Shown here: positions 1 through 64,000 of the stretch, piece by piece | Numbering within the stretch: the first letter of the stretch is position 1 | Layout of the letters: every line of letters starts with the position of its first letter | Notes under the pieces: model-generated | Seen by the model: the letters and a program-made list of their open reading frames with translations, nothing else | What the model was told of the DNA's origin: nothing | Database searches by the model: none | Assembly: GCA_046290465.1 (NCBI GenBank) | Contig: JBKAGP010000001.1 | Coordinates: 5,792,001-5,856,000, forward strand | DNA from: Planctomycetota bacterium | GTDB taxonomy: Bacteria > Planctomycetota > UBA1135 > UBA2386 | Reading direction: 5' to 3' | DNA: 64,000 nt | Position numbers and translations under genes: made by a program

Positions 1-1368
1 ATGTCCCATCCCGATCCCAATCCACCCGGCGAAAAGCCGCTGCAGGGCGAGTCCTTGCTGCGCGAAGCCACCGAAGTCGATGGCTTCAAGGTACTGCCGC
101 CAGCTGTTCTCTACGCTCGAATCGGCGAAGGCGGGATGGGTGCCGTCTTCCGCGGTAGACACTGCCAGTTGGACATCGACGTCGCGGTCAAGTGCCTGCT
201 GCCGTCGATGAGCGCGGCACGTCCCGAACTCGTGAAGCGCTTCACACGCGAGGCACGGCTCGCAGCCAGCTTGACCCATCAGAACCTGGTTCGAGTGATG
301 GACGTGCAGCAACACGGGGACTTGCACTATCTGGTCATGGAATACGTCGCCGGTGAGAACGCTGCCGATCGCGTGCGGCGGAAGGGAGCTCTTGGCGAAG
401 CAGAGGCGCTGCGCATCGTGCTCGGTGCTTGCCGCGGGCTCGCCGAGGCGCACCGGCGTGGCATCGTGCACCGCGACGTGAAGCCCGAGAACGTACTGAT
501 CGCGACCGATGGACGGGTCAAGCTGGCGGACCTCGGGATCGCGCGGGTTGTCGCGAAGGAGGCCCATGGCTCTGACATCAGCGTTGCCGGCCGCGTCGTC
601 GGAACGCCCGCCTACATGCCCCCCGAGCAATGGGACACTACCGAGGTCACGCCCGCTGCCGACGTGTGGTCGATCGGCGCGGTGCTGTACTTCCTGCTGA
701 GCGGTGAGCACGCGATCCCCTCGGGCTCCTACCTCGAGATGGCGCAGCGTGTTCGCGATGAGCCGTTCCCGGAACTGCCGCCTGGCGCTGCCATCCGCGA
801 GCCGGTCGTCGCGATGCTGCATCGCTGTGTGCAGCGCGACCCTGGTGATCGCTACTCCGACGCTGGCGCACTGCTGTCCGTGTTGCAGCCCCTGGTCGAC
901 GAGGACGACGCATCGCTGGCCCATACGGTCGAAGCTGGCGCCCCATCGGGGCGCGGCACCGCCATGGTGACCCCGCCGCCGAGGGAAACCGTGCTGAAGG
1001 TCAAGCTCGAGATCGGCGGCAGTGCGGTGGCCGAGGATCCGAGCGCTGGCCAGGAAACCGTGCGCCAGGAGCGCCCGGGTGCGACTGCGGCGACGCGCGC
1101 GAGCGTGGCTCCCGTCGGCGGGGCGACGGAGCCGACACACACGCGTGCGGCGTGTTCGACGTCGCCTGCTGCGGACCGGCGATCGAAGCCGGCCCCGGCA
1201 TCGCCGCATCGTCCACGCTGGCCATGGATCCTGCTGGTCGTGGCGCTGTTGGCCGCCTCGTACGCAGCCTACGAATGGGGGCGCGATGATCGTGTCCATC
1301 CGTTCGAAGGGACGCCCATGCGGCCGATCGACGACGAGCTGCCGGGGGAACTCGGTCGCGGCAGGTGA
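1..1368 (+). CDS. Hanks-type Ser/Thr protein kinase with C-terminal membrane anchor
   Basis: Motifs GEGGMG, VAVK, HRDVKPEN, DLG, GTPAYMPPE, DVWSIG. Pro/Ala-rich linker, then hydrophobic WILLVVALLAASYAAY. The start lies at the window edge. Confidence 0.93.
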   Translation: MSHPDPNPPGEKPLQGESLLREATEVDGFKVLPPAVLYARIGEGGMGAVFRGRHCQLDIDVAVKCLLPSMSAARPELVKRFTREARLAASLTHQNLVRVMDVQQHGDLHYLVMEYVAGENAADRVRRKGALGEAEALRIVLGACRGLAEAHRRGIVHRDVKPENVLIATDGRVKLADLGIARVVAKEAHGSDISVAGRVVGTPAYMPPEQWDTTEVTPAADVWSIGAVLYFLLSGEHAIPSGSYLEMAQRVRDEPFPELPPGAAIREPVVAMLHRCVQRDPGDRYSDAGALLSVLQPLVDEDDASLAHTVEAGAPSGRGTAMVTPPPRETVLKVKLEIGGSAVAEDPSAGQETVRQERPGATAATRASVAPVGGATEPTHTRAACSTSPAADRRSKPAPASPHRPRWPWILLVVALLAASYAAYEWGRDDRVHPFEGTPMRPIDDELPGELGRGR

Positions 1369-1435
1369 GCGCGTGCCGCCGATTCCTTGACGCCTGCGGA
1401 GCTACCGCCTCGAATCTCAGTCGGGTGAAGCCCGG

Positions 1436-2254
1436 ATGCCGGCCACAACACGCACGACCTGCGAAGAGACTTCCTGCACCGAGCACGATGCAGGCGGCTG
1501 CTCGAGTTGGGACGATCAGGGGTTCGAGCTGATGCGGATCCTCCAGGCGAGTCCGCCACAGGAATGCCCGTTCTTCGAACTCGTGTTGCGGCCCAGTGTC
1601 GTCGCCGCGTCACGACGACTGCCTGCCAACATGCAGAACGAGGATCTGCTGAGTGAGGTGGTTCTGCGAGCGCTGTCTCGCTACGGCGGGCGGGGCCCGG
1701 CAAGCGGCGCCGCACCATCGAGACCGGATCAGATTGCGCAGTTCGTCAAGCGTGTTCTGCAGGACGTCAAGCGCCAACAGCGCGGGCGGCGACGCTGCAC
1801 CCAGTGCGTCGCATATCGACCGCACGAAAGTGCAAGTGGTGGCACTTGTACGCGCCAGTACGCGGTGGGCGGGGTTGCGCATGCTCACTGGGATCGCCAT
1901 CTCGACGTACGGGCCGAACCCCATCTCCTGGAGCCGCCTTGTCGCGAGTATGTGGGTTGTTCGACCGTGCCGATGCCGGACGAACAGGCAATCGCGGCAG
2001 CCTCCCAGGGTCGCAGTTCGGTCCGCAAGGAGGGCATGCGTATCGAGCAGCTACAGGAAGCCCTGGCACGGATGATGGCGGAGAACACGCTCCGCGGCCT
2101 ATTGGTCGTGCAGCATCGGATCGATGGCGAGAGCTACGACACCCTTGCAAGGCAGCACGGTCTCAGTCGCGACCAGGTCAAGCGTCGACTTCGTGACGGC
2201 ATGCGGCGGCTGCGAGAACTGATGCGTGATCCTGCCGTGAGCGAGGACTCATGA
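1436..2254 (+). CDS. Divergent ECF-type sigma factor with Cys/His-rich insert between sigma2 and sigma4
   Basis: sigma2-like NEDLLSEVVLRAL...VKRVLQDVKRQQR and sigma4 HTH DGESYDTLARQHGLSRDQVKRRLRDGMRRLRE. ATGA overlap with the next gene. Start uncertain. Confidence 0.72.
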   Translation: MPATTRTTCEETSCTEHDAGGCSSWDDQGFELMRILQASPPQECPFFELVLRPSVVAASRRLPANMQNEDLLSEVVLRALSRYGGRGPASGAAPSRPDQIAQFVKRVLQDVKRQQRGRRRCTQCVAYRPHESASGGTCTRQYAVGGVAHAHWDRHLDVRAEPHLLEPPCREYVGCSTVPMPDEQAIAAASQGRSSVRKEGMRIEQLQEALARMMAENTLRGLLVVQHRIDGESYDTLARQHGLSRDQVKRRLRDGMRRLRELMRDPAVSEDS

Positions 2255-3042
2255 GCAACGACCACCAGGACGACTTGCAGCCGACGTTCGATGCGTTGCG
2301 TGCGAAGCTGCGGGACAAGGTCGGCAAGTCCGTTCCGAGTGAAGAACTCGACGCACTGCTCGATGAGCGGGAAAGTGCAGACGAGCGCCGGAGGCTCGCT
2401 CACGCGGTCCTGGCCGACAGGCGTTCGCGAGCTGAGTTCGTACGCCTACTCGCGATCGATCGCGAGATCGCACGCGTGGCTTCGGATGCCGCCGATGTGC
2501 CGACCCCGTCGGCGCCGCCACGGCGTGCGCATTCGTGGATTGTCGGCGCCGGCTTGCTGGCTGCTGCGGCCGGCCTGCTGTTGGTGCTCGTGTTGTCACC
2601 GCCCGGAGCGCCGCAGTGGTCCGTCCAGGTGGTTGGTGCCGAACCGGCGAAGGACCGCAGCTGGCCGGGTATCCGGATTGCGCACGTCGAGGAAGCACTG
2701 GAATTGCGAACCTCGGAGACATCGACTGGCAGCCGGCCAGCGACCCTGCACTGGGTCGCCTACGATTGCCAAACGAGGACGTCCAGGGCCGCGCTGGTCG
2801 AGGTCGGGCAACCGGTAGCGGTCGCTTCCCTGTTGCCGAGCGGGTCCCCGGGTCTGCTGCTGATCGGGGTCACGACGGGCCCTGCCGCGGATCTCGCACT
2901 GCGGCTGCAGGAACTCGCAGCATCGGTGCTCGGTCGTGGTGGCAGGTTCACGACTGCCGCCGAGCTGGCCATGGCCCTTTCTCGCGACGAACCGCCGGCC
3001 TGGGCCGAGTCTGCGGCCGTTTGTTGCGTCCAGGTGCAATGA
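2251..3042 (+). CDS. Putative membrane-spanning anti-sigma factor
   Basis: Translationally coupled to the sigma gene. N-terminal EELDALLDERESADERRRLAHAVLADRRSRAEF resembles an anti-sigma domain without Zn ligands. One TM segment (WIVGAGLLAAAAGLLLVLVL), then an extracytoplasmic domain. Confidence 0.65.
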   Translation: MSNDHQDDLQPTFDALRAKLRDKVGKSVPSEELDALLDERESADERRRLAHAVLADRRSRAEFVRLLAIDREIARVASDAADVPTPSAPPRRAHSWIVGAGLLAAAAGLLLVLVLSPPGAPQWSVQVVGAEPAKDRSWPGIRIAHVEEALELRTSETSTGSRPATLHWVAYDCQTRTSRAALVEVGQPVAVASLLPSGSPGLLLIGVTTGPAADLALRLQELAASVLGRGGRFTTAAELAMALSRDEPPAWAESAAVCCVQVQ

Positions 3043-3227
3043 GTCATGCGCCGGGCTCCTGGCCGTTCGGTCGATTCTCGCGGTGGGATTTCGCCCCATC
3101 GTTGCCTGCCGGTCCGCAAGCAGGGTGCATGGCGCATCGTGCCCTATCATCACGCCAGCGAGCCACGGTTCGGATCGTGGACTCGGATCGTGCCGCTATC
3201 GAACCCTCGCAATCCACCGGATCCCGA

Positions 3228-4751
3228 ATGAGACCCACCCATTGCCTCTTCCTCGTCGCCTCCATCGCCATGGCTGCCACCGTGGTCGTAGGTCAGTCCC
3301 AGCGTCCGGGGAAGAACGTCCAGGCTCTCTGCATCGGCATCGACGCATATCGGAGGGGCCCGCTGCCGAATTGCGTGAACGACGCCAAGGACATGCGCAA
3401 GCTGCTGCTGGATAACGGGGTGCCGGCCGGCAACGTGCGGCTGATGGTCGACGAGGAATGCACCCGTCGGGGTATTCTCGGCGCGCTGGAGGAGCTGTCC
3501 GGGCGCGCGAAACCCGGCGACGAAGTGCTGGTGTACTACTCCGGTCACGGCTCGCACAAGCGAGACCGTTCGGGGGACGAACCGGATGGTGCGGACGAGA
3601 CCTGGGTGACCGTGGAACTCGACCAGATTCTCGACGACGAACTCGAGCAGGCGTTTGCCAAGATCCCCGGCACCGTCTACCTCATCAGCGACTCGTGCCA
3701 TTCCGGTAGCGTCAGCAAGGGGATCGAGATCGAGGACGATGAGGAGATTGGCAAGTACTTGTCACCCGAAGAGATCGCCAAGGGTCGGGGTGAACGGGTA
3801 GCGGCGTCCGATTGGCGGCCGCGCGACATCGGCGTCAAGGTCCGCGAGCGCCAGGAGCGTCGCAACGCGTCCGGTGGTTCGGCATCGGCCGGCGGCAGCG
3901 TCGCGGCACGCCTGTTCGCTTCCTGCAGCGACCTCGAGGTCAGCGGTGCATCTCGTCGACGCCGCAACAGCCATTTCACCGGCGAACTGCTACGGGTGCT
4001 GCACGCGACGCGTGGGCGTCGGACGACGTTCGGCGAGGTCCGGGATGCCGTGACCCGGCTGCTGCGCAATCGAGCGTCCCGGTATCCGCAGAACCCGACT
4101 CTGTTTTCCCTGCAGGCCGACCTCGCCATTCCGATGTGGCTCGGCGGTGGTGGGGATTCGTCGCGACCGCAGGCAGCGGGCGCGGAGGCCCGCAATGCGG
4201 CGGCGCGAGTCAACCAGATCGTCGACGGATTGCTACGAAGGACCGCGCGCGCGCCGGCACAGCAACAGGACTGGATCGCCCGCCTTGGTACCCGAGACCG
4301 CCGCTTCGCCTACCGCACGTCGGAGTACCTCGAGCTGGAAGTGTCGTTGCGCGAGGACGCTCCCAAGGTCTGGTTGTGCGTGTTCAATGTCGGCCCGACC
4401 GGCAATCTGACCTTGCTCTATCCCAACGGGCCCGACGGCAATCACCCGCTGAAGGGTGGGCAGACCCTGCACGTAGGTGGACGTTCATCCGAGGTCGAGC
4501 TGCAGCTGAATGGCGAACCCGGACAGGAAGGCATCGTGGCGTTCGCGCTCGAGTGGGACCCGTTCGTCGGTGTCGATTTCGATGCACTGCTCAAGGCGGA
4601 CAATCGATTTCGCTTTGTCAGCGCAGACATGACCAGCGCGCGCCGGCGTGGGGCAGCGACCCTGATGCGTGCGCGCGATATCGGGGTCAAGCCTCGCCGC
4701 CGGGCCGGCGAGGGTTGGAGCAAGGCGGTGCTGACCGTGAGCCACCGCTGA
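3228..4751 (+). CDS. Secreted caspase-family (C14, metacaspase-like) peptidase with C-terminal DUF4384-like domain
   Basis: Signal peptide MRPTHCLFLVASIAMAATVVVG. Motifs ALCIGIDAY, LPNCVNDA, catalytic YSGHG and SDSCHSG, GADET, QNP. C-terminal LCVFNVGPTGNLTLLYPN...GEPGQEGIVAFA is typical of DUF4384. I chose ATG 3228 over the track start at 2535. Confidence 0.85.
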   Translation: MRPTHCLFLVASIAMAATVVVGQSQRPGKNVQALCIGIDAYRRGPLPNCVNDAKDMRKLLLDNGVPAGNVRLMVDEECTRRGILGALEELSGRAKPGDEVLVYYSGHGSHKRDRSGDEPDGADETWVTVELDQILDDELEQAFAKIPGTVYLISDSCHSGSVSKGIEIEDDEEIGKYLSPEEIAKGRGERVAASDWRPRDIGVKVRERQERRNASGGSASAGGSVAARLFASCSDLEVSGASRRRRNSHFTGELLRVLHATRGRRTTFGEVRDAVTRLLRNRASRYPQNPTLFSLQADLAIPMWLGGGGDSSRPQAAGAEARNAAARVNQIVDGLLRRTARAPAQQQDWIARLGTRDRRFAYRTSEYLELEVSLREDAPKVWLCVFNVGPTGNLTLLYPNGPDGNHPLKGGQTLHVGGRSSEVELQLNGEPGQEGIVAFALEWDPFVGVDFDALLKADNRFRFVSADMTSARRRGAATLMRARDIGVKPRRRAGEGWSKAVLTVSHR

Positions 4752-4831
4752 CGCGCGAGGGTCGGATTGACAGGATCGCACGGGTCGAGCAGCCCCGCTG
4801 CATCCGCGGCTCGAGCGTTGCCTGTCGGTAG

Positions 4832-6388
4832 CTACAGGATCTTCTCGGAGATCGTCTTGGCCTGCAGGAACTGCAGCAGGTAGTCCGGGCCGCCGGCCTT
4901 GCTGTCGGTGCCCGACATGTTGAAGCCGCCGAACGGGTGCGCGCCGACCAGCGCGCCGGTGCACTTGCGGTTGATGTAGAAGTTGCCGACGTGGAAGCGG
5001 GCCATCGCCTCCTGCTTGTGCTTGGGGTCGTCCGTGAACACCGCGCCGGTCAGGCCGTACTCGGTGTTGTTGGCGACCTCGAGGCCCTCCTCGAAGTCCT
5101 TGACCTTGATCAGCGCGAGCACCGGCCCGAACACCTCATCCTGCGCCAGCTTCGCGTCGGGCGCGACGTCGGCGAACACGTGCGGCATCACGTAGTGGCC
5201 GTTGCTCGGCGCGTCGTCGCTGCCGACCAGCTGCTTGCCTTCCTTCTTGCCGATGGCGATGTACTCGAGCGACTTCTTCTTCGCGTCGGTGTCGATCACC
5301 GGGCCGAAGTTGTTGCCGTAGCCGGCCGGGTGGTGCGCTTCGATCGCCTCGACCTTCGGCACCAGCTTGCTCTTGAACTCCTCGTAGACGTCCTGGTGCA
5401 CGATCGCGCGGCTGCACGCCGAGCACTTCTGGCCCTGGAAGCCGTAGGCCGCCGCGACCACCGCGTCGACCGCCGCGTCGAGGTTGCAGTCGGCGTCGAT
5501 CAGCATGCTGTCCTTGCCGCCCATCTCGGCGATCAGGCGCTTCATCCACTTCTGGCCCTTCTGCACCTTGGCCGACTGCTCGTGGATCCACAGGCCGACC
5601 TGGCGGCTGCCGGTGAACGAGATGAAGCGGGTCTTCGGGTGCTTGACCATCGCCGCGCCGACGACCTCACCGGGGCCGGTGACGAAGTTCAGCACGTGCT
5701 TGGGCAGACCGGCTTCGTGCATCAGCTCGAGCCACATCGCGGCGACGGCCGGCGACTGTTCGGCGGGCTTCAGCACGACCGTGTTGCCGGCGATCAGTGC
5801 GGCGGCGGTCATGCCGGCCATGATCGCGAGCGGGAAGTTCCACGGCGGGATGACCGCCCCGACGCCGATCGGGATGTAGAGCATCTGGTTGCGCTCGCCC
5901 TCGACCGGCGTGACCAGCTGCGGCTTGCTCGTCTCGAGCATCTGGCCGCAGTAGTACTCGAGGAAGTCGATCGCCTCGGCGGTGTCGCCGTCGGCTTCGG
6001 CCCACGACTTGCCGACCTCGTAGCACAGCATCGCCGAGAACTCGTGCTTGCGTTCGCGCAGCATCTGCGCGGCCTTCATGAACAGGTCGACGCGGTACTG
6101 CACGTCGGTGCGCGACCATTCGCCGAACGCCTCGTGCGCCTTCTCGACCGCGACGTTCGCCTCGGCCTCGCCGAGTTCCTGGTACTTGCCGATCCGCCGC
6201 GACAGCTCGCCGGGGTCGTAGCCCTCGAACGTCTTCTTGCCCTTCACTTCCTCGCCGCCGATCCAGCACGTCCAGGTGCGGCCGAGGTACTCGTCCTGCA
6301 CCTTCTTCAGGGCGGCCTCGAATGCCTGCTTGTTCTCGGGCTGGGAGAAGTCGGTGAACGGCTCGTTGCGGAAGTCGGACAGCTGCAC
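4832..6388 (-). CDS. pruA: 1-pyrroline-5-carboxylate / L-glutamate gamma-semialdehyde dehydrogenase
   Basis: FRNEPFTDFS N-terminus, PWNFP, FTGS, AEMGGKD, GQKCSACSR, EVFGP, PFGGFNMSGTDSKAGGPDYL. Confidence 0.95.
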   Translation of the reverse strand: MQLSDFRNEPFTDFSQPENKQAFEAALKKVQDEYLGRTWTCWIGGEEVKGKKTFEGYDPGELSRRIGKYQELGEAEANVAVEKAHEAFGEWSRTDVQYRVDLFMKAAQMLRERKHEFSAMLCYEVGKSWAEADGDTAEAIDFLEYYCGQMLETSKPQLVTPVEGERNQMLYIPIGVGAVIPPWNFPLAIMAGMTAAALIAGNTVVLKPAEQSPAVAAMWLELMHEAGLPKHVLNFVTGPGEVVGAAMVKHPKTRFISFTGSRQVGLWIHEQSAKVQKGQKWMKRLIAEMGGKDSMLIDADCNLDAAVDAVVAAAYGFQGQKCSACSRAIVHQDVYEEFKSKLVPKVEAIEAHHPAGYGNNFGPVIDTDAKKKSLEYIAIGKKEGKQLVGSDDAPSNGHYVMPHVFADVAPDAKLAQDEVFGPVLALIKVKDFEEGLEVANNTEYGLTGAVFTDDPKHKQEAMARFHVGNFYINRKCTGALVGAHPFGGFNMSGTDSKAGGPDYLLQFLQAKTISEKIL

Positions 6389-6591
6389 TGGGGGTTCCTG
6401 CGTTGGCGTGGGGAAAATGGGCCAACAGGATGCGGATCGCTGCCCAGAAACGCAAGCGACCTGCCGGGAGGTGGCCGGCAGGTCGTTCGCGGGGATCAGG
6501 TTGTCGGGCGCCCGAGGGCGGAGAAGCCTACCTCACGATGCGGGTTCGTGCGGGGAAGCTTCCTGCCGGGCGGTGGGGTGCTCGGCGCAGC

Positions 6592-6789
6592 CTAGCTCGC
6601 CTGCCACTTGTGGCGCTGCACGGTGTCGTGGAAGGCCTGCTTGTCGTCCCGGTTGAACAGGCGCACGCGGCCGCCGCAGTCGATGCAGAAGCTGTGGTTC
6701 ACGCTCATCAGGAACCGGACGTAGCCCTTGCAGTGGTCGCACCACTTCTGCTCGTTGTAGAACTCGGTGTTGCTCGTCGGGAAGTCCAT
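6592..6789 (-). CDS. Small 65-aa zinc-ribbon protein
   Basis: MDFPTSNTEFYNEQKWCDHCKGYVRFLMSVNHSFCIDCGGRVRLF... has two CxxC pairs and host-like GC3 codon usage only from ATG 6789. Confidence 0.75.
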   Translation of the reverse strand: MDFPTSNTEFYNEQKWCDHCKGYVRFLMSVNHSFCIDCGGRVRLFNRDDKQAFHDTVQRHKWQAS

Positions 6790-7106
6790 GTTGCTGCGCT
6801 CGTTGGTCACGAACGGTTGAGAGCAAGTGGCTTGCCAGGTGTCGGAAACCGCGACACGAAATCGTGTTGGAGCCGATGGCAGCGCCGGTTGGCGGCCCGT
6901 GGGGGCAGCTCGTCGGGCGTCGTCGGCGCCGGCGCCGGCGTCGCGACGGCGCGACGGCGGCAGCGGCGGTCGGGGCACGTGCGCAGGCCTGGCTCCGATG
7001 GCACCGGCGCGACACCGCCGCGGTCGCGCAGATCGGACGGTCCGGTGCACGCGACGGTTCGAGGGCACCGCCGCGCGACCGCCTGCAGTCTACCCCACGC
7101 GATCCA

Positions 7107-8228
7107 TCAGACGTCGATCGCGCGACGCAGCTCGTCGCGCACGCGTTCGTCCGGCTCGCGGCGCAGCGCGCGTTCGAGCGACGGGTCGCCGGGCGCGATC
7201 CGGGCCACCGCCCATGCGGCGTGGCCGCGCACCACCGGGTCGTCGTCGAGCATCGCCGCGCGCAGCCGGGGCAGGGCCGCCTCGTCGCGGCGGTTGCCGA
7301 GCACGATCGCCGCGTTGCGGCGCATGCCGGAGCGGGTCGCGCGGCGCATCGCGGTGCCGACGAACTGCGACTGGTAGCGCGCCTCGTCCATCTCGAGCAC
7401 GTCGACCAGCGTCCACGTCTGCACCACCGCGTGCGGCTGCAGGTCCTTCGGCCGGTCGGCGCCGTGGCGTTCGCGCAGGCTGCTGCGCGACGTGAACGGG
7501 CAGACCTCGAGGCAGACGTCGCAGCCGAACAGCCAGTCGCCCTGGGCCTCGCGCAGCGACGGCTCGACGAAGCCGCGTTGCTCGATGGTCGTGTAGCTGA
7601 GGCAGCGGCGCGCGTCGACCTCGAACGGCGCGACGATCGCGCCGGTCGGGCAGGCGTCCAGGCACGCCGTGCACGAACCGCAGGTGCCCGGAGCCGGCGT
7701 GTCGGGCGGCAGCTCCTCGGCGGTCAGCAGCTCGGCGAGCTGCAGGTACGGGCCGTGGGTGGGGGAGATGACCATCGCACTCTTGGCGAGGAAGCCGATG
7801 CCCGCGCGCACGGCGAGCGCGCGTTCGAGCACCGGCACCGCGTCGGTGCCGCCGTTCATCGAGCCGTGCGGCAGGCCCTCGCGTTCGAGCCGCTTGCGCA
7901 GGTCGAAGACGCGGTCCTTGAGCCAGCGGTGGTAGTCGCGGTTGGTCGCGTAGCGCGCGACGCGACCGCCGCCCGCGAGTTCGCCCGGCGGGCCGCCGTA
8001 GTCGACCGCGACCGAGATCGACGAGCGCACGCCGTCGCGCCACCGCGTCGGGTCGAGGATGCGTTCGCGGTTCTGCGCCAGGTAGTCCATCTCGCCGTGC
8101 CGGCCCTGCTCGAGCCAGCTGGCGAAGTGGCCACCGTGCTCGCCGGGGTCGGCCGGTCCGAATCGCACCAGGTCGAAGCCGACGTCGTGCGCGATCGAGC
8201 GGATCGTGTCCGGGCGGACGCCGCTCAC
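7107..8228 (-). CDS. queG: tRNA epoxyqueuosine(34) reductase
   Basis: GRHGEMDYL, RYATNRDYH, VLERALAVRAGIG, CGSCTACLDACPT, DARRCLSY, FGCDVCLEVCP, C-terminal HEAT repeats. The GTG start overlaps the upstream TGA. Confidence 0.93.
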   Translation of the reverse strand: MSGVRPDTIRSIAHDVGFDLVRFGPADPGEHGGHFASWLEQGRHGEMDYLAQNRERILDPTRWRDGVRSSISVAVDYGGPPGELAGGGRVARYATNRDYHRWLKDRVFDLRKRLEREGLPHGSMNGGTDAVPVLERALAVRAGIGFLAKSAMVISPTHGPYLQLAELLTAEELPPDTPAPGTCGSCTACLDACPTGAIVAPFEVDARRCLSYTTIEQRGFVEPSLREAQGDWLFGCDVCLEVCPFTSRSSLRERHGADRPKDLQPHAVVQTWTLVDVLEMDEARYQSQFVGTAMRRATRSGMRRNAAIVLGNRRDEAALPRLRAAMLDDDPVVRGHAAWAVARIAPGDPSLERALRREPDERVRDELRRAIDV

Positions 8229-9643
8229 ATCAGCACGCCGACCGGCGCGTTCACGAGTCCGTCGGGGATGCCGTCGACGAGGATCTCGCGCACGAAGATC
8301 TCGCTGCCCAGCGACGGGTAGACGCTGACCGTGCCGGAGAGCATGCCGGGCACGGTGTAGAGCTGTCGGTCGTCGACGCAGACGTGCGTGCTGGCGCCGT
8401 CGCTGAAGATCAGGATCTCGTGTTCCTTGCCCTGTTCCAGCACGCGCGGCGCGGTGCGGTGGCAGGCGCCGTTCTGCCACAGGTGGTTCTGGTCCTCGAC
8501 CTCCCAGTTGAGCAGCAGGTTCACCGAGCCGGCGTTGCAGCGGAAGTTGAGGCCCTGCGGGCTCTGGATGCCGCCGCGGATCAGCACCGCGTTCATCGTC
8601 GAGAAGCGCACCCGGTGGGTCGCGAAGTTGTTGGCGCCCTTCGCGGTGCCGACCAGCTGGCCTTGGTGGACCTGCCAGTCGCCGTTCGCGAACGCGAGCT
8701 GGGCGCGATGCTCGTCGCGGGTGAAGCGCAGCCGCGACAGGCCGTCGGCGCGGCACAGGCGATCGCACAGGCCGCGGATCCGGCCGGCGAGGCGGCGGCG
8801 ATCCTGCTCGTCGGCGACCAGGTAGGCGCGCGTCGCACGCTGCATCGCGCAGCGCAACATGCCGGTGCGCATCAGCGGGTGGCGCGCGCGCGCCGCGAGT
8901 TCGACCAGCTGGGAGTCGTCGAGCCGCCTGGCGTCCTGGGTCGGATCGAAGCCGTCCAGGTCCGAGAACAGCGGTCGCAGTTCGCGCAGCACGAACGGCT
9001 CGAGCATGCGGACCTCGCCGTGCAGCAGGCCGCTCGCGACCAGTTCGGCGCGCCACGGCGAGTCGTGCAGGCTGCCCTCGAGCTGCGGGGCGATCGCCCG
9101 CGGGGCGCGCAGGAACGCCAGGCGGTCGCGCACGTGCACGTAGAGCGGCACGTGCTCGGTGCGCAGTGACGCGCGCAGGGCGACGTCGTAGAACGCGTGC
9201 ATCGTGCCGGTGTGCTCGGCGTGGCTGTGGGTGCCCGCGGTGTGGAGCGCTGTCATCGCGATCGAAGCGATCTGCTCGGGTTCGGTGCGGGCCTTGGCCA
9301 TGCGCCGCAGCAGCGCGACGCCGGCGCGGTCCGGGTCGAAGTCGGGCGCGAGCGCACGTTCGTGCTGCATCGCCAGCCACGCGTTGTCGGTGCGCTCGGC
9401 CATCTCGACGGCCTGGCGCCACAGCAGGTAGCGCGTCGCGCGGTCGTCGGCGTCGAACGCCGCGGCCAGCACCAGCGCCGAACCGTTGGAAATGTCGCCA
9501 CCGACGGCCTGCGTGAGGCGCTCGGCCATGGCGCGCACGACGTTGGCCTGGGCCTTGTCGAGTTCTGCGTCGGTCGGCACGCCGCGGTTCTGGGCGAGCA
9601 GCGACGCGGCGCAGCAGAGCACGGTCGGCGTCAGGCGATGCAT
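8225..9643 (-). CDS. Exported hypothetical protein: helical N-terminus, beta-sandwich (lectin/LamG-like) C-terminus
   Basis: Signal-like MHRLTPTVLCCAASLLAQ, long ORF with host codon bias, coupled to queG. Start 9643 is supported by TAGCAT 7 nt upstream. Confidence 0.7.
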   Translation of the reverse strand: MHRLTPTVLCCAASLLAQNRGVPTDAELDKAQANVVRAMAERLTQAVGGDISNGSALVLAAAFDADDRATRYLLWRQAVEMAERTDNAWLAMQHERALAPDFDPDRAGVALLRRMAKARTEPEQIASIAMTALHTAGTHSHAEHTGTMHAFYDVALRASLRTEHVPLYVHVRDRLAFLRAPRAIAPQLEGSLHDSPWRAELVASGLLHGEVRMLEPFVLRELRPLFSDLDGFDPTQDARRLDDSQLVELAARARHPLMRTGMLRCAMQRATRAYLVADEQDRRRLAGRIRGLCDRLCRADGLSRLRFTRDEHRAQLAFANGDWQVHQGQLVGTAKGANNFATHRVRFSTMNAVLIRGGIQSPQGLNFRCNAGSVNLLLNWEVEDQNHLWQNGACHRTAPRVLEQGKEHEILIFSDGASTHVCVDDRQLYTVPGMLSGTVSVYPSLGSEIFVREILVDGIPDGLVNAPVGVLM

Positions 9644-9723
9644 GCCGCGCATGCTACCCGTTGCGGCTCAAGCCTGCTGCGGCCGGACGCCGATGCCAGC
9701 GGCGAGCAAGGCCAGGAGTCCGC

Positions 9724-10452
9724 ATGACCACCGATCGCAAGCAAGTCCTCGACCCGGAAACGGGCAGCTACGTGCTGCCGTCGCCGCCGCGCGGCCACCG
9801 CGATCAGTTGGTCACCGACCACGTGGCGGTGCCGCCCGGCCAGGCTTCGACCGCCGAGGTCGCACGCGCCCTCGGCGCGCGCTTCCACGTGCAGGCCGAG
9901 AGCCTGGACCTGTTCCTCGGCGAGCTGCGCGAACGGCTCGAACGGCTCGACGTCGCGATCGCCGAGGACTCGCGCGCGCAGCTGAAGGGAGCGGTGCGCG
10001 AGATCGGCAACGTCGTCGAGTGGTGCGAGGCGGTACAGGGTGAGCTGTTGGCGGAGAGCGAGCGGGCGCAGGGCGGTGAGGAGCCGATCGACCTCGCCGG
10101 ACTCTGCGAGCAGATCGCCGCGTCGCGGCAGGAGATGACCAACCCGATCTCGGTGGTCGCCGCCAGCTCGGCGAGCTGCTGGGGCGAACGCGGGCGGATC
10201 GCGCACGTGTTGCACAAGGCCCTGGACCTGGTCTGGGCACGCACCAGCCAGCGCGGGCTGCGCTGCCTCGAGGTCGAATGGCAGGACGCGGTGCCGTGCG
10301 TGCGGGTGCGCAGCCGCGGCGAGCCGACCGACGATCTCGATCCGGAGCTGGTCGACGCGTTCCGCGCCGCGGCCCAGGCCGCGCGGGTCGCGGTCGTCCC
10401 CGACGAGTTCGGGCCGGGTGGCGCGGGCCTCGTGCTGCGCCTGCCGACCTAG
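9724..10452 (+). CDS. Degenerate histidine-kinase-fold protein (DHp-like helices plus HATPase-like fold without N/G boxes)
   Basis: EPIDLAGLCEQI, WGERGRIAHVLHKALD, VRVRSRG and GGAGLVLRLP follow the HATPase_c pattern but lack the N-box Asn, the G1 DxG and the G2 GxG motifs. Confidence 0.6.
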   Translation: MTTDRKQVLDPETGSYVLPSPPRGHRDQLVTDHVAVPPGQASTAEVARALGARFHVQAESLDLFLGELRERLERLDVAIAEDSRAQLKGAVREIGNVVEWCEAVQGELLAESERAQGGEEPIDLAGLCEQIAASRQEMTNPISVVAASSASCWGERGRIAHVLHKALDLVWARTSQRGLRCLEVEWQDAVPCVRVRSRGEPTDDLDPELVDAFRAAAQAARVAVVPDEFGPGGAGLVLRLPT

Positions 10453-10631
10453 ACCCGGGCGGTCCGTAGGGGAGGGAGAAGGCCCGCTGCGACGGGCGCC
10501 GCGCAGGCCGGCTTTGCGCTCGACCGCCTTTGCGGTTCTGCGTGTCCGCAGGGTTACTTCCCGGAGACAACTGACTATGGCAAGATATCAGGCGGCCGCG
10601 GAATCCTCCGCGGCGCCCGACAGCCTCCGTC

Positions 10632-11570
10632 ATGTTGCACGTCAACCACACCTCGGTCGATCGAGCTGCTCTGTGTGAGCGCCTGTTCGAGTTGTGGGAG
10701 CAGACCGGCAGCCCCGCCCTGGAAGCCCTGGCTCACGGTCGTCCTCCCTGCGAGGGCGCGTCCGTGGACACCGCTCAGCTGTTCGTCGACTGGGTCAGCA
10801 CCTGCTTGATGGACAGCTACAAGGACACGGGTGACCCCGCCGTGTTCGCGCTCCTGTTCGAGCTGAACCGCGCGTCCTTCCTCTACGCGATCCAGTGCAA
10901 CCTGCGTCGCTCGTACCACCACGTGGATCCGCAGGACGTGCTGCAGGAGGTGTTCCTGAACATCTACCGCTACCCGCACCGGTTCCAGGCGGACCGCGCC
11001 GACGCGTTCCGCGGCTGGGGGCACCGCATCGCGCGCAACACGCTGCTGAAGTTCCTCAAGGGCCAGACGCGCCTCTCGTGCTTCACGGCGATCGACGAGG
11101 AGACCGTGCAGCCCGAGGACGTGCGCGCGCGCCGACCGGATCGCGCGGCCAGCGAGGCCGAGAGCGCGGTCACCGTCAACCACGCCTACATGCTCTACCT
11201 GCAGCTCTACATGCTGCACTTCCAGCGGCTGTCGGCGAAGGAACGCCGTGCGCTGACGATGGTGGAGATCGAGGGCAGCTCGTACCGCGAAGCGGCCGCC
11301 GAACTCGCGATCCGCCTCGAGAACCTCAAGATGGTCATCTTCCGCGGCCGCCGCAAGATCTTCCGCGGCATGGAGCGCTCGCTGGCCGAGCTGCAGGCCC
11401 GCAGCGACGCCGCCGATGCCGGCCAGCAGCCGGCCGCGCGTTCGCAGCGCTCGCTCCGGGCCCGGAGCCGTGGCGACCGTCCGCTGCGTTCTGCCTCGCC
11501 CCGCCCCCTTTTCGACCGAACTCGTCCGCCGCAGGGGAGATTGTGTGACCGCGAAGCCTCGGGCGCCTAG
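10632..11570 (+). CDS. ECF sigma-70 family RNA polymerase sigma factor with N- and C-terminal extensions
   Basis: GDPAVFALLF, DPQDVLQEVFLNIY, FRGWGHRIARNTLLKFL, LSAKERRAL...EGSSYREAAAEL...KMVIFRGRRKI. Confidence 0.9.
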   Translation: MLHVNHTSVDRAALCERLFELWEQTGSPALEALAHGRPPCEGASVDTAQLFVDWVSTCLMDSYKDTGDPAVFALLFELNRASFLYAIQCNLRRSYHHVDPQDVLQEVFLNIYRYPHRFQADRADAFRGWGHRIARNTLLKFLKGQTRLSCFTAIDEETVQPEDVRARRPDRAASEAESAVTVNHAYMLYLQLYMLHFQRLSAKERRALTMVEIEGSSYREAAAELAIRLENLKMVIFRGRRKIFRGMERSLAELQARSDAADAGQQPAARSQRSLRARSRGDRPLRSASPRPLFDRTRPPQGRLCDREASGA

Positions 11571-11615
11571 TCAGGCCTGAACTTCGCCGATCCCGCACTC
11601 CGCCGGCCTCTCCAC

Positions 11616-12674
11616 ATGCACTCCGCTCCTCACGACAACAAGCCCACCAAGGGCAAGCGTGGGCAGGATCCATGCCTGCAGATCCAGGTGGATCTGTCGG
11701 CGATGCTCGACGGCGAGCTGGATCCGGCGGGCATCCGGCGCGTCACGGTGCATTCGGACGTCTGTCCGACCTGCCGGGCGTTCTTCGACGGCATCCGCGA
11801 GCAGGTCGGCCTGCACCGCAAGCTCGCTGCGGCGATGGTGGTGGCCGACGCCGACGACCAGGTGGCGGGTAAGCGCGACGCGACGCTGCGTCGCCAGCTG
11901 ACCGAGAACCAGCGCAAGCTGTCGCGCATCCTCTACGAGCTGGGCCGCAACTTCACGCTGATGGGGCTGTCGCCGGAGTTCTCCCGCGAGGTCGCCAAGG
12001 AGCCGATGCCGGTGCCCGACATGGCGATGCGCGGCCGCAACCTGCTCGACGAGGTCGCGCGCACGGAAGACGGCGACGTCGACTGGGTCGCCGCGAAGGA
12101 CCTGTTCGACGGCCAGCTGCGCACGCCCGAGGAGAACCTCGCGCGCGGCCAGCGGTTGCTGACCGAGTGTCTGGCGCTGGACCCTGGCAGCGACGACGCG
12201 CGCATCTACCTCGGCCTGGTGCACTACGCCCGCGGCCAGCGCGCGCTCGCCCGCAAGCAGTTCCAGCACGTGCTCGCGCGGTCGTCGGACCTCGTGATGC
12301 GCGGCTTTGCGCTGTCCAATCTCAGTAACATCCACCTGGACGAAGGCGACTGCGACGGTGCCGTCGAGCTGCTGCTCGAACTGGTCGAGTCCGGGGTCGT
12401 CAAGGAGCAGCCGCGGCTCGTCGCCGCACTGTTCAACCTCGCCCTGGCACATGGCCTAAAGGGTTCCTTCGACGAGAGTTTGCGTTGGTTCGAGCGGCTC
12501 CACGGGGACGCTCCGCACCGCCGTCGCTGGGTCTCCCAGGAGCTCTCCCGCCGCAGCCACTTCCTGCACCTCGTGCATACCCACCCCGATGCGCGTGGGC
12601 TCGCCGAGAAGCTCCCGCAGTGGTTTCCCTCCGGTCCTTCCGTACTAGGGAATGGCAGGCTCGGCTACCGCTGA
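11616..12674 (+). CDS. Zinc-finger (zf-HC2/ZAS) anti-sigma factor fused to TPR repeats, soluble
   Basis: CLQIQVDLSAMLDGELD...HSDVCPTC (HxxxCxxC). TPR-like LALDPGSDDARIYLGLVHY, ALSNLSNIHL, ALFNLALAH. No TM segment. Confidence 0.85.
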   Translation: MHSAPHDNKPTKGKRGQDPCLQIQVDLSAMLDGELDPAGIRRVTVHSDVCPTCRAFFDGIREQVGLHRKLAAAMVVADADDQVAGKRDATLRRQLTENQRKLSRILYELGRNFTLMGLSPEFSREVAKEPMPVPDMAMRGRNLLDEVARTEDGDVDWVAAKDLFDGQLRTPEENLARGQRLLTECLALDPGSDDARIYLGLVHYARGQRALARKQFQHVLARSSDLVMRGFALSNLSNIHLDEGDCDGAVELLLELVESGVVKEQPRLVAALFNLALAHGLKGSFDESLRWFERLHGDAPHRRRWVSQELSRRSHFLHLVHTHPDARGLAEKLPQWFPSGPSVLGNGRLGYR

Positions 12675-12711
12675 TCGTTCGATCGGGTAAGCTGCCGACA
12701 CCCCACCTCCG

Positions 12712-13161
12712 ATGACCCCCATGCTGCGCAACCTGTTCTCGCTCCTCGTGCTCGCCCTGCTGGCGATCCCGGCTCCGGGTGACGAGACCGAAGGCGGTGA
12801 GAACGCGAGCGGCACCGGCGTCTGGATCCTGCCCGCGTGCGCCGCGGTCGATCCGGCCCAGGTCGGCCCGCTGGCCCCGACCCGTAGCACCTTCGTCTGC
12901 AACGACATGAGCAAGCCGGTCGAGATGAAGGTCTCGGCAGCGATGGGCTGCTCGTCGGCAACGATGACCTACGACGTGCTCGGCACCCCGTGCGCCCTGC
13001 ATGTCTCGGGTCAGATCGTCCGGGTCTCGCCCGCGGCGATGGCGGCGCTCAACCAGAGCCCGACCAAGACCGCCACGATCATCGTCAGCGACGCCGCGCA
13101 AAACGGCTACGTGCTGACGGTCAAGGCAGTCGGCACCAGCGTGCACTTCGACTTGAAGTAG
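12712..13161 (+). CDS. Small exported hypothetical protein
   Basis: Signal peptide MLRNLFSLLVLALLAIPA, beta-rich body, host codon bias. Confidence 0.75.
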   Translation: MTPMLRNLFSLLVLALLAIPAPGDETEGGENASGTGVWILPACAAVDPAQVGPLAPTRSTFVCNDMSKPVEMKVSAAMGCSSATMTYDVLGTPCALHVSGQIVRVSPAAMAALNQSPTKTATIIVSDAAQNGYVLTVKAVGTSVHFDLK

Positions 13162-13271
13162 TCGCCGATACCGGAAGCAGACGCCGGTTCTTGGAGCAGA
13201 CGCCGGGACCGGAGCGCGTCGCAGCTCGGCCGGCGCACGCGCCGACGGGCCCCGCCGAGGCGACCCCGCCC

Positions 13272-14057
13272 CTACGCCTGCGCCACCACCCGCTGCATCG
13301 CTGCCGGGTCGTTGGTGCACATCGCGTCGATCCCGAGCGCGCGACCGCCCCGCCAGCCGAGTTCGTCGTCGGTCGTATAGCTGCAGACCAGCAATCCGGC
13401 CGCGTGGGCCCGCTCGACGTCCGTGCGCCGCAGGTCGGTCGCGCGCCAGTGCACCAGACCGGCTTCGAACCCAGCCAGCAGCGCCAGCACCTCGGCGTCC
13501 GGGTGGGCGCAGAACGGATTGGGGCCGAGCGCGCCCAGTGCGAGCCCCGGAGCCAGCCGGCGCACCTCCTGCAGGAATCGCCAGTCGAACGACTGCAGGA
13601 TGACCTGATCGGCGACGCCCAGGGCGTCGAGGGCCGCGACGTAGCTGGCCGCGCGGCCGGCCTTGTGTTCGATCAGCGGCACCGTCTGCGGCAGCATCGC
13701 CGCCAGCGCCTCGGCCAGCGTGGGCACGATCTCGCCGCCGCCGGCGTCGAGCCGCCGCACGTCGGCGAGCGTGCAGTCGGCGACCAACCGGCCCGGCCCG
13801 AACGTGCGCGCCGCGTCGGTGGTGCGGTCGAACGTCGCGTCGTGCACGCAGACCAGTTGGCCGTCGCGCAGTTCGCGCACGTCGAACTCCTGCACGGCGA
13901 CGCCGAGGGACGTCGCGCTCCGGAACGACGCCAGCGTGTTCTCGGGGTGCCGACAGCTCTCGCCGCGGTGGGCCACGACCAGCGGCCGCGGGCGCGGATC
14001 CTCGTGAAGGCGGCGGAAGGCAGGGTGCGAAGATGCGTCGGTCACGGCGTCGGGCAC
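13272..14057 (-). CDS. Glycerophosphodiester phosphodiesterase (GDPD) family protein
   Basis: VVAHRG, PENTLASF, EFDV, CVHD, DRTT, VPTLAEAL, IEHK, QSFD, TNDP. Confidence 0.92.
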   Translation of the reverse strand: MPDAVTDASSHPAFRRLHEDPRPRPLVVAHRGESCRHPENTLASFRSATSLGVAVQEFDVRELRDGQLVCVHDATFDRTTDAARTFGPGRLVADCTLADVRRLDAGGGEIVPTLAEALAAMLPQTVPLIEHKAGRAASYVAALDALGVADQVILQSFDWRFLQEVRRLAPGLALGALGPNPFCAHPDAEVLALLAGFEAGLVHWRATDLRRTDVERAHAAGLLVCSYTTDDELGWRGGRALGIDAMCTNDPAAMQRVVAQA

Positions 14058-14103
14058 GGAAAAGGCGGGCGGGCGTGGGTGATCCTTCCCATAATCGTCG
14101 CCG

Positions 14104-14451
14104 ATGACTCCCGATATCTATCGTGTGATCCACGTGACCTGTGCCCTGCTGCTGTTCCTCAGCCTCGGCGCCGTCGTGTTCGGCCCCAAGGACAGCAAGC
14201 CGCCGAAGTTTGCGATGGTGATGCACGGCATCGCCCTGATCCTGATGGTGGTGGCCGGCGTCGGTGTCGTGCACAAGGACGACGGCGTCGACTGGGGCAA
14301 CTGGCTCTACGCCAAGATCGGCTGCTGGCTGTTCGTCGGCGCGCTGCCGATCCTGGTGCGCAAGGGCATGGTCCCGCGCTTCCTCGGTCTGGTGCTGGCG
14401 CTCGCCGCCGGCGGCGCTGCGGTCTGGCTCGCGATCACCAAGCCGTTCTGA
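14104..14451 (+). CDS. Small 4-TM membrane protein (SirB2-like)
   Basis: Four hydrophobic segments with IHV, MHG, WLYAK and a terminal TKPF pattern. Confidence 0.7.
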   Translation: MTPDIYRVIHVTCALLLFLSLGAVVFGPKDSKPPKFAMVMHGIALILMVVAGVGVVHKDDGVDWGNWLYAKIGCWLFVGALPILVRKGMVPRFLGLVLALAAGGAAVWLAITKPF

Positions 14452-14455
14452 TCGC

Positions 14456-15607
14456 ATGGTCGCCGAGCCTGCCGAAGTGCTGTTGCTGGGGCCGGGGCCG
14501 TCGCCGACGAGCCCGGCCGTGCGGCGTGCCCAGTCGCGCCCGCTGCTGGGACACCTCGACCCCGAGTTCGTCCCGATCCTCGACCGCTGCCAGCGCGGCC
14601 TGCGCACGCTGTTCGGCACCGACAACGAACTGACCCTGCCGCTGGCCGGGACCGGGTCGTCCGGCATGGAGGCGATGGTCTGCAACCTGGTCGAGCCGGG
14701 CGACCGGGTCGTCGTCGGCGTGCACGGGGTCTTCGGCAAGCGGTTCGCGGACGCGGTGCAGCGTGCCGGCGGCGAGGCCGTGACGGTCGAGGTGCCGTTC
14801 GGCGAGTCGCTGCGGACCGACGAACTGCTCGATGCCGTGCGCGCCGGTCCGACCCGGCTGTGCGTCGTCGTGCACGCCGAGACCAGCACCGGCGTGCTGA
14901 CCGACCTGCGCGCGATCGCGCCGGGCGTACGCGAGGCCGGTGCGCTGTTCGGCGTCGACTGCGTCACCAGCATCGGCGGGCTGCCGCTCGACTTCGACGA
15001 GATCGGCGTCGACGCGGCCTTCTGCGGCACGCAGAAGTGCCTGTCGGTGCCGCCGGGACTCGCGCCGGTTACGTTCTCGCAGCGTGCGATGGAGCGCGTG
15101 CACGCGCGCAGCCGGCCGGTGCCGTTCTACTTCGACACCCGGCTGCTGACGGGCTACTTCGGCTCGGAGCGCGCCTACCACTACACCGCCCCGGTCAGCA
15201 TGGTCTACGCGCTCGAGGCGGCGCTCGACGAGATCGATGCCGAAGGACTCGACGCGCGCTGCCAGCGGCATCGCGACGTGTCGGCGGCGCTGCGCCGCGG
15301 ACTCGCGCCGCTCGGCCTGGAGCCGCTGGTGCCGACCGAGCGCGCAACGCCGATGCTGACGACGATCCGCTACCCGGACGGCGTCGACGACCAGGCGTTC
15401 CGTGGTCACCTGCGGCGGGTGCACCGCATCGAGGTCGGGGGCGGGCTCGGCCCGCTCGCGGGGCGGGTGTTCCGGGTCGGGCTGATGGGCCACGGGGCCC
15501 GCCTCGAGAACGTGCTGCGCGCGATCGCCGCGTTCGGTGACGCGCTGCAGGCCTGCGGGCGGCGCCCGGACGTCGCCGCCGCGCTCGCGGCCGTGCATGC
15601 CGGCTGA
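14456..15607 (+). CDS. Alanine--glyoxylate / class V PLP aminotransferase
   Basis: LLLGPGPS, GHLDPEF, GTGSSGMEA, HAETSTGV, VDCVTS, GTQKCLSVPPGL, RVGLMG. Confidence 0.93.
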   Translation: MVAEPAEVLLLGPGPSPTSPAVRRAQSRPLLGHLDPEFVPILDRCQRGLRTLFGTDNELTLPLAGTGSSGMEAMVCNLVEPGDRVVVGVHGVFGKRFADAVQRAGGEAVTVEVPFGESLRTDELLDAVRAGPTRLCVVVHAETSTGVLTDLRAIAPGVREAGALFGVDCVTSIGGLPLDFDEIGVDAAFCGTQKCLSVPPGLAPVTFSQRAMERVHARSRPVPFYFDTRLLTGYFGSERAYHYTAPVSMVYALEAALDEIDAEGLDARCQRHRDVSAALRRGLAPLGLEPLVPTERATPMLTTIRYPDGVDDQAFRGHLRRVHRIEVGGGLGPLAGRVFRVGLMGHGARLENVLRAIAAFGDALQACGRRPDVAAALAAVHAG

Positions 15608-15634
15608 GCCGGCGCTATGGTGCTTCGCCGAGAA

Positions 15635-16213
15635 ATGAACGACGCCAAGATCCGCGCCACCATCGAAGAGAGCCTCGCGACCAAGCAGCGCTTCCTCGAC
15701 GCCTGCCCCGAGTCCCTGCGCGCGCTGTGCGACGCCGCGGTCGCCGCCCTGCGGGCCGGCGGCAAGCTGATGTTCTGCGGCAACGGCGGCAGTTCGTGCG
15801 ACGCGGCGCACGCCGCCGGCGAACTGGTCGGCTGGTTCGAGCACAAGGACCGGCCCGGCTACGCGGCGATCGCGCTCGGCCACCAGGTGCCGTCGCTGAC
15901 GGCGATCGGCAACGACGCCGGCTACGAGCACGTGTTCGCGCGCGAGGTCGAAGCGATCGGCAAGCCCGGCGACCTGCTGGTCGGCATCACCACGTCCGGT
16001 GGCAGCAAGAACGTCGTCGCCGCCATGCAGAAGGCGCGCGAGATGGGCCTTCGCACCTCCGTGCTGTGCGGCGAGAAGCGCGGTGCGACCGCCGACTTGG
16101 CCGACGTCGCCGTGCACGTGCCGTCCACCAACACGGCGCGCATCCAGGAGTGCCACCTCGTCTGCGTGCACGTTCTGTGTGCCGCGGTCGAGGACGCGTT
16201 CCGCGACGCGTAG
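15635..16213 (+). CDS. gmhA: Phosphoheptose isomerase (SIS domain)
   Basis: CGNGGSSCDAAH, TAIGND, ITTSGGSKNV, TARIQECH. Alternative start at 15617. Confidence 0.88.
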   Translation: MNDAKIRATIEESLATKQRFLDACPESLRALCDAAVAALRAGGKLMFCGNGGSSCDAAHAAGELVGWFEHKDRPGYAAIALGHQVPSLTAIGNDAGYEHVFAREVEAIGKPGDLLVGITTSGGSKNVVAAMQKAREMGLRTSVLCGEKRGATADLADVAVHVPSTNTARIQECHLVCVHVLCAAVEDAFRDA

Positions 16214-16227
16214 CGGGCCGCGCGCGG

Positions 16228-16902
16228 CTACTTGCCCGCCTTCTCCTTGACGCGGAAGCTGGCGCTCCAGACCCCGGCGAGCTGCTGGTCGGGGTGCAGC
16301 GGCCCGTTGATCTGCGTCTCGCTCATCGACCGTGCAGCGGCGCGCCGCAGGACCGCGGCCGGCAGTTCGGTCCCCGGCGCGCCGTCGATCGACTCGACGC
16401 CGGCCGGCTTCGTCACCTGCATCGAGCGGTCGGGCAGCACCTTGTTGCTCCACCGGCGCAGCTTCGGCAGCAGCGCTTCGAGCTCGGCGATCGGCTGCTG
16501 CGACGCGACCACCACGAACGTCGTGGTCGCGCGGATCTCGGCGCGGTTGCTCCAAGAGAGCGGCTTGCCGTCGAGCTTGCCCGGCAGCACCGAACGTCCC
16601 GGCGGCAGCGGGTTGGCGACGTCGGACTCGACGTCCGGCGACGGGAACAGCAGCAGCGTGCCGTCCTCCCGGCTGTGGCTGAACACGTAGGCGTGCCGCG
16701 CCTCGGTGCACGTGAACGACAGCCGGATCGGCGTCTCGGCGGCGAGCTCGTCGTAGTTGCGTGCCTGCGCGAAGTCGTCGGTCGGGCCGACGCGCCAGGT
16801 CGCGGCCGGCACGTTCTGCGAACCAGGCGGCGCCATCTGCCACCAGAGCGCGGCGGCGACCCCGAGGGCGAGCAGCGGCAGCGCGACGGTACGGGCGTTC
16901 AT
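16228..16902 (-). CDS. Membrane-anchored or exported DUF4384-like protein
   Basis: N-terminal hydrophobic segment, then IRLSFTCTEARHAYVFSHSREDGTLLLFPS...LPPGRSVLPG...FVVVASQQPI, the DUF4384 pattern. Confidence 0.65.
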   Translation of the reverse strand: MNARTVALPLLALGVAAALWWQMAPPGSQNVPAATWRVGPTDDFAQARNYDELAAETPIRLSFTCTEARHAYVFSHSREDGTLLLFPSPDVESDVANPLPPGRSVLPGKLDGKPLSWSNRAEIRATTTFVVVASQQPIAELEALLPKLRRWSNKVLPDRSMQVTKPAGVESIDGAPGTELPAAVLRRAAARSMSETQINGPLHPDQQLAGVWSASFRVKEKAGK

Positions 16903-16982
16903 CCACGGAGCCTAACCTGGCGCCGTGGTCGTCGTCGAGGGATGCTGTGGGGGCCTCGTCCTTCCAACCCTCGGAAACGATC

Positions 16983-18236
16983 ATGCTGCAACGACGGTTC
17001 GTCCACGCGGTCGTGGTGCTCGCCACGCTCACCCTCTGCTGCTTCCCGCTGACCGCGCAGAAGAAGCGGCCGCAGCCGGCCGGAGGTGGTCGCCGGATCA
17101 CCGAGTTCCCGGTGCCCGACGCGGCACCCGTCGACGTCGCGACCGCGACGAAGCTCGCGATGCAGGGGCTGATCGGGCTCGAGGAGGAGGGCGGCCAGTG
17201 GCCCTACGAGGGCGTCTACCGCGAGGATCGCGGCCAGCTGCCGCAGGGCTACCGCGTCGGCGGCACGTCGATCGCGATCCTCGGCATGGTCTGCGCGCCC
17301 GGCTACCGCGACGACGAGGCGCGCGTCGCGGCCGTCGACCGGGCGCTGCGCTTCGTGCTGAAGACGCTCGAGGTCGACCGCATGCAGAAGGGCTTCCAGG
17401 GCGGCTACGACGTGCGCGGCTGGGGCCACATCTACGCGCTGACCTGCCTGCTGCACCTGCAGGACGCCAAGATGGTGCCGAAGGAGCTGGCGGAGCAGGT
17501 CGACAAGAAGGTGCCGTGGCTGGTCGAGACGCTGGTCGAGTCGGCGATCCCGAAGAACGGCGGCTGGAACTACTCGCGCCGCGCTGGCTACATGAGCCCG
17601 CGCAACCGCGCGTCGACGTTCATGACGGCGCCGGCGCTGCAGGCACTGTTCCACGCCAAGAAGCGCGGCCACGCGGTGCCGGACGACGTCGTCGAGCAGG
17701 CGCTCGACGCCCTCGACCGTTCGCGCAGCGTCGGCGGCGGCTACGCCTACGGCTCGTCGTCGCAGAACCGCAACGACATCGAGGAGGAGGACATCCGCAG
17801 CATCATGGACAAGACGCCGTCGGCCGCCGCGCGCGCCGCGGTGTGCGAGACCACGCTGATGCTGGCGGGCCGCGGCAACGCCGAGCGCCACGCCGCCGCG
17901 ATCGACCTGTTCTTCGAGCACTGGGACGACCTCGCGGTGCGCAAGAGCCAGCTCAACACGCACATCCCGCCGTACGGGATCGCGCCGTACTACTTCATGT
18001 TCGGCCACATGTACACGGCGCAGGCGATCGAGCAGCTGGCCGACGCCGACCGGCGCGCCCACTACCGCACCAGGATGCGCGAATACTTGGCGCGCTCGAT
18101 CGAGCAGAACGGCACCTGGAACGACCGCCAGTTCGGCCGTTCGGCCAGCTACGGCACGGCGATGGCGCTGCTGGCGATGCACATGCCGCACCTGCCCAAG
18201 CCGTTCGCGTGGCGGGCGGCGTCCGCGAAGAAGTAG
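16983..18236 (+). CDS. Exported prenyltransferase/squalene-oxidase-repeat (alpha-alpha toroid) protein
   Basis: Signal peptide. Repeats EEGGQW, NGGWNY, GGGYAY, QNGTW, YYFMFGHMY, YGTAMALLA. Confidence 0.75.
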   Translation: MLQRRFVHAVVVLATLTLCCFPLTAQKKRPQPAGGGRRITEFPVPDAAPVDVATATKLAMQGLIGLEEEGGQWPYEGVYREDRGQLPQGYRVGGTSIAILGMVCAPGYRDDEARVAAVDRALRFVLKTLEVDRMQKGFQGGYDVRGWGHIYALTCLLHLQDAKMVPKELAEQVDKKVPWLVETLVESAIPKNGGWNYSRRAGYMSPRNRASTFMTAPALQALFHAKKRGHAVPDDVVEQALDALDRSRSVGGGYAYGSSSQNRNDIEEEDIRSIMDKTPSAAARAAVCETTLMLAGRGNAERHAAAIDLFFEHWDDLAVRKSQLNTHIPPYGIAPYYFMFGHMYTAQAIEQLADADRRAHYRTRMREYLARSIEQNGTWNDRQFGRSASYGTAMALLAMHMPHLPKPFAWRAASAKK

Positions 18237-18267
18237 CGGCAGCCGGGGGGCCGCGGCGCCGCGCGGG

Positions 18268-19005
18268 CTACGGCTCGCGGTGCACGAAGTACGGGTTGGC
18301 CTGGTCGGTCGGCATCACCAGGATGTTGTCGAGGTTGACGTGCGCCGGTCGGTTGGCCGCGAACAGCACGCACTCGGCGACGTCGTCGGCGACCAGCGGC
18401 CGGGTGCCTTCGTAGACCTTCGCCGCCTTGTGCTCGTCGCCGCGGAAGCGCACGACCGAGAACTCGGTGTCGACCATGCCCGGATCGACGCTGGTGACGC
18501 GCACGTTCTTGCCGAGCGTCTCCATCCGGATCGCCTCGCAGATCGGCTGCAGCGCGCGCTTGCTGCCGCAGTAGACGCCGCCGCCGACGTAGGCCTTGTG
18601 GCCGGCGATCGAGCCGATCACGACCACGTGGCCGCCGCCGCTGGCGATCATCTGCGGCAGCACCCGGCGCGTGACCTCGAGCAGGCCGAGCACGTTGGTC
18701 TCGATCATCTCGCGCCAGGCCTCGCCGGTGCCTTCGGCGATCTGCTCGGTGCCGCGCGCCAGGCCGGCGTTGTTGACGAGCACGTCGATCGGGCCGTGCG
18801 CGGCGATCGCCGCGTCGACGAACGTCTGCACGCTGGCCGCGTCGGTGACGTCGAGTTGGTGGCAGAACGCGCCGTCGACGACCGCGGGCAGGCGATCGGT
18901 GCGGCGGGCGCCGAGGGACAAGCGGTCACCCTGGGCGGCGAACGCCCGGGCGCAGGCGGCACCGATGCCCGAGCTGGCACCGGTCACGACGACGTGTCGA
19001 CTCAT
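18268..19005 (-). CDS. Short-chain dehydrogenase/reductase (YdfG-like)
   Basis: TGASSGIG, NNAG, YCGSK, DPGMVDTEFS, PAHVN. Confidence 0.93.
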   Translation of the reverse strand: MSRHVVVTGASSGIGAACARAFAAQGDRLSLGARRTDRLPAVVDGAFCHQLDVTDAASVQTFVDAAIAAHGPIDVLVNNAGLARGTEQIAEGTGEAWREMIETNVLGLLEVTRRVLPQMIASGGGHVVVIGSIAGHKAYVGGGVYCGSKRALQPICEAIRMETLGKNVRVTSVDPGMVDTEFSVVRFRGDEHKAAKVYEGTRPLVADDVAECVLFAANRPAHVNLDNILVMPTDQANPYFVHREP

Positions 19006-19077
19006 GTCGTGAGACGGTAGCGCGATGTGGCGGTGAGGCGAGTTCCTTCAAGCCCCCGGCGCGGAACCGACGATGCC

Positions 19078-20040
19078 ATGGGCATGAGCTACCGCCTGAG
19101 CTACGACATCACCGACCCGCTGACGGGCAGCAAGCACCCGCTGGTGTTGTCCGGCGGAATGTGGCACGGCGACGCGATGCTCTACGAGTTCATGCTGCGC
19201 GACCACGGCCTGTCCGGCCGCATCGAGTGCGACTGGCGCAGCTCCGGGCCGCGCTACACGCTCGACCAGGGCGAGGTGACGGACGACGCGCAGCGCCGCG
19301 CGCTGGAGGCGGTGACGAACGCGCTGGCGCCGTTCTTCACCGGCACGTTCGTGGGCATGACCGACGAACAGCTGGCCGGGCTCTACCCCGGCGACTACCA
19401 CCAGGGCTCGGGCTACTGCGACGAGCAGAGCGAGGTCGAGAAGGAGCTGAAGGGCGCGATCGCCGAGATGGTCGTGCGCGCGCTGCTGCCGGAAAAGGTC
19501 CTCGACGCCGGCTGCGCCGGTGGCCTGCTGGTGCGCGAACTGCGCCAGCGCGGCGCCGACGCCTACGGCTTCGACCACTGCCCGGACCTGGCCGAGATCG
19601 CGGTGCCGGATGCGCGCCCGTTCGTGCGTCAGGGCTCCATCACCGACATCCCGTTCGGTCCCGAGCACGGCTTCGACACGCTGGTCTGCATCGACGTGTT
19701 CGAGCACGTGCCGGAGGACCGCGTGCCGCGCATGGTCGCCGAGTTCGACCGCCTCGGCGTGCAGAACCTCGCGGTGCACATCTCGCACACCGAGATCGAG
19801 CACTTCGGCCACATCACGCTGCGGCCGCTGTCGTGGTGGGACCAGCAGCTCGGCCCGAAGTTCCGTCGCGCCCAGGTCGCCGGCGACCAGCTGCTGGCGA
19901 TCCCGCGGCCGTGGGACCCCAAGCGCGTGCTGCGCATCTACCGCAAGGTCGAGGCGCCGATCGAGATCACGCCGGCGCGTCCGACGTCAGCAGCAGCACG
20001 ATCTGGCGCAGCTGCTCCAGCAGCGTCAGCACCGCGATGA
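19078..20040 (+). CDS. Class I SAM-dependent methyltransferase with unknown N-terminal domain
   Basis: VLDAGCAGG, YGFD, GSITDIP, FDTLVCIDVFEH, HITLRPLSWW. Confidence 0.82.
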   Translation: MGMSYRLSYDITDPLTGSKHPLVLSGGMWHGDAMLYEFMLRDHGLSGRIECDWRSSGPRYTLDQGEVTDDAQRRALEAVTNALAPFFTGTFVGMTDEQLAGLYPGDYHQGSGYCDEQSEVEKELKGAIAEMVVRALLPEKVLDAGCAGGLLVRELRQRGADAYGFDHCPDLAEIAVPDARPFVRQGSITDIPFGPEHGFDTLVCIDVFEHVPEDRVPRMVAEFDRLGVQNLAVHISHTEIEHFGHITLRPLSWWDQQLGPKFRRAQVAGDQLLAIPRPWDPKRVLRIYRKVEAPIEITPARPTSAAARSGAAAPAASAPR

Positions 20041-20731
20041 CCAGCACGACGCGGCGCACCGCGTTGGCGCCCTGCTTGACGCTCCACTTGCTGGCGAGGT
20101 AGCTGCCGGCGGCGCAGCCGACCGCCAGCGAGATCGCCGGCGTCCACGTGATCGCGCCCGCGATCGTCAGGCTGGTGGCACTGGTGATCGCGGTGACGAT
20201 GACGACGATCGACTTGGCCGCGTTGACCGACAGCAGGTCGCGGTCGTAGGCCTTCGACAGCACCAACGCGGCGACCAGGCCGGTGCCGACCTGCACGTAG
20301 CCCATGTGCAGGCCGATGAAGAAGCAGCCGAGCGCGCGCTGCCAGAACGGGCTCGGCGTCGTGCTCGCGCGGATCGGCCGCAGCTGCTGGCGGAGCAGCA
20401 GCAGCATCACGACGACCAGATAGCTGCGGAAAACCAGCGGCGGCAGCCCGAGCGCCAGCTGGGCGCCGAGCAGCGCGCCGGGCAGCGCCAGCAGCGCCTG
20501 CGAGAACGCCTGCTTGGGGATCTTGCGGCCCGCGAACACGAAGCCGAGGCACGCGAACGTGCCGACCGCGACGGCGGCGATGCGCGTCGACGGGTTGGCG
20601 GTCTCGAGCGGCAGGTCGAACAGGTATTCGAACGCCATCAACCCGAGCACGCCGGCGCCGCCCGCGATGTTGTTGATCGCGCCCATCGCGACGCCCGCGA
20701 CGACGGTCAGCGCGATCGGCAGCAGGTCCAC
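19967..20731 (-). CDS. TauE/SafE (TSUP) family membrane transporter
   Basis: GAINNIAGGAG, ANPST, GLHMGYVQVGTG, NAAK, multiple TM segments. Directly downstream of mdh. Confidence 0.85.
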   Translation of the reverse strand: MDLLPIALTVVAGVAMGAINNIAGGAGVLGLMAFEYLFDLPLETANPSTRIAAVAVGTFACLGFVFAGRKIPKQAFSQALLALPGALLGAQLALGLPPLVFRSYLVVVMLLLLRQQLRPIRASTTPSPFWQRALGCFFIGLHMGYVQVGTGLVAALVLSKAYDRDLLSVNAAKSIVVIVTAITSATSLTIAGAITWTPAISLAVGCAAGSYLASKWSVKQGANAVRRVVLVIAVLTLLEQLRQIVLLLTSDAPA

Positions 20732-20733
20732 GT

Positions 20734-21723
20734 CTAGTTGCCCAGCAGGTCCTGGACCATCTCGCGCTCACCGACCAGTTCGTTCCAGGTCGCCTGCGCC
20801 TTCTCCTTGGAGAAGTCGTTCATCTCGAGTCCCTGCACGATCTTCCAGTTGCCGTTGCCGTCCGTGGTGCACGGGAACGACGAGATGATGCCCTCGGGCG
20901 TGCCGTAGCTGCCGTCGCTGACGACGCAGATCGACGCCCAGTCGTCCTCGGAGGTGACCGAGTAGAGGCTCTTGGCGTGGTCGCAGGCGGCCTGCGCAGC
21001 CGACATCGCCGACGACTTGCCGCGCGCGTTGATGATCGCCTTGCCGCGCTCCTGCACGGTCGGGATGAACTCGCCCTTCAGCCAGGCGTCGTCGCCGATG
21101 GCCTGCGCCGCCGGCACGCCGTCGATGGTGGCGTGGTGCCAGTCCGGGTACTGGGTGTTGGAGTGGTTGCCCCAGATCGTGACGTTCTTGACCGACGACC
21201 AGTGCTTGCCGGCCTTCAGCGCCAGCTGCGCCTTGGCGCGGCTCTGGTCGAGGCGGGTCATCGCCGAGAAGCGATCCTGCGGCACGCCCTTGGCGTTGTG
21301 CATCGCGATCAGGCAGTTGGTGTTGCACGGGTTGCCGACGACCACCACGCGCACGTCCGGGCCGGCGGCCTCGGCGATCGCCTGGCCCTGGCCGATGAAG
21401 ATCTTGCCGTTGTCCTGCAGCAGGTCCTTGCGCTCCATGCCCGGCCCGCGCGGCTTGCTGCCGACCAACAGGCAGGTGTCGGCGTCCCGGAACGCGACCT
21501 TCGGGTCGTCCGAGCAGGTGACGTCGGCGAGCAGCGGGAACGCGCAGTCGTGCAGCTCCATCTTGACGCCTTCGAGCGCACCGAGCGCCGGCGTGATCTC
21601 GAGGAGCTGCAGGGCGACCTTCTGGTCGGGGCCGAAGATGCCGCCGCTGGCGATCATCGGCAGCAGGGAGTATCCGATCTGTCCGGCGGCTCCGGTCACC
21701 GCCACGCGCTTCACATTGCTCAT
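20734..21723 (-). CDS. mdh: Malate dehydrogenase
   Basis: [48 protein letters not shown]. Confidence 0.96.
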
Positions 21724-21772
21724 GGACCCATCGCAAACGGCGGGGGCCGCGCTTTCAAGCGGGACGTGCGGC

Positions 21773-22072
21773 TCAGGCCTCGTCGGAGCCCATCGCGACC
21801 ACGCGGTTCTCGACCAGCGGCGCCAGTTCCTCGTCCAGCACGCGCCGGTACTCCGGATGGCGCAGGAAGATCTCGCAGGCCTCCTTGCTCTCGAACCCCG
21901 AGAACAGCGCCAGGTTGTAGCCCTGGCTCTCGGTCGCGACGTTGTGGGTGACCGTCAGGTGGTCGACCCCGGGCATCGTCTCGATCAGCGCCTGCAGCGC
22001 CTCGCGGGCCGAGCGGACCTTGTCCAGCGAGATGCCGGGCTTCAGCGCGAACAGGATGGTGCAGTGGAACAT
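21773..22072 (-). CDS. Dabb (stress-responsive A/B barrel) family protein
   Basis: [12 protein letters not shown]...L..TMPGV...[11 protein letters not shown]...FLRHPEY. Confidence 0.8.
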
Positions 22073-22225
22073 CGTCGGTCCGGGATCGTCGGGGCGCACC
22101 CGTTCGCACGCAAGCCCGCGGTGGCGCGGCCGGTACGTGAAGACGGGCCGCGACGCGCAGAGCGTCATGGCCCGTGTGTCATGGCCCGGTGTGTCGTGGC
22201 CCGTTCTGGTGCGCGGCCGTGGCGT

Positions 22226-22657
22226 TCAGGCGCCCTTGGCCACGCGCAGCGGTCGTCGCTGGTGCTCTTCTTCGCCACATGGGTGGCCGAAGCAGACGGC
22301 GTCTTCGCCTTCCTGCCAGCAGAAGACGACGTCCTGGCTCTGGTCGCCGGCGATGCGATTCGTCGGCAGGCTGCGGCCCGGGATGTGGACCGTCAGCGGG
22401 TTGGTTCGCAGCACGGTCAGCCCGAGATCCTCGAGCTCGTGCCGGCAGTTGTAGAGAGCCTCGTCGTGCTCCCAGATCCGCGCGTCGAGCTCGGCGAGCT
22501 CACTGCGCAGTCCCTCGGGGGTCTCCGCCGATTCGAGAAGTTCCCGTCGGCGCGCCAGGCCGCGGCGCTCGTTGCGCCGCTCGAGCATCTCGGCGGCGAT
22601 CACTCGCACCAGCTTCAGGACCTCGTTGGCTTCCTTCAGGGTGTAGCGGACGTTCAT
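22226..22657 (-). CDS. DUF2203-like protein
   Basis: RYTLKEANEVL, a coiled-coil, then VVFCWQEGE...GH...RRPL. RBS-like GGAGG upstream. Confidence 0.78.
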   Translation of the reverse strand: MNVRYTLKEANEVLKLVRVIAAEMLERRNERRGLARRRELLESAETPEGLRSELAELDARIWEHDEALYNCRHELEDLGLTVLRTNPLTVHIPGRSLPTNRIAGDQSQDVVFCWQEGEDAVCFGHPCGEEEHQRRPLRVAKGA

Positions 22658-22811
22658 TTGGGGCCTCCTTTCGGTGGGCAGTTCTCGGAGCCCAGTGCTA
22701 CGAGACAGTCGTAAGAACGTGCGTTCGACGGTCTTCGTTGCAGTCAACTCCTGCTGATCTGTAGTGTGACGGCCCGCATCGGTTACCAAGCCGAGCGCGA
22801 ACGAAAGTCTC

Positions 22812-24530
22812 ATGACGGAACGCGATGTAATGGATTTCGATGTCGTGATCGTCGGCGGGGGACCCGCCGGCCTGAGCACGGCCATCCACCTGTCCAATTT
22901 GATCGAGCGGCACAACGCCGAGGTCGACAGCTCGGGGGAGGGCGAGAAGCTCGAACCCGAGATCTGTCTGATCGACAAGGCCGCTGAGATCGGGGCGCAC
23001 TCGCTGTCCGGCGCCGTCATGGATCCCAAGGCGCTCGACCAGCTGATGCCCGACTGGCGCACGATGGAGCCGAAGGCGCCGGTCGAGGCCGAGGTGCACG
23101 ACGACTACGTGCTGTGGCTGTCCGAGAAGGGCGGCAGCAAGCTGCCGATCACACCGCCGCCGCTGAAGAACCACGGCAACTACGTGGTCTCGCTCAACAA
23201 GCTGGTGCAGTGGCTCGGCGGCATCGCCGAGGAGAAGGGCATCCAGGTGTTCCCGGGCTTCCCTGCCGCGAAGCTGCAGCGCGACGGCAAGGTCGTGCAG
23301 GGTGTGCAGCTCGCCGACACCGGCGTCGACAAGAACGGCGAGCACAAGGGCAGCTACGAGGCCGGCGGCATCCTCGCCGCCAAGATGACGGTGCTGACCG
23401 AGGGCACGCGCGGCTCGCTGACCAAGCAGCTGGTCGAGGATCTCGACTTGCACGGCAAGAACCCGCAGGTCTACGGCATCGGCGTCAAGGAGGTCTGGGA
23501 GGTCCCGGCCGGCCAGTGCGCGCCGGGTCTGGTCGTGCACACGATGGGCTACCCGCTCGATTCCAAGACGTTCGGCGGCGGCTGGATCTACGGCATGGGC
23601 GAGACGAGCGAGGGCAGGAACCTCGTCTCCGTCGGCATCGTCGTCGGCCTCGACGCGCGCGATCCGACGCTTGACGGCCACCGCAAGCTGCAGGAGATGA
23701 AGCTCAACCCGAAGGTCGCGGCGTTCCTGAAGGGCGGCAAGATGCTGCACTACGGGGCCAAGTCGCTGCCCGAGGGCGGCCTCTACTCGATGCCGAAGAA
23801 CTACGGCGACGGCTTCCTGATCGCCGGCGACAGCGCCGGCTTCATGAACAGCATGCGCCTCAAGGGCATCCACCTGGCGATGCGCAGCGGCATGCTCGCC
23901 GCCGAGACGACGTTCGAGGCGCTGAAGAAGGGCGACTTCTCGGAGGCGACCACCAAGGGCTACGCCGACGCCATCAAGAACGACTGGGCGCACGACGAGC
24001 TGTGGAAGTGCCGCAACTTCCACCAGGGCTTCCACAAAGGGCGCCTGTCGGGCCTGATCAACGCCGGCTTCGCGCAGCTGTTCGGTGGCAAGGGCGCGTG
24101 GTTCTCGGATGAGCTGAAGAGCAACGCCGGCCACACCTACATGCAGAAGGTCTCGGACTACTTCGGCGGCAAGGGCAAGCCCGAGCAGAAGAAGCTGCCC
24201 GAGGACGGCACGCTGACCTTCGACAAGCTGACCTCGGTCTACAGCTCGGGCACGATGCACGAGGAGGACCAGCCGTGCCACCTGGTGGTCAGCGAGCCCG
24301 ACCTGTGCTCGACGCGGTGCGTCGAGGAGTTCGGCAACCCGTGCCAGCACTTCTGTCCGGCGGCGGTCTACGAGATGGAGGAGAAGGCCGGCACCAGCCA
24401 CGGCATCGACCTCAAGATCAACGCGTCGAACTGCGTGCACTGCAAGACGTGCGATATCCTCGACCCCTACCAGGTGATCAACTGGGTCACGCCGGAAGGC
24501 GGGGGTGGCCCGAACTACACCAACCTGTAG
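22812..24530 (+). CDS. Electron transfer flavoprotein-ubiquinone oxidoreductase (ETF-QO)
   Basis: DVVIVGGGPAGL, GAHSLSGAV, YGAKSLPEGG, KGIHLAMRSG, HEEDQPCHL, FCPAAVYE, NCVHCKTCDI, PEGGGGPNY. Confidence 0.96.
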   Translation: MTERDVMDFDVVIVGGGPAGLSTAIHLSNLIERHNAEVDSSGEGEKLEPEICLIDKAAEIGAHSLSGAVMDPKALDQLMPDWRTMEPKAPVEAEVHDDYVLWLSEKGGSKLPITPPPLKNHGNYVVSLNKLVQWLGGIAEEKGIQVFPGFPAAKLQRDGKVVQGVQLADTGVDKNGEHKGSYEAGGILAAKMTVLTEGTRGSLTKQLVEDLDLHGKNPQVYGIGVKEVWEVPAGQCAPGLVVHTMGYPLDSKTFGGGWIYGMGETSEGRNLVSVGIVVGLDARDPTLDGHRKLQEMKLNPKVAAFLKGGKMLHYGAKSLPEGGLYSMPKNYGDGFLIAGDSAGFMNSMRLKGIHLAMRSGMLAAETTFEALKKGDFSEATTKGYADAIKNDWAHDELWKCRNFHQGFHKGRLSGLINAGFAQLFGGKGAWFSDELKSNAGHTYMQKVSDYFGGKGKPEQKKLPEDGTLTFDKLTSVYSSGTMHEEDQPCHLVVSEPDLCSTRCVEEFGNPCQHFCPAAVYEMEEKAGTSHGIDLKINASNCVHCKTCDILDPYQVINWVTPEGGGGPNYTNL

Positions 24531-24618
24531 TCCGCTCGCCCGCCGCGCAGGTGGTTGGCGATCGGCCCGGGTGATTCACCTCGCTCGCAGCGCCCGCCCT
24601 CGTTCGACTGCGCAGCGG

Positions 24619-24717
24619 GGGAAAAGAAGGCGACGGTCGGGATCTCCATTCTCAGCTATCGGTTCTCGCCTGGACGCGGTGCTCTCCAACACCGCGCCTG
24701 CTCCGCGACCGTCGCCT
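24619..24717 (-). ncRNA. Candidate structured small RNA or terminator element between convergent genes
   Basis: 12-bp outer stem (24628-24639/24706-24717) encloses an inner hairpin that on the minus strand has a G-U pair and a GGAG loop. It is followed by TCTTTTCC on the minus strand. Confidence 0.35.
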
Positions 24718-24796
24718 GTCCTTCAGAGGCGGAAAGCAGCCGGAAACGAACGTAGGAACTTCGATTTTTTTCGGCTGCCGGCGAGGCCCACCGGGA

Positions 24797-25486
24797 TCAG
24801 CGCTGCCCGGTCGCCTGGGATCGGTGCACCAGCAGCTCCAGCGGCCCGGCGTCCTGGCGCCGGCGCACGATCGCGTGGCCGAGTTCCGCGACCTCGTCGT
24901 CGCCCAGCATCAGCGGTGCTGCGAACGCCGCGACGAACTCCGCGGCCGAAGGCGCCCGCAGCAGGTGCGAGCCCAGCGAGGTCTGCACGTTGCGCAGGTT
25001 GGCATCCCGCAGTGCGTCGACCAGCTCGACGTCCGACGGCCCCGTGATCGGTCCGAGCCGCTCCTCGTCCCAGCCGAGTTCGAGCCACGCCGCGCGCAGG
25101 TCCGGCAGCATGTCGGCAGCGGGCAGGTCGGCGACGAAGCGGCCGCCCGGCCGCAGGTTGTGGCGCAGCAGTTCGCCGTAGCGCTCGGCCGGCAGCACCG
25201 GGCCCGTATGGGGCGCGACCAGCACCGAGTCGAACGTGCCGAACGTCTCGCTGCCGTCGGTGTCGTGCGCCAGCACGCGCAGCTGCGACAGCGCGCGCGC
25301 GGCGAGTTCCTCTGCCTGCTGGCGGTCGTGCAGCGTCACCGTCAGCTCTCCGGCGTTGCCGATCGCGGCGCGCAGCGCGACCACGTCCTGCAGCCGTGGT
25401 TCCAGCGCCAGCACGCGGTTGCCCTTGCGCAGCTCGAGTCGTTCGAGCGCGCTGTCGAACCACGGCGTCGCGAGCTCGGCGTGCAT
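24797..25486 (-). CDS. SAM-methyltransferase-fold protein (degenerate motif I)
   Basis: LERLELRKGNRVLAL, GTFDSVL, LRPGGRFV. Confidence 0.7.
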   Translation of the reverse strand: MHAELATPWFDSALERLELRKGNRVLALEPRLQDVVALRAAIGNAGELTVTLHDRQQAEELAARALSQLRVLAHDTDGSETFGTFDSVLVAPHTGPVLPAERYGELLRHNLRPGGRFVADLPAADMLPDLRAAWLELGWDEERLGPITGPSDVELVDALRDANLRNVQTSLGSHLLRAPSAAEFVAAFAAPLMLGDDEVAELGHAIVRRRQDAGPLELLVHRSQATGQR

Positions 25487-25538
25487 GGGGGCAGCCTACC
25501 CTTTCGCGACGGTTGCTCTAAGGCAACAATCGGCGCGG

Positions 25539-27077
25539 GTGCGCACGGATCCGAGACAGCTACACGAGCGCAAGTTCGACCTCGTCGTCGTCGGCGCCGG
25601 GATCCAGGGTGCGGCGATCGCGCGCGATGCCGCCGTGCGCGGCCTCGACGTGCTGCTGGTCGACGCCCGCGACGTCGCCGCCGGCACCAGCTCGCGCAGC
25701 AGCCGGCTGGTGCACGGCGGCCTGCGCTACCTGCGCCACGGCCACTTCGCGCTGGTCCGCGAGGCGCTGCACGAGCGCGAACGGCTGCTGCGGCTCGCCC
25801 CGCACCTGGTCCGGCCGCTGCCGATGCTGGTGCCGTTCTTCGGCGACAGCTCGGTCGGTCGCTGGCAGCTGCGGCTCGGAACCTGGCTCTACTCGCGGCT
25901 GGCCGGCCGCTCGACGCTGCCGCGGCCGGAGACCAAGACCGCGGCGCAGGCGCTGGCGGCGTTTCCGGGGCTGCGCGAGCGCGGCCTGCGGTCGGGGCTG
26001 TTGTTCTTCGACGCGCGCACCCAGGACGGCCGCCTGACGCTGGCCAACGTGCGCGACGCGGTGCGGGCCGGCGCCGTCTTCTGCAACCGGGTGCGGGCCG
26101 TCGGCTGCGACGATCGAGGCGTGCGCCTTTGCGCCGGTGGGGACGAACTCACGGTGCGCTGTGCCGAGGTCGTCAACGCGACCGGTCCGGCGGTCGACCC
26201 GCTGCGCCGCGCGCTCGGCGTCGATGGCGACGAGCTGGTGCGCACCAGCCGCGGCAGCCACGTCGTGCTGCCGCCGCGGGCCGGCGAACTGTCGCTGTGC
26301 GCGTTCCTGCCCGACCAGCGCATCCAGTTCGTGGTCCCGCACGACGGCGGCACGCTGTGCGGCACCACCGACGTCGACGACCACCTGGTGTGCGACGAGG
26401 GGCCGCCGCCCGCCGTCGACCTCGACTACCTGTGGGAGGCGCTCGGCTACCTGCTCGAGCCGCCGCCGCAGCCCGACGACGTGCGGTTCGCCTACTGCGG
26501 CTGGCGGGCGCTGCCCAACACCGAGGGACCGCCGGGGGCGCTCAATCGCGAGGGGTTCGTCGTCGGCGAGCGCATCGCCTGCGGCCGGCTGCACACCGTC
26601 GTCGGCGGCAAGCTGACGACGCATCGCTCGTTCGCCGAACGCGCGGTCGCGGCGATGTTCGGGCTCGACCCCGTCTCGCCGACGCGCGACCGGACGCTGC
26701 CCGGTGGCGACGGGCCGCGCGAGGTCGACGATCCGCTGTGGTGGCGCCACGGCAGCCTGGTGCGCGAGCTGCGCGCGCAGATCCGGATGCAGCCCGACCT
26801 CGCCGAGCCGCTCTGCCCGCACCGGCCGCTGCTGGCAGCGGAGCTGGTGCACGCGGTCGCCAACGAGGGTGCGGCTACGTTCGCCGACGCGGTCCTGCGC
26901 CGGCTGATCGACGTGCGCGGGCCGTGCGTCGAACCGGCGTGCCTGCAGCGGGCGCTCGAGGTGTTCGCGCGGGCCGGGGGCGTCGTGGATGATGCGGCTG
27001 CCGAGGTCGCTGCCGTGCACGCCGAACTGCTGCAGCTCACCGGCGACCTGGAGTCCTGGCGACGACGACAACCGTGA
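25539..27077 (+). CDS. glpD: FAD-dependent glycerol-3-phosphate dehydrogenase/oxidase
   Basis: FDLVVVGAGIQG, GTSSRSSRLVHGGLRYL, APHLVRPL, VVNATGP, RGSHVV, GTTD, GGKLTTHR. GTG start inferred. Confidence 0.9.
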   Translation: MRTDPRQLHERKFDLVVVGAGIQGAAIARDAAVRGLDVLLVDARDVAAGTSSRSSRLVHGGLRYLRHGHFALVREALHERERLLRLAPHLVRPLPMLVPFFGDSSVGRWQLRLGTWLYSRLAGRSTLPRPETKTAAQALAAFPGLRERGLRSGLLFFDARTQDGRLTLANVRDAVRAGAVFCNRVRAVGCDDRGVRLCAGGDELTVRCAEVVNATGPAVDPLRRALGVDGDELVRTSRGSHVVLPPRAGELSLCAFLPDQRIQFVVPHDGGTLCGTTDVDDHLVCDEGPPPAVDLDYLWEALGYLLEPPPQPDDVRFAYCGWRALPNTEGPPGALNREGFVVGERIACGRLHTVVGGKLTTHRSFAERAVAAMFGLDPVSPTRDRTLPGGDGPREVDDPLWWRHGSLVRELRAQIRMQPDLAEPLCPHRPLLAAELVHAVANEGAATFADAVLRRLIDVRGPCVEPACLQRALEVFARAGGVVDDAAAEVAAVHAELLQLTGDLESWRRRQP

Positions 27078-28747
27078 CCGAAACCCCGTTCTCGTTCCCC
27101 TCTTCGTGGCGCTGGCTCGACCGGCCGCCGCTGCGCCTCGACACCGGCCTGCAGGGCCACGTCGCGGTCGTGCTCTACTGGCGGGTCGGCTGCGCGCACA
27201 GCCGGGCGGCGTTGAGCGAGCTGGCGCTGGCGAGCCTGCGCGAGCGGGACCGCGCCGTCGCGTTCGTTGCGGTGCACGTGCCGGTGGAGCCGGGCGAGGA
27301 GGACGACGAGCGCGTCCGGCGCCAGCTGGCGCAGCTGCCGGCGCCGCTGGTCGCCGCCGTCGCGGCCGATGCGGACGAGGTCGACCGGCTGCCGACGATG
27401 GTGCTCGTCGATGCCGCCGGGGTCGTGCAGGCACGTGCACCGGGGGTGCCCCGTCGCCGGCGCCTTCGCGAAGCGGTCGGGGCCCTGTGCCGGCAGGCCG
27501 ACGAGTCCGGCCAGGCGGCGCTGGTGCCGTTCGTGCCGCACGAGACCGGCTCGCGCGGTGGCCTGCGCGCGATCGCGGCGGCGCACGACGGCGAACGGCT
27601 GTGGCTGGCGAGCGCCGGCCAGCGCCGCGTGCTCGCCGTCGACGGCGACGGCAACGTGACCCACAGCTTCGGGTCGGGCGCCTGGGGCAAGCAGGACGGC
27701 GACGCCGCGTCGTGCTCGTTCGCGCTGCCCGCGGCGCTGTGCGTGCACGACGGCTTCGTCGCGGTCGCCGACGCGCAGACCCACGTGCTGCGCGCGATCG
27801 ACGCCGGCAACGGCGACGTGACCACCTGGGTCGGCACCGGCCAGTTCGGGGCCGACGACGTCGGCGGCGGCTACGGTTCCGACCAGCCGCTGTGCAGCCC
27901 GGCCGGCATGGTCAGCCACGACGGCGGCCTGTACCTGTGCCAGACGGGCGTCGAGCAGCTCTGGCAGGTGGACCCGATGACCGGCGCCGCGATGGCCTGG
28001 CTCGGCGCCAACTACGGTGGCGAGGAGTTCCGCCAGCCGGTCGCGCTGGCGCAGGTGGACGACCAGCTGTGGCTGTGCGAGGCGGGCGCCGGAGCGCTGA
28101 CCTGCGTCGACCTCGCCCACGTCGAGGTCCGCGAGCGCCGCTCCGGCATGCAGCGACCCACCGGCGTCGCGGTGGTCGGGGAGCGGATCTTCGTCGCCGA
28201 CGCCGGCCGCGGCGAGGTGCTCGAACGCATCGCCGCCGAGGCGGGCTTGCGCCGCTGCTTCGGTCCGGACGACGGCCTGCGCGAGCCGGTCGCGCTCGCC
28301 AGCGACGGCGAGCGCCTGTTCGTCGTCGACGCGGCGGCCGACCGGGTGTTCGTCGCGACCGTCGGTGAGTCGTTGGGGCCGCTGCAGCCGTTCGAACTGC
28401 ACGGCCTGCCGGAGCCGGCGCGGCTGCGCAGCGGCCCGCGCGCGATGGTGGCGCGGCCATGCCACCTCGCTGAGCACAGCGACGTCACCCTGACGATCGC
28501 GCTGCCGGGCCAGGACGGCGAGACGGTGGTCGTCGACGTCGTCGACGAGGCCGACCCGGTGCTGGCGGTGCCGCGCGACACCGTGGTCGAAGTCCGCGGT
28601 GGCCGCATCGAGGTGCTGCTGCCGATCGCCGAAGGGCTGCTCGGCGCGCTGCGCATCCGCGTGCAGGTCGCCGGCCGCACGCGGCACTACGTGCTGCCGG
28701 TCACGGTCGGGACGGACGGCGCCACCGAGGCCGAACTGGTCGTCTGA
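27074..28747 (+). CDS. Thioredoxin-like + NHL-repeat beta-propeller protein (NHLRC2/SOQ1-like architecture)
   Basis: N-terminal GHVAVVLYWRVGCAHS...VAVHVP...LPTMVLVD. NHL repeats VADAQTHVLRAID, IFVADAG, LFVVDAAADRV. GTGA overlap with glpD. Confidence 0.8.
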   Translation: MTETPFSFPSSWRWLDRPPLRLDTGLQGHVAVVLYWRVGCAHSRAALSELALASLRERDRAVAFVAVHVPVEPGEEDDERVRRQLAQLPAPLVAAVAADADEVDRLPTMVLVDAAGVVQARAPGVPRRRRLREAVGALCRQADESGQAALVPFVPHETGSRGGLRAIAAAHDGERLWLASAGQRRVLAVDGDGNVTHSFGSGAWGKQDGDAASCSFALPAALCVHDGFVAVADAQTHVLRAIDAGNGDVTTWVGTGQFGADDVGGGYGSDQPLCSPAGMVSHDGGLYLCQTGVEQLWQVDPMTGAAMAWLGANYGGEEFRQPVALAQVDDQLWLCEAGAGALTCVDLAHVEVRERRSGMQRPTGVAVVGERIFVADAGRGEVLERIAAEAGLRRCFGPDDGLREPVALASDGERLFVVDAAADRVFVATVGESLGPLQPFELHGLPEPARLRSGPRAMVARPCHLAEHSDVTLTIALPGQDGETVVVDVVDEADPVLAVPRDTVVEVRGGRIEVLLPIAEGLLGALRIRVQVAGRTRHYVLPVTVGTDGATEAELVV

Positions 28748-28868
28748 CGCCGGCGTCGGTGCCGGCGCCCACGCCCTGGTGGGACCCGGTGGATACATCT
28801 GTGTGCAATGCGCGTAGTTTGCGTTCACGCGGAGCGCGGGTGAGCAACGCACCCGCACGCCCCTCCGC

Positions 28869-29576
28869 ATGCTCGCCTTCCAGGACCCAACGAGCGGCGC
28901 GTGGCAACAGCTGCGCGACGCCTTCGACCGCACCGGCTACGACTCTGCGCTGACCCTCGCGGTCTACCTCGTCGCCGGTGGTCTGCTCGCCTTCTACGTG
29001 CGGTTGCTCTACCGCCGCACCAGCCGCAACCCGTCGGCGGACTCGGTGGCGCGGGTGTTCCCGCTGCTGACGCTGGTCACGATCGCGGTGATCTCGGTCG
29101 TCAAGGCGTCGCTGTCGCTGTCGCTCGGCCTGGTCGGGGCGCTGTCGATCGTGCGCTTCCGCGCCGCGATCAAGGACCCCGAAGAGCTGGTCTACCTGTT
29201 CTTGTGCATCGGCATCGGCCTGTCGCTCGGCGCCGCGCAGCCGTGGATCGCGATCTCGCTGGTGGTCGCCGCGACGCTGTTCGTGCTGGTGTTCGAACGG
29301 TTCGGCCGCGGCCATCAGGCCGCCGAGGCGTTCGTCACGGTGGTCGGTCCGGCCGGCCGCTTCGTCGGCGACGGACCCGACACGGCGCTCGCGGTCGTCG
29401 ACGACTTGTGCAGCGCCGTCGTCGTGCAGCGCTGCGACCTCGACGGCGACGAGGGCCAGCTGCGGGCGCAGGTCCGGGCGGCACGCGGCCTGCAGACGCA
29501 GCGGCTGATCACCGCGCTGCGGGGGCGGCTGCCCGACTGCCAGGTCTCCTACGTGGATGCGGGGGCGCTCTCGTAG
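28869..29576 (+). CDS. DUF4956-like membrane protein (VTC-associated)
   Basis: SLSLSLGLVGALSIVRFRAAIKDPEELVYLFLCIGIGL signature, several TM segments, ACT-like C-terminal domain. Confidence 0.88.
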   Translation: MLAFQDPTSGAWQQLRDAFDRTGYDSALTLAVYLVAGGLLAFYVRLLYRRTSRNPSADSVARVFPLLTLVTIAVISVVKASLSLSLGLVGALSIVRFRAAIKDPEELVYLFLCIGIGLSLGAAQPWIAISLVVAATLFVLVFERFGRGHQAAEAFVTVVGPAGRFVGDGPDTALAVVDDLCSAVVVQRCDLDGDEGQLRAQVRAARGLQTQRLITALRGRLPDCQVSYVDAGALS

Positions 29577-30298
29577 TGGTCGCGGTCACCCTGCACGACG
29601 AGGCCGCACAGCGGGCCGACCTGGCGCGTCGCGGCGAGACCAAGTACGCGTTCCGCCGCCACGACGTCGCGACCCTGCGCGCGATGTTGCGGCGGTTCGC
29701 CGATCCGATCGTCTACGCCGACCACGTCTCGACGGTGCGCAGCGCCTACTTCGACGACCTCCGCCTCGGCTCGTGCTACGCCAACCTCGACGGCCTCGGC
29801 GTGCGCAACAAGTTCCGGGTGCGCTGGTACGACCGCGAACGGCCCGACGGCGACTGCTGGTTCGAGATCAAGTGGCGCAACAGCCTCGCGACCGGCAAGC
29901 ATCGCTTCCGGATCCCCGAGGGTGCGGTGCTGGCGCGCACGCCGCTGTGGCGGTGGCCGCGGGCGCTGCGCGCGGCGGTGCCGGAGCGCTTCGGCAGGCT
30001 GCTCGAGAAGATGCAGCAAGCCGTCACGGTGGTCGAGTACCGCCGGGAGCACTTCGCGCTCGGCGACGCCCGGCTGACGCTCGACTACGACCTCCGCTTC
30101 TACCCGCTGCTCGGCTGCCGCGACCTGACGCTGCGCTTCGCCGAGCGCCTGCCTTCGTTCGCGCTGGTCGAGTGCAAGGGACCGCTCGACGGTTCCCGCC
30201 GCGAGCAACGCGTGCTGCGACCGCTCGGCGCGCGCGCGGTGCGCTTCTCCAAGTACGTGACCGCCTGCCAGCGGCTCGGCTACGCCGCCGACATCTAG
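29576..30298 (+). CDS. VTC-domain polyphosphate polymerase (CYTH/TTM fold)
   Basis: RGETKY, VRSAYFD, RNKFRVRWY, FEIKWR, VEYRREHF, RLTLD, LVECK, FSKY. The GTG start overlaps the upstream TAG. Confidence 0.88.
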   Translation: MVAVTLHDEAAQRADLARRGETKYAFRRHDVATLRAMLRRFADPIVYADHVSTVRSAYFDDLRLGSCYANLDGLGVRNKFRVRWYDRERPDGDCWFEIKWRNSLATGKHRFRIPEGAVLARTPLWRWPRALRAAVPERFGRLLEKMQQAVTVVEYRREHFALGDARLTLDYDLRFYPLLGCRDLTLRFAERLPSFALVECKGPLDGSRREQRVLRPLGARAVRFSKYVTACQRLGYAADI

Positions 30299-30315
30299 AT
30301 CCGACCTCCGACACC

Positions 30316-32712
30316 ATGAGCATCCGAACCCCCGTCCTGTTCCTGTTCGCAGCCGCATGTGCGGTGTCCGCATTGCCCGCGCAAGGGCGCCGCGGCCGGC
30401 GTGGCCCGCCACGGTCCCCGGTGTTCGAGGCGATCGACATCGACGGCGACCAGCAGGTCTCCGGCGAGGAGATGGACGAGGCGGTGCGTTCCCTGCTGAC
30501 CCTGGATCGCGACGGCGACGGCAACCTGACCACCGAAGAACTGGCGCCGCAGGGCGGCGGCCGCGGGTTCGGGGGGCCGCCGGGCATGTTCGGCATGGAC
30601 CCGCTGCTGCGGGCGCTCGACAAGGATGGCGACGGCGAACTGTTCGAGGACGAGGTCACCGACGCACCCCGGTCGCTCGACCGGCTCGACCGCGACGACG
30701 ACGACGTGCTGACGCGGGCAGAACTCGAAGGAGATCGCGACCGAGGTGGCTTCCCGGGCGGCTTCCCCGGCGGCGGGCGCGGCGGCTTCGGTCGCGGTGG
30801 TCGCGGCGACGGCGGCGGCTACGACGGAACGCCGACGCCCGAGCAGCTGCGGCCCGAAGACGGTCGCGCCACCGTGCCCGATCGCGCGACGTTCCAGGAG
30901 CTGTCGTACCAGGGCAAGGAGGTGATGATCGACACGCACCTCGCCGACCAGGAGTTCGTCAAGTTCCAGATCGAGGACGCGGCCGGCGATGCGCCGCGGC
31001 TGTACTTCATGAACACCAAGAAGCACCGCGCGCACCCGATGTTCATGCAGCTGATTGGCGTCGGTGGCCGCGGTGGCTTCGGCGGCCGCAGCGAGGGCGG
31101 CGACGTGCGCATGCGCGGCGTGCTGGTCTACCGGCCGACGCTGATGTCCCCGAGCAGCAGGCCCGGGCTCTACACGTTCGAGTTCGAACCGAACGACGCA
31201 TACGAGTACGACATGATCCGGATCGCGTTCGACCTGCTCAGCGAGAAGTCGGCCGAACTGCGCGGCAACCTGGCCTACAACCTGCTGACGCTGGCCGCGC
31301 GGCAATACGAGAAGGACAAGGCGGACTACGACCGCACGGGCCTGCCGGTGTTCCGTCCCGACGACGTCTATGGCGAGGTCGCGTTCCTGCCGCTGCACCG
31401 GGCGGAGTCATTCGGCCGGCTGCGCTTGATGCAGCAGGGCGAGCGGCCGTCGCAGCGCGACATCGTGATCTACCGCACGCTGCCCAACGAGATGCCGCGC
31501 GTCGCCGGCGTGCTGACCGCGGTCCGGCAGACGCCGCTGTCGCACGTCAACCTGCGGGCGGTCCAGGACGACGTGCCGAACGCGTTCGTGCACGGGATCG
31601 CCGACGATGCCGCCGTGCAGCGGCTGCTCGGCAAGTTCGTGCGCTACGCCGTGACCGACGGTGGCTACGAGCTGCGCGAGGCGAGCCAGCAGGAGGTCGA
31701 CGCGCACTTCGAGGCGCTGCGCCCGCAGCAAGAACAGGTGCCGCCGCGCGACCTGTCGGTGCGCGAGGTGCGGCCGTTCTCGGCGATCGGCTTCGACGAC
31801 TCGACGAGCTTCGGCGTCAAGGCGTCGAACCTCGCCACCCTGCGCACGTTCGGGTTCTCGGACGGCCGCACGCCGGACGGCTACGCGGTGCCGTTCGCGT
31901 TCTACGACGCGTTCATGAAGCACAACCGCTTCTACGAGATGGCGCGCACGATGATGGCGACGGGCGACTTCCAGCGGGATCCGGAGACGCGCGAACGCGC
32001 GCTGAAGGAGTTCCGCAAGAAGATCAAGAAGGGCGACCTGCCCAAGTGGATGGCGGATGCCCTGGCCGACGTGCAGGGCCGCTTCGCGCCGGACCAGCCG
32101 ATCCGCTGCCGATCGTCGACCAACAACGAGGACCTGCCCGGATTCAGTGGCGCCGGTCTCTACGACTCGTTCACGCACAAGCCGGACGAGGGCCACCTCG
32201 GCAAGTCGATCCGCCAGGTGTTCGCGAGCCTGTGGAACTTCCGCGCCTACGAGGAGCGTGAGTTCCACCGCATCGACCACCTGCAGGCTGCGATGGGCGT
32301 CGTGCTGCACGCCAACCAGAAGCTCGAGCAGGTCAACGGCGTCGCCGTGACCAAGGACGTGCTCTACAAGGCGCAGCATCCGGACCTGCGGCTCTACTAC
32401 GTCAACGCGCAGGTCGGCGAGGATCTGGTCACCAACCCCGATGCCGAGTCGGTGCCGGAGGAACTGCTGCTGTCGCCGCGCAACCCCCGGCGCGATCGCG
32501 TGCTGCAGCACAGCAACCGCGTCGACGGCGACGCGTCGGTGCTGTCGCAGGCGCACCGGCAGGAACTGCGGCGCTGCATGCGCCAGCTGCACGACCGCTT
32601 CGCGCGCCTTTACGGCCGCGGCGACGACCCCGACTTCGCGATGGAGATCGAGTTCAAGGTCACCCGCCACGGCGAACTGCTGATCAAGCAGGCGCGGCCG
32701 TGGATCGAGTAG
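30316..32712 (+). CDS. Exported EF-hand + phospho-His swivel + PEP/pyruvate-binding (PPDK_N ATP-grasp) domain protein
   Basis: Signal peptide. Four EF-hand loops (DIDGDQQVSGEE, DRDGDGNLTTEE, DKDGDGELFEDE, DRDDDDVLTRAE). AGVLT...TPLSHVNL swivel motif. ATP-grasp motifs FGVKASNL, RSSTNNEDLPGFSGAGLYDS, VFASLWN, EIEFK, KQARP. Confidence 0.85.
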   Translation: MSIRTPVLFLFAAACAVSALPAQGRRGRRGPPRSPVFEAIDIDGDQQVSGEEMDEAVRSLLTLDRDGDGNLTTEELAPQGGGRGFGGPPGMFGMDPLLRALDKDGDGELFEDEVTDAPRSLDRLDRDDDDVLTRAELEGDRDRGGFPGGFPGGGRGGFGRGGRGDGGGYDGTPTPEQLRPEDGRATVPDRATFQELSYQGKEVMIDTHLADQEFVKFQIEDAAGDAPRLYFMNTKKHRAHPMFMQLIGVGGRGGFGGRSEGGDVRMRGVLVYRPTLMSPSSRPGLYTFEFEPNDAYEYDMIRIAFDLLSEKSAELRGNLAYNLLTLAARQYEKDKADYDRTGLPVFRPDDVYGEVAFLPLHRAESFGRLRLMQQGERPSQRDIVIYRTLPNEMPRVAGVLTAVRQTPLSHVNLRAVQDDVPNAFVHGIADDAAVQRLLGKFVRYAVTDGGYELREASQQEVDAHFEALRPQQEQVPPRDLSVREVRPFSAIGFDDSTSFGVKASNLATLRTFGFSDGRTPDGYAVPFAFYDAFMKHNRFYEMARTMMATGDFQRDPETRERALKEFRKKIKKGDLPKWMADALADVQGRFAPDQPIRCRSSTNNEDLPGFSGAGLYDSFTHKPDEGHLGKSIRQVFASLWNFRAYEEREFHRIDHLQAAMGVVLHANQKLEQVNGVAVTKDVLYKAQHPDLRLYYVNAQVGEDLVTNPDAESVPEELLLSPRNPRRDRVLQHSNRVDGDASVLSQAHRQELRRCMRQLHDRFARLYGRGDDPDFAMEIEFKVTRHGELLIKQARPWIE

Positions 32713-32719
32713 GGCGCGG

Positions 32720-33847
32720 TCAGCGGACGGCGCGGTAGCTGCCGTCCGGAGCCAGCAGCGTGAAGGCGGCGCGCCTTTCCGGGCGCAGCGAGCCGAACCC
32801 GTCGGCGCCGAGCAGGCGCGCGGGGTTGGTGCTGGCCAGGCGCGCCAGGGTCCACGGGCCGGCGTCGGGCACGAACGTCAAGAAGTTGTGCGCGGCCTGG
32901 GCCATCGTCAGCGCCGAACCGGCGAGGTTGCCCTGCGCATCGCGCACCACCCCGTCGGTCGCGGTGACCTCCATGCCCGACAGCGTGTAGGTGCCGTTCG
33001 GCATGCCGGCCGCTCCGACGGCGTCGGTGACCAGCGCCATCCGGTGGGCGCCGAGCAGCCGGAACGCGTTGCGCACCATCGTCGGCGAGACGTGCACGCC
33101 GTCGACGATCACCGGGCAGGTGACGCGGTCGTCGTCGAGCGCGAGCGCGGCGGGGCCGAGTTCGCGGTGGTGCAGGCGGCCCATCACGTTGAACAGGTGG
33201 GTGACCGCGGTCGCGCCGGCGTCGACGCAGGCCGCGAAGCCGTCGGGCCGGTCGCAGTGGCCGAGCGCGACGGTGGCGCCGGCCTCGACCAGACGGCGGG
33301 TCGCGTCGGCCGCACCTTCGGCGGCGTTGCCGAGCGTCACCAGCAGCTGGTGGCCGTCCGCCGCGGCGAGCAGCTCGTCGACCCGTTCGGGCGTCGGCGC
33401 GACGAAGCACGCGGGGTCGTGCGCGCCGGGCGTCGTCAGGAACGGCCCCTCGACGTGCAGGCCGAGCGGCTCGGCGCCGCGGCCCGACCACGACCCGATC
33501 CAACTCGCGACGTCCCGCACCTGCTGCAGCAGACGGGACCATGGCGCCGTGATCAGGGTCGGCAGGAACGCGACCGCGCCGCCCTGCCAGACCGCGTCGG
33601 CGACGACGTCGAGCGCGTCGGGCGTCGCTTCGTCGACGCTGCGGCCGCCGGCGCCGTTGACCTGCAGGTCGACGAAGCCCGGCAACAATGTGCCGCGCAG
33701 CTTCGTCGCGTCGGCACTGCCGGGCTGTTGGTCGATCGCGACGATCCGGCCGTCTTGCGCGGTGATCCTGGTGCCGGCCTGCACGACCTCGGGCAACACG
33801 GCGCGGTCGACGATCCACTCGCTGTCGTTCACGCTGCTGTCGTTCAC
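32720..33847 (-). CDS. nagA: N-acetylglucosamine-6-phosphate deacetylase
   Basis: PGFVDLQVNG, FLPTLIT, GLHVEGPF, GAHD, ALGH, THLFNVM, DGVHV, LVTDA, LAGS, NPA. Confidence 0.93.
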   Translation of the reverse strand: MNDSSVNDSEWIVDRAVLPEVVQAGTRITAQDGRIVAIDQQPGSADATKLRGTLLPGFVDLQVNGAGGRSVDEATPDALDVVADAVWQGGAVAFLPTLITAPWSRLLQQVRDVASWIGSWSGRGAEPLGLHVEGPFLTTPGAHDPACFVAPTPERVDELLAAADGHQLLVTLGNAAEGAADATRRLVEAGATVALGHCDRPDGFAACVDAGATAVTHLFNVMGRLHHRELGPAALALDDDRVTCPVIVDGVHVSPTMVRNAFRLLGAHRMALVTDAVGAAGMPNGTYTLSGMEVTATDGVVRDAQGNLAGSALTMAQAAHNFLTFVPDAGPWTLARLASTNPARLLGADGFGSLRPERRAAFTLLAPDGSYRAVR

Positions 33848-33911
33848 GCTGGCAGGGTAGATCGCCGAACGGCTCGTCGCCAGCGCGCGTCGGGCGTAGG
33901 ATCGCCGCCAC

Positions 33912-35453
33912 ATGCGAATCTCGCTGCAAGTATCGCTGGGACTGCTGCTGGCGTGCGGCGCGCTCGCGGGGTGGTTGCTGGGCTCGGTCGTTCCGGACGG
34001 GCTCGTCGCGCAGGTCCGGCGCGAGGTCGTCACGCAGCCGTTCCACCTGTCGCGCGTCGTCGACGTCACCGAAGGCCACTGGTTCTTCCTGCCGCAGCTG
34101 TGGGGGGACTTCGACCTGCAGATGGACCTCGAACTCGGCGAAGGGGTCGAGGTCGACGTGCTGCTGCGCCAGGTCGAGCCGCGCTTCGTCGACGAGGTCA
34201 AGCTGCCGTTCGCCGGACGCTTCGCGGCGCTGCGGGTCTCGACCGAAGGCGACGGCGCCGGCTGGCGCACCCGGGACGAAGCGCTGTTCGGGCCCAAGGG
34301 CGGCGGCGTCGGCGTCGAGCCGGGGCTGCCGTCGACGGTGTGGATCGAGGCGCGCGGAGGCACGCTGACCGCGAACGTCGGCGGCAAGCGCCAGGCCGCC
34401 TTCGAGGCAGACGACGTCTACGGCATGTTCGCGGTGCTCGCGCGCGGCGGCAAGGCGGTGATCCACCGGCTCGACATCCAGGCGCGCGCGGTGCCGGACC
34501 TGTGGCTGTGGCAGCGGTGGACCTGGCTCGGCTTCGGCGTCGCCGCGGCGCTGGGGGTCGCGGCGTTCACGGCGCTGCTGTCGCGGCAACGGCCGTTTGC
34601 GGCGGCCGGCGGCGCGATGTTGGGGCTGACCGCGTCGCTGGTGCACGGCGTCGAACTCGACCTGATGTTCCCCGACGTCGCGGGCATGGTGGTGCTGCTG
34701 GCCGCACCCGCGGCGGTCGCGGTGCTGGTCGGAGCGCTGCGCGGGCGCGCGCTGACGGCGGCGACGCTGCTGGTCGCGGCGGCGGTGGTGGCGCTGTGGT
34801 CGTTCGAAGAACGGGTCGCGCCGGCCGTCGCACGCACGCTCGGCGCGGTCGACAGCGGCGCGGTCGACGCGGTGTTCGGACCGGACTCGGGCGAGCAGCC
34901 GAGCCGCGCGTTGGGCATGCTGGTGCGGCAACCCAACGGTCTGGTCGATCCCGAGAAGCGCGGTCGGCGCGCGTTCCTGCTCGGAGGCGAGTGGCTCTAC
35001 AACCGCGGTGAGCCGGGCGAGCACGTCGGCCTGCAGCTGGCGGCGCTGCTCGGCGGTGCCTTCGGTGCCGGCGCCGACGCGCCGAGCCTGCCGACCGTCG
35101 ACGGCCACAGCAGCCAGCAGTGGCGGCTGTTCGACGGCTTCTTCCAGGGGTTCGCGCCCGACGTGCTGGTGTTCGGCGTCGGCGCCTCGGAGGCGGCGGT
35201 CGACGACGCCGGCGGCGCGCCGCGTTCGACCCCGGAGCGGTTCGCCGAGACGCTGCGGGAGGTGCGCGAGGACTGCCGCCGACGTGGCCGCGCGCTGGTG
35301 CTGTTCGCCGACGTCGGCACACCGCGCGGGTTCCGCGAGCAGCTGCGCGCGGCGGCGTCCGAGGACGTGCCGCTGGTCGAGCTGACCGACGAGATCCCGC
35401 GGCCCGAGGTCGCCCGCCGCCTGTTCGCCGCGATCCGGCCGCTGCTGCGATGA
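33912..35453 (+). CDS. Multi-TM membrane protein with N-terminal beta domain and C-terminal SGNH-like domain
   Basis: Signal or TM segment, central hydrophobic helices, C-terminal FLLGGE...DGHSSQQ...APDVLVFGVGASEA pattern. ATGA-coupled to the next gene. Confidence 0.65.
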   Translation: MRISLQVSLGLLLACGALAGWLLGSVVPDGLVAQVRREVVTQPFHLSRVVDVTEGHWFFLPQLWGDFDLQMDLELGEGVEVDVLLRQVEPRFVDEVKLPFAGRFAALRVSTEGDGAGWRTRDEALFGPKGGGVGVEPGLPSTVWIEARGGTLTANVGGKRQAAFEADDVYGMFAVLARGGKAVIHRLDIQARAVPDLWLWQRWTWLGFGVAAALGVAAFTALLSRQRPFAAAGGAMLGLTASLVHGVELDLMFPDVAGMVVLLAAPAAVAVLVGALRGRALTAATLLVAAAVVALWSFEERVAPAVARTLGAVDSGAVDAVFGPDSGEQPSRALGMLVRQPNGLVDPEKRGRRAFLLGGEWLYNRGEPGEHVGLQLAALLGGAFGAGADAPSLPTVDGHSSQQWRLFDGFFQGFAPDVLVFGVGASEAAVDDAGGAPRSTPERFAETLREVREDCRRRGRALVLFADVGTPRGFREQLRAAASEDVPLVELTDEIPRPEVARRLFAAIRPLLR

Positions 35454-36331
35454 GCGACGCTCCGGGCTTCGACGAACTGGTGCGGCTGGCGACCAGCGCC
35501 GATCCGGCCGAGGTCGACCGTGCGCACGAATACGCGCTGGTCCGGATGCGCGGCGACCGCCGGCTGCAGATCGTCGCCGCGATGGCCTACGACCGCATCC
35601 GCGTGCTGGCCGGCAGGCCACAGAAGTTCGGCACCCAGGCGATCGCCGACGGCGGCCGGCTGGTGCCGTGGCCGGTCGACCCGGCGACGACCGACACCGA
35701 GCGCGCCAAGTGGGGCGTCGCGACGCTGCAGCGGCTGCTCGAACGGATCGTCGAGGCCCCGATCGTCGACAAGGCAATGCTGCGCTCGCTGCTGCGCGCG
35801 CGGCGCCGGGCGGTCGACGACGTCGCGCGCCAGGCGGCCGCCGAACGGATCCGAGAGCACGGCCTCGCGACGTTCGGCAGCTGGTGCCAGGATCGGGTCG
35901 TCGCCGCCTATTGGCCGCTGCCCGACGAGGCCGACCCGCGGCCGCTGGCCCGGGCGCTCCGAGAACGGCACGGCGCGCGGCTCGCGCTGCCGGTCGTCGA
36001 CGGCGAGCACCTGACGTTCCGGGCGTGGCGCGATGACGCGGAGCTCCGTCCGGCCGGCTTCGGCACGCTCGGGCCGGCGCCGGTCGCAACCGAGCTGCAG
36101 CCCGACGTGGTGCTGGCGCCGTTGGTCGGCCTCGATGCGCGCGGCGGCCGGATCGGCCAGGGCAAGGGCTTCTACGACCGGGCCACGGCGCGGCTCGACC
36201 AGGGACCGGGCGTGCGCGTCGTCGGGGTCGCGTTCGCCTGCCAGCTGCTGCCGGCGGTGCCGACCGAGGTGCACGACCGACGCCTCGACGGCTACGTCAC
36301 CGAGGCCGGCGCGACCGCGTTGTCCCGCTGA
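35450..36331 (+). CDS. 5-formyltetrahydrofolate cyclo-ligase with extra N-terminal (DUF6624-like) domain
   Basis: C-terminal part DKAMLR...AAYWPLPDEADP, LALPVV, DVVLAPLVGLDARGGRIGQGKGFYDR, HDRRLDGYVTE. N-terminal AMAYDRIRVLAGRPQKFGTQ...TDTERAKWGV. Confidence 0.88.
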   Translation: MSDAPGFDELVRLATSADPAEVDRAHEYALVRMRGDRRLQIVAAMAYDRIRVLAGRPQKFGTQAIADGGRLVPWPVDPATTDTERAKWGVATLQRLLERIVEAPIVDKAMLRSLLRARRRAVDDVARQAAAERIREHGLATFGSWCQDRVVAAYWPLPDEADPRPLARALRERHGARLALPVVDGEHLTFRAWRDDAELRPAGFGTLGPAPVATELQPDVVLAPLVGLDARGGRIGQGKGFYDRATARLDQGPGVRVVGVAFACQLLPAVPTEVHDRRLDGYVTEAGATALSR

Positions 36332-36355
36332 CGGTCGCGTCCTGCCCTGACCGCC

Positions 36356-37093
36356 ATGCACCCAGGTCTGATCGTCGCACTGCTGCTGCTCGCCGGGCTG
36401 ATCTGGTTCGGCCTGCAGGGCTGGGAGCGGCTGGTGCGCATCCGGCGCGCGCAGGTGCCCGAGACCTCTTGAGGCCGGACTGCGCGGGCGCGTGCCGCCC
36501 GCCCCGAGTCGTTGCCGGACCGCGCGCGCGCGTTCGGCGCGGGACGCACCTGGTTCGCGTTGCGCGCCGACGACCCGGAGCAGGTCGTGCAGGCGCTGCG
36601 GCTGCGCACGGTGCTGCCGGCCAACTGGCGCGCCGGCCTCGACGAGGTCGCCGAGCAGGGGGTGTTCGTGACGCCGCCGGTCGACGGTTGGGTGTTCGCG
36701 GTGGGGCGCGACGTGGCGGTGCGCACGGCGGATCCGACCGAGATCGAACCGCTGGTCGCGTTGCTGTCCGAACGGTTCGGCGAGGCGTTCTGGTTTGCGA
36801 CCGACGACGACCGCGAGGTGCACGGCTGGGCCCGCGGCGAGCGCGGCGTGCTGACGCGCGGCTACGCGTTCGCCGAGGAGCACGGCCACATCTTCTGGCA
36901 CGGCGACGTCACCGAGCACGAGCACGCGCTCGGTTGCTTCGTCGACGACCCGCGCGACCGCAGCGACGACGAGATCAAGTGGTGGCCCGACCGCGCGACG
37001 GTCTGCGCGCTCGCCGGCCGCTGGGCGGTCGATCCGTCGCGCATCGACGCGGGCATGCAGCCGGCCGGCGCCGGCTTCGTCGGGCGCTTGTGA
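36356..37093 (+). pseudogene. Membrane-anchored hypothetical protein interrupted by a single in-frame TGA (36470-36472); pseudogene, sequencing error or recoding
   Basis: The ATG 36356 ORF (MHPGLIVALLLLAGLIWFGLQGW...VPETS*) is in frame with ORF 36512-37093 (WFALRADDPEQVV...NW...VFVTPPVDGWVFAVG). There is no other stop between them. Confidence 0.55.
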
Positions 37094-37128
37094 GCCGCCG
37101 GCGTGGACCGGCCACGCCGGGACCCGTC

Positions 37129-37384
37129 AGCGGGCAAAGCCCCGTCCGCACGCGTACTCGCCGCTTCCGCGATCCCGGTTGGCAGCGCGTCCACTCCATG
37201 GACGCGCTCCTAGCGGGCAAAGCCCCGTCCGCACGCGTACTCGCCGCTTCCGCGATCCCGGTTGGCAGCGCGTCCACTCCATGGACGCGCTCCTAGCGGG
37301 CAAAGGCCCGTCCGCACGCGTACACGCCGCTTCCGCGATCAACGGTTGGCAGCGCGTCCACTCCATGGACGCGCTCCTAGCGGG
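37129..37384. repeat. Tandem array of three 83-84 bp REP-like units
   Basis: Units 37129-37211 and 37212-37294 are identical; 37295-37378 has a few changes. Each contains the 10-bp stem AGCGCGTCCA-ctcca-TGGACGCGCT followed by CCTAG. Confidence 0.92.
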
Positions 37385-39287
37385 TCCGGAACTGCTCGAT
37401 CTGGTCGGACAGCGAGTCGAGTTCTTCCGACATCGCGCCGATCGTGGCCGACAGCTGCTGCGAGGCGGCGGCCGACGACTCGGTCTGCTGCTGCACCTGC
37501 TGCAGGTGCTCGCCGATGACCTCGGAGCCGTCGCGCTGCGCCTCGCAGGCGACGCCGATGTCCGACATGCTCTGCCGGACGCGCGTGGTGTGATCGGTGA
37601 TCGTCGCCAGCGACGCGCGCATCCGGTCGCTGGTCTCGAAGCCGCGCTCGGCGCAGGTCGCCGACTCGACGATGCGCGCGCTGGTCTCGTTGGCGGCGTC
37701 GCTGCTGCGCTTGGCCAGTTCGCGGACCTCCTCGGCGACCACCGCAAAGCCCTTGCCGGCCTCGCCGGCGCGCGCCGCCTCGACCGCGGCGTTGAGCGCC
37801 AGCAGGTTGGTCTGGAACGCGATGCTCTGGATCGTGTCGATGACCTTGCGCTGCTCCTCGGTCGCGTTCTGCAGGTCGGTCATCGAGGCGACCAGGTCCT
37901 CGGCGGCCTTGGCGACGTCCTGGGTCGCCTCGTTGGCGAGGTTGGCGACCTCGTCGCTGTTGGCGGCGCCGCCGGCGGTCTCGCGGGTGCGCTCGACCAG
38001 GCCCTCCATCGACTCGGTGACCTGGTGCAGTGCGTGGCTCTGCGCCGACGCGCCATTGGCGGTGTTGGTCGCCGAGGCCGCGATGTCCTGGCTGTTGTTG
38101 CGCAGCGCCATCACGGTCTCGCGCGCCTGGTCCATCACCTCGGCGACCTTGGCGGTCGCGTCGTTGAGCGCCACCGCGATCTCGCCGAACTCGTCCTGCG
38201 ACTCGATCGGCACCTCGTGGGCGAGGTCGCGTTGCGCGAGGCGGCGGATGCCGTCGTGCAGCACCTGCACCGAGCGGCGGATGCGTCGCTGGATCCAGAC
38301 GAACAGCACCGACGACGCGACCACCGCGACCAGCATCATCAGCACGTGCCCGAGCGCCTTGCCGCCGGCGACGGCCCGGTTGGAGTCGGCGGTCGCCTGC
38401 AGCGACCGGGCCTGGCGCGCCTCGAGGTCTGCCAGCAGGTCGATCTTGTCGGTCGCGGCGTCGAACCACGCCGCCGGGTCGGTCGCGAAGCCCTCGCCGG
38501 TCGTTCCCGACAGCACCTTGCCCTGCAGTTCGTCGACGCGCGCGAACGCGGCCGACGCCATCGCCTCGGTGGCGGCGGCGCGAAGCTCCGGGGTGGTGAA
38601 CGCGACGAACTGGCGCAGCCCGTCCTGGTTCTGCTGCGCGAGCCTGGCCAGCGCCGCTAGCTGCGCCGGCGCCACCCGGTCGGCGCTGAACACGCGCGAC
38701 AGCCGCGCACGCTTGATGCCCTCCTTCTCCTTGCCGCGCAGCAGCGACAGGTAGGCGATCGCCTCGCGCGACAGCGGGCCGTCCTGCGCGGCCGTGCCGA
38801 GCGACTCGACCGTGTCGAGCAGGAGTTCGTTGCCGCGGGTATACCAGCCGATCGCTCCGTTCGCCGCATCCTCCCTGCCGTCGACCGCGCTGCGCATCGC
38901 CGCGAGCCCGTCGAGGTGGCGCAGGGCAGCCTCGATGCGCGACCGCACGGTCGGTTCTGCGGCCGCGGCGGGCACGGCGCGGCGGAGTTGTTCGAGCGCA
39001 CGGTCGGTGCGCGTGCGCTGCTCGCCGAGGCGATCGGCGAAGCGGTCGTCCGGTTGCGCCAGGAACAGCGCGGTCGTGCCACGCTCCTTCTGGGTCTCGT
39101 GCAGCAGGCGGCCGGCGTCGACGCCGACGTCCACCAAGGTGCGGATCGTCGCAGCGCGGGACCGCGCCCGCAGGTGGCCGAGGATCGCGTTGGTCTCGAG
39201 GATCGCCAGGGCGACCGCCGGAACCGCGAACACGATCAGGATCTTCTGTCGGAGGCTGGTCTTGCGCAGGAACCGCAGCGGCTTCAT
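37377..39287 (-). CDS. Methyl-accepting chemotaxis protein with NIT (nitrate/nitrite-sensing) domain
   Basis: TM1, NIT motifs LHETQKERG and [11 protein letters not shown]2, HAMP ([13 protein letters not shown]), signalling [34 protein letters not shown]. Confidence 0.92.
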
Positions 39288-39398
39288 GGCGGGGGCTATC
39301 GGTCGTAGCCGAGGACCCGGTGCAGTGGGAGTTCCGCCTAAGGAGAGCCCTCAGCGCTGGCGTCGGCCGCGAGCGGAGGTACCCTTCTCCGACCGAAG

Positions 39399-41099
39399 AT
39401 GCCGCGCCCACTCGTGTTCTGGACCGTTGCGCTGCTCGCCGTCGGCTGGGCGGCGTGGCGCGCGACGGCGTTGGCCTGGACCTGCGACGACGCGTTCATC
39501 ACCTTCCGCTACGCGCAGAACTTCGTCGACGGCAACGGGTTGGTGTTCAACCTCGACCCCGGGGAGGCGCCCGTCGAGGGCTACACCAACTTCAGCTGGA
39601 CGATGTGGATGGCGTTCGGCGCGATGCTCGGCTTTGGCCACGCCGGCATGGAGTCGTGGTCGATCTTCTGGGGCGTGGTGTGCCACGCGGCCGTCGTGCT
39701 GTTGCTCGCCGGGATGGCGTGGCGGGCCAGTTCGGGGCGTGCGGTGGTGCCGGTCGCGGCGTGCGGCTACGCAGCCGTGCACCATGCCGCGTCGCTGGCG
39801 CCGGCCGGGCTCGAGACCGCCCTGTTCGTGCTGCTCGCGACGGCGATGGCGCGGCTGGCGATGGCGCTGCGCTGCGCGCGCGAAGCGTGGCTGATGGGCT
39901 TCCTCGGCGTGCTGTGCGCGATGACCCGTCCCGATGGCGGCATCTTCGTCGCGATGGGCGGGTTGTTCGTGTTGTTCGATGCCTGCGACCGGCGCGCGCC
40001 GCGGCTGTTGCTCGGCTACGTGGCGCCGTTCGTGCTGGTGTTCGCGCCCTACCTGCTGTGGCGCCACGCGTTCTACGGCGCCTGGGTGCCCAACACGGCG
40101 GTCGCCAAGTCGGCGAGCGAACCGTTCTTCGAGCTGGGCTGGCCGTACGTGCGCGACTTCTTCGGCTGTTACTGGGCGCTGCTGCCGGGCGTCGTGCCGG
40201 TGCTGTGGTTCGCGCTGCGCAAGCCCGACGTGCTGGCGACGATCTCGCCGTTCCTCGGCCGCCGGCCGTGGCTGGTGCTGCTGGCGTTCGTGGCGCCGTA
40301 CCTGGCGTTCGTGACCTGGGTCGGCGGCGACTTCATGTTCGGTCGGTTCGCGCTGCCGGTGCTGCCGCTGCTGCTGTTCGGCTGGGACCTGGCGCTGCAG
40401 CGCTGGCGGCCGCTGTGGCTGCAGCCGCTGGTTGCGGGCCTGCTGGTCGTGGGCCTGAGCCTGCCGGTGGAGCCGGCGGGGCTCGACGATCCGCGCAACC
40501 CGGTCAGCGACAACCGCCGCATCACGCTGGCACCGGTCCCCGGCACGAACGTGACGTGGGCCGACGCGTTCCGCCTCTGCGGCGACTACCTGCAGCCGCT
40601 GTTCGACGGCCTCGACGTGCGCATCGCGATCGCCGGCAGCCACGCCAACGTGGCGTTCCGCGCCGAGGTGCCGGTCGCGGTCGAGGTCGCCGCGGGGCTG
40701 ACCGATGCGCACATCGCGAGGCTGCCGTACCGCAAGCGCGGCAAGGCCGGCCACGGCAAGCCGTCGGACCCGCAGTACCTCGAGCGCCGCGGCGTGCACT
40801 TCCACCTGGAGCCGACCTACCTCGCGGCGGACCCGTGGCGCAAGATCGTGTTCGTGCCGTGCGGGCTGCCGGCGCGGCTGGTGACCTGGGATCGCGAGTT
40901 GATGGCCGAACTACGGCGGCGCGACCCGAACGTCGCCTTCGACGACTTCGAGTTGTTCCTCGATCGCTACCTCGCCGACCTGCCCAACAAGGGCAAACGG
41001 CAGGTGGCCAAGGACCTGGCCAAGTTCCGTCGGTTCTACTTCGACCACAACGACGACCCCGAACGGCTGCGCCGGTTCGAGCAGTTCGTCGGCCAGTAG
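39399..41099 (+). CDS. GT-C fold membrane glycosyltransferase (AftB-like family)
   Basis: [23 protein letters not shown]...[32 protein letters not shown], many TM segments. Confidence 0.8.
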
Positions 41100-41125
41100 A
41101 CCCGCCCCAGGACCGTAGCGGCCGT

Positions 41126-42994
41126 TCAGCGCTTGCGGCGCAGGACCAGCCACGCGGCCGCGAGCAGCGCCGTCATGCCACCGAGACCGCCGAGCACGAT
41201 CGGGTTCTTGGCGTGCTCGAGCGTCTGCTGCAGCCAGTCGCCGTGGCCGTGCGCGCCCGCGTCGTCGCCGTGGCCGTCGCCACCGTGGCTGTCGTGGTCC
41301 GCCGCGTCGTGGCCGTCGGCCGCGTGGTCGTGATCGGCGTGCCCGTGATCGGCGTGGTGATCCGCGTGCCCGTGATCGGCGTGCCCGTGAGCCGCGTGGC
41401 CGTGGTCGCCGTGTGCATGGTTGGTGTGCCCGTGATCGTCGTGGCCCGGACTGCCGTGCCCGTCGGGGGCATGCGCCGTCTCGCCGATCGGCGCCGGGAA
41501 GTCGATCACCGGCAGCGCACCGTGATCGTGTTCTGCGTGGCCCCCGCTGCCGTGGTCGTCGTCGTGCGCGGTGTGCCCGTGCTTCGAACCGTGGCCATGG
41601 CCCTCGTGGCCGTCGGTGCCATGGCCGGCTCCGCCGCTGCGGCTTGCGACCGCGCGGCCGCTCGGCGCCGGCACCTTCAGCCATGCGAGGTCGCCGCTGG
41701 CGACGTCGTAGTAGCCGGCCAGCATCGCGAAGCGGCCCTCCTGCTCGAGCGTGCGCAGCAGCGCGCTGCGCGAACGGGCCTCGTGCAGCGTGCGGATCAC
41801 GTTCTCGCGGGTCGCGTGCGCGACCAGGTCCTGGGCGTGCTGCTCGCGCGCCGTGATCACGGCCGGCTCCAGGTTGCGCAGCAGGTGCCGCTGGTGCGGC
41901 GACATCTGCTGCGAGGTCGGGTCGTCGGCGGCGGCCACGATCGACGCGCAGCGGCTGTGGCCCATGACCACCAGCAGCGATGCGCCGAGCTTCTCGGCGG
42001 CGAACTCGACGCTCGCGAGGGTCTCGTCGGTCATCGTGTTGCCGGCGACGCGGATCACGTACAGCTCGCCGAGGCCGGCGTCGAAGATGTGCTCGGGCGA
42101 GACCCGCGAGTCCGAGTCGGTGACGACGATCGCCAGCGGCTGCTGCGCGTCGGCCAGCGCCTCGCGCTGCTGGCGGCTCAGGTCCGGCATCGGTCGGCTG
42201 TCGCCGAGGAAGCGGCGGTGGCCGGCGCGCAGCATGCGCAGCGCGACGTGTGGCGGCAGGCTCGGCGGCACCGTGCCGGGCAGGGCCGGGCGGTCGACCA
42301 GCTCCGGCTTGGGCAGCGGGCGGCTCGGCAGCCACTCGACGTCGCCGCCCTGGTGGTAGCGCGCGGCGACCATGCGGAAGCGACCGACCGACGCGAACCG
42401 CCGCAGCAGCGGGCTGCGGCGCATGCACTCCTGGACGGTGCCGTGGGCGTGCTCCTCCTCGGCCATGTCGTGCAGCTGCTTGCCGCCGAGGTCGAGCGCG
42501 CGCGCCTTGCGAACGGCCGGCTCGATCCGCTCGAGCAGGTGCACGACGGCGGCGCTCGGCTGGTGGGCGGTGTCGGTCGCGTGGGTCTGCTCGGCGGCGG
42601 CTGCGACCACGTCGCAGTGCTCGTGGCCGAGCACCACGCACAGCGGCACGTTCAGCCGTTCGACGGCGTGTTCGATGGTCGCGATCGCCTCGGGGCCGAG
42701 CACGTGGCCGGCCGTGCGCACGACGACCAGTTCGCCGAGGCCGACGTTGAACAGGTGCTCGGGCGGCACCCGGCTGTCGGCGCAGGTGACGACGACCGCG
42801 TACGGGCTCTGGCCCCGCGACAGGGTCCGGCGCACTCCGGGGCCGATCGGCTGCGGCACGCTGTGCTCTCCGGCGAACCGCCGGTTGCCCTCCTGCAGGG
42901 CGCGCAGGGCCTCGTCGGGCGTTCGTTGGGCCGCGGCGGCGCAGCTCAGGGCGAGCGGGAGCGCGGCGAACAGCAGGCGATCGGTGCGGGTCAT
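41126..42994 (-). CDS. Exported tandem beta-carbonic anhydrase with His-rich stalk and C-terminal membrane anchor
   Basis: Signal peptide. Domain 1 has CADSRV/GHEHC; domain 2 has DSDSRV/GHSRC. His/Gly/Asp-rich region, then a TM segment and LRRKR tail. Confidence 0.9.
41240..41630 (-). repeat. Low-complexity His-rich coding repeats (HGHAD-type)
   Basis: Repeated gtgcccgtgatc units on the + strand encode HGHADH repeats. Confidence 0.8.
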
Positions 42995-43165
42995 GGTGTC
43001 GGTCTTCGGTGCGGTTCCCGGGTCGTCGGGTATCTCGCCAGCCATCGGCCGACCTGTCGGAAAACTGGGCGGCGATCGGGTTCCGACCCTGCCATGGCGT
43101 CCTGGGTAGGGACGGTTCGGGCGCTGATTCTCGAAGATATGGCGCCACCGTGGCGGTCCGGCCCG

Positions 43166-43193
43166 TTGACGGGCCCGCGCCTGCCGCTAACCT
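43166..43193 (+). promoter_or_regulatory. Putative sigma70 promoter for fusA
   Basis: TTGACG (43166-71), 16-nt spacer, TAACCT (43188-93), about 105 nt upstream of the fusA start. Confidence 0.45.
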
Positions 43194-43297
43194 TCTTGCC
43201 CATTAATCCGGCCGACAGGGCCGGCCAAAAGCCCCGAGCGTCTGCGGCGACGGCGGGTCGTGTCGACCCCGCCGCACACAGCAATGCTGTTCCTCTG

Positions 43298-45418
43298 ATG
43301 TCCACCCCAACCTCCAAGCCCATGACTGCAAAGAAGGAGTCCCCCGAGATCAAGCGGATCCGTAACACCCGCAATTTCGGTGTCATCGCCCACATCGACG
43401 CTGGCAAGACGACCTTCAGTGAGCGCGTCCTGTACATCACCGGCAAGAGCCACAAGATCGGCGAGGTGCACGACGGTGGCGCGACGATGGACTACATGCA
43501 GGAAGAGCGCGATCGCGGCATCACGATCACGTCGGCCGCGACGTCCTGTGTGTGGCAGGGCTACCAGATGAGCCTGATCGACACCCCCGGACACGTGGAC
43601 TTCACGGTCGAGGTGGAGCGCTCGCTGCGCGTGCTGGACGGCGCCGTCGGCGTGTTCTGCGCGGTGGCCGGTGTGCAGCCGCAGTCGGAGACGGTGTGGC
43701 GCCAGGCCAACCGCTACAAGGTCCCGCGGATCGCGTTCGTCAACAAGATGGACCGCACCGGCGCCGACTTCTACAAGGCGGTCGAGTCGATGCGCACGCG
43801 TCTGCACGCCAACGCGGTGCCGATGGTGATGCCGATCGGCAAGGAGAAGAACTTCTCCGGCCTGGTCGACCTGATCAAGATGAAGGCCTTCGTGTGGGCC
43901 GACAACGACGCTCGTGAGATGACCGAGAGCGACATCCCGGCCGAGCTGCTCGACGACGCCACGGCGCGCCGCGAGGAGATGGTCGAGGCGATCGCCGAGT
44001 GCCACGACGACGTGCTCGAGAAGTTCATCGAGGGCCAGGAGATCTCCAACGAGGAGATCATGATGGCCGCGCGCAAGGGCACGCTCGATCTCAAGATCAC
44101 GCCGGTCTACTGCGGCTCGGCGTTCAAGGACAAGGGCGTGCAGACCGTGCTCGACGCGATCGTCGAATACCTGCCGAGCCCGCTCGACGTCCCGCCGATC
44201 GAAGGCATCGACCCGGAGTCGGGCGAGCCGGTCGTGCGCGAGCTGACCAGCGAGCAGCCGTTCGCCGGCCTGGTGTTCAAGACGATCAGCGATCCGAACG
44301 GCGACCTGACGTTCATCCGCCTCTACACGGGCGAGATGAAGCAGGGCGAGAAGTACTACAACGGTCGTACCCGCCGCTTCGAGCGCATCGGTCGTCTGAT
44401 GCGCATGCACGCGATCCAGCGTGAGCCGCTCGAGGTCGCCAAGGCCGGCGACATCGTCGCGGTTGTCGGCGTCAAGGAAGCCATCACCGGCGACACGCTG
44501 TCGACCAAGGACAACCCGGTCGTCTACGAGGCGATGACGTTCCCGGACACGGTGATCAGCATGGCGATCGAGCCGCAGTCGGCGGGCGACCGCGACAAGC
44601 TGTCGGCCGTGATCGGCAAGCTGGTGCGCGAGGACCCGACCTTCAAGGCGGTGTCGGACGAGCAGACCGGCGAGATGGTCATCTCGGGCATGGGTGAGCT
44701 TCACCTCGAGGTGAAGTGCAACCAGATCAAGAACGACCACAAGATCGGCATCAACGTCGGCAAGCCGAAGGTCGCCTACAAGATGACGCTGAAGGGCCCC
44801 AAGCAGGTCGAGGCGCGTCACATCAAGCAGTCCGGTGGTTCGGGTCAGTTCGCTGTCGCGCGTCTGAACTTCTCGGTCAAGGACGAGATCGAGTTCGTCG
44901 AGTTCGAGGACAACGTCAAGGGTGGTTCGGTGCCGCGGGAGTACATCCCGGCGATCGGCAACGGCATCGAGTCCGCGGTCAAGGGCGGCGGCCGTCTCGG
45001 CTTCCCGTTCTGCAAGATCCACGCGGAGCTCTACGACGGCCAGGCGCACGACGTCGACTCGAGCGTGATGGCGTTCGAGGCCGCCGGCGTGCTGGCGTTC
45101 CGTCTGGCCTGCGAAGGCAACTCGCTGCTGCTCGAGCCGATCATGAAGATCGAGATCGAGTGCCCCGAGGAGAAGACCGGCGACGTCATCGGTGACCTGT
45201 CGTCGCGTCGCGGCGTGGTCGACGAGATGGTCGCCCGCCCGGGTGGCGTGTCGTCGGTGACCGGCAAGGTCCCGCTGAGCGAGATGTTCCAGTACTCGAC
45301 GATGCTGCGCTCGATCACGCAGGGCCGCGGCACCTACTCGATGGAGCCGGGCACCTACGAGCCGGTTCCGCCGAACATCGCGGACAAGGTGCTCGAAGAG
45401 TACCAGTCGGATTCGTAG
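43298..45418 (+). CDS. fusA: Elongation factor G (stand-alone copy)
   Basis: [74 protein letters not shown]. Alternative start at 43322. Confidence 0.96.
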
Positions 45419-45592
45419 GCCGGACTCCCGCGCCAGCGGCAACCAGGCTCCCGCGCCAGCGGGAGCGGCACTACGCCCCCGCCCGTCCGGCCCAACGGCT
45501 CGTCGCCCCTAGCGACGGGCCGTCGTCCTGTACCGTTCCACCACGACCGGTCGGTACGCCCTGCTCCCGGAACCGACCTTACGGACCGGTGG

Positions 45593-45922
45593 TCAGGTGC
45601 CGAGGAGCTTGATGCCCTCGTGGGCCAGGGCGAGCAGCACGCAGGGATCGTCGCCGTCGCTGCCGGTTGCCCGCGGCGCGTGTTCGGTTCCGGGGGGATA
45701 GCGGACGAGCTGGCCCTGCCGGTAGCTGCCGAGTTCGTCGGCGTAGCCGCCACGCACGACCAGGACCTCTTCGTCGCTGGTGTGCTTGTGCGGCGGGTAG
45801 CCGCAGCCGGGTTGCATGCGGATCAGGGCCAGCACCCGGTTGGTGTCCCGGTCCGACGCGTAGAAGTGCACCGAGACTCCTTCGTACCTGGTCGGTTGCC
45901 ACGGGATCGAGTCGAGCTGCAT
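45593..45922 (-). CDS. ChrR-like cupin domain protein
   Basis: LIRMQPGCGYPPHKH...EEVLVVRGGYADE...PPGTEHAP. Confidence 0.85.
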   Translation of the reverse strand: MQLDSIPWQPTRYEGVSVHFYASDRDTNRVLALIRMQPGCGYPPHKHTSDEEVLVVRGGYADELGSYRQGQLVRYPPGTEHAPRATGSDGDDPCVLLALAHEGIKLLGT

Positions 45923-45951
45923 GCCTCGGAAGGCTATCCTGCTCGCCAACG

Positions 45952-46467
45952 ATGCCCAATCCTCGTGAGACCTGGTCCATCTCGGTCGAGAAGGACTACC
46001 TGAAGTTCAGCGCCGCGCACTTCCTGATCTTCCCCGACGGCACGGCCGAACGGCTGCACGGCCACAACTACAAGGTCTACATCGACCTGCACACCGAGCT
46101 CGACGAGCACGGCCTGGTCGTCAACTTCAAGGAGATCAAGCCGCTGGTCCGGCAGCTGTGCGACGAGCTCGACGAGCACCTGCTGATCCCGGGCAAGCAC
46201 CCGGTGCTGACCGCCGAGGTCGTCGGCCCGCACTACGAGATCCGCTACCGCGAACGTCACTACCTGATCCCCAAGGAAGAGGTGATCGTGCTGCCGATCG
46301 GCAACTCGTCGGCCGAGAACCTCGCCGCATGGTTCGGGCGCACGCTGCGCGAGCGCATGCGCGGGCCGTGGCCCGACCTGACGGTCCAGATGCTGTCGGT
46401 CGGCGTCGAGGAGACGCCCGGCCAGCGCGGCGTCTGGACGCTGCGCGAACAGGAAGAACGCTCGTAG
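45952..46467 (+). CDS. queD: 6-carboxytetrahydropterin synthase / 6-pyruvoyl-tetrahydropterin synthase
   Basis: FSAAHF, ERLHGHNY, VNFKEIK, LDEHLL, SAENLA, VEETPGQ. Confidence 0.88.
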   Translation: MPNPRETWSISVEKDYLKFSAAHFLIFPDGTAERLHGHNYKVYIDLHTELDEHGLVVNFKEIKPLVRQLCDELDEHLLIPGKHPVLTAEVVGPHYEIRYRERHYLIPKEEVIVLPIGNSSAENLAAWFGRTLRERMRGPWPDLTVQMLSVGVEETPGQRGVWTLREQEERS

Positions 46468-46541
46468 TCCTGCTGGCCGAAGGCTTCGCCCCCGCGGCCA
46501 AGGTCTGGCAGACCTGATGCCAGGTCGCGAAGCCGCGGCGC

Positions 46542-46835
46542 TCAGACGGTCGGGTAGCCGTGCAGCCAGCGCGCCGGCCCGTCGCCGCAGTTGCGCACAG
46601 TGTGCCGGGTGCCGGCCGGGATCGACAGTTCGTCACCCGGCTGCAGGCGCACGGTGCGGCCGGCGAGCTCGATCTGCGCCGAGCCCTCGAGCAGCAGCAC
46701 GAGTTCGTCGACGTCGTGCTCGAAGTCGCGCCAGACCTGATCCGGCGGGTCGATCCAGAGCTCGCAGCTGTAGCCACGGCTCCGCCAGTCGGCCTGCACC
46801 GCGGCCGGGTCGAGGTTGTTGGTGGTGGGCTGCAT
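46542..46835 (-). CDS. Small cupin domain protein
   Basis: WIDPPDQVWRDFEHDVDELVLLLEG...LQPGDELSIPAGTRHTVRN. Confidence 0.85.
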   Translation of the reverse strand: MQPTTNNLDPAAVQADWRSRGYSCELWIDPPDQVWRDFEHDVDELVLLLEGSAQIELAGRTVRLQPGDELSIPAGTRHTVRNCGDGPARWLHGYPTV

Positions 46836-46849
46836 CGTGACGCCTCCCG

Positions 46850-47560
46850 GTCGTCGGACGCGTGGTGGTGGGAAGCAGACCGTCGCCTTCGGTCTACCGG
46901 AGCAGAGCATACCTGCTTCCGTATCGGAAGGGGCCATGCGCGGGCGCGGCGCGGGCCGCCGTGGTGGTGGGAACGGCACGGTGGTGGTGGGGAACAGAGG
47001 GGTTTGGCGAGGCCGCAGCGGCCTCGCAGGAAGCACTACCTCGCGCGCAGGATCCGGTCACCTCGAATCGCGCGGGCGTGGTGCGAGGCCTTCGCCCGCG
47101 GTGCGCCCCCGGTTGCCGGGATCCGGGCCGGCCGCTCCAAGCGCCGTCGCCTGGACGGCTCGGCCGTATCGGTCGGTTCGGACACGTGGTCCGTACAGAG
47201 GTCGAGGCTGGACAAGCCAGCCTCGACGAGGTTTGGGCGGTGCATGGGTACCGCCCCAGCAATAGTTCCGTCCTCAGGATCCGCGTGAAAGCGCGAGACG
47301 TGCTGATCGGCTCGCTGACCGATCAGCAGCACCAAGAGCTTGCGCTCTGGAACAGACCCCTCTGATTCGCGATGCCGTCTCGGCGTCCGAGATGCTCGCA
47401 CGGGATCCAGGAGGACGGGAAAGAGCTTCTGCAAGGAGGCATGGTTCCTCGCAGAACACTCCTTGGACGACCGCAGGTCCGCCCCGGGTTCCGTCACGCT
47501 CTCCAAAAAAGCGAAGATCCGCAGCGATTCGGGCTGAGCGATCCCGCACGCACGTGCCGG
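46850..47560 (+). ncRNA. Candidate large structured non-coding RNA (family unassigned)
   Basis: Multiple nested and long-range stems with G-U wobbles that are consistent only on the + strand. No convincing ORF. Confidence 0.4.
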
Positions 47561-47598
47561 TGGCACGGGCGTCTCGGGGGTGTCCCGGCGGCCGCCGG

Positions 47599-48939
47599 CT
47601 ACGGCAGCTGCAGCGGCGCGCGGTCGCCGGTCTCGGCCATGCGGCGGATGTGCTCGTGCACCTGCATCGCCCGCTTCACGCACTGGTCGCTGTTGTGGTA
47701 CTCGTAGCGTCCGAAGCGACCGAACGTCAGGTAGCCGCTGTCGTCGAACCACTGGCGCACGCGGGCGACCCGCGCGGCGAACTCGAGGTCCTGGTCGATG
47801 TACGCAAACTCGTTGTTGCACGCCTCGAGCAGCACGACCTGCTCCTTTCGCAGGATGCCGGCGCGGTCGAGGCCGTCGACGACGCCCTGCAGCCACTCGC
47901 GGTCGTCGGGCCGCAGGTCGCCGCGGTGCGTGACCTCGGCGAGGAAGCAGCCGTGCCCTGCGGGCGCGTTGAACTTCGAGTAGTTGCTGTAGTAGGTGAC
48001 GCGGTTGGTCGGTCCCTGCTCTTCGAACGGCAGGTAGATCCAGCTCAGGTCGGGCAGCGGCTCGTCGAGCTTGACGCCGATCATCACGTTGATCAGCGAG
48101 ATCGGCTCGAGCGCGCGGATGTCGGCGCGCACGTGGTCGGGGATCTTCTCGATCACGCCTTCGATCTGCGGCAGCGGCACGGTGTTGACGACCAGGTCGT
48201 AGGCCTCGCCGTTGACCTCGAAGCCGTCGCCCTTCTGCGCGACCCGCTCGACGACCGCGTTGCAGACGAGGTCGAAGCCGCCGCCGTTGGCGGTCCCCTT
48301 GACCATCGTCTCGAAGCCGCCGTGCAGCGGGAACCAGAACACCGACTGGTGGGTGTAGCCCTCGGTGTCGACGCCGACGGCCGAGCGCAGGATGTCCTCG
48401 ATCGGCGCCTCGGGCACGCGGCCGGCGACCCAGTCGCTGGCCATCGTGTTGAGGTCGCGCTTCCAGATCTTGTTGTTGTACGGAACCATGAAGTGGCGGG
48501 CGAAGCCGTCGCCCATGCGCCACTGGATCCAGTCGCCGAAGTTCTCCGGGCACGCGGTGCCCATGCGGCGACCGACGTAGGCCTCGATGTAGCCCTTCAT
48601 GCAGTCGACCGTGGCCTCCTTGGTCAGGTGCCCGACGCCGTTCTCGAACGGATAGGGCACCCAGCGGTCGTGCCAACGGATCTTGGTGTTCCGCACGGTC
48701 TTCTGCGTGCCGGCGTCGCCGCCACAGACGTCGAGCTGCCAGTCCAGGACCGTCTGGTCCTTGGAGAAGATGATGTGGCCGCCGGCTTCGTCGAACGTGA
48801 AGCCGTCGTAGCTGCGGCTCTTGCACAACCCGCCGACGCGCTCGGTCTTCTCGAGCACGGTCACGCGATGGCCGTCGGCCGCGAGCATGCGGGCGAGGGC
48901 GCATCCGGAGATGCCGCCACCGAGGATGGCGATCTTCAC
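47599..48939 (-). CDS. FAD-dependent oxidoreductase (protoporphyrinogen oxidase / UDP-galactopyranose mutase-like)
   Basis: IAILGGGISG, VLEK..RVGGLCKS, FDEAGGHIIFS, PYNNKIW, FGRFGRYEYHNSDQ. Confidence 0.85.
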   Translation of the reverse strand: MKIAILGGGISGCALARMLAADGHRVTVLEKTERVGGLCKSRSYDGFTFDEAGGHIIFSKDQTVLDWQLDVCGGDAGTQKTVRNTKIRWHDRWVPYPFENGVGHLTKEATVDCMKGYIEAYVGRRMGTACPENFGDWIQWRMGDGFARHFMVPYNNKIWKRDLNTMASDWVAGRVPEAPIEDILRSAVGVDTEGYTHQSVFWFPLHGGFETMVKGTANGGGFDLVCNAVVERVAQKGDGFEVNGEAYDLVVNTVPLPQIEGVIEKIPDHVRADIRALEPISLINVMIGVKLDEPLPDLSWIYLPFEEQGPTNRVTYYSNYSKFNAPAGHGCFLAEVTHRGDLRPDDREWLQGVVDGLDRAGILRKEQVVLLEACNNEFAYIDQDLEFAARVARVRQWFDDSGYLTFGRFGRYEYHNSDQCVKRAMQVHEHIRRMAETGDRAPLQLP

Positions 48940-49059
48940 GACAGGGACTCCAGCGGCAGGCGAGGCATCGGGCGAAGAACTCTACCGCGTGTGCGGACGC
49001 GCGGACGAGTGCAAACCGCGCGAGACTTCGGTGAGGACTTGCTCGATAGTGTCGCGCCC

Positions 49060-50253
49060 TTGACGACGCCGGAACCCAACGATCCCGATTCGATCCGCGC
49101 GCCCGCACCGCGGGAAGGCATGGCCGTGCTGGCGCTGGCGATGTCGGCGTTCGTGCTCAACCTGAACTCCAATGTCATGGGCGCGCTGTTGCCGTTCGTG
49201 CGCGAGGAGTTCGGCTTCGACAACGACGGCGGCGCGCAGCTGTTGTCAGCCGCGGGCGCGGGCTCGGCGCTCGGTGCCCTGCTGGTCGCCGACGCGGGGC
49301 GATGGTTCGGCCGCCGCGCGGTGCTCGCCACCAGCCTCGGCGCGTTCGCCGTCGCCAGCGCCCTGCATCTCGTAGTCGGCTCGTTCTGGCCGTTGCTCGT
49401 GCTGCGCGCGCTCGCCGGGCTCTCGACCGGCATCGCCTACGCCGCGGCTTCGGCCGCCGTCGCCGACCTGGCGCCGTACGAACGGCGCGGCGCGGTGATG
49501 GGGCGCTTCAACGCGGGCCTGTTCCTGGCGATCCCGATCGGCCTGCCGCTGACGGTGTGGCTGGCGTCGATCGGCCACTGGCAGGCGACGTTCGTCGTGC
49601 AGGCGCTGGTCGGTGCGGTGGCGCTGGTCATGACCCTGCGCATGGTTCCGGAGCTGCCGCCTGCTCGCAACGCGCGGCGGCTGCCGCTGCTGGCCAACGG
49701 CGGGGTCGTCGCCGTGCTGGTCGCGACCATGCTGCACGTCGGCTCGTTCTTCACGGTGGTGCAGCTGGCGACGTCGTGGCTCGACGACGAAGGCATCGTG
49801 CCGAAGCAGCACCAGGTCTGGGTCTGGGTCGGCCTCGGCGCGCTGTCGGTGCTCGGCAGCGCGCTGTTCGGCAGGCTCAGCGACCGGCTCGGCAAGCGGC
49901 GCTTCGTGCTGGTGACGTCGGGCATCCTGGTGGTCTGCTTCTTCGCGCTGTCGCGCAGCTGGGGCCGCGACTACCTGCTGCCGATCGGTTGCGTGCTGGC
50001 GGTCGCGGCCGCGGCGCGCACCGGGCCGCTGCAGGCGTTGGTCTCGGGGCTGGTGCCGAGCGAGCAGCTGGGCGCCTTGATGGGGCTGCGTGGCTTCTGC
50101 ATGCAGCTGGGGGTGTTCCTGTTCGCGCTCGGCGCCTCCGGGCTGACCGACAGGCTCGGCTTCCGCGGCGTGCTGATGCTCGGCGCCGCCTGCCAGCTCG
50201 GCTCGTACCTCGCGATCCGCCTCGGCGTGCGCGAACCGGCCCCAACGCCTTGA
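49060..50253 (+). CDS. MFS transporter
   Basis: About 12 TM segments. Motifs GRWFGRR, LRALAG, ERRGAVMG, GRLSDRLGKR. TTG start inferred; ATG 49120 is an alternative. Confidence 0.9.
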   Translation: MTTPEPNDPDSIRAPAPREGMAVLALAMSAFVLNLNSNVMGALLPFVREEFGFDNDGGAQLLSAAGAGSALGALLVADAGRWFGRRAVLATSLGAFAVASALHLVVGSFWPLLVLRALAGLSTGIAYAAASAAVADLAPYERRGAVMGRFNAGLFLAIPIGLPLTVWLASIGHWQATFVVQALVGAVALVMTLRMVPELPPARNARRLPLLANGGVVAVLVATMLHVGSFFTVVQLATSWLDDEGIVPKQHQVWVWVGLGALSVLGSALFGRLSDRLGKRRFVLVTSGILVVCFFALSRSWGRDYLLPIGCVLAVAAAARTGPLQALVSGLVPSEQLGALMGLRGFCMQLGVFLFALGASGLTDRLGFRGVLMLGAACQLGSYLAIRLGVREPAPTP

Positions 50254-50397
50254 GTCCTTGGCCCCGTTGGTTCTTGGCCCCATACGTCCAGCACCGGATC
50301 GGCTGCTGGCCGACAAGCTTCGCGATCCTTCGGCCACACCGGCCGGCGGGCTGCGCTGTGCCGCGCCGTCCACCCGAAACCACGCCCTGATCTCTGC

Positions 50398-51471
50398 ATG
50401 AAGCGCCTGCTCGCCGTCTGCCTCCTCTTGCTCCCGTTCGCCACCAGCTGCGCCACCTACTCGGTCCAGCACTTCGTCGGCTCCGACGACTACGAGGTCG
50501 CCCGCGTCGAGGCGGCCGACGGATCGGTCGAGACCTACCGCCTGCAGAACGGCCGTTCGCTGCAGGTGACGACCGAGTACGAGCGCGAGCGGCCGTTCCT
50601 CGGCTTCCAGGTCGTCGAACTGACCAAGCCGCGCGCCGAGCAGCGCGGCGTCAAGCCCTACAGCGGGCTGCTGATCCAGGGGACCTACACCAAGTCGAGC
50701 GCGCGCCAGGCCGGGGCCCGCAACAACGACGTGCTGCTGGCGATCGACGGCAGCGAGATCGTCTACCTCGACCAGCTCGCCGAGGCCGAAGCCAGGCTGC
50801 GCGACCAGCAGGAGGTGCAGGTGCGGCTGTTGCGCGGCGACCAGGAGATCGACGTGACGATGCGCGCCAACCTGCTGCACGAGCAGGTCAGCGACTCGCA
50901 GCAGATCGCGCTGCGCACGCCGCCGTCGTCGCCGCGCCCCTATGCCGGCGTCCGGCTGCGCGGGGTCCCGTCGGTGTGGGCCGAACGCATGCTCGGCGAG
51001 CCGCGCAACGCGGTGATCGTCGCCGAGGTCGAGGTCGGCTCGCCGGCGTGGCTGGCCGGCATCCGCGGCGGCGACCTGATCGAGACCGTCGACGGTGCGG
51101 CGGTGCCCGAGGTCGACGAGTTGTCGCAGCGGATCGCGGCGAAGGGGGAGGCCGGCCAGACGATGACGTGGGGCGTTCGCCGTGAGGTCGGTCGCAGCTA
51201 CGAGGCCGAGATCGAACTCGCGGACTACAGCGGGACCTCGGGCATCCACGTGCCGCTGCTGTTCGGCGCCAGCAACGGCGTCTACGAGGACAAGTGGAAC
51301 ATCGGCTGGGGCCTGATCATGGGCAACCGCAACAACTACGTCGCCGACCAGCAGACCCGCCGCGTGCAGACTCGCAACCGCTTCAGCATGCTGCTCGGCC
51401 TGTTCAAGGTCGACTCGCGCCCCGACGAGACCCGCGTGCGCCTGCTCTGGTTCATCCACTTCGACACGTAG
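50398..51471 (+). CDS. Lipoprotein with two PDZ domains
   Basis: Lipobox FATSC. PDZ patterns RPFLGF...SSARQAG...DVLLAIDG and PYAGV...GSPAWLAGIRGGDLIETVDG. Confidence 0.85.
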   Translation: MKRLLAVCLLLLPFATSCATYSVQHFVGSDDYEVARVEAADGSVETYRLQNGRSLQVTTEYERERPFLGFQVVELTKPRAEQRGVKPYSGLLIQGTYTKSSARQAGARNNDVLLAIDGSEIVYLDQLAEAEARLRDQQEVQVRLLRGDQEIDVTMRANLLHEQVSDSQQIALRTPPSSPRPYAGVRLRGVPSVWAERMLGEPRNAVIVAEVEVGSPAWLAGIRGGDLIETVDGAAVPEVDELSQRIAAKGEAGQTMTWGVRREVGRSYEAEIELADYSGTSGIHVPLLFGASNGVYEDKWNIGWGLIMGNRNNYVADQQTRRVQTRNRFSMLLGLFKVDSRPDETRVRLLWFIHFDT

Positions 51472-51560
51472 GTAGCGGTACGGTATGCGGTTCATCCTCC
51501 AACTTCCGCCGCGCGACGCGCGGCGGAAGTTGGAGGATGAACCGCGTACCGTACCGCTAC
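51472..51560. repeat. 89-bp near-perfect palindrome (REPIN/MITE-like; possible bidirectional terminator)
   Basis: 44-nt arms at 51472-51515 and 51517-51560 with one mismatch, termini GTAG...CTAC, between convergent genes. Confidence 0.9.
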
Positions 51561-52396
51561 TTCTGGCAGTTGCTGCACCAGTAGGTGCTGCGGCCCTGCT
51601 GGACGGCGCGGCGGATCTCGGCCCTGCAGCGTGGGCACGGCAGGCCGTCGCGTTCGTAGACGCGCAGTTCGCGGGCGAAGTAGCCGGCGTGCTCGTCGAC
51701 GCCGACGTAGTCGCGGAAGCTGGTGCCGCCGGCTTCGATCGCCGCCGCCAGCACCTTCTGGACCGACGCGGCGAGCAGCTCGCACTCCTTGCGGGTCAGC
51801 GACTTCGCCGCGCGCCGCGGCCGCACCCGCGCGTGCCAGCACGATTCGCTGGCGTAGATGTTGCCGACGCCGACGATCAGGTTGCCGTTCATCAGCAGCT
51901 GCTTGATGGCGACCTTGCGGTTGCGCGTGATGCGGTGCAGGAACGCGCCGTCGAAGCCCGGCTCGAGCGGCTCGACGCCGAGGTCCTTGAGCAGCGGGTG
52001 GCTGGCGAGCTCGCCGCCGGCGCCGACGTCGAGCGCGCCGAACCGGCGCGGGTCGACGAACCGCACCAGCCGGTCGCCGAAGTCCATGCGCCAGTGCTCG
52101 TGCTTGCGGTATTCGGGTCGCGCGGCGCGCACCCCGATCGGGTCGACGATCAGCCGGCCGGTCATGCCGAGGTGGATCAGCGCGACCGGAGTGTCCGGGC
52201 CGTCGAAGCGCACCAGGATGTACTTCGACCGCCGCTCGACGGCCGTGCAGCGGCGCCCGACCAGACCCTGCAGCAGATCGGCGGGCATCGGCCAGCGCAG
52301 ATCGGGGCGCTGCAGGTGGACGGCGCGCAGCCGGCGGCCTACGAGGTGCGGTTCGGCGCCTGTCCGGACGGTTTCGACTTCGGGCAACTCGGGCAA
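51557..52396 (-). CDS. mutM: Formamidopyrimidine-DNA glycosylase
   Basis: PELPEVET at a TTG start, RRSKYI, HLGMTG, DPRRFG, GVGNIYASE, CPRC...RSTYWCSNCQ zinc finger. Confidence 0.96.
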   Translation of the reverse strand: MPELPEVETVRTGAEPHLVGRRLRAVHLQRPDLRWPMPADLLQGLVGRRCTAVERRSKYILVRFDGPDTPVALIHLGMTGRLIVDPIGVRAARPEYRKHEHWRMDFGDRLVRFVDPRRFGALDVGAGGELASHPLLKDLGVEPLEPGFDGAFLHRITRNRKVAIKQLLMNGNLIVGVGNIYASESCWHARVRPRRAAKSLTRKECELLAASVQKVLAAAIEAGGTSFRDYVGVDEHAGYFARELRVYERDGLPCPRCRAEIRRAVQQGRSTYWCSNCQK

Positions 52397-52467
52397 GGTC
52401 CGTTCATCCTCGCCTCCCGGCGCCCCGCTGCCTAACATCCTTCGCCCCGGTTCGCCGCGCACGCACC

Positions 52468-52902
52468 ATGACCGACCAACCCATCCAGGAACTGCACCAC
52501 ATCGGCGTCGCCGTGCCCTCGCTCGACGACGCGCTGCCCAAGTGGACCGACGGCTTCGGCCTGCGGCTCGAGTCGGTCGACGAGGTCCCGACCGAGAAGG
52601 TCAAGGTCGCGGTGCTCAAGGCCGGCAACACCCGCATCGAGCTGCTCGAGCCGACCAGCGACGACTCGCCGATCGCCAGGTTCCTGCAGAAGCGCGGTCC
52701 GGGCATCCACCACCTCGCGTTCCAGGTGGGGGACTGCCAGCAGAAGATCACCCAGTTGATCGACGACGGCGCCCCGATGCTCAACGAGACCCCCAACCCC
52801 GGCGCGCACGACTGCAAGGTCGCGTTCGTGCACCCGAAGTTCCTCGGCGGGGTGCTCGCCGAGCTGGTCGAAGATCCGCACGCCGAAGACTCCCACGCCT
52901 GA
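52468..52902 (+). CDS. mce: Methylmalonyl-CoA epimerase
   Basis: [47 protein letters not shown]. Adjacent to the carboxyltransferase gene. Confidence 0.93.
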
Positions 52903-52942
52903 AGACCTCCCACGCTTAGAGAACCACGCCTGGATCGAAGTC

Positions 52943-54499
52943 ATGACCGACACCAACGGAATGGACAAACTGAACGAGCTGCGCGAACGGTCGCTGCAGG
53001 GCGGCGGCGAGAAGCGCATCGCGGCGCAGCACGAGCGCGGCAAGCTGACGGCGCGCGAGCGCATCGACCTGCTGGTCGACCCCGGCACGTTCGTCGAGAT
53101 CGACCGCTTCGTGACGCACCGCTGCCGCGACTTCGGCATGGACTCGGAGAAGAACGAGATCCTCGGCGACGGCGTCGTGACCGGCAGCGCCAAGATCGAC
53201 GGCCGGCCGGTGTACCTGTTCGCGCAGGACTTCACCGTGTTCGGCGGCAGCCTGTCCGAGACCCACGCGCAGAAGATCGTCAAGGTCATGGACCTGGCGA
53301 TGAAGATGGGCGTGCCGATGCTCGGCCTGTGCGATTCGGGCGGCGCGCGCATCCAGGAGGGCGTCGTCTCGCTCGCTGGCTACGCCAACATCTTCCTGCG
53401 CAACACGCTCGCCAGCGGCGTGATCCCGCAGATCAGCGCGATCATGGGCCCGTGTGCCGGCGGCGCGGTCTACTCGCCGTCGATCACCGACTTCATCATG
53501 ATGGTCGAGGGCTCGAGCTTCATGCACATCACCGGGCCCGACGTGGTCAAGACGGTGACGCACGAGGACACGACGTCCGAAGAGCTCGGCGGCGCGCGCG
53601 TTCACAGCGAGACGTCCGGCGTCGCGCACTTCACCGCGCCCGACGACGCGGCCTGCCTGATGCAACTGCGCGAACTGCTCAGCTACCTGCCGCTCAACAA
53701 CGGTGAGGACCCGCCGTTCCGCAGCACGGACGACGATCCGAACCGCATGGAGGAGGCGCTCGACACGATCGTGCCCGAGTCCAGCGACCAGCCGTACGAC
53801 ATGAAGCAGGTCGTCAAGCACATCGTCGACGACGGCACGTTCTTCGAGGTGCACGCGCGCTACGCCAAGAACATCCTCGTCGGCTTCGCGCGGCTCGGCG
53901 GCCGCGTCGTCGGCATCATCGGCAACCAGCCGGCGCACCTCGCCGGCGTGCTCGACATCAAGGCGAGCATCAAGGGGGCGCGGTTCGTGCGCTTCTGCGA
54001 CGCGTTCAACATCCCGCTGGTCTGCATGGAGGACGTGCCGGGCTTCCTGCCGGGCACCGAGCAGGAGTGGAACGGCATCATCACGCACGGCGCCAAGCTG
54101 CTGTATGCGTTCTGCGAGGCGACCGTGCCGCGACTGACCGTGATCACGCGCAAGGCCTACGGCGGCGCCTACACGGTGATGAACAACCTGCACATCCGCG
54201 CCGATGCGATGTTCGCGTGGCCGAAGGCGGAGATCGCGGTGATGGGCGCCGAGGGGGCCGCCAAGATCGTGTTCCGCCGCGAGATCCAGGGCGCCGACGA
54301 TCCCAAGGCCGAAGAGAAGCGGTTGGTCGACGGCTACAAGGACAAGTTCGCCAACCCCTACCAGGCGGCCGCGCGCGGCTTCGTCGACGACGTCATCGAG
54401 CCGCGCCGCACGCGGCCGATGCTGATCCAGGCGCTGGAGCTGCTGCGCAGCAAGCGGGACACGAACCCGCCGAAGAAGCACGGCAACATCCCGCTGTGA
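52943..54499 (+). CDS. pccB: Propionyl-CoA carboxylase beta chain / acyl-CoA carboxyltransferase
   Basis: [64 protein letters not shown]. Confidence 0.93.
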
Positions 54500-54524
54500 T
54501 GGCCGTGGCTGGGGGCGCGGAACG

Positions 54525-56069
54525 ATGAAGGCCAGTCGGTCGGTTCCCGTAGGGCTGGGTCTTCTGATCGGGCTGGGTCTGCTGGTCGGGCTGGCGTTGC
54601 TTCTTCGGGGGACGTGGGGTGGTGTCGCGCCGGAGGCTCCGGTCAACTCCGCTGGGCCGCCGCCGGCCGAAGGGCGCCGCGGCGAGCGGGCTCCCGATGT
54701 GGCTGGTCGGCAGCCAGTCCCTGTTCCCGATGCTGGTGGGATCGTGGTTCGCGTTGTCGATGCGGGCTCTGGGGCGGCGCTGGCGGGAGCGTGGGTGGGC
54801 AAAGCCGGTGAGGTGGTCGCGGGCGTGGATGGGGGCTTCTCGCTGCCGGTCGAGGTGATGGGAGAGGTCTGGGTTGCCGGTTGTCCTGGCTTCTACGTGC
54901 AGGAGTTCGAAGTGGGGCGGGGCGGCGAGGTGCGGCTCGAGAGCCAGCGGCGGGTGGCCGGGCTCGTGCAGTTCGAGACCGATGTGGATCGTCCGGAACC
55001 GGCCCTCCTGCGCGCGTCGGCTTCTGGAGCGAACGTGTTGGGCGACGGATTCGTCGCGTTCAAGTTCGAGGTTCGTCCGGACTACGGCTTCGCGTTCGAG
55101 CCTGGGCAGGCGAAGAGTCTGGATCTGAGTCTTCGGCACGTCCGCACGAGGCAGGAGCTCGGCACGGTGACGTGGCGCTTTCCGCAAGAGCATGTCGTCA
55201 TCCGGGCTCGTGCGCCGTCGCCCGAAGGGGCTGCCGGGATCGCGCGGCGCATTGTCGTGCAGCTGGATGCGGAGTATCTGGCTGCCTGGCAGGCCGGGGC
55301 GCTAGGCAAGGACCTTCGTCGCGTCGAGTTGTTCGTTCGGGAGGCCGGGGAAGTCGCGGCCCGTGCGAGCGCCGTGGTGGGCGGTGCGGGACAGCACGTC
55401 GAATCCAGGATCGGGAGTAGGGAGCTGTCGGATGTCTCGCCGGAGTTCGATGCGGTGATCCGCGCCGGCACGTACGACTTCGAACTGCGAGATCACGTGC
55501 TGGGCACGTCGTTCGTCTGGCGCGGCACGCAGCTGGGCAGCGAGCAGCAGGAAGTCGTGCTCGCGGTGCCGGGGCGAGGCAGCGTGTCCGCGCGCCTGCA
55601 TGGCATCGACGCAGCGGAGGTCGCCCTGATGACCCATCCGGCGTTCTTCCACCTCTTGTCGCGGGATGGTGCGGTCGTTCTTCGCGCCTACTGCCCAGAT
55701 GGTCAGGCTGGCGTGCATGCCCCGTGCGTGGCGCCCGGTCGCTACTTCGCGCTCGCATACGCCGACAACGCCGAGCACCCGTTCCTGCGTTCGCCGCTGG
55801 TGCCTTGCGAGGTCGTGGAGGGACAGGTCTCCGCTTTGGACCTGTTCCTGGAGCCGGCCGGGATCGTCGAGATCCACGCCGACGTCGGTCCGCATGCGGG
55901 AACGATCGAGAGTGTCGACGGGGTCGTGCTGCACCGGTTCGACCTGCGCGAACGCAAGCACACGTCGCTTCCGCTGGCTCCGGGTGACTACGTGGTGGTC
56001 ACCGGCGGTAGCCGGCGCGCGGTGCGCGTGAGTCGAGAGGCGGTTGCCGCCGTGCACCTGCCGCTTTGA
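54525..56069 (+). CDS. Membrane-anchored hypothetical protein with beta-sandwich (carboxypeptidase-regulatory-like) segments; atypical codon usage
   Basis: N-terminal TM, VRVVDAGSGAALAGA, AGTYDF, APGRYF, LAPGDYVV. Many T-ending codons. Confidence 0.7.
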   Translation: MKASRSVPVGLGLLIGLGLLVGLALLLRGTWGGVAPEAPVNSAGPPPAEGRRGERAPDVAGRQPVPVPDAGGIVVRVVDAGSGAALAGAWVGKAGEVVAGVDGGFSLPVEVMGEVWVAGCPGFYVQEFEVGRGGEVRLESQRRVAGLVQFETDVDRPEPALLRASASGANVLGDGFVAFKFEVRPDYGFAFEPGQAKSLDLSLRHVRTRQELGTVTWRFPQEHVVIRARAPSPEGAAGIARRIVVQLDAEYLAAWQAGALGKDLRRVELFVREAGEVAARASAVVGGAGQHVESRIGSRELSDVSPEFDAVIRAGTYDFELRDHVLGTSFVWRGTQLGSEQQEVVLAVPGRGSVSARLHGIDAAEVALMTHPAFFHLLSRDGAVVLRAYCPDGQAGVHAPCVAPGRYFALAYADNAEHPFLRSPLVPCEVVEGQVSALDLFLEPAGIVEIHADVGPHAGTIESVDGVVLHRFDLRERKHTSLPLAPGDYVVVTGGSRRAVRVSREAVAAVHLPL

Positions 56070-56096
56070 CGGAGCCGCTGTGACGGAGCCGCAACC

Positions 56097-57167
56097 TCAG
56101 AGGTCGATCGTGCGCCCCTCGCGCGCCGACTGGTCGGCGGCCAGCACGATGCGCAGGCTGTTGACCGCATCGTCGACGTGGTCGGTCAGGTCGACGTCGT
56201 TCTGGATCGCGTCCAGCAGGAACTGCTGCTCGCGCAGGCACAGGCCGTCGTGGTCCGGTTCGTCGGTGGTGTCGATCCACTCGTCGGGCCGGGTGAACTC
56301 GTCGTCCTGGTCGCGGTCCTGCCAGTGCACCTTCAGCGAGTTGGTCGCGGTGTGCGAGTCGACGTCGGCGCTGCCGTCCTTGCGTTCGCCCTCGCGCTCG
56401 GTGATCGACACGCAACCCTTCGGGCCGATGACGTCCTTCACGAAGTAGGCGGTCTCGCTCATCATCGGGCCCCAGCCGGCCTCGTACCAGCCGACCGAGC
56501 CGTCCTCGAACGTCACCTGCAGCTGGCCGTAGTTGTACATGCCCGGCTTGAGCTCGTCGGACAGCCGCGCCTGGATCGCCGACACGCGCACCGGCTTGCT
56601 GCGCGTCATCTGGCACATCACGTCGACGTAGTGCACGCCGCAGTCGACGATCGGCGACATCGAGTCCATCAGCGCCTTGTGCGTCGTCCAGTCCTTGCCG
56701 CGGCTCTGCTGGTTGAGGTTCATGCGCATCACCAGCGGCTTGCCGAGCGTCTGCGCGACCTCGATGAACTTCTGCCACGCCGGGTGCACCCGCAGGATGT
56801 AGCCGATCACCATCTTGCGGCCGTGCTGCTTGCACAGGTCGGCGATCTGCTGGGCCTCTTCGACCGTCTCGGCGAGCGGCTTCTCGCAGAACACGTGGCT
56901 GCCGCCCGCGAGCGCCGTGCGGGCGATCGCCGCGTGGGTGTCGGGGTAGGTGTTGATCGAGACGACGTCCGGCCTGGTCTCGGCGTAGGCCGACTCGAAG
57001 TCGCCGAACGTCGCGACCCCGCCGAGCTCCTCGGCCAGCGCCTCGCGGGTCTCCGGGCGGCGGGCGACCAGCCCGACCAGTTCGTAGCCATCGAGCTGGT
57101 GGTAGGCGCGGGCATGGGATCGACCCATGTTGCCGCAGCCGACGACGAGAACGCGCAGGGATGCCAT
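56097..57167 (-). CDS. Gfo/Idh/MocA family oxidoreductase
   Basis: VLVVGCGNMG, DVVSINT, HVFCEKPLA, DCGVHYVD. Confidence 0.92.
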   Translation of the reverse strand: MASLRVLVVGCGNMGRSHARAYHQLDGYELVGLVARRPETREALAEELGGVATFGDFESAYAETRPDVVSINTYPDTHAAIARTALAGGSHVFCEKPLAETVEEAQQIADLCKQHGRKMVIGYILRVHPAWQKFIEVAQTLGKPLVMRMNLNQQSRGKDWTTHKALMDSMSPIVDCGVHYVDVMCQMTRSKPVRVSAIQARLSDELKPGMYNYGQLQVTFEDGSVGWYEAGWGPMMSETAYFVKDVIGPKGCVSITEREGERKDGSADVDSHTATNSLKVHWQDRDQDDEFTRPDEWIDTTDEPDHDGLCLREQQFLLDAIQNDVDLTDHVDDAVNSLRIVLAADQSAREGRTIDL

Positions 57168-57269
57168 GCCCCGTTCATACCGTGCGCGGCATTCCGGTCC
57201 CAGCGGCATCGCGGTCGGTCGCCGCCCCTCGATCCCGAGGCCGCTGGTCGCTACCTTGGCCGCCCTGTC

Positions 57270-58769
57270 ATGCCGTTGTTCCGCCGCATTCTGGTCGCCA
57301 ACCGAGGCGAGATCGCGCTGCGCGTGATCCGCACTGCCCAGGAGATGGGCATCGAGACGGTGGCCGTCTTCTCCGACGCCGATCGCATGGCGCTGCACGT
57401 GCGCAAGGCGACGTTCGCCGCGCACCTGGGCGGCAGCACGCCGGCCGAGAGCTACCTCGATGCCGACAAGGTGCTGGCCGCGGCCAGGCAGTTCGACTGC
57501 GACGCGCTGCACCCGGGCTACGGCTTCCTCAGCGAGAACGCCGCGTTCTCCCGCGCCTGCGCCGAGGCCGGCATCGAGTTCCTCGGCCCTTCGGGCGACG
57601 CGATCGCGTCGATGGGCGACAAGGTCGCGGCGCGCAACATCGCGCTGAAGGCCGGCGTGCCGCTGGTGCCCGGCCTGCAGGACGACGTCGACGAGGACCA
57701 GCTGGTCGCCGCCGCCAACGAGGTCGGCTACCCGGTCATGCTGAAGGCCGCGGCCGGCGGGGGGGGCAAGGGCATCCGCATCGTCGAGAACGAGTCGGGC
57801 CTGCTCGAAGCGTTCCGGATGGCGCGCGCCGAGGCCAAGGGCGCGTTCGGCGACGACCGCGTCTACCTCGAGAAGTTCGTGGTCGAGCCGCGCCACGTCG
57901 AGATCCAGATCATGGCCGACAAGCACGGCAACGTGGTGCACTACGGCGAGCGCGAATGCTCGGTGCAGCGGCGCCACCAGAAGCTGGTCGAGGAGTCGCC
58001 GTGCTCGGTGCTGACGCCCGAGCTGCGCGAGGAGATGGGCCAGGCGGCCTGCAACCTCGCCAAGGAGGTCGACTACGTCGGAGCCGGCACGGTCGAGTTC
58101 CTGTACTCGCGCGGCCGGTTCTACTTCCTCGAGATGAACACCCGGCTGCAGGTCGAGCACCCGATCACCGAAGAACGGTTCGGCGTCGACCTGGTGCGCG
58201 AGATGATCCGCGTCGGAGCCGGCGAGAAGGTCCGCCAGCCCAACGAGCCGCGCGGCCACGCGATCGAGGTGCGCATCAACGCCGAGGACCCGAGCAACTT
58301 CTTCCCGTCGCTCGGCACGATCACGCGGCTCGGCCTGCCCGGCGGGCCGGGCGTTCGCCTCGACAGCGCGATGTTCCGCGCCCTCGAGATCACGCCGTAC
58401 TACGACAGCATGCTCGGCAAGCTGATCGTGCACGGCAACGACCGCGCCCAGGCGATCATGCGGATGAAGCGCGCGCTGCGCGAGCTGCGCATCGTCGGCG
58501 TCGCGACGTCCCTGCCGGTGGCGCTGCGCACGCTCGAGAGCGAGCCGTTCGAGTCCGGCAACTACGACACCAGCATCCTGGCGACGATCGACACCGACAG
58601 CCGCGAGCATCGCGAGGTGGCGATGCTGGCCGCGGCCACGGCGCGCTTCCTGGCGGCCGAACGGGTCGGTGCCGCGGCGGCCGCCGCCGGCGACGGGCAG
58701 GCCGGCGAGGCCACGCCGACCTGGGCCCAGCTGGGACGGCGAGAGCGCCTGTGGAGGAGCGCACGATGA
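57270..58769 (+). CDS. accC: Biotin carboxylase subunit (acetyl/propionyl-CoA carboxylase)
   Basis: ILVANRGEIA, HPGYGFLSEN, KAAAGGGGKG, ERECSVQRRHQK, FLEMNTRLQVEH, RINAED, YYDSMLGK. Confidence 0.93.
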   Translation: MPLFRRILVANRGEIALRVIRTAQEMGIETVAVFSDADRMALHVRKATFAAHLGGSTPAESYLDADKVLAAARQFDCDALHPGYGFLSENAAFSRACAEAGIEFLGPSGDAIASMGDKVAARNIALKAGVPLVPGLQDDVDEDQLVAAANEVGYPVMLKAAAGGGGKGIRIVENESGLLEAFRMARAEAKGAFGDDRVYLEKFVVEPRHVEIQIMADKHGNVVHYGERECSVQRRHQKLVEESPCSVLTPELREEMGQAACNLAKEVDYVGAGTVEFLYSRGRFYFLEMNTRLQVEHPITEERFGVDLVREMIRVGAGEKVRQPNEPRGHAIEVRINAEDPSNFFPSLGTITRLGLPGGPGVRLDSAMFRALEITPYYDSMLGKLIVHGNDRAQAIMRMKRALRELRIVGVATSLPVALRTLESEPFESGNYDTSILATIDTDSREHREVAMLAAATARFLAAERVGAAAAAAGDGQAGEATPTWAQLGRRERLWRSAR

Positions 58770-59266
58770 AGTACGAAGCGAAGTTCGGCGACGAGGTGCG
58801 CGAGTTCGAGTTCAAGTGGGACGACGGGCTGCTGATCGCCCGGTCGGGGGACCGCATCGCGGCGCTCGACGTCTCGCAGGTCGGCAACGGCGAGGCGCTG
58901 TCGCTGCTGGTCGACGGCCAGTCGTTCGACATCGTCACCGACGTGCAGGGCCAGGACGTGACCGTGCAGGTCCGCGGCGAGCGCTACCAGGTGCAGGTCG
59001 TCGACGAGCGCGAACGCGCCGCCGCCGAGGTCGCCGGCAACAAGGCCAGCGGCAAGCGCGAGCTGCGCGCGGCGATGCCGGGCGTCGTCGTCGACGTCAA
59101 GGTCGAGGTCGGCGACGAGGTCGAGGAGGGCCAGACCCTGGTCGTGCTCGAGGCGATGAAGATGCAGAACCCGCTCGCCGCCGAGGGCGCCGGCAAGGTC
59201 ACCAAGGTCGCGGTCGAGGCGGGCGCCGCAGTCGCGGCGGGTGCGCTGCTGGTGGAGATCGAGTGA
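58766..59266 (+). CDS. Biotin carboxyl carrier protein
   Basis: AAMPGVV...VVLEAMKMQN biotinylation motif. ATGA overlap with the biotin carboxylase gene. Confidence 0.93.
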   Translation: MKYEAKFGDEVREFEFKWDDGLLIARSGDRIAALDVSQVGNGEALSLLVDGQSFDIVTDVQGQDVTVQVRGERYQVQVVDERERAAAEVAGNKASGKRELRAAMPGVVVDVKVEVGDEVEEGQTLVVLEAMKMQNPLAAEGAGKVTKVAVEAGAAVAAGALLVEIE

Positions 59267-60087
59267 GACGCGCGTCATCGGCGATGCTCGCGCTGCTGTT
59301 CGGCGCGTGCGCGGCACCTTCGCCGTTCGAGCAACTGCAGGACCAGAAGCCGTACACCGTCGTCGCGCACCGCGGCGCCAGCGCGGAGCGGCCCGAGAAC
59401 ACCCTGGTGGCGTTCCGCCACGCGGTCGCGCAGGGCGCGCCGATGGTGGAGTTCGACGTCTACCAGTCCAAGGACGGCGTCTGGGTCTGCATGCACGACA
59501 AGACGCTCGATCGCACCACCGACGCTGCCGCGCGGCTCGGGCGCGAGCGGGTCCGCGTCGACGAGTTGACGTTCGACGAGCTGCGCGGCCTCGACGCCGG
59601 CAGCTGGTTCGACGCGGCATGGTCGGCCGAACGCGTCTGCACGCTCGAGGAGGCGCTCGCAGCGATCGCGCCGGCGATCCCGATGATCGAGCGCAAGGGC
59701 GGCGACGCGCTGGCGCTGGTCGCGGAGCTGCGCCGCCTCGGGGTCGTCGACGACGTGATGGTGCAGGCCTTCGACTGGGACTGGCTCGAGCAGGTGCATG
59801 CGGCCGAGCCGCGGCTGCTGCTCGGTGCGCTCGGCGGCGACGAGCCGACCGCGGCGCGCCTCGCCGACCTGGACCGGACCGGCGCGCGCATCGTGCACTG
59901 GAACCACCAGCGCCTGACCGCGGCCGCGGCCGCCGAGGTGCTGGCGTCCGGTCGTCTGCTCTGCGTCTACACCGTCGACGACGACGCGGCGTTCCGGCGC
60001 TGCCTCGACCTCGGCGTGCAGATGGTCACGACCAACCGGCCCGGCCACTTCGTCGCCGCGATGCCGCGCCTCGCCCCCTCCAACTGA
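59263..60087 (+). CDS. Lipoprotein glycerophosphodiester phosphodiesterase
   Basis: Lipobox LFGAC. VVAHRG, PENT, EFDV, MHD, DRTT, IERK, QAFD, TNRP. GTGA overlap. Confidence 0.88.
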   Translation: MRRASSAMLALLFGACAAPSPFEQLQDQKPYTVVAHRGASAERPENTLVAFRHAVAQGAPMVEFDVYQSKDGVWVCMHDKTLDRTTDAAARLGRERVRVDELTFDELRGLDAGSWFDAAWSAERVCTLEEALAAIAPAIPMIERKGGDALALVAELRRLGVVDDVMVQAFDWDWLEQVHAAEPRLLLGALGGDEPTAARLADLDRTGARIVHWNHQRLTAAAAAEVLASGRLLCVYTVDDDAAFRRCLDLGVQMVTTNRPGHFVAAMPRLAPSN

Positions 60088-60175
60088 TCCCTGGCTGTCG
60101 GCCCCGCAGCGTGCGGCAGCGATGCCCGCTGCGCCTGGGCGCGCCGATCGGGTGACGGCACCAACAGCCAGGTGA

Positions 60176-61243
60176 TCAGGTCCGTCGCGGGTCGACGGTC
60201 AGGGTCAGGGTCATCTCGTGCCGCTCGCCCGGGGCGAGCGTCACGGCGTTCTCCTTGCAGTTGGCCGTCTCGATGCAGCAGAACGTCTGCCAGTCATCGG
60301 CCAGCATCTGCGAGAGCGATGCGGTCTTCTCGGGCCACGGATTCCAGACGATCGCCGAGCGGGCGCCGCGGCTGCGCAGGGTGACGGCGCGCGCCAGCGC
60401 GGGCGCCTGCAGGCGGATCTCGTCGGGCGTCTGCTGGAACACGCGGTCGGTCTCGGCGCGGAACCGGAGCGGCGCCTGCCGATCCCATGTACCTTCCGGT
60501 CGGCGTGCGTGCTCGGTCACCAGGACCCCCTCGAGGCCGTGCACCGACGCCTCGTGCACGGAGCCGACCGAGAAGTAGGTGTGCAGCGCCTGCTCGAACC
60601 GGAAGGTCACGTCGGATGGGTTGTGGCAACGCATCGTGATGCGCAGTGCGTCGGTCAGCGCGACCTCGAGTTCGAGCGAGAACGCGTGCGGCCACAGCGT
60701 GCGGCTGTCGTCGTCGTCGCGCAGCGCGAACGTGACCGCCGACGGTGCGGTCCCGACGAGCTGCCAGTCGCGGCTGCGCGCGAAGCCGTGCGCCGGCTTG
60801 TCGGCGTCGGTCGCGTGGTCGCCGAACCACGGGAACACCACCGGCACGCCGCCGCGCACCGGCTTGCCCGCCTCGTACGCCGGGGCGCTCGCGGTCCACA
60901 GCACGTCGCCGTGCGCGGTCTGCCAGGAGAGCACCTGCGCGCCGGTGCGGGCGATCAGGACCTGCTGTTCGCCGTGGGCCAGCCGCACCGCGTCGCGGCC
61001 ACCCGGGTCCTCGCACATCGTGACGCCATCGGGGAGTTCGCTGATGGCGGCGTGGCAACACCGCTGGCAGATGCAGGCGCGACCGCGCAGCGGCTCGGGA
61101 ACGCGCGCGATCGCCGCGGCCGGCACCGTCGTCGTGCGGCACCAGCAGTTCTCGCAGGCGGCCGGCTCGCCGCCGGCCGCGGCCATCGCACACGCGTTGT
61201 CGCCGCCGCACAGCGGGCAGCGGTCGGTCTGGACCTCGCTCAT
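60176..61243 (-). CDS. D-hexose-6-phosphate mutarotase (aldose 1-epimerase family) with N-terminal cysteine-rich CWC domain
   Basis: N-terminal CPLCGGDNAC...CWC...CICQRC, then GAQVLSW, PVRGGVPVVFPWFG, HGFAR, ALHTYF, ETDRVF, VWNPW, FCCIE. Confidence 0.9.
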   Translation of the reverse strand: MSEVQTDRCPLCGGDNACAMAAAGGEPAACENCWCRTTTVPAAAIARVPEPLRGRACICQRCCHAAISELPDGVTMCEDPGGRDAVRLAHGEQQVLIARTGAQVLSWQTAHGDVLWTASAPAYEAGKPVRGGVPVVFPWFGDHATDADKPAHGFARSRDWQLVGTAPSAVTFALRDDDDSRTLWPHAFSLELEVALTDALRITMRCHNPSDVTFRFEQALHTYFSVGSVHEASVHGLEGVLVTEHARRPEGTWDRQAPLRFRAETDRVFQQTPDEIRLQAPALARAVTLRSRGARSAIVWNPWPEKTASLSQMLADDWQTFCCIETANCKENAVTLAPGERHEMTLTLTVDPRRT

Positions 61244-61277
61244 GCCGCGAGGATAGCGGCCCGCCGGCTGGCCGCGA

Positions 61278-62720
61278 TCAGCCCTTCATCTGCTTGAGCT
61301 TGGCGATCGCGCCGAGCACGTTCTTGCCGCCGCTCTTGCGCTTGCCGGTCGAGTAGCCGCCGCTGCCTTCCTTGGCGTCGCCGCCACCGGCAGCGGGTGC
61401 GTTGCCAGCGGGTGCGTTGCCGGTCGCCGCAGCGGCCGCCGCTGGCTGGGCGTTCGTCTGGGCCGCCTGGGTCGACGGCGCCGGCTGGGCCTGGCCGGCG
61501 GAGGCGACGCGAACGCCACTCTTGACCGCCGCCTGGATCTGCGCGACCGACGTCGCCAGACCCGAGACCTCGCGCTGGATGTCCTTGACCGACGTCTCGA
61601 GGCCGGCGACGTTGCCGTCGCGCAGCTGCTCGATGCCCTGGTTGAGGTTGGCCGTCGCCCGGTCGAGGCTCTTCTGCAGTTCGTCGCCGAGCGCGCGCGT
61701 CGCTTCGGCCTTGTGCAGCTGTTCGATGGCGCCCTGCACCTCTTGGCTGGCGTCCTCGAGGCGGACGAGGCTCTTGCGCACTTCGCTGTCGTCGAGTCGC
61801 TGGCCGATGGCGGCGATCGCGACCTCGAGCTTCTCGAGCTTCTGCGGCAGGTCGCCGAGGTCGGCCTTGCCGTTGCCGCTGCGGACCTGTTGCTCGAGTC
61901 GGTTGACCGCCTGGCGGTTGGACTCGGCGCCGCCCTCGACGAGCGTCTTGACCTGCGCGACGCTGCCGGCGAGCTCGGTGCCCTGACCGGCGATCTCCAT
62001 CAGCGGCTTGCCATACATCTTGATGGCCTTGGTCAGGTTGTTGATCTTCTGGTCCTGCCGCTGCAGCGACAGCAGCACGTGCTGCAGTTCGTGGCCCTCG
62101 GCCGGCGTCTCGGGCATCGCCGAGGCGCGCTGCAGCAGCTCGGCGAGGGAGTCGCGCAGCTCGTCCTCGCGCTCGTTGCGACGGTTCTCGTACTGCTCGA
62201 GGCACTGCTGCATCATGCCGACGCGGCGTTGGCCGAAGCCCAGGGCCATCACCGCGACGCCGAGGACCGCGACGATCTGCGGCTCGAGGCCGGCCTCGGT
62301 CAGCGCGGCGCCGGCGGCCGGCACGAACGTCATCACGAAGCCCGCGAGCGTCACCAGCATGCCGAGGCCGAGTGCGGCGCCGCCGCCAGGAGGCGTCAGC
62401 GCGGCGTCGAAGCGTCGTCGCTGGTTCGGTTGGCGGCGAGACGCGTAGGCGGACGAGTCGTCTTCGTCGTCGCCTTCTTCGTCGTCCGCGTCGTCCTCCT
62501 GGTCGTCGTCTTCGTCCTCGTCGTATTCGTCGCCGTCGCCGTCGTCGTCGTGCTCGGCCTCGTCCACCTCGTCGACGTGCTCGTCGTCGTACTCCTCGTC
62601 GTGGTCCTCGAACTCCGCCGAGTCGGCGGTCGTGACGTTCTCTTCGCGGTCCTGCTCGGGTTCACCGAGGAAGCTGGGCAGGTCACCTGAGGGATTGCGA
62701 GTATCGATGGATCGGGTCAT
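61278..62720 (-). CDS. Membrane-anchored coiled-coil protein with very acidic N-terminus
   Basis: About 65-aa Asp/Glu tract, two TM segments, long heptad region, Ala/Gln linker, basic C-terminal helix KNVLGAIAKLKQMKG. Confidence 0.8.
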   Translation of the reverse strand: MTRSIDTRNPSGDLPSFLGEPEQDREENVTTADSAEFEDHDEEYDDEHVDEVDEAEHDDDGDGDEYDEDEDDDQEDDADDEEGDDEDDSSAYASRRQPNQRRRFDAALTPPGGGAALGLGMLVTLAGFVMTFVPAAGAALTEAGLEPQIVAVLGVAVMALGFGQRRVGMMQQCLEQYENRRNEREDELRDSLAELLQRASAMPETPAEGHELQHVLLSLQRQDQKINNLTKAIKMYGKPLMEIAGQGTELAGSVAQVKTLVEGGAESNRQAVNRLEQQVRSGNGKADLGDLPQKLEKLEVAIAAIGQRLDDSEVRKSLVRLEDASQEVQGAIEQLHKAEATRALGDELQKSLDRATANLNQGIEQLRDGNVAGLETSVKDIQREVSGLATSVAQIQAAVKSGVRVASAGQAQPAPSTQAAQTNAQPAAAAAATGNAPAGNAPAAGGGDAKEGSGGYSTGKRKSGGKNVLGAIAKLKQMKG

Positions 62721-62826
62721 GGCTTGTCTTGCAACGATCTGTTTCGCTGATCGGCAGTCCGACCGCCCGGGATGAAGCAGGCGTGTTGCAAACTGCGGCA
62801 CGGTCCCCGAAAACGGCGTGTCACCG

Positions 62827-64000
62827 ATGGCTCGGAAACTAAAAGGCATCGCCGCGGCTCCCGGGATCGCGATCGCGCCCGTCGTGCACTTCCACACGAC
62901 GCTCGATCAGATTCCGACCTGGAGGGTCGCCGACGACCGCGTCGACGCCGAGAAGGGGCGTCTGACGGGGGCCATCGAGTCCGTCACCGAGAGCCTGACG
63001 CAGCTGCAGAAGGAGCTCGCCGGGGCGATCGGCAAGCACGACGTGCGCATCTACGACGCGCAGCTGGCGATCCTGCACGACCGGACCTTCATCAAGGAGG
63101 TCGAGGGCCAGATCGAGCAGCACAACTGCAACCTGGAGGTGGCCCTGCAGCGGGTCGTCGCCCGCTACGAGAAGGTCTTCGAGCAGATGGAGAACGCGGC
63201 GATGCGCGAGCGCGCCGCCGACCTGCGCGACATCGGCCGGCAGCTGGTGGGCGCGCTGGTGGCGACCGGCCGCCAGAAGTACACCGCCGACGGCGCCGAC
63301 TACCTGTTTGCTGCCGACGAGTTCCTGCCGAGCGACGCCGGCATCCTCGACCGCGCGCACATCCGCGGCATCGTCACGGCCCACGGCGGCAAGTACTCGC
63401 ACGGGGCGATCCTGGCGCGCTCGCTCGGGATCCCGGCGATCGTCGGGATCGAGCAGGTGATGCAGGAGACCAGCAACGGGGCGTTGGCGATCCTCGACGG
63501 CGATGCCGGCGTCGTGCTGCTCGACCCGACCATCGACGAGCTGGCCGACTACGAGCGGCGGCTGCGCGAGCAGCGTTCGGTCGAGTCGCGCATCAGCGAG
63601 CTGCGGTTCCAGCCGTCGGTCACGCCCGACGGCACCAACGTCCGGCTGATGGCCAACGTCGAGGGCGTGCAGGACCTCGACAACCTCGAGCTGGACACGA
63701 TGGCCGGCATCGGGCTGTTCCGGACCGAGTTCGCGTTCATGGAGCGGCGCCAGTTCCCGACCGAGGAGGAACAGGTGACGATGTACCGGCGCGCGGTCGA
63801 GAGCGCGAACGGCAAGCCGGTCACGTTCCGCACGCTCGACGTCGGCGGGGACAAGCCGCTCGGCTACTTCCAGATGCCCGAGGAGCGCAACCCGGTGCTC
63901 GGGTGGCGCGGCATCCGGCTGTGCCTGGACTGGCCGGACATCCTCTACACGCAGCTGCGCGCGATCCTGCGGGCCAGCGCCGAAGGCCACGCCCGCATCC
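62827..64000 (+). CDS. ptsI: Phosphoenolpyruvate-protein phosphotransferase (PTS enzyme I), truncated by the window end
   Basis: Translated by hand: MARKLKGIAAAPGIAIA, RERAADLRD, GGKYSHGAILARSLGIPA, IGLFRTEF, RTLDVGGDK, EERNPVLGWRGIR. Absent from the ORF track because it runs off the end. Confidence 0.93.
   Translation, partial: MARKLKGIAAAPGIAIAPVVHFHTTLDQIPTWRVADDRVDAEKGRLTGAIESVTESLTQLQKELAGAIGKHDVRIYDAQLAILHDRTFIKEVEGQIEQHNCNLEVALQRVVARYEKVFEQMENAAMRERAADLRDIGRQLVGALVATGRQKYTADGADYLFAADEFLPSDAGILDRAHIRGIVTAHGGKYSHGAILARSLGIPAIVGIEQVMQETSNGALAILDGDAGVVLLDPTIDELADYERRLREQRSVESRISELRFQPSVTPDGTNVRLMANVEGVQDLDNLELDTMAGIGLFRTEFAFMERRQFPTEEEQVTMYRRAVESANGKPVTFRTLDVGGDKPLGYFQMPEERNPVLGWRGIRLCLDWPDILYTQLRAILRASAEGHARI

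What the first reader, a model, noticed from the sequence alone, without database searches (positions are those of the whole stretch)
28869..32712. Polyphosphate polymerase (VTC) operon ending in a secreted EF-hand dikinase-like enzyme instead of CotH
Seen: a tight three-gene operon of DUF4956-like membrane protein, VTC-domain polymerase (1-nt overlap) and, 17 nt later, an exported protein with four EF-hands, a phospho-His swivel and an ATP-grasp domain. Known: eukaryotic VTC makes polyP and translocates it through a membrane channel, and bacterial VTC + DUF4956 pairs commonly neighbour secreted CotH kinases. Inference: the VTC/DUF4956 pair exports polyP as an extracytoplasmic phosphoryl donor for an interchangeable secreted kinase, here a Ca2+-regulated His-relay phosphotransferase working where ATP is scarce. 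This is the best candidate for an undescribed system in the window.
Basis: partly seen in the sequence, partly recalled or inferred. Interest (0 to 1): 0.82.

Follow-up and report, generated by a model that had tools for sequence, protein, structure and literature searches.

The report
Polyphosphate module with swappable secreted kinase
Three tightly packed genes join a yeast-type polyphosphate-polymerase-like enzyme and a small membrane protein to an exported histidine-relay phosphotransferase that takes the place usually held by CotH kinases, which points to an untested way for bacteria to power phosphorylation outside the cytoplasm.

Summary
The operon is real as described: DUF4956, VTC, then an exported protein with four EF-hand loops, an unassigned domain, a His410 swivel and an ATP-grasp. 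The link is recurrent. 21 of 80 close relatives of the third gene sit beside VTC/DUF4956, in four gene orders. Their VTCs are not one clade (AU p=3e-10). In 81 genomes of an acidobacterial order all 10 VTC loci lie beside either this enzyme (6) or CotH (4). This genome has no CotH. So the swap for CotH is well supported.

The polyP-donor mechanism is not shown. The ATP site looks intact; 59 of 80 relatives are unlinked; Poribacteria carry the enzyme, CotH and DUF4956 with no VTC; DUF4956 looks MgtC-like, not Vtc1-like; published Streptococcus knockouts do not give a simple linear pathway. Calcium regulation is weak: the EF-hands are optional. Best reading (0.4): the membrane module supplies a phosphoryl donor, probably polyP, to whichever secreted kinase the cell has. 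The scan already noted this operon type and this enzyme family on other DNA.

The parts
28869..29576 (+). DUF4956 membrane protein (235 aa): four predicted membrane helices (about 26-146) with invariant R96 and R98, then a C-terminal ACT-like domain (151-235); MgtC-like layout
   Evidence: Pfam DUF4956 E=1.5e-14, weak MgtC E=0.009; invariant residues in 36 rows; model pLDDT 86; ACT matches 1zpv Z 9.8 and MgtC C-domain 2lqj Z 8.7; hydropathy
29576..30298 (+). Soluble VTC-domain (Vtc4-like triphosphate tunnel) protein, 240 aa, no membrane helix; candidate polyP polymerase
   Evidence: Pfam VTC E=2.2e-19; profile hits only Vtc4/2/3 in PDB, best 7.5e-27; R19, K23, R81, R83, K99, K108, R110, R157, E199, K201, K226 invariant in 34 rows
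30316..32712 (+). Exported His-swivel/ATP-grasp phosphotransferase (798 aa), domain order acceptor-domain? - pHis - ATP-grasp as in glucan water dikinases
30316..30381 (+). Predicted Sec signal peptide (residues 1-22, cleavage before Gln23 inferred)
   Evidence: sequence by eye; hydropathy; similar leaders across relatives; no dedicated predictor run
30436..30723 (+). Four EF-hand-like loops (residues 41-136) between Gly/Arg/Pro-rich linkers; optional in the family
   Evidence: absent in linked relatives L019, L023, L068, L075
30829..31383 (+). Unassigned conserved alpha/beta domain (residues about 172-356) with near-invariant K216, N233, H240; candidate acceptor-binding domain (inference)
   Evidence: conservation in 245 modules and 42 rows; no PDB or Pfam sequence match; top 120 profile hits listed are this family or short pieces of it
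31384..31695 (+). Phosphohistidine swivel domain (about 357-460); His410 at 31543-31545
   Evidence: VIA matches 2e28, 5woy, 2fm4; weak GWD1_pHisD E=0.021; H410 invariant
31756..32709 (+). PEP-synthase/RPH-type ATP-grasp domain (481-798) with K502, R599, S618, E779, Q792, R794 conserved
   Evidence: Pfam PPDK_N; 5hv1 Z 27.5; alignment to 5hv6; conservation; RPH residue roles

Best explanation
DUF4956 and the VTC protein form an inner-membrane module that serves a secreted phosphotransferase, and the cell can fill that slot with either CotH or this unrelated His-swivel enzyme. Most likely the module supplies the phosphoryl donor that is scarce outside the cytoplasm: VTC polymerises polyP from ATP on the cytoplasmic side, DUF4956 passes it (or another donor) outward, and the exported enzyme loads His410 at its ATP-grasp and hands the phosphate to an envelope acceptor (glycan or protein) bound at residues 172-356. 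Shown: anatomy, conserved catalytic residues, recurrent either/or linkage. Inferred from family chemistry: His relay. Inferred only: polyP synthesis, export, the donor, the acceptor.
For: 21 of 80 best GTDB loci of the enzyme lie beside VTC/DUF4956 in four orders: DUF-VTC-enzyme 9, VTC-DUF-enzyme 7, enzyme-VTC-DUF 4, enzyme-DUF-HlyD-TolC-VTC 1. Enzyme-linked VTCs are scattered among CotH-linked ones: 5 changes on an 81-row tree; one clade rejected, p-AU 3.3e-10 on 36 chosen rows. In 81 genomes of an acidobacterial order all 10 VTC loci have the enzyme (6, by coordinates) or CotH (4, one broken) beside them. Of 50 enzyme-bearing genomes, the 6 with no CotH all have VTC next to the enzyme; CotH copies are median 1 in 19 linked versus 10 in 18 unlinked VTC-bearing genomes (kin not independent). 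At this same chromosomal site DUF-VTC is kept in 4 genomes that have one VTC and missing in 2 that have 3-4 VTCs elsewhere. VTC keeps equivalents of Vtc4 R264, R266, E426, K458 and basic residues where TTM phosphatases have an acidic patch. Some VTC/DUF4956 loci add a HlyD adaptor (6 of 6 scanned) and TolC, which suggests export.
Against: 59 of 80 enzyme loci show no VTC/DUF4956 in the flank, and 13 of 50 enzyme-bearing genomes gave no VTC match, among them three chromosome-level Poribacteria; these keep DUF4956 and PPK2 but no PPK1 over cut-off. Two acidobacterial genomes hold adhesin-type members with no VTC. The ATP-site residues of RPH (K22, R117, T136) are kept, and B. subtilis CotH uses ATP in vitro (10.1101/469122, passages). 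DUF4956 resembles MgtC, which acts by binding PhoR rather than as a channel (PMC6658541, abstract). In S. intermedius loss of the DUF4956-type gene or CotH cut aggregation in one medium but moved Pel levels in opposite directions, and no such drop was reported for the VTC gene (PMC12345266 section 20). Position 21 is E/D in 34 of 34 bacterial VTCs where Vtc4 has Thr, so the chemistry may differ.
Confidence: 0.4

Rival explanations
1. Signalling or regulation: DUF4956 is an MgtC-like membrane adaptor that senses the product or activity of the secreted kinase and controls the cytoplasmic VTC enzyme (polyP, PPPi hydrolysis or a nucleotide messenger). The secreted enzyme uses whatever ATP reaches the envelope.
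For: MgtC-like membrane plus ACT layout; MgtC works by protein binding (abstract); opposite Pel levels in the DUF4956-type and CotH knockouts; intact ATP site.
Against: HlyD/TolC genes inside some cassettes; genomes can hold tens of CotH genes with one VTC, which fits shared supply better than one-to-one sensing; leaves the ATP source unexplained.
Confidence: 0.18
2. DUF4956 is the core and delivers ATP (not polyP) to the secreted kinases; VTC is an optional helper.
For: DUF4956 lies next to CotH without VTC in 5 genomes; ATP site kept; CotH uses ATP; DUF4956-type and CotH knockouts share the aggregation defect.
Against: VTC accompanies DUF4956 at most loci seen and keeps a full Vtc4-like active site; no ATP carrier of this fold is known to me (recalled); only two invariant basic residues in DUF4956.
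Confidence: 0.17
3. Phosphate scavenging: the secreted enzyme strips phosphate from outside nucleotides or polyP through a labile phosphohistidine, DUF4956 aids uptake and VTC traps the phosphate as polyP inside.
For: RPH mutants keep ATP pyrophosphatase activity; DUF4956 lies beside an SdiA-regulated/phytase-like propeller gene in one Poribacteria genome; MgtC promotes phosphate uptake indirectly.
Against: CotH, the usual partner, is a protein kinase in vitro; a conserved extra domain suggests a real acceptor; HlyD/TolC suggests outward flow; the genome has PPK1 for storage.
Confidence: 0.12
4. No functional coupling: the genes are neighbours by chance or by loose envelope-related clustering.
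For: Enzyme unlinked in 59 of 80 loci, including a genome of the same genus; only 4 of 121 genomes of the class carry it.
Against: Four gene orders, several phyla, at least three separate VTC lineages; 10 of 10 either/or pattern; no other neighbour recurs across the linked lineages.
Confidence: 0.05

Closest known systems
cotH / polyphosphate-polymerase / DUF4956 accessory genes of Gram-positive pel loci (10.1101/768473, passages; S. intermedius SIR_1592-1594, PMC12345266, passages and section 20)
   Same: VTC-domain gene and DUF4956/MgtC-like gene packed with a secreted phosphotransferase; function not established
   Different: No CotH here or elsewhere in this genome; the slot holds an unrelated His-swivel/ATP-grasp enzyme; no pel genes seen beside it; Planctomycetota-like host by its relatives' titles
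Yeast VTC complex (Vtc4 catalytic domain 3g3q; full complex 7ytj, 8i6v)
   Same: Catalytic tunnel residues kept; soluble enzyme next to a small membrane protein
   Different: No SPX domain, no fused membrane part; DUF4956 has four helices plus ACT and gave no listed match to Vtc membrane subunits; acidic residue at position 21; polymerase activity untested
Alpha-glucan water dikinase / phosphoglucan water dikinase (Pfam GWD1_pHisD PF22973 + PPDK_N)
   Same: Order pHis domain then C-terminal ATP-grasp (order in GWD recalled; Atlas clusters with both domains score 0.90-0.92); weak pHis match in 8 of 20 relatives and this protein
   Different: All pHis matches are below the Pfam cut-off; no CBM; signal peptide and EF loops; acceptor domain unrelated by sequence
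Rifampin phosphotransferase / PEP synthase (5hv1, 2ols)
   Same: ATP-grasp fold and nucleotide-site residues; swivel His
   Different: Domains permuted; no pyruvate barrel or rifampin-binding domain; NCBIfam scores far below cut-offs (64 vs 598 bits; 50 vs 999); exported
MgtC
   Same: Membrane domain plus ACT-like C-domain
   Different: Pfam MgtC below cut-off (16.7 vs 31.4 bits); linked to VTC and secreted kinases

Membership tests
VTC/Vtc4-type polyP polymerase | VTC domain above Pfam cut-off | tested here: met
   70.4 bits vs 23; profile finds only Vtc4/2/3 in PDB
VTC/Vtc4-type polyP polymerase | Catalytic residues R264, R266, E426, K458 | tested here: met
   R81, R83, E199, K226 invariant in 34 of 34; mapping counted by hand on the 8i6v_E alignment; roles from PMC9911596 and PMC4641920 passages
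VTC/Vtc4-type polyP polymerase | Acidic patch of TTM phosphatases replaced by basic residues | tested here: inconclusive
   R19, K108, K201 basic as in Vtc4, but position 21 is E (28) or D (6) of 34. Matching to AtTTM3 E2/E4/E90/E171 is by motif, not by an alignment with AtTTM3
VTC/Vtc4-type polyP polymerase | Makes polyP from ATP | not testable with these tools
   needs an assay
Eukaryotic VTC translocase | Vtc1-type three-helix channel subunits | tested here: inconclusive
   DUF4956 model has four membrane helices plus ACT; the listed fold matches mostly cover residues 151-235, so the membrane part was barely tested
CotH-VTC-DUF4956 trio | CotH kinase in the locus | tested here: not met
   no CotH match in the genome by Pfam or own profile; genome 94% complete, one contig
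His-swivel dikinases (PPDK/PEPS/RPH/GWD superfamily) | ATP-grasp with nucleotide-site Lys, Arg, Thr/Ser, Glu | tested here: met
   K502, R599, S618 align to RPH K22, R117, T136; E779 matched to E297 by motif only; all at least 99% conserved in 245 modules
His-swivel dikinases (PPDK/PEPS/RPH/GWD superfamily) | Swivel domain with catalytic His | tested here: met
   fold match Z 8.4-10.7; H410 invariant; phosphorylation itself untested
PEP synthase / PPDK / RPH proper | Full-length match with pyruvate- or rifampin-binding domain | tested here: not met
   NCBIfam matches cover only the ATP-grasp and are far below cut-off
Glucan water dikinase | GWD1_pHisD above cut-off and a carbohydrate-binding module | tested here: not met
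   14.8 bits vs 27; no CBM in Pfam scan
Glucan water dikinase | Phosphorylates glucan with the beta-phosphate of ATP | not testable with these tools
   needs an assay
MgtC | Pfam MgtC above cut-off | tested here: not met
   16.7 vs 31.4 bits; DUF4956 is met

The most novel reading that the evidence does not exclude
Bacteria have a general extracytoplasmic phosphoryl supply: a prokaryotic VTC/DUF4956 machine makes and exports polyphosphate, and two unrelated secreted enzyme folds, CotH kinases and this large undescribed family of His-swivel dikinases, plug into it, the dikinase taking phosphate from polyP (directly, or by rebuilding ATP from AMP) to phosphorylate surface glycans or proteins.
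Probability: 0.28. Interest if true: 0.92.

Novelty: new variant of a known kind. Interest (0 to 1): 0.72.

Why it matters
How secreted kinases find a phosphoryl donor outside the cell is an open question; one CotH paper calls the ATP source unanswered (10.1101/469122, passage), and a 2026 preprint reports extracellular polyP made without PPK (PMC13484657, passages; it reports no VTC4 homologue in that organism). That two unrelated secreted phosphotransferase folds swap beside the same VTC/DUF4956 pair says the pair provides something both need. This three-gene form is the smallest self-contained version seen here, in a genome with one VTC and no CotH, and the same order occurs in a cultured strain (Stieleria marina, L023), so it can be tested directly.

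Tried and rejected
Complex prediction of three DUF4956 plus VTC gave no verdict (score 0.29, mark 0.32); it is used neither for nor against. No RNA holder was listed for the region. The promoter scan found no sigma-70 site and nothing informative on terminators. No VTC membrane subunit appeared among the fold matches of DUF4956; this absence is weak. A profile comparison of DUF4956 with VTC showed nothing. The metagenome scan with the single VTC sequence gave only 6 loci, 3 reaching the enzyme gene downstream. 'Ca2+-regulated' as a defining trait was rejected. 'Obligate VTC partner' was rejected. 'PEP synthase/RPH' and 'true GWD' annotations were rejected. No conserved fourth gene or substrate gene recurs across linked lineages (crude gene calling that missed some known genes). 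The careful 81-row tree did not finish; the quick tree is quoted. Paper searches were mostly off-target; two giant-protein preprints held nothing relevant; the 2016 CotH structure paper is not held.
Full report
OBSERVATION. Pfam gives DUF4956, VTC and PPDK_N above cut-off, EF-hands below. The genome is one 6.59-Mb contig, 94% complete, with one VTC, no CotH, one copy of the third gene, PPK1 and no PPK2 match. Its closest relatives carry Planctomycetota titles.

THE THIRD PROTEIN. An AlphaFold model (pLDDT 88, pTM 0.83) shows a leader, four EF loops, an unassigned domain (about 172-356), a His-swivel (357-460; Z 8.4-10.7) and an ATP-grasp (481-798; Z 27.5 to rifampin phosphotransferase). H410 is invariant, and so are K502, R599 and S618, which align to RPH K22, R117 and T136 (roles from PMC4844700, passages). 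The order, His domain before ATP-grasp, is that of glucan water dikinases (recalled; Atlas and weak Pfam support), but the GWD family test is not met. The family is large: 3732 hits among 8000 candidates scored and 932 representatives at E<=1e-30 (weaker hits will include ordinary PEP synthases). Of 29 relatives scanned (26 representatives chosen mostly for length and 3 others from the same lists), most carry fn3, cadherin, Calx-beta, LRR, FlgD or T9SS-tail domains, so export is a family trait. A crude hydrophobicity rule, without a control, found a signal-like start in 79 of 80 loci; one call (L011) was plainly a wrong start and L066 is cut at its N-terminus. EF loops are missing in 4 of 21 linked members and also appear on 8 of 43 CotH frames: they are an optional leader, not a defining Ca2+ switch.

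VTC AND DUF4956. A 34-row VTC profile hits only Vtc4, Vtc2 and Vtc3 in the PDB. R81, R83, E199 and K226 map to Vtc4 R264, R266, E426 and K458 and are invariant (PMC9911596 and PMC4641920, passages). PMC4641920 reports that TTM phosphatases have four acidic residues where Vtc4 has basic ones. By motif, three such positions are basic here and one is E/D in 34 of 34, so the protein is closer to the polymerase but not identical. DUF4956 models as four membrane helices plus an ACT-like domain, MgtC-like, with only R96 and R98 invariant in 36 rows. Nothing here shows it to be a channel.

LINKAGE. Titles span Planctomycetota (including Pirellulaceae and cultured Stieleria marina), Acidobacteriota, one Proteobacteria and one Deferribacteres record. 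On a quick 81-row VTC tree the enzyme label needs 5 changes; on 36 rows chosen from it one clade is rejected (p-AU 3.3e-10; the group was defined by neighbourhood, the rows picked after the first tree). I checked 50 of the 79 genomes behind these loci: 37 have VTC, 44 have CotH; the 6 without CotH all have VTC next to the enzyme; linked genomes have a median of 1 CotH, unlinked VTC-bearing ones 10 (related genomes, so p-values overstate). At the very site between the upstream propeller gene and nagA, DUF-VTC is present in this genome, L004, L005 and L007 (one VTC each) and absent in L006 and L008 (4 and 3 VTCs elsewhere), as expected if any copy can serve in trans. In 121 genomes of the class, VTC is in 77, CotH in 81, both in 69, neither in 32, and the enzyme in 4. 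Of 38 VTC loci that I picked from that list, 38 have DUF4956, 27 CotH (one weak) and 1 the enzyme, that one together with CotH; so CotH is the usual partner. Among 16 loci with neither partner, 6 of 6 downstream genes scanned as likely adaptors are HlyD-type. In 81 genomes of an acidobacterial order, VTC is in 10: six beside the enzyme (by coordinates; three of them were already among my loci), four beside CotH (one broken).

AGAINST. Two genomes of that order carry distant, adhesin-type members with no VTC. In a genome of the same genus the enzyme is unlinked and the single VTC sits with a divergent CotH. 13 of the 50 genomes gave no VTC match; 5 Poribacteria retested with my profile gave none, three being chromosome-level. 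Seven of the 13 hold a strong DUF4956 match, next to CotH in 5 and to an SdiA-regulated/phytase-like gene in one scanned; the 5 Poribacteria have PPK2 and no PPK1 over cut-off. So DUF4956, not VTC, is the more constant partner of the secreted enzymes. In S. intermedius, deleting the DUF4956-type gene or cotH cut aggregation by more than half in sputum medium but changed Pel in opposite directions; the text reports no such drop for the VTC gene (PMC12345266, section 20; figures and supplements not seen and may bear on this). CotH uses ATP in vitro, and MgtC acts through PhoR (abstract).

MECHANISM. I put functional coupling of the three genes at about 0.9. The best single mechanism (0.4) is donor supply: VTC makes polyP, DUF4956 moves it or another donor outward, the exported enzyme relays phosphate through His410 to an envelope acceptor. 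Rivals are regulation through an MgtC-like adaptor (0.18), ATP delivery by DUF4956 (0.17), phosphate scavenging (0.12) and chance (0.05). The relay follows from family chemistry; every step about the donor is inference.

WHAT IS KNOWN. The cotH/polymerase/DUF4956 trio was noted at pel loci (10.1101/768473, passages) and knocked out in S. intermedius; neither passage set gives a mechanism. DUF4956 occurs in 5 held papers, CotH with 'polyphosphate polymerase' in 1 (listing only). Searches listed no paper on a secreted His-swivel dikinase family, and none of searches listed its link to VTC; subscription journals are mostly not covered. The scan's own notes already describe this operon type in another genome (e1-1354287), the secreted enzyme family (e1-776990 and others) and VTC/DUF4956 with CotH or HlyD-TolC; these are unchecked AI notes, seen after my linkage counts and GWD lead, and not used as support.

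VERDICT. Observation confirmed; partner swap well supported; polyP export and use plausible but unshown; Ca2+ control weak. New variant of a noted but unexplained system; interest 0.72.

Noticed in passing
window 27074-28747 (+) and 32720-about 33907 (-): An upstream gene with weak propeller-type matches and a convergent amidohydrolase (nagA-like by my reading) flank the cassette; both stay beside the enzyme gene in close relatives even where DUF-VTC is missing, but not in other lineages.
   Followed up: partly
L075:8863-18492: Enzyme gene with a T9SS-type tail, split into two frames, followed by DUF4956, HlyD+DUF6929 fusion, TolC, VTC and two lamin-tail-domain proteins.
   Followed up: partly
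L186:4287-11834: CotH-VTC-DUF4956 converging on the His-swivel enzyme gene: both partner types at one locus.
   Followed up: partly
L144, L145, L170-L176: Poribacteria-type genomes have DUF4956 directly before CotH or an SdiA-regulated/phytase-like gene with no VTC in the genome.
   Followed up: partly
L157, L159, L200, L205, L208, L212: HlyD-type adaptor gene directly after VTC-DUF4956 at loci with no kinase nearby.
   Followed up: partly
P0124, P0125, P0133, P0144: Giant secreted proteins with two copies of the dikinase module, or with the module fused to a sugar dehydrogenase propeller or a sulfatase.
   Followed up: no
L225:7889-8953; L228:12162-16586: A broken VTC running in frame into the end of a CotH, and a dikinase-module gene interrupted by a stop.
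   Followed up: no
window about 37100-37340 and 39290-39340: Short repeated stretches on both sides of a chemotaxis-receptor-like gene, seen only as repeated peptides in off-frame translations.
   Followed up: no
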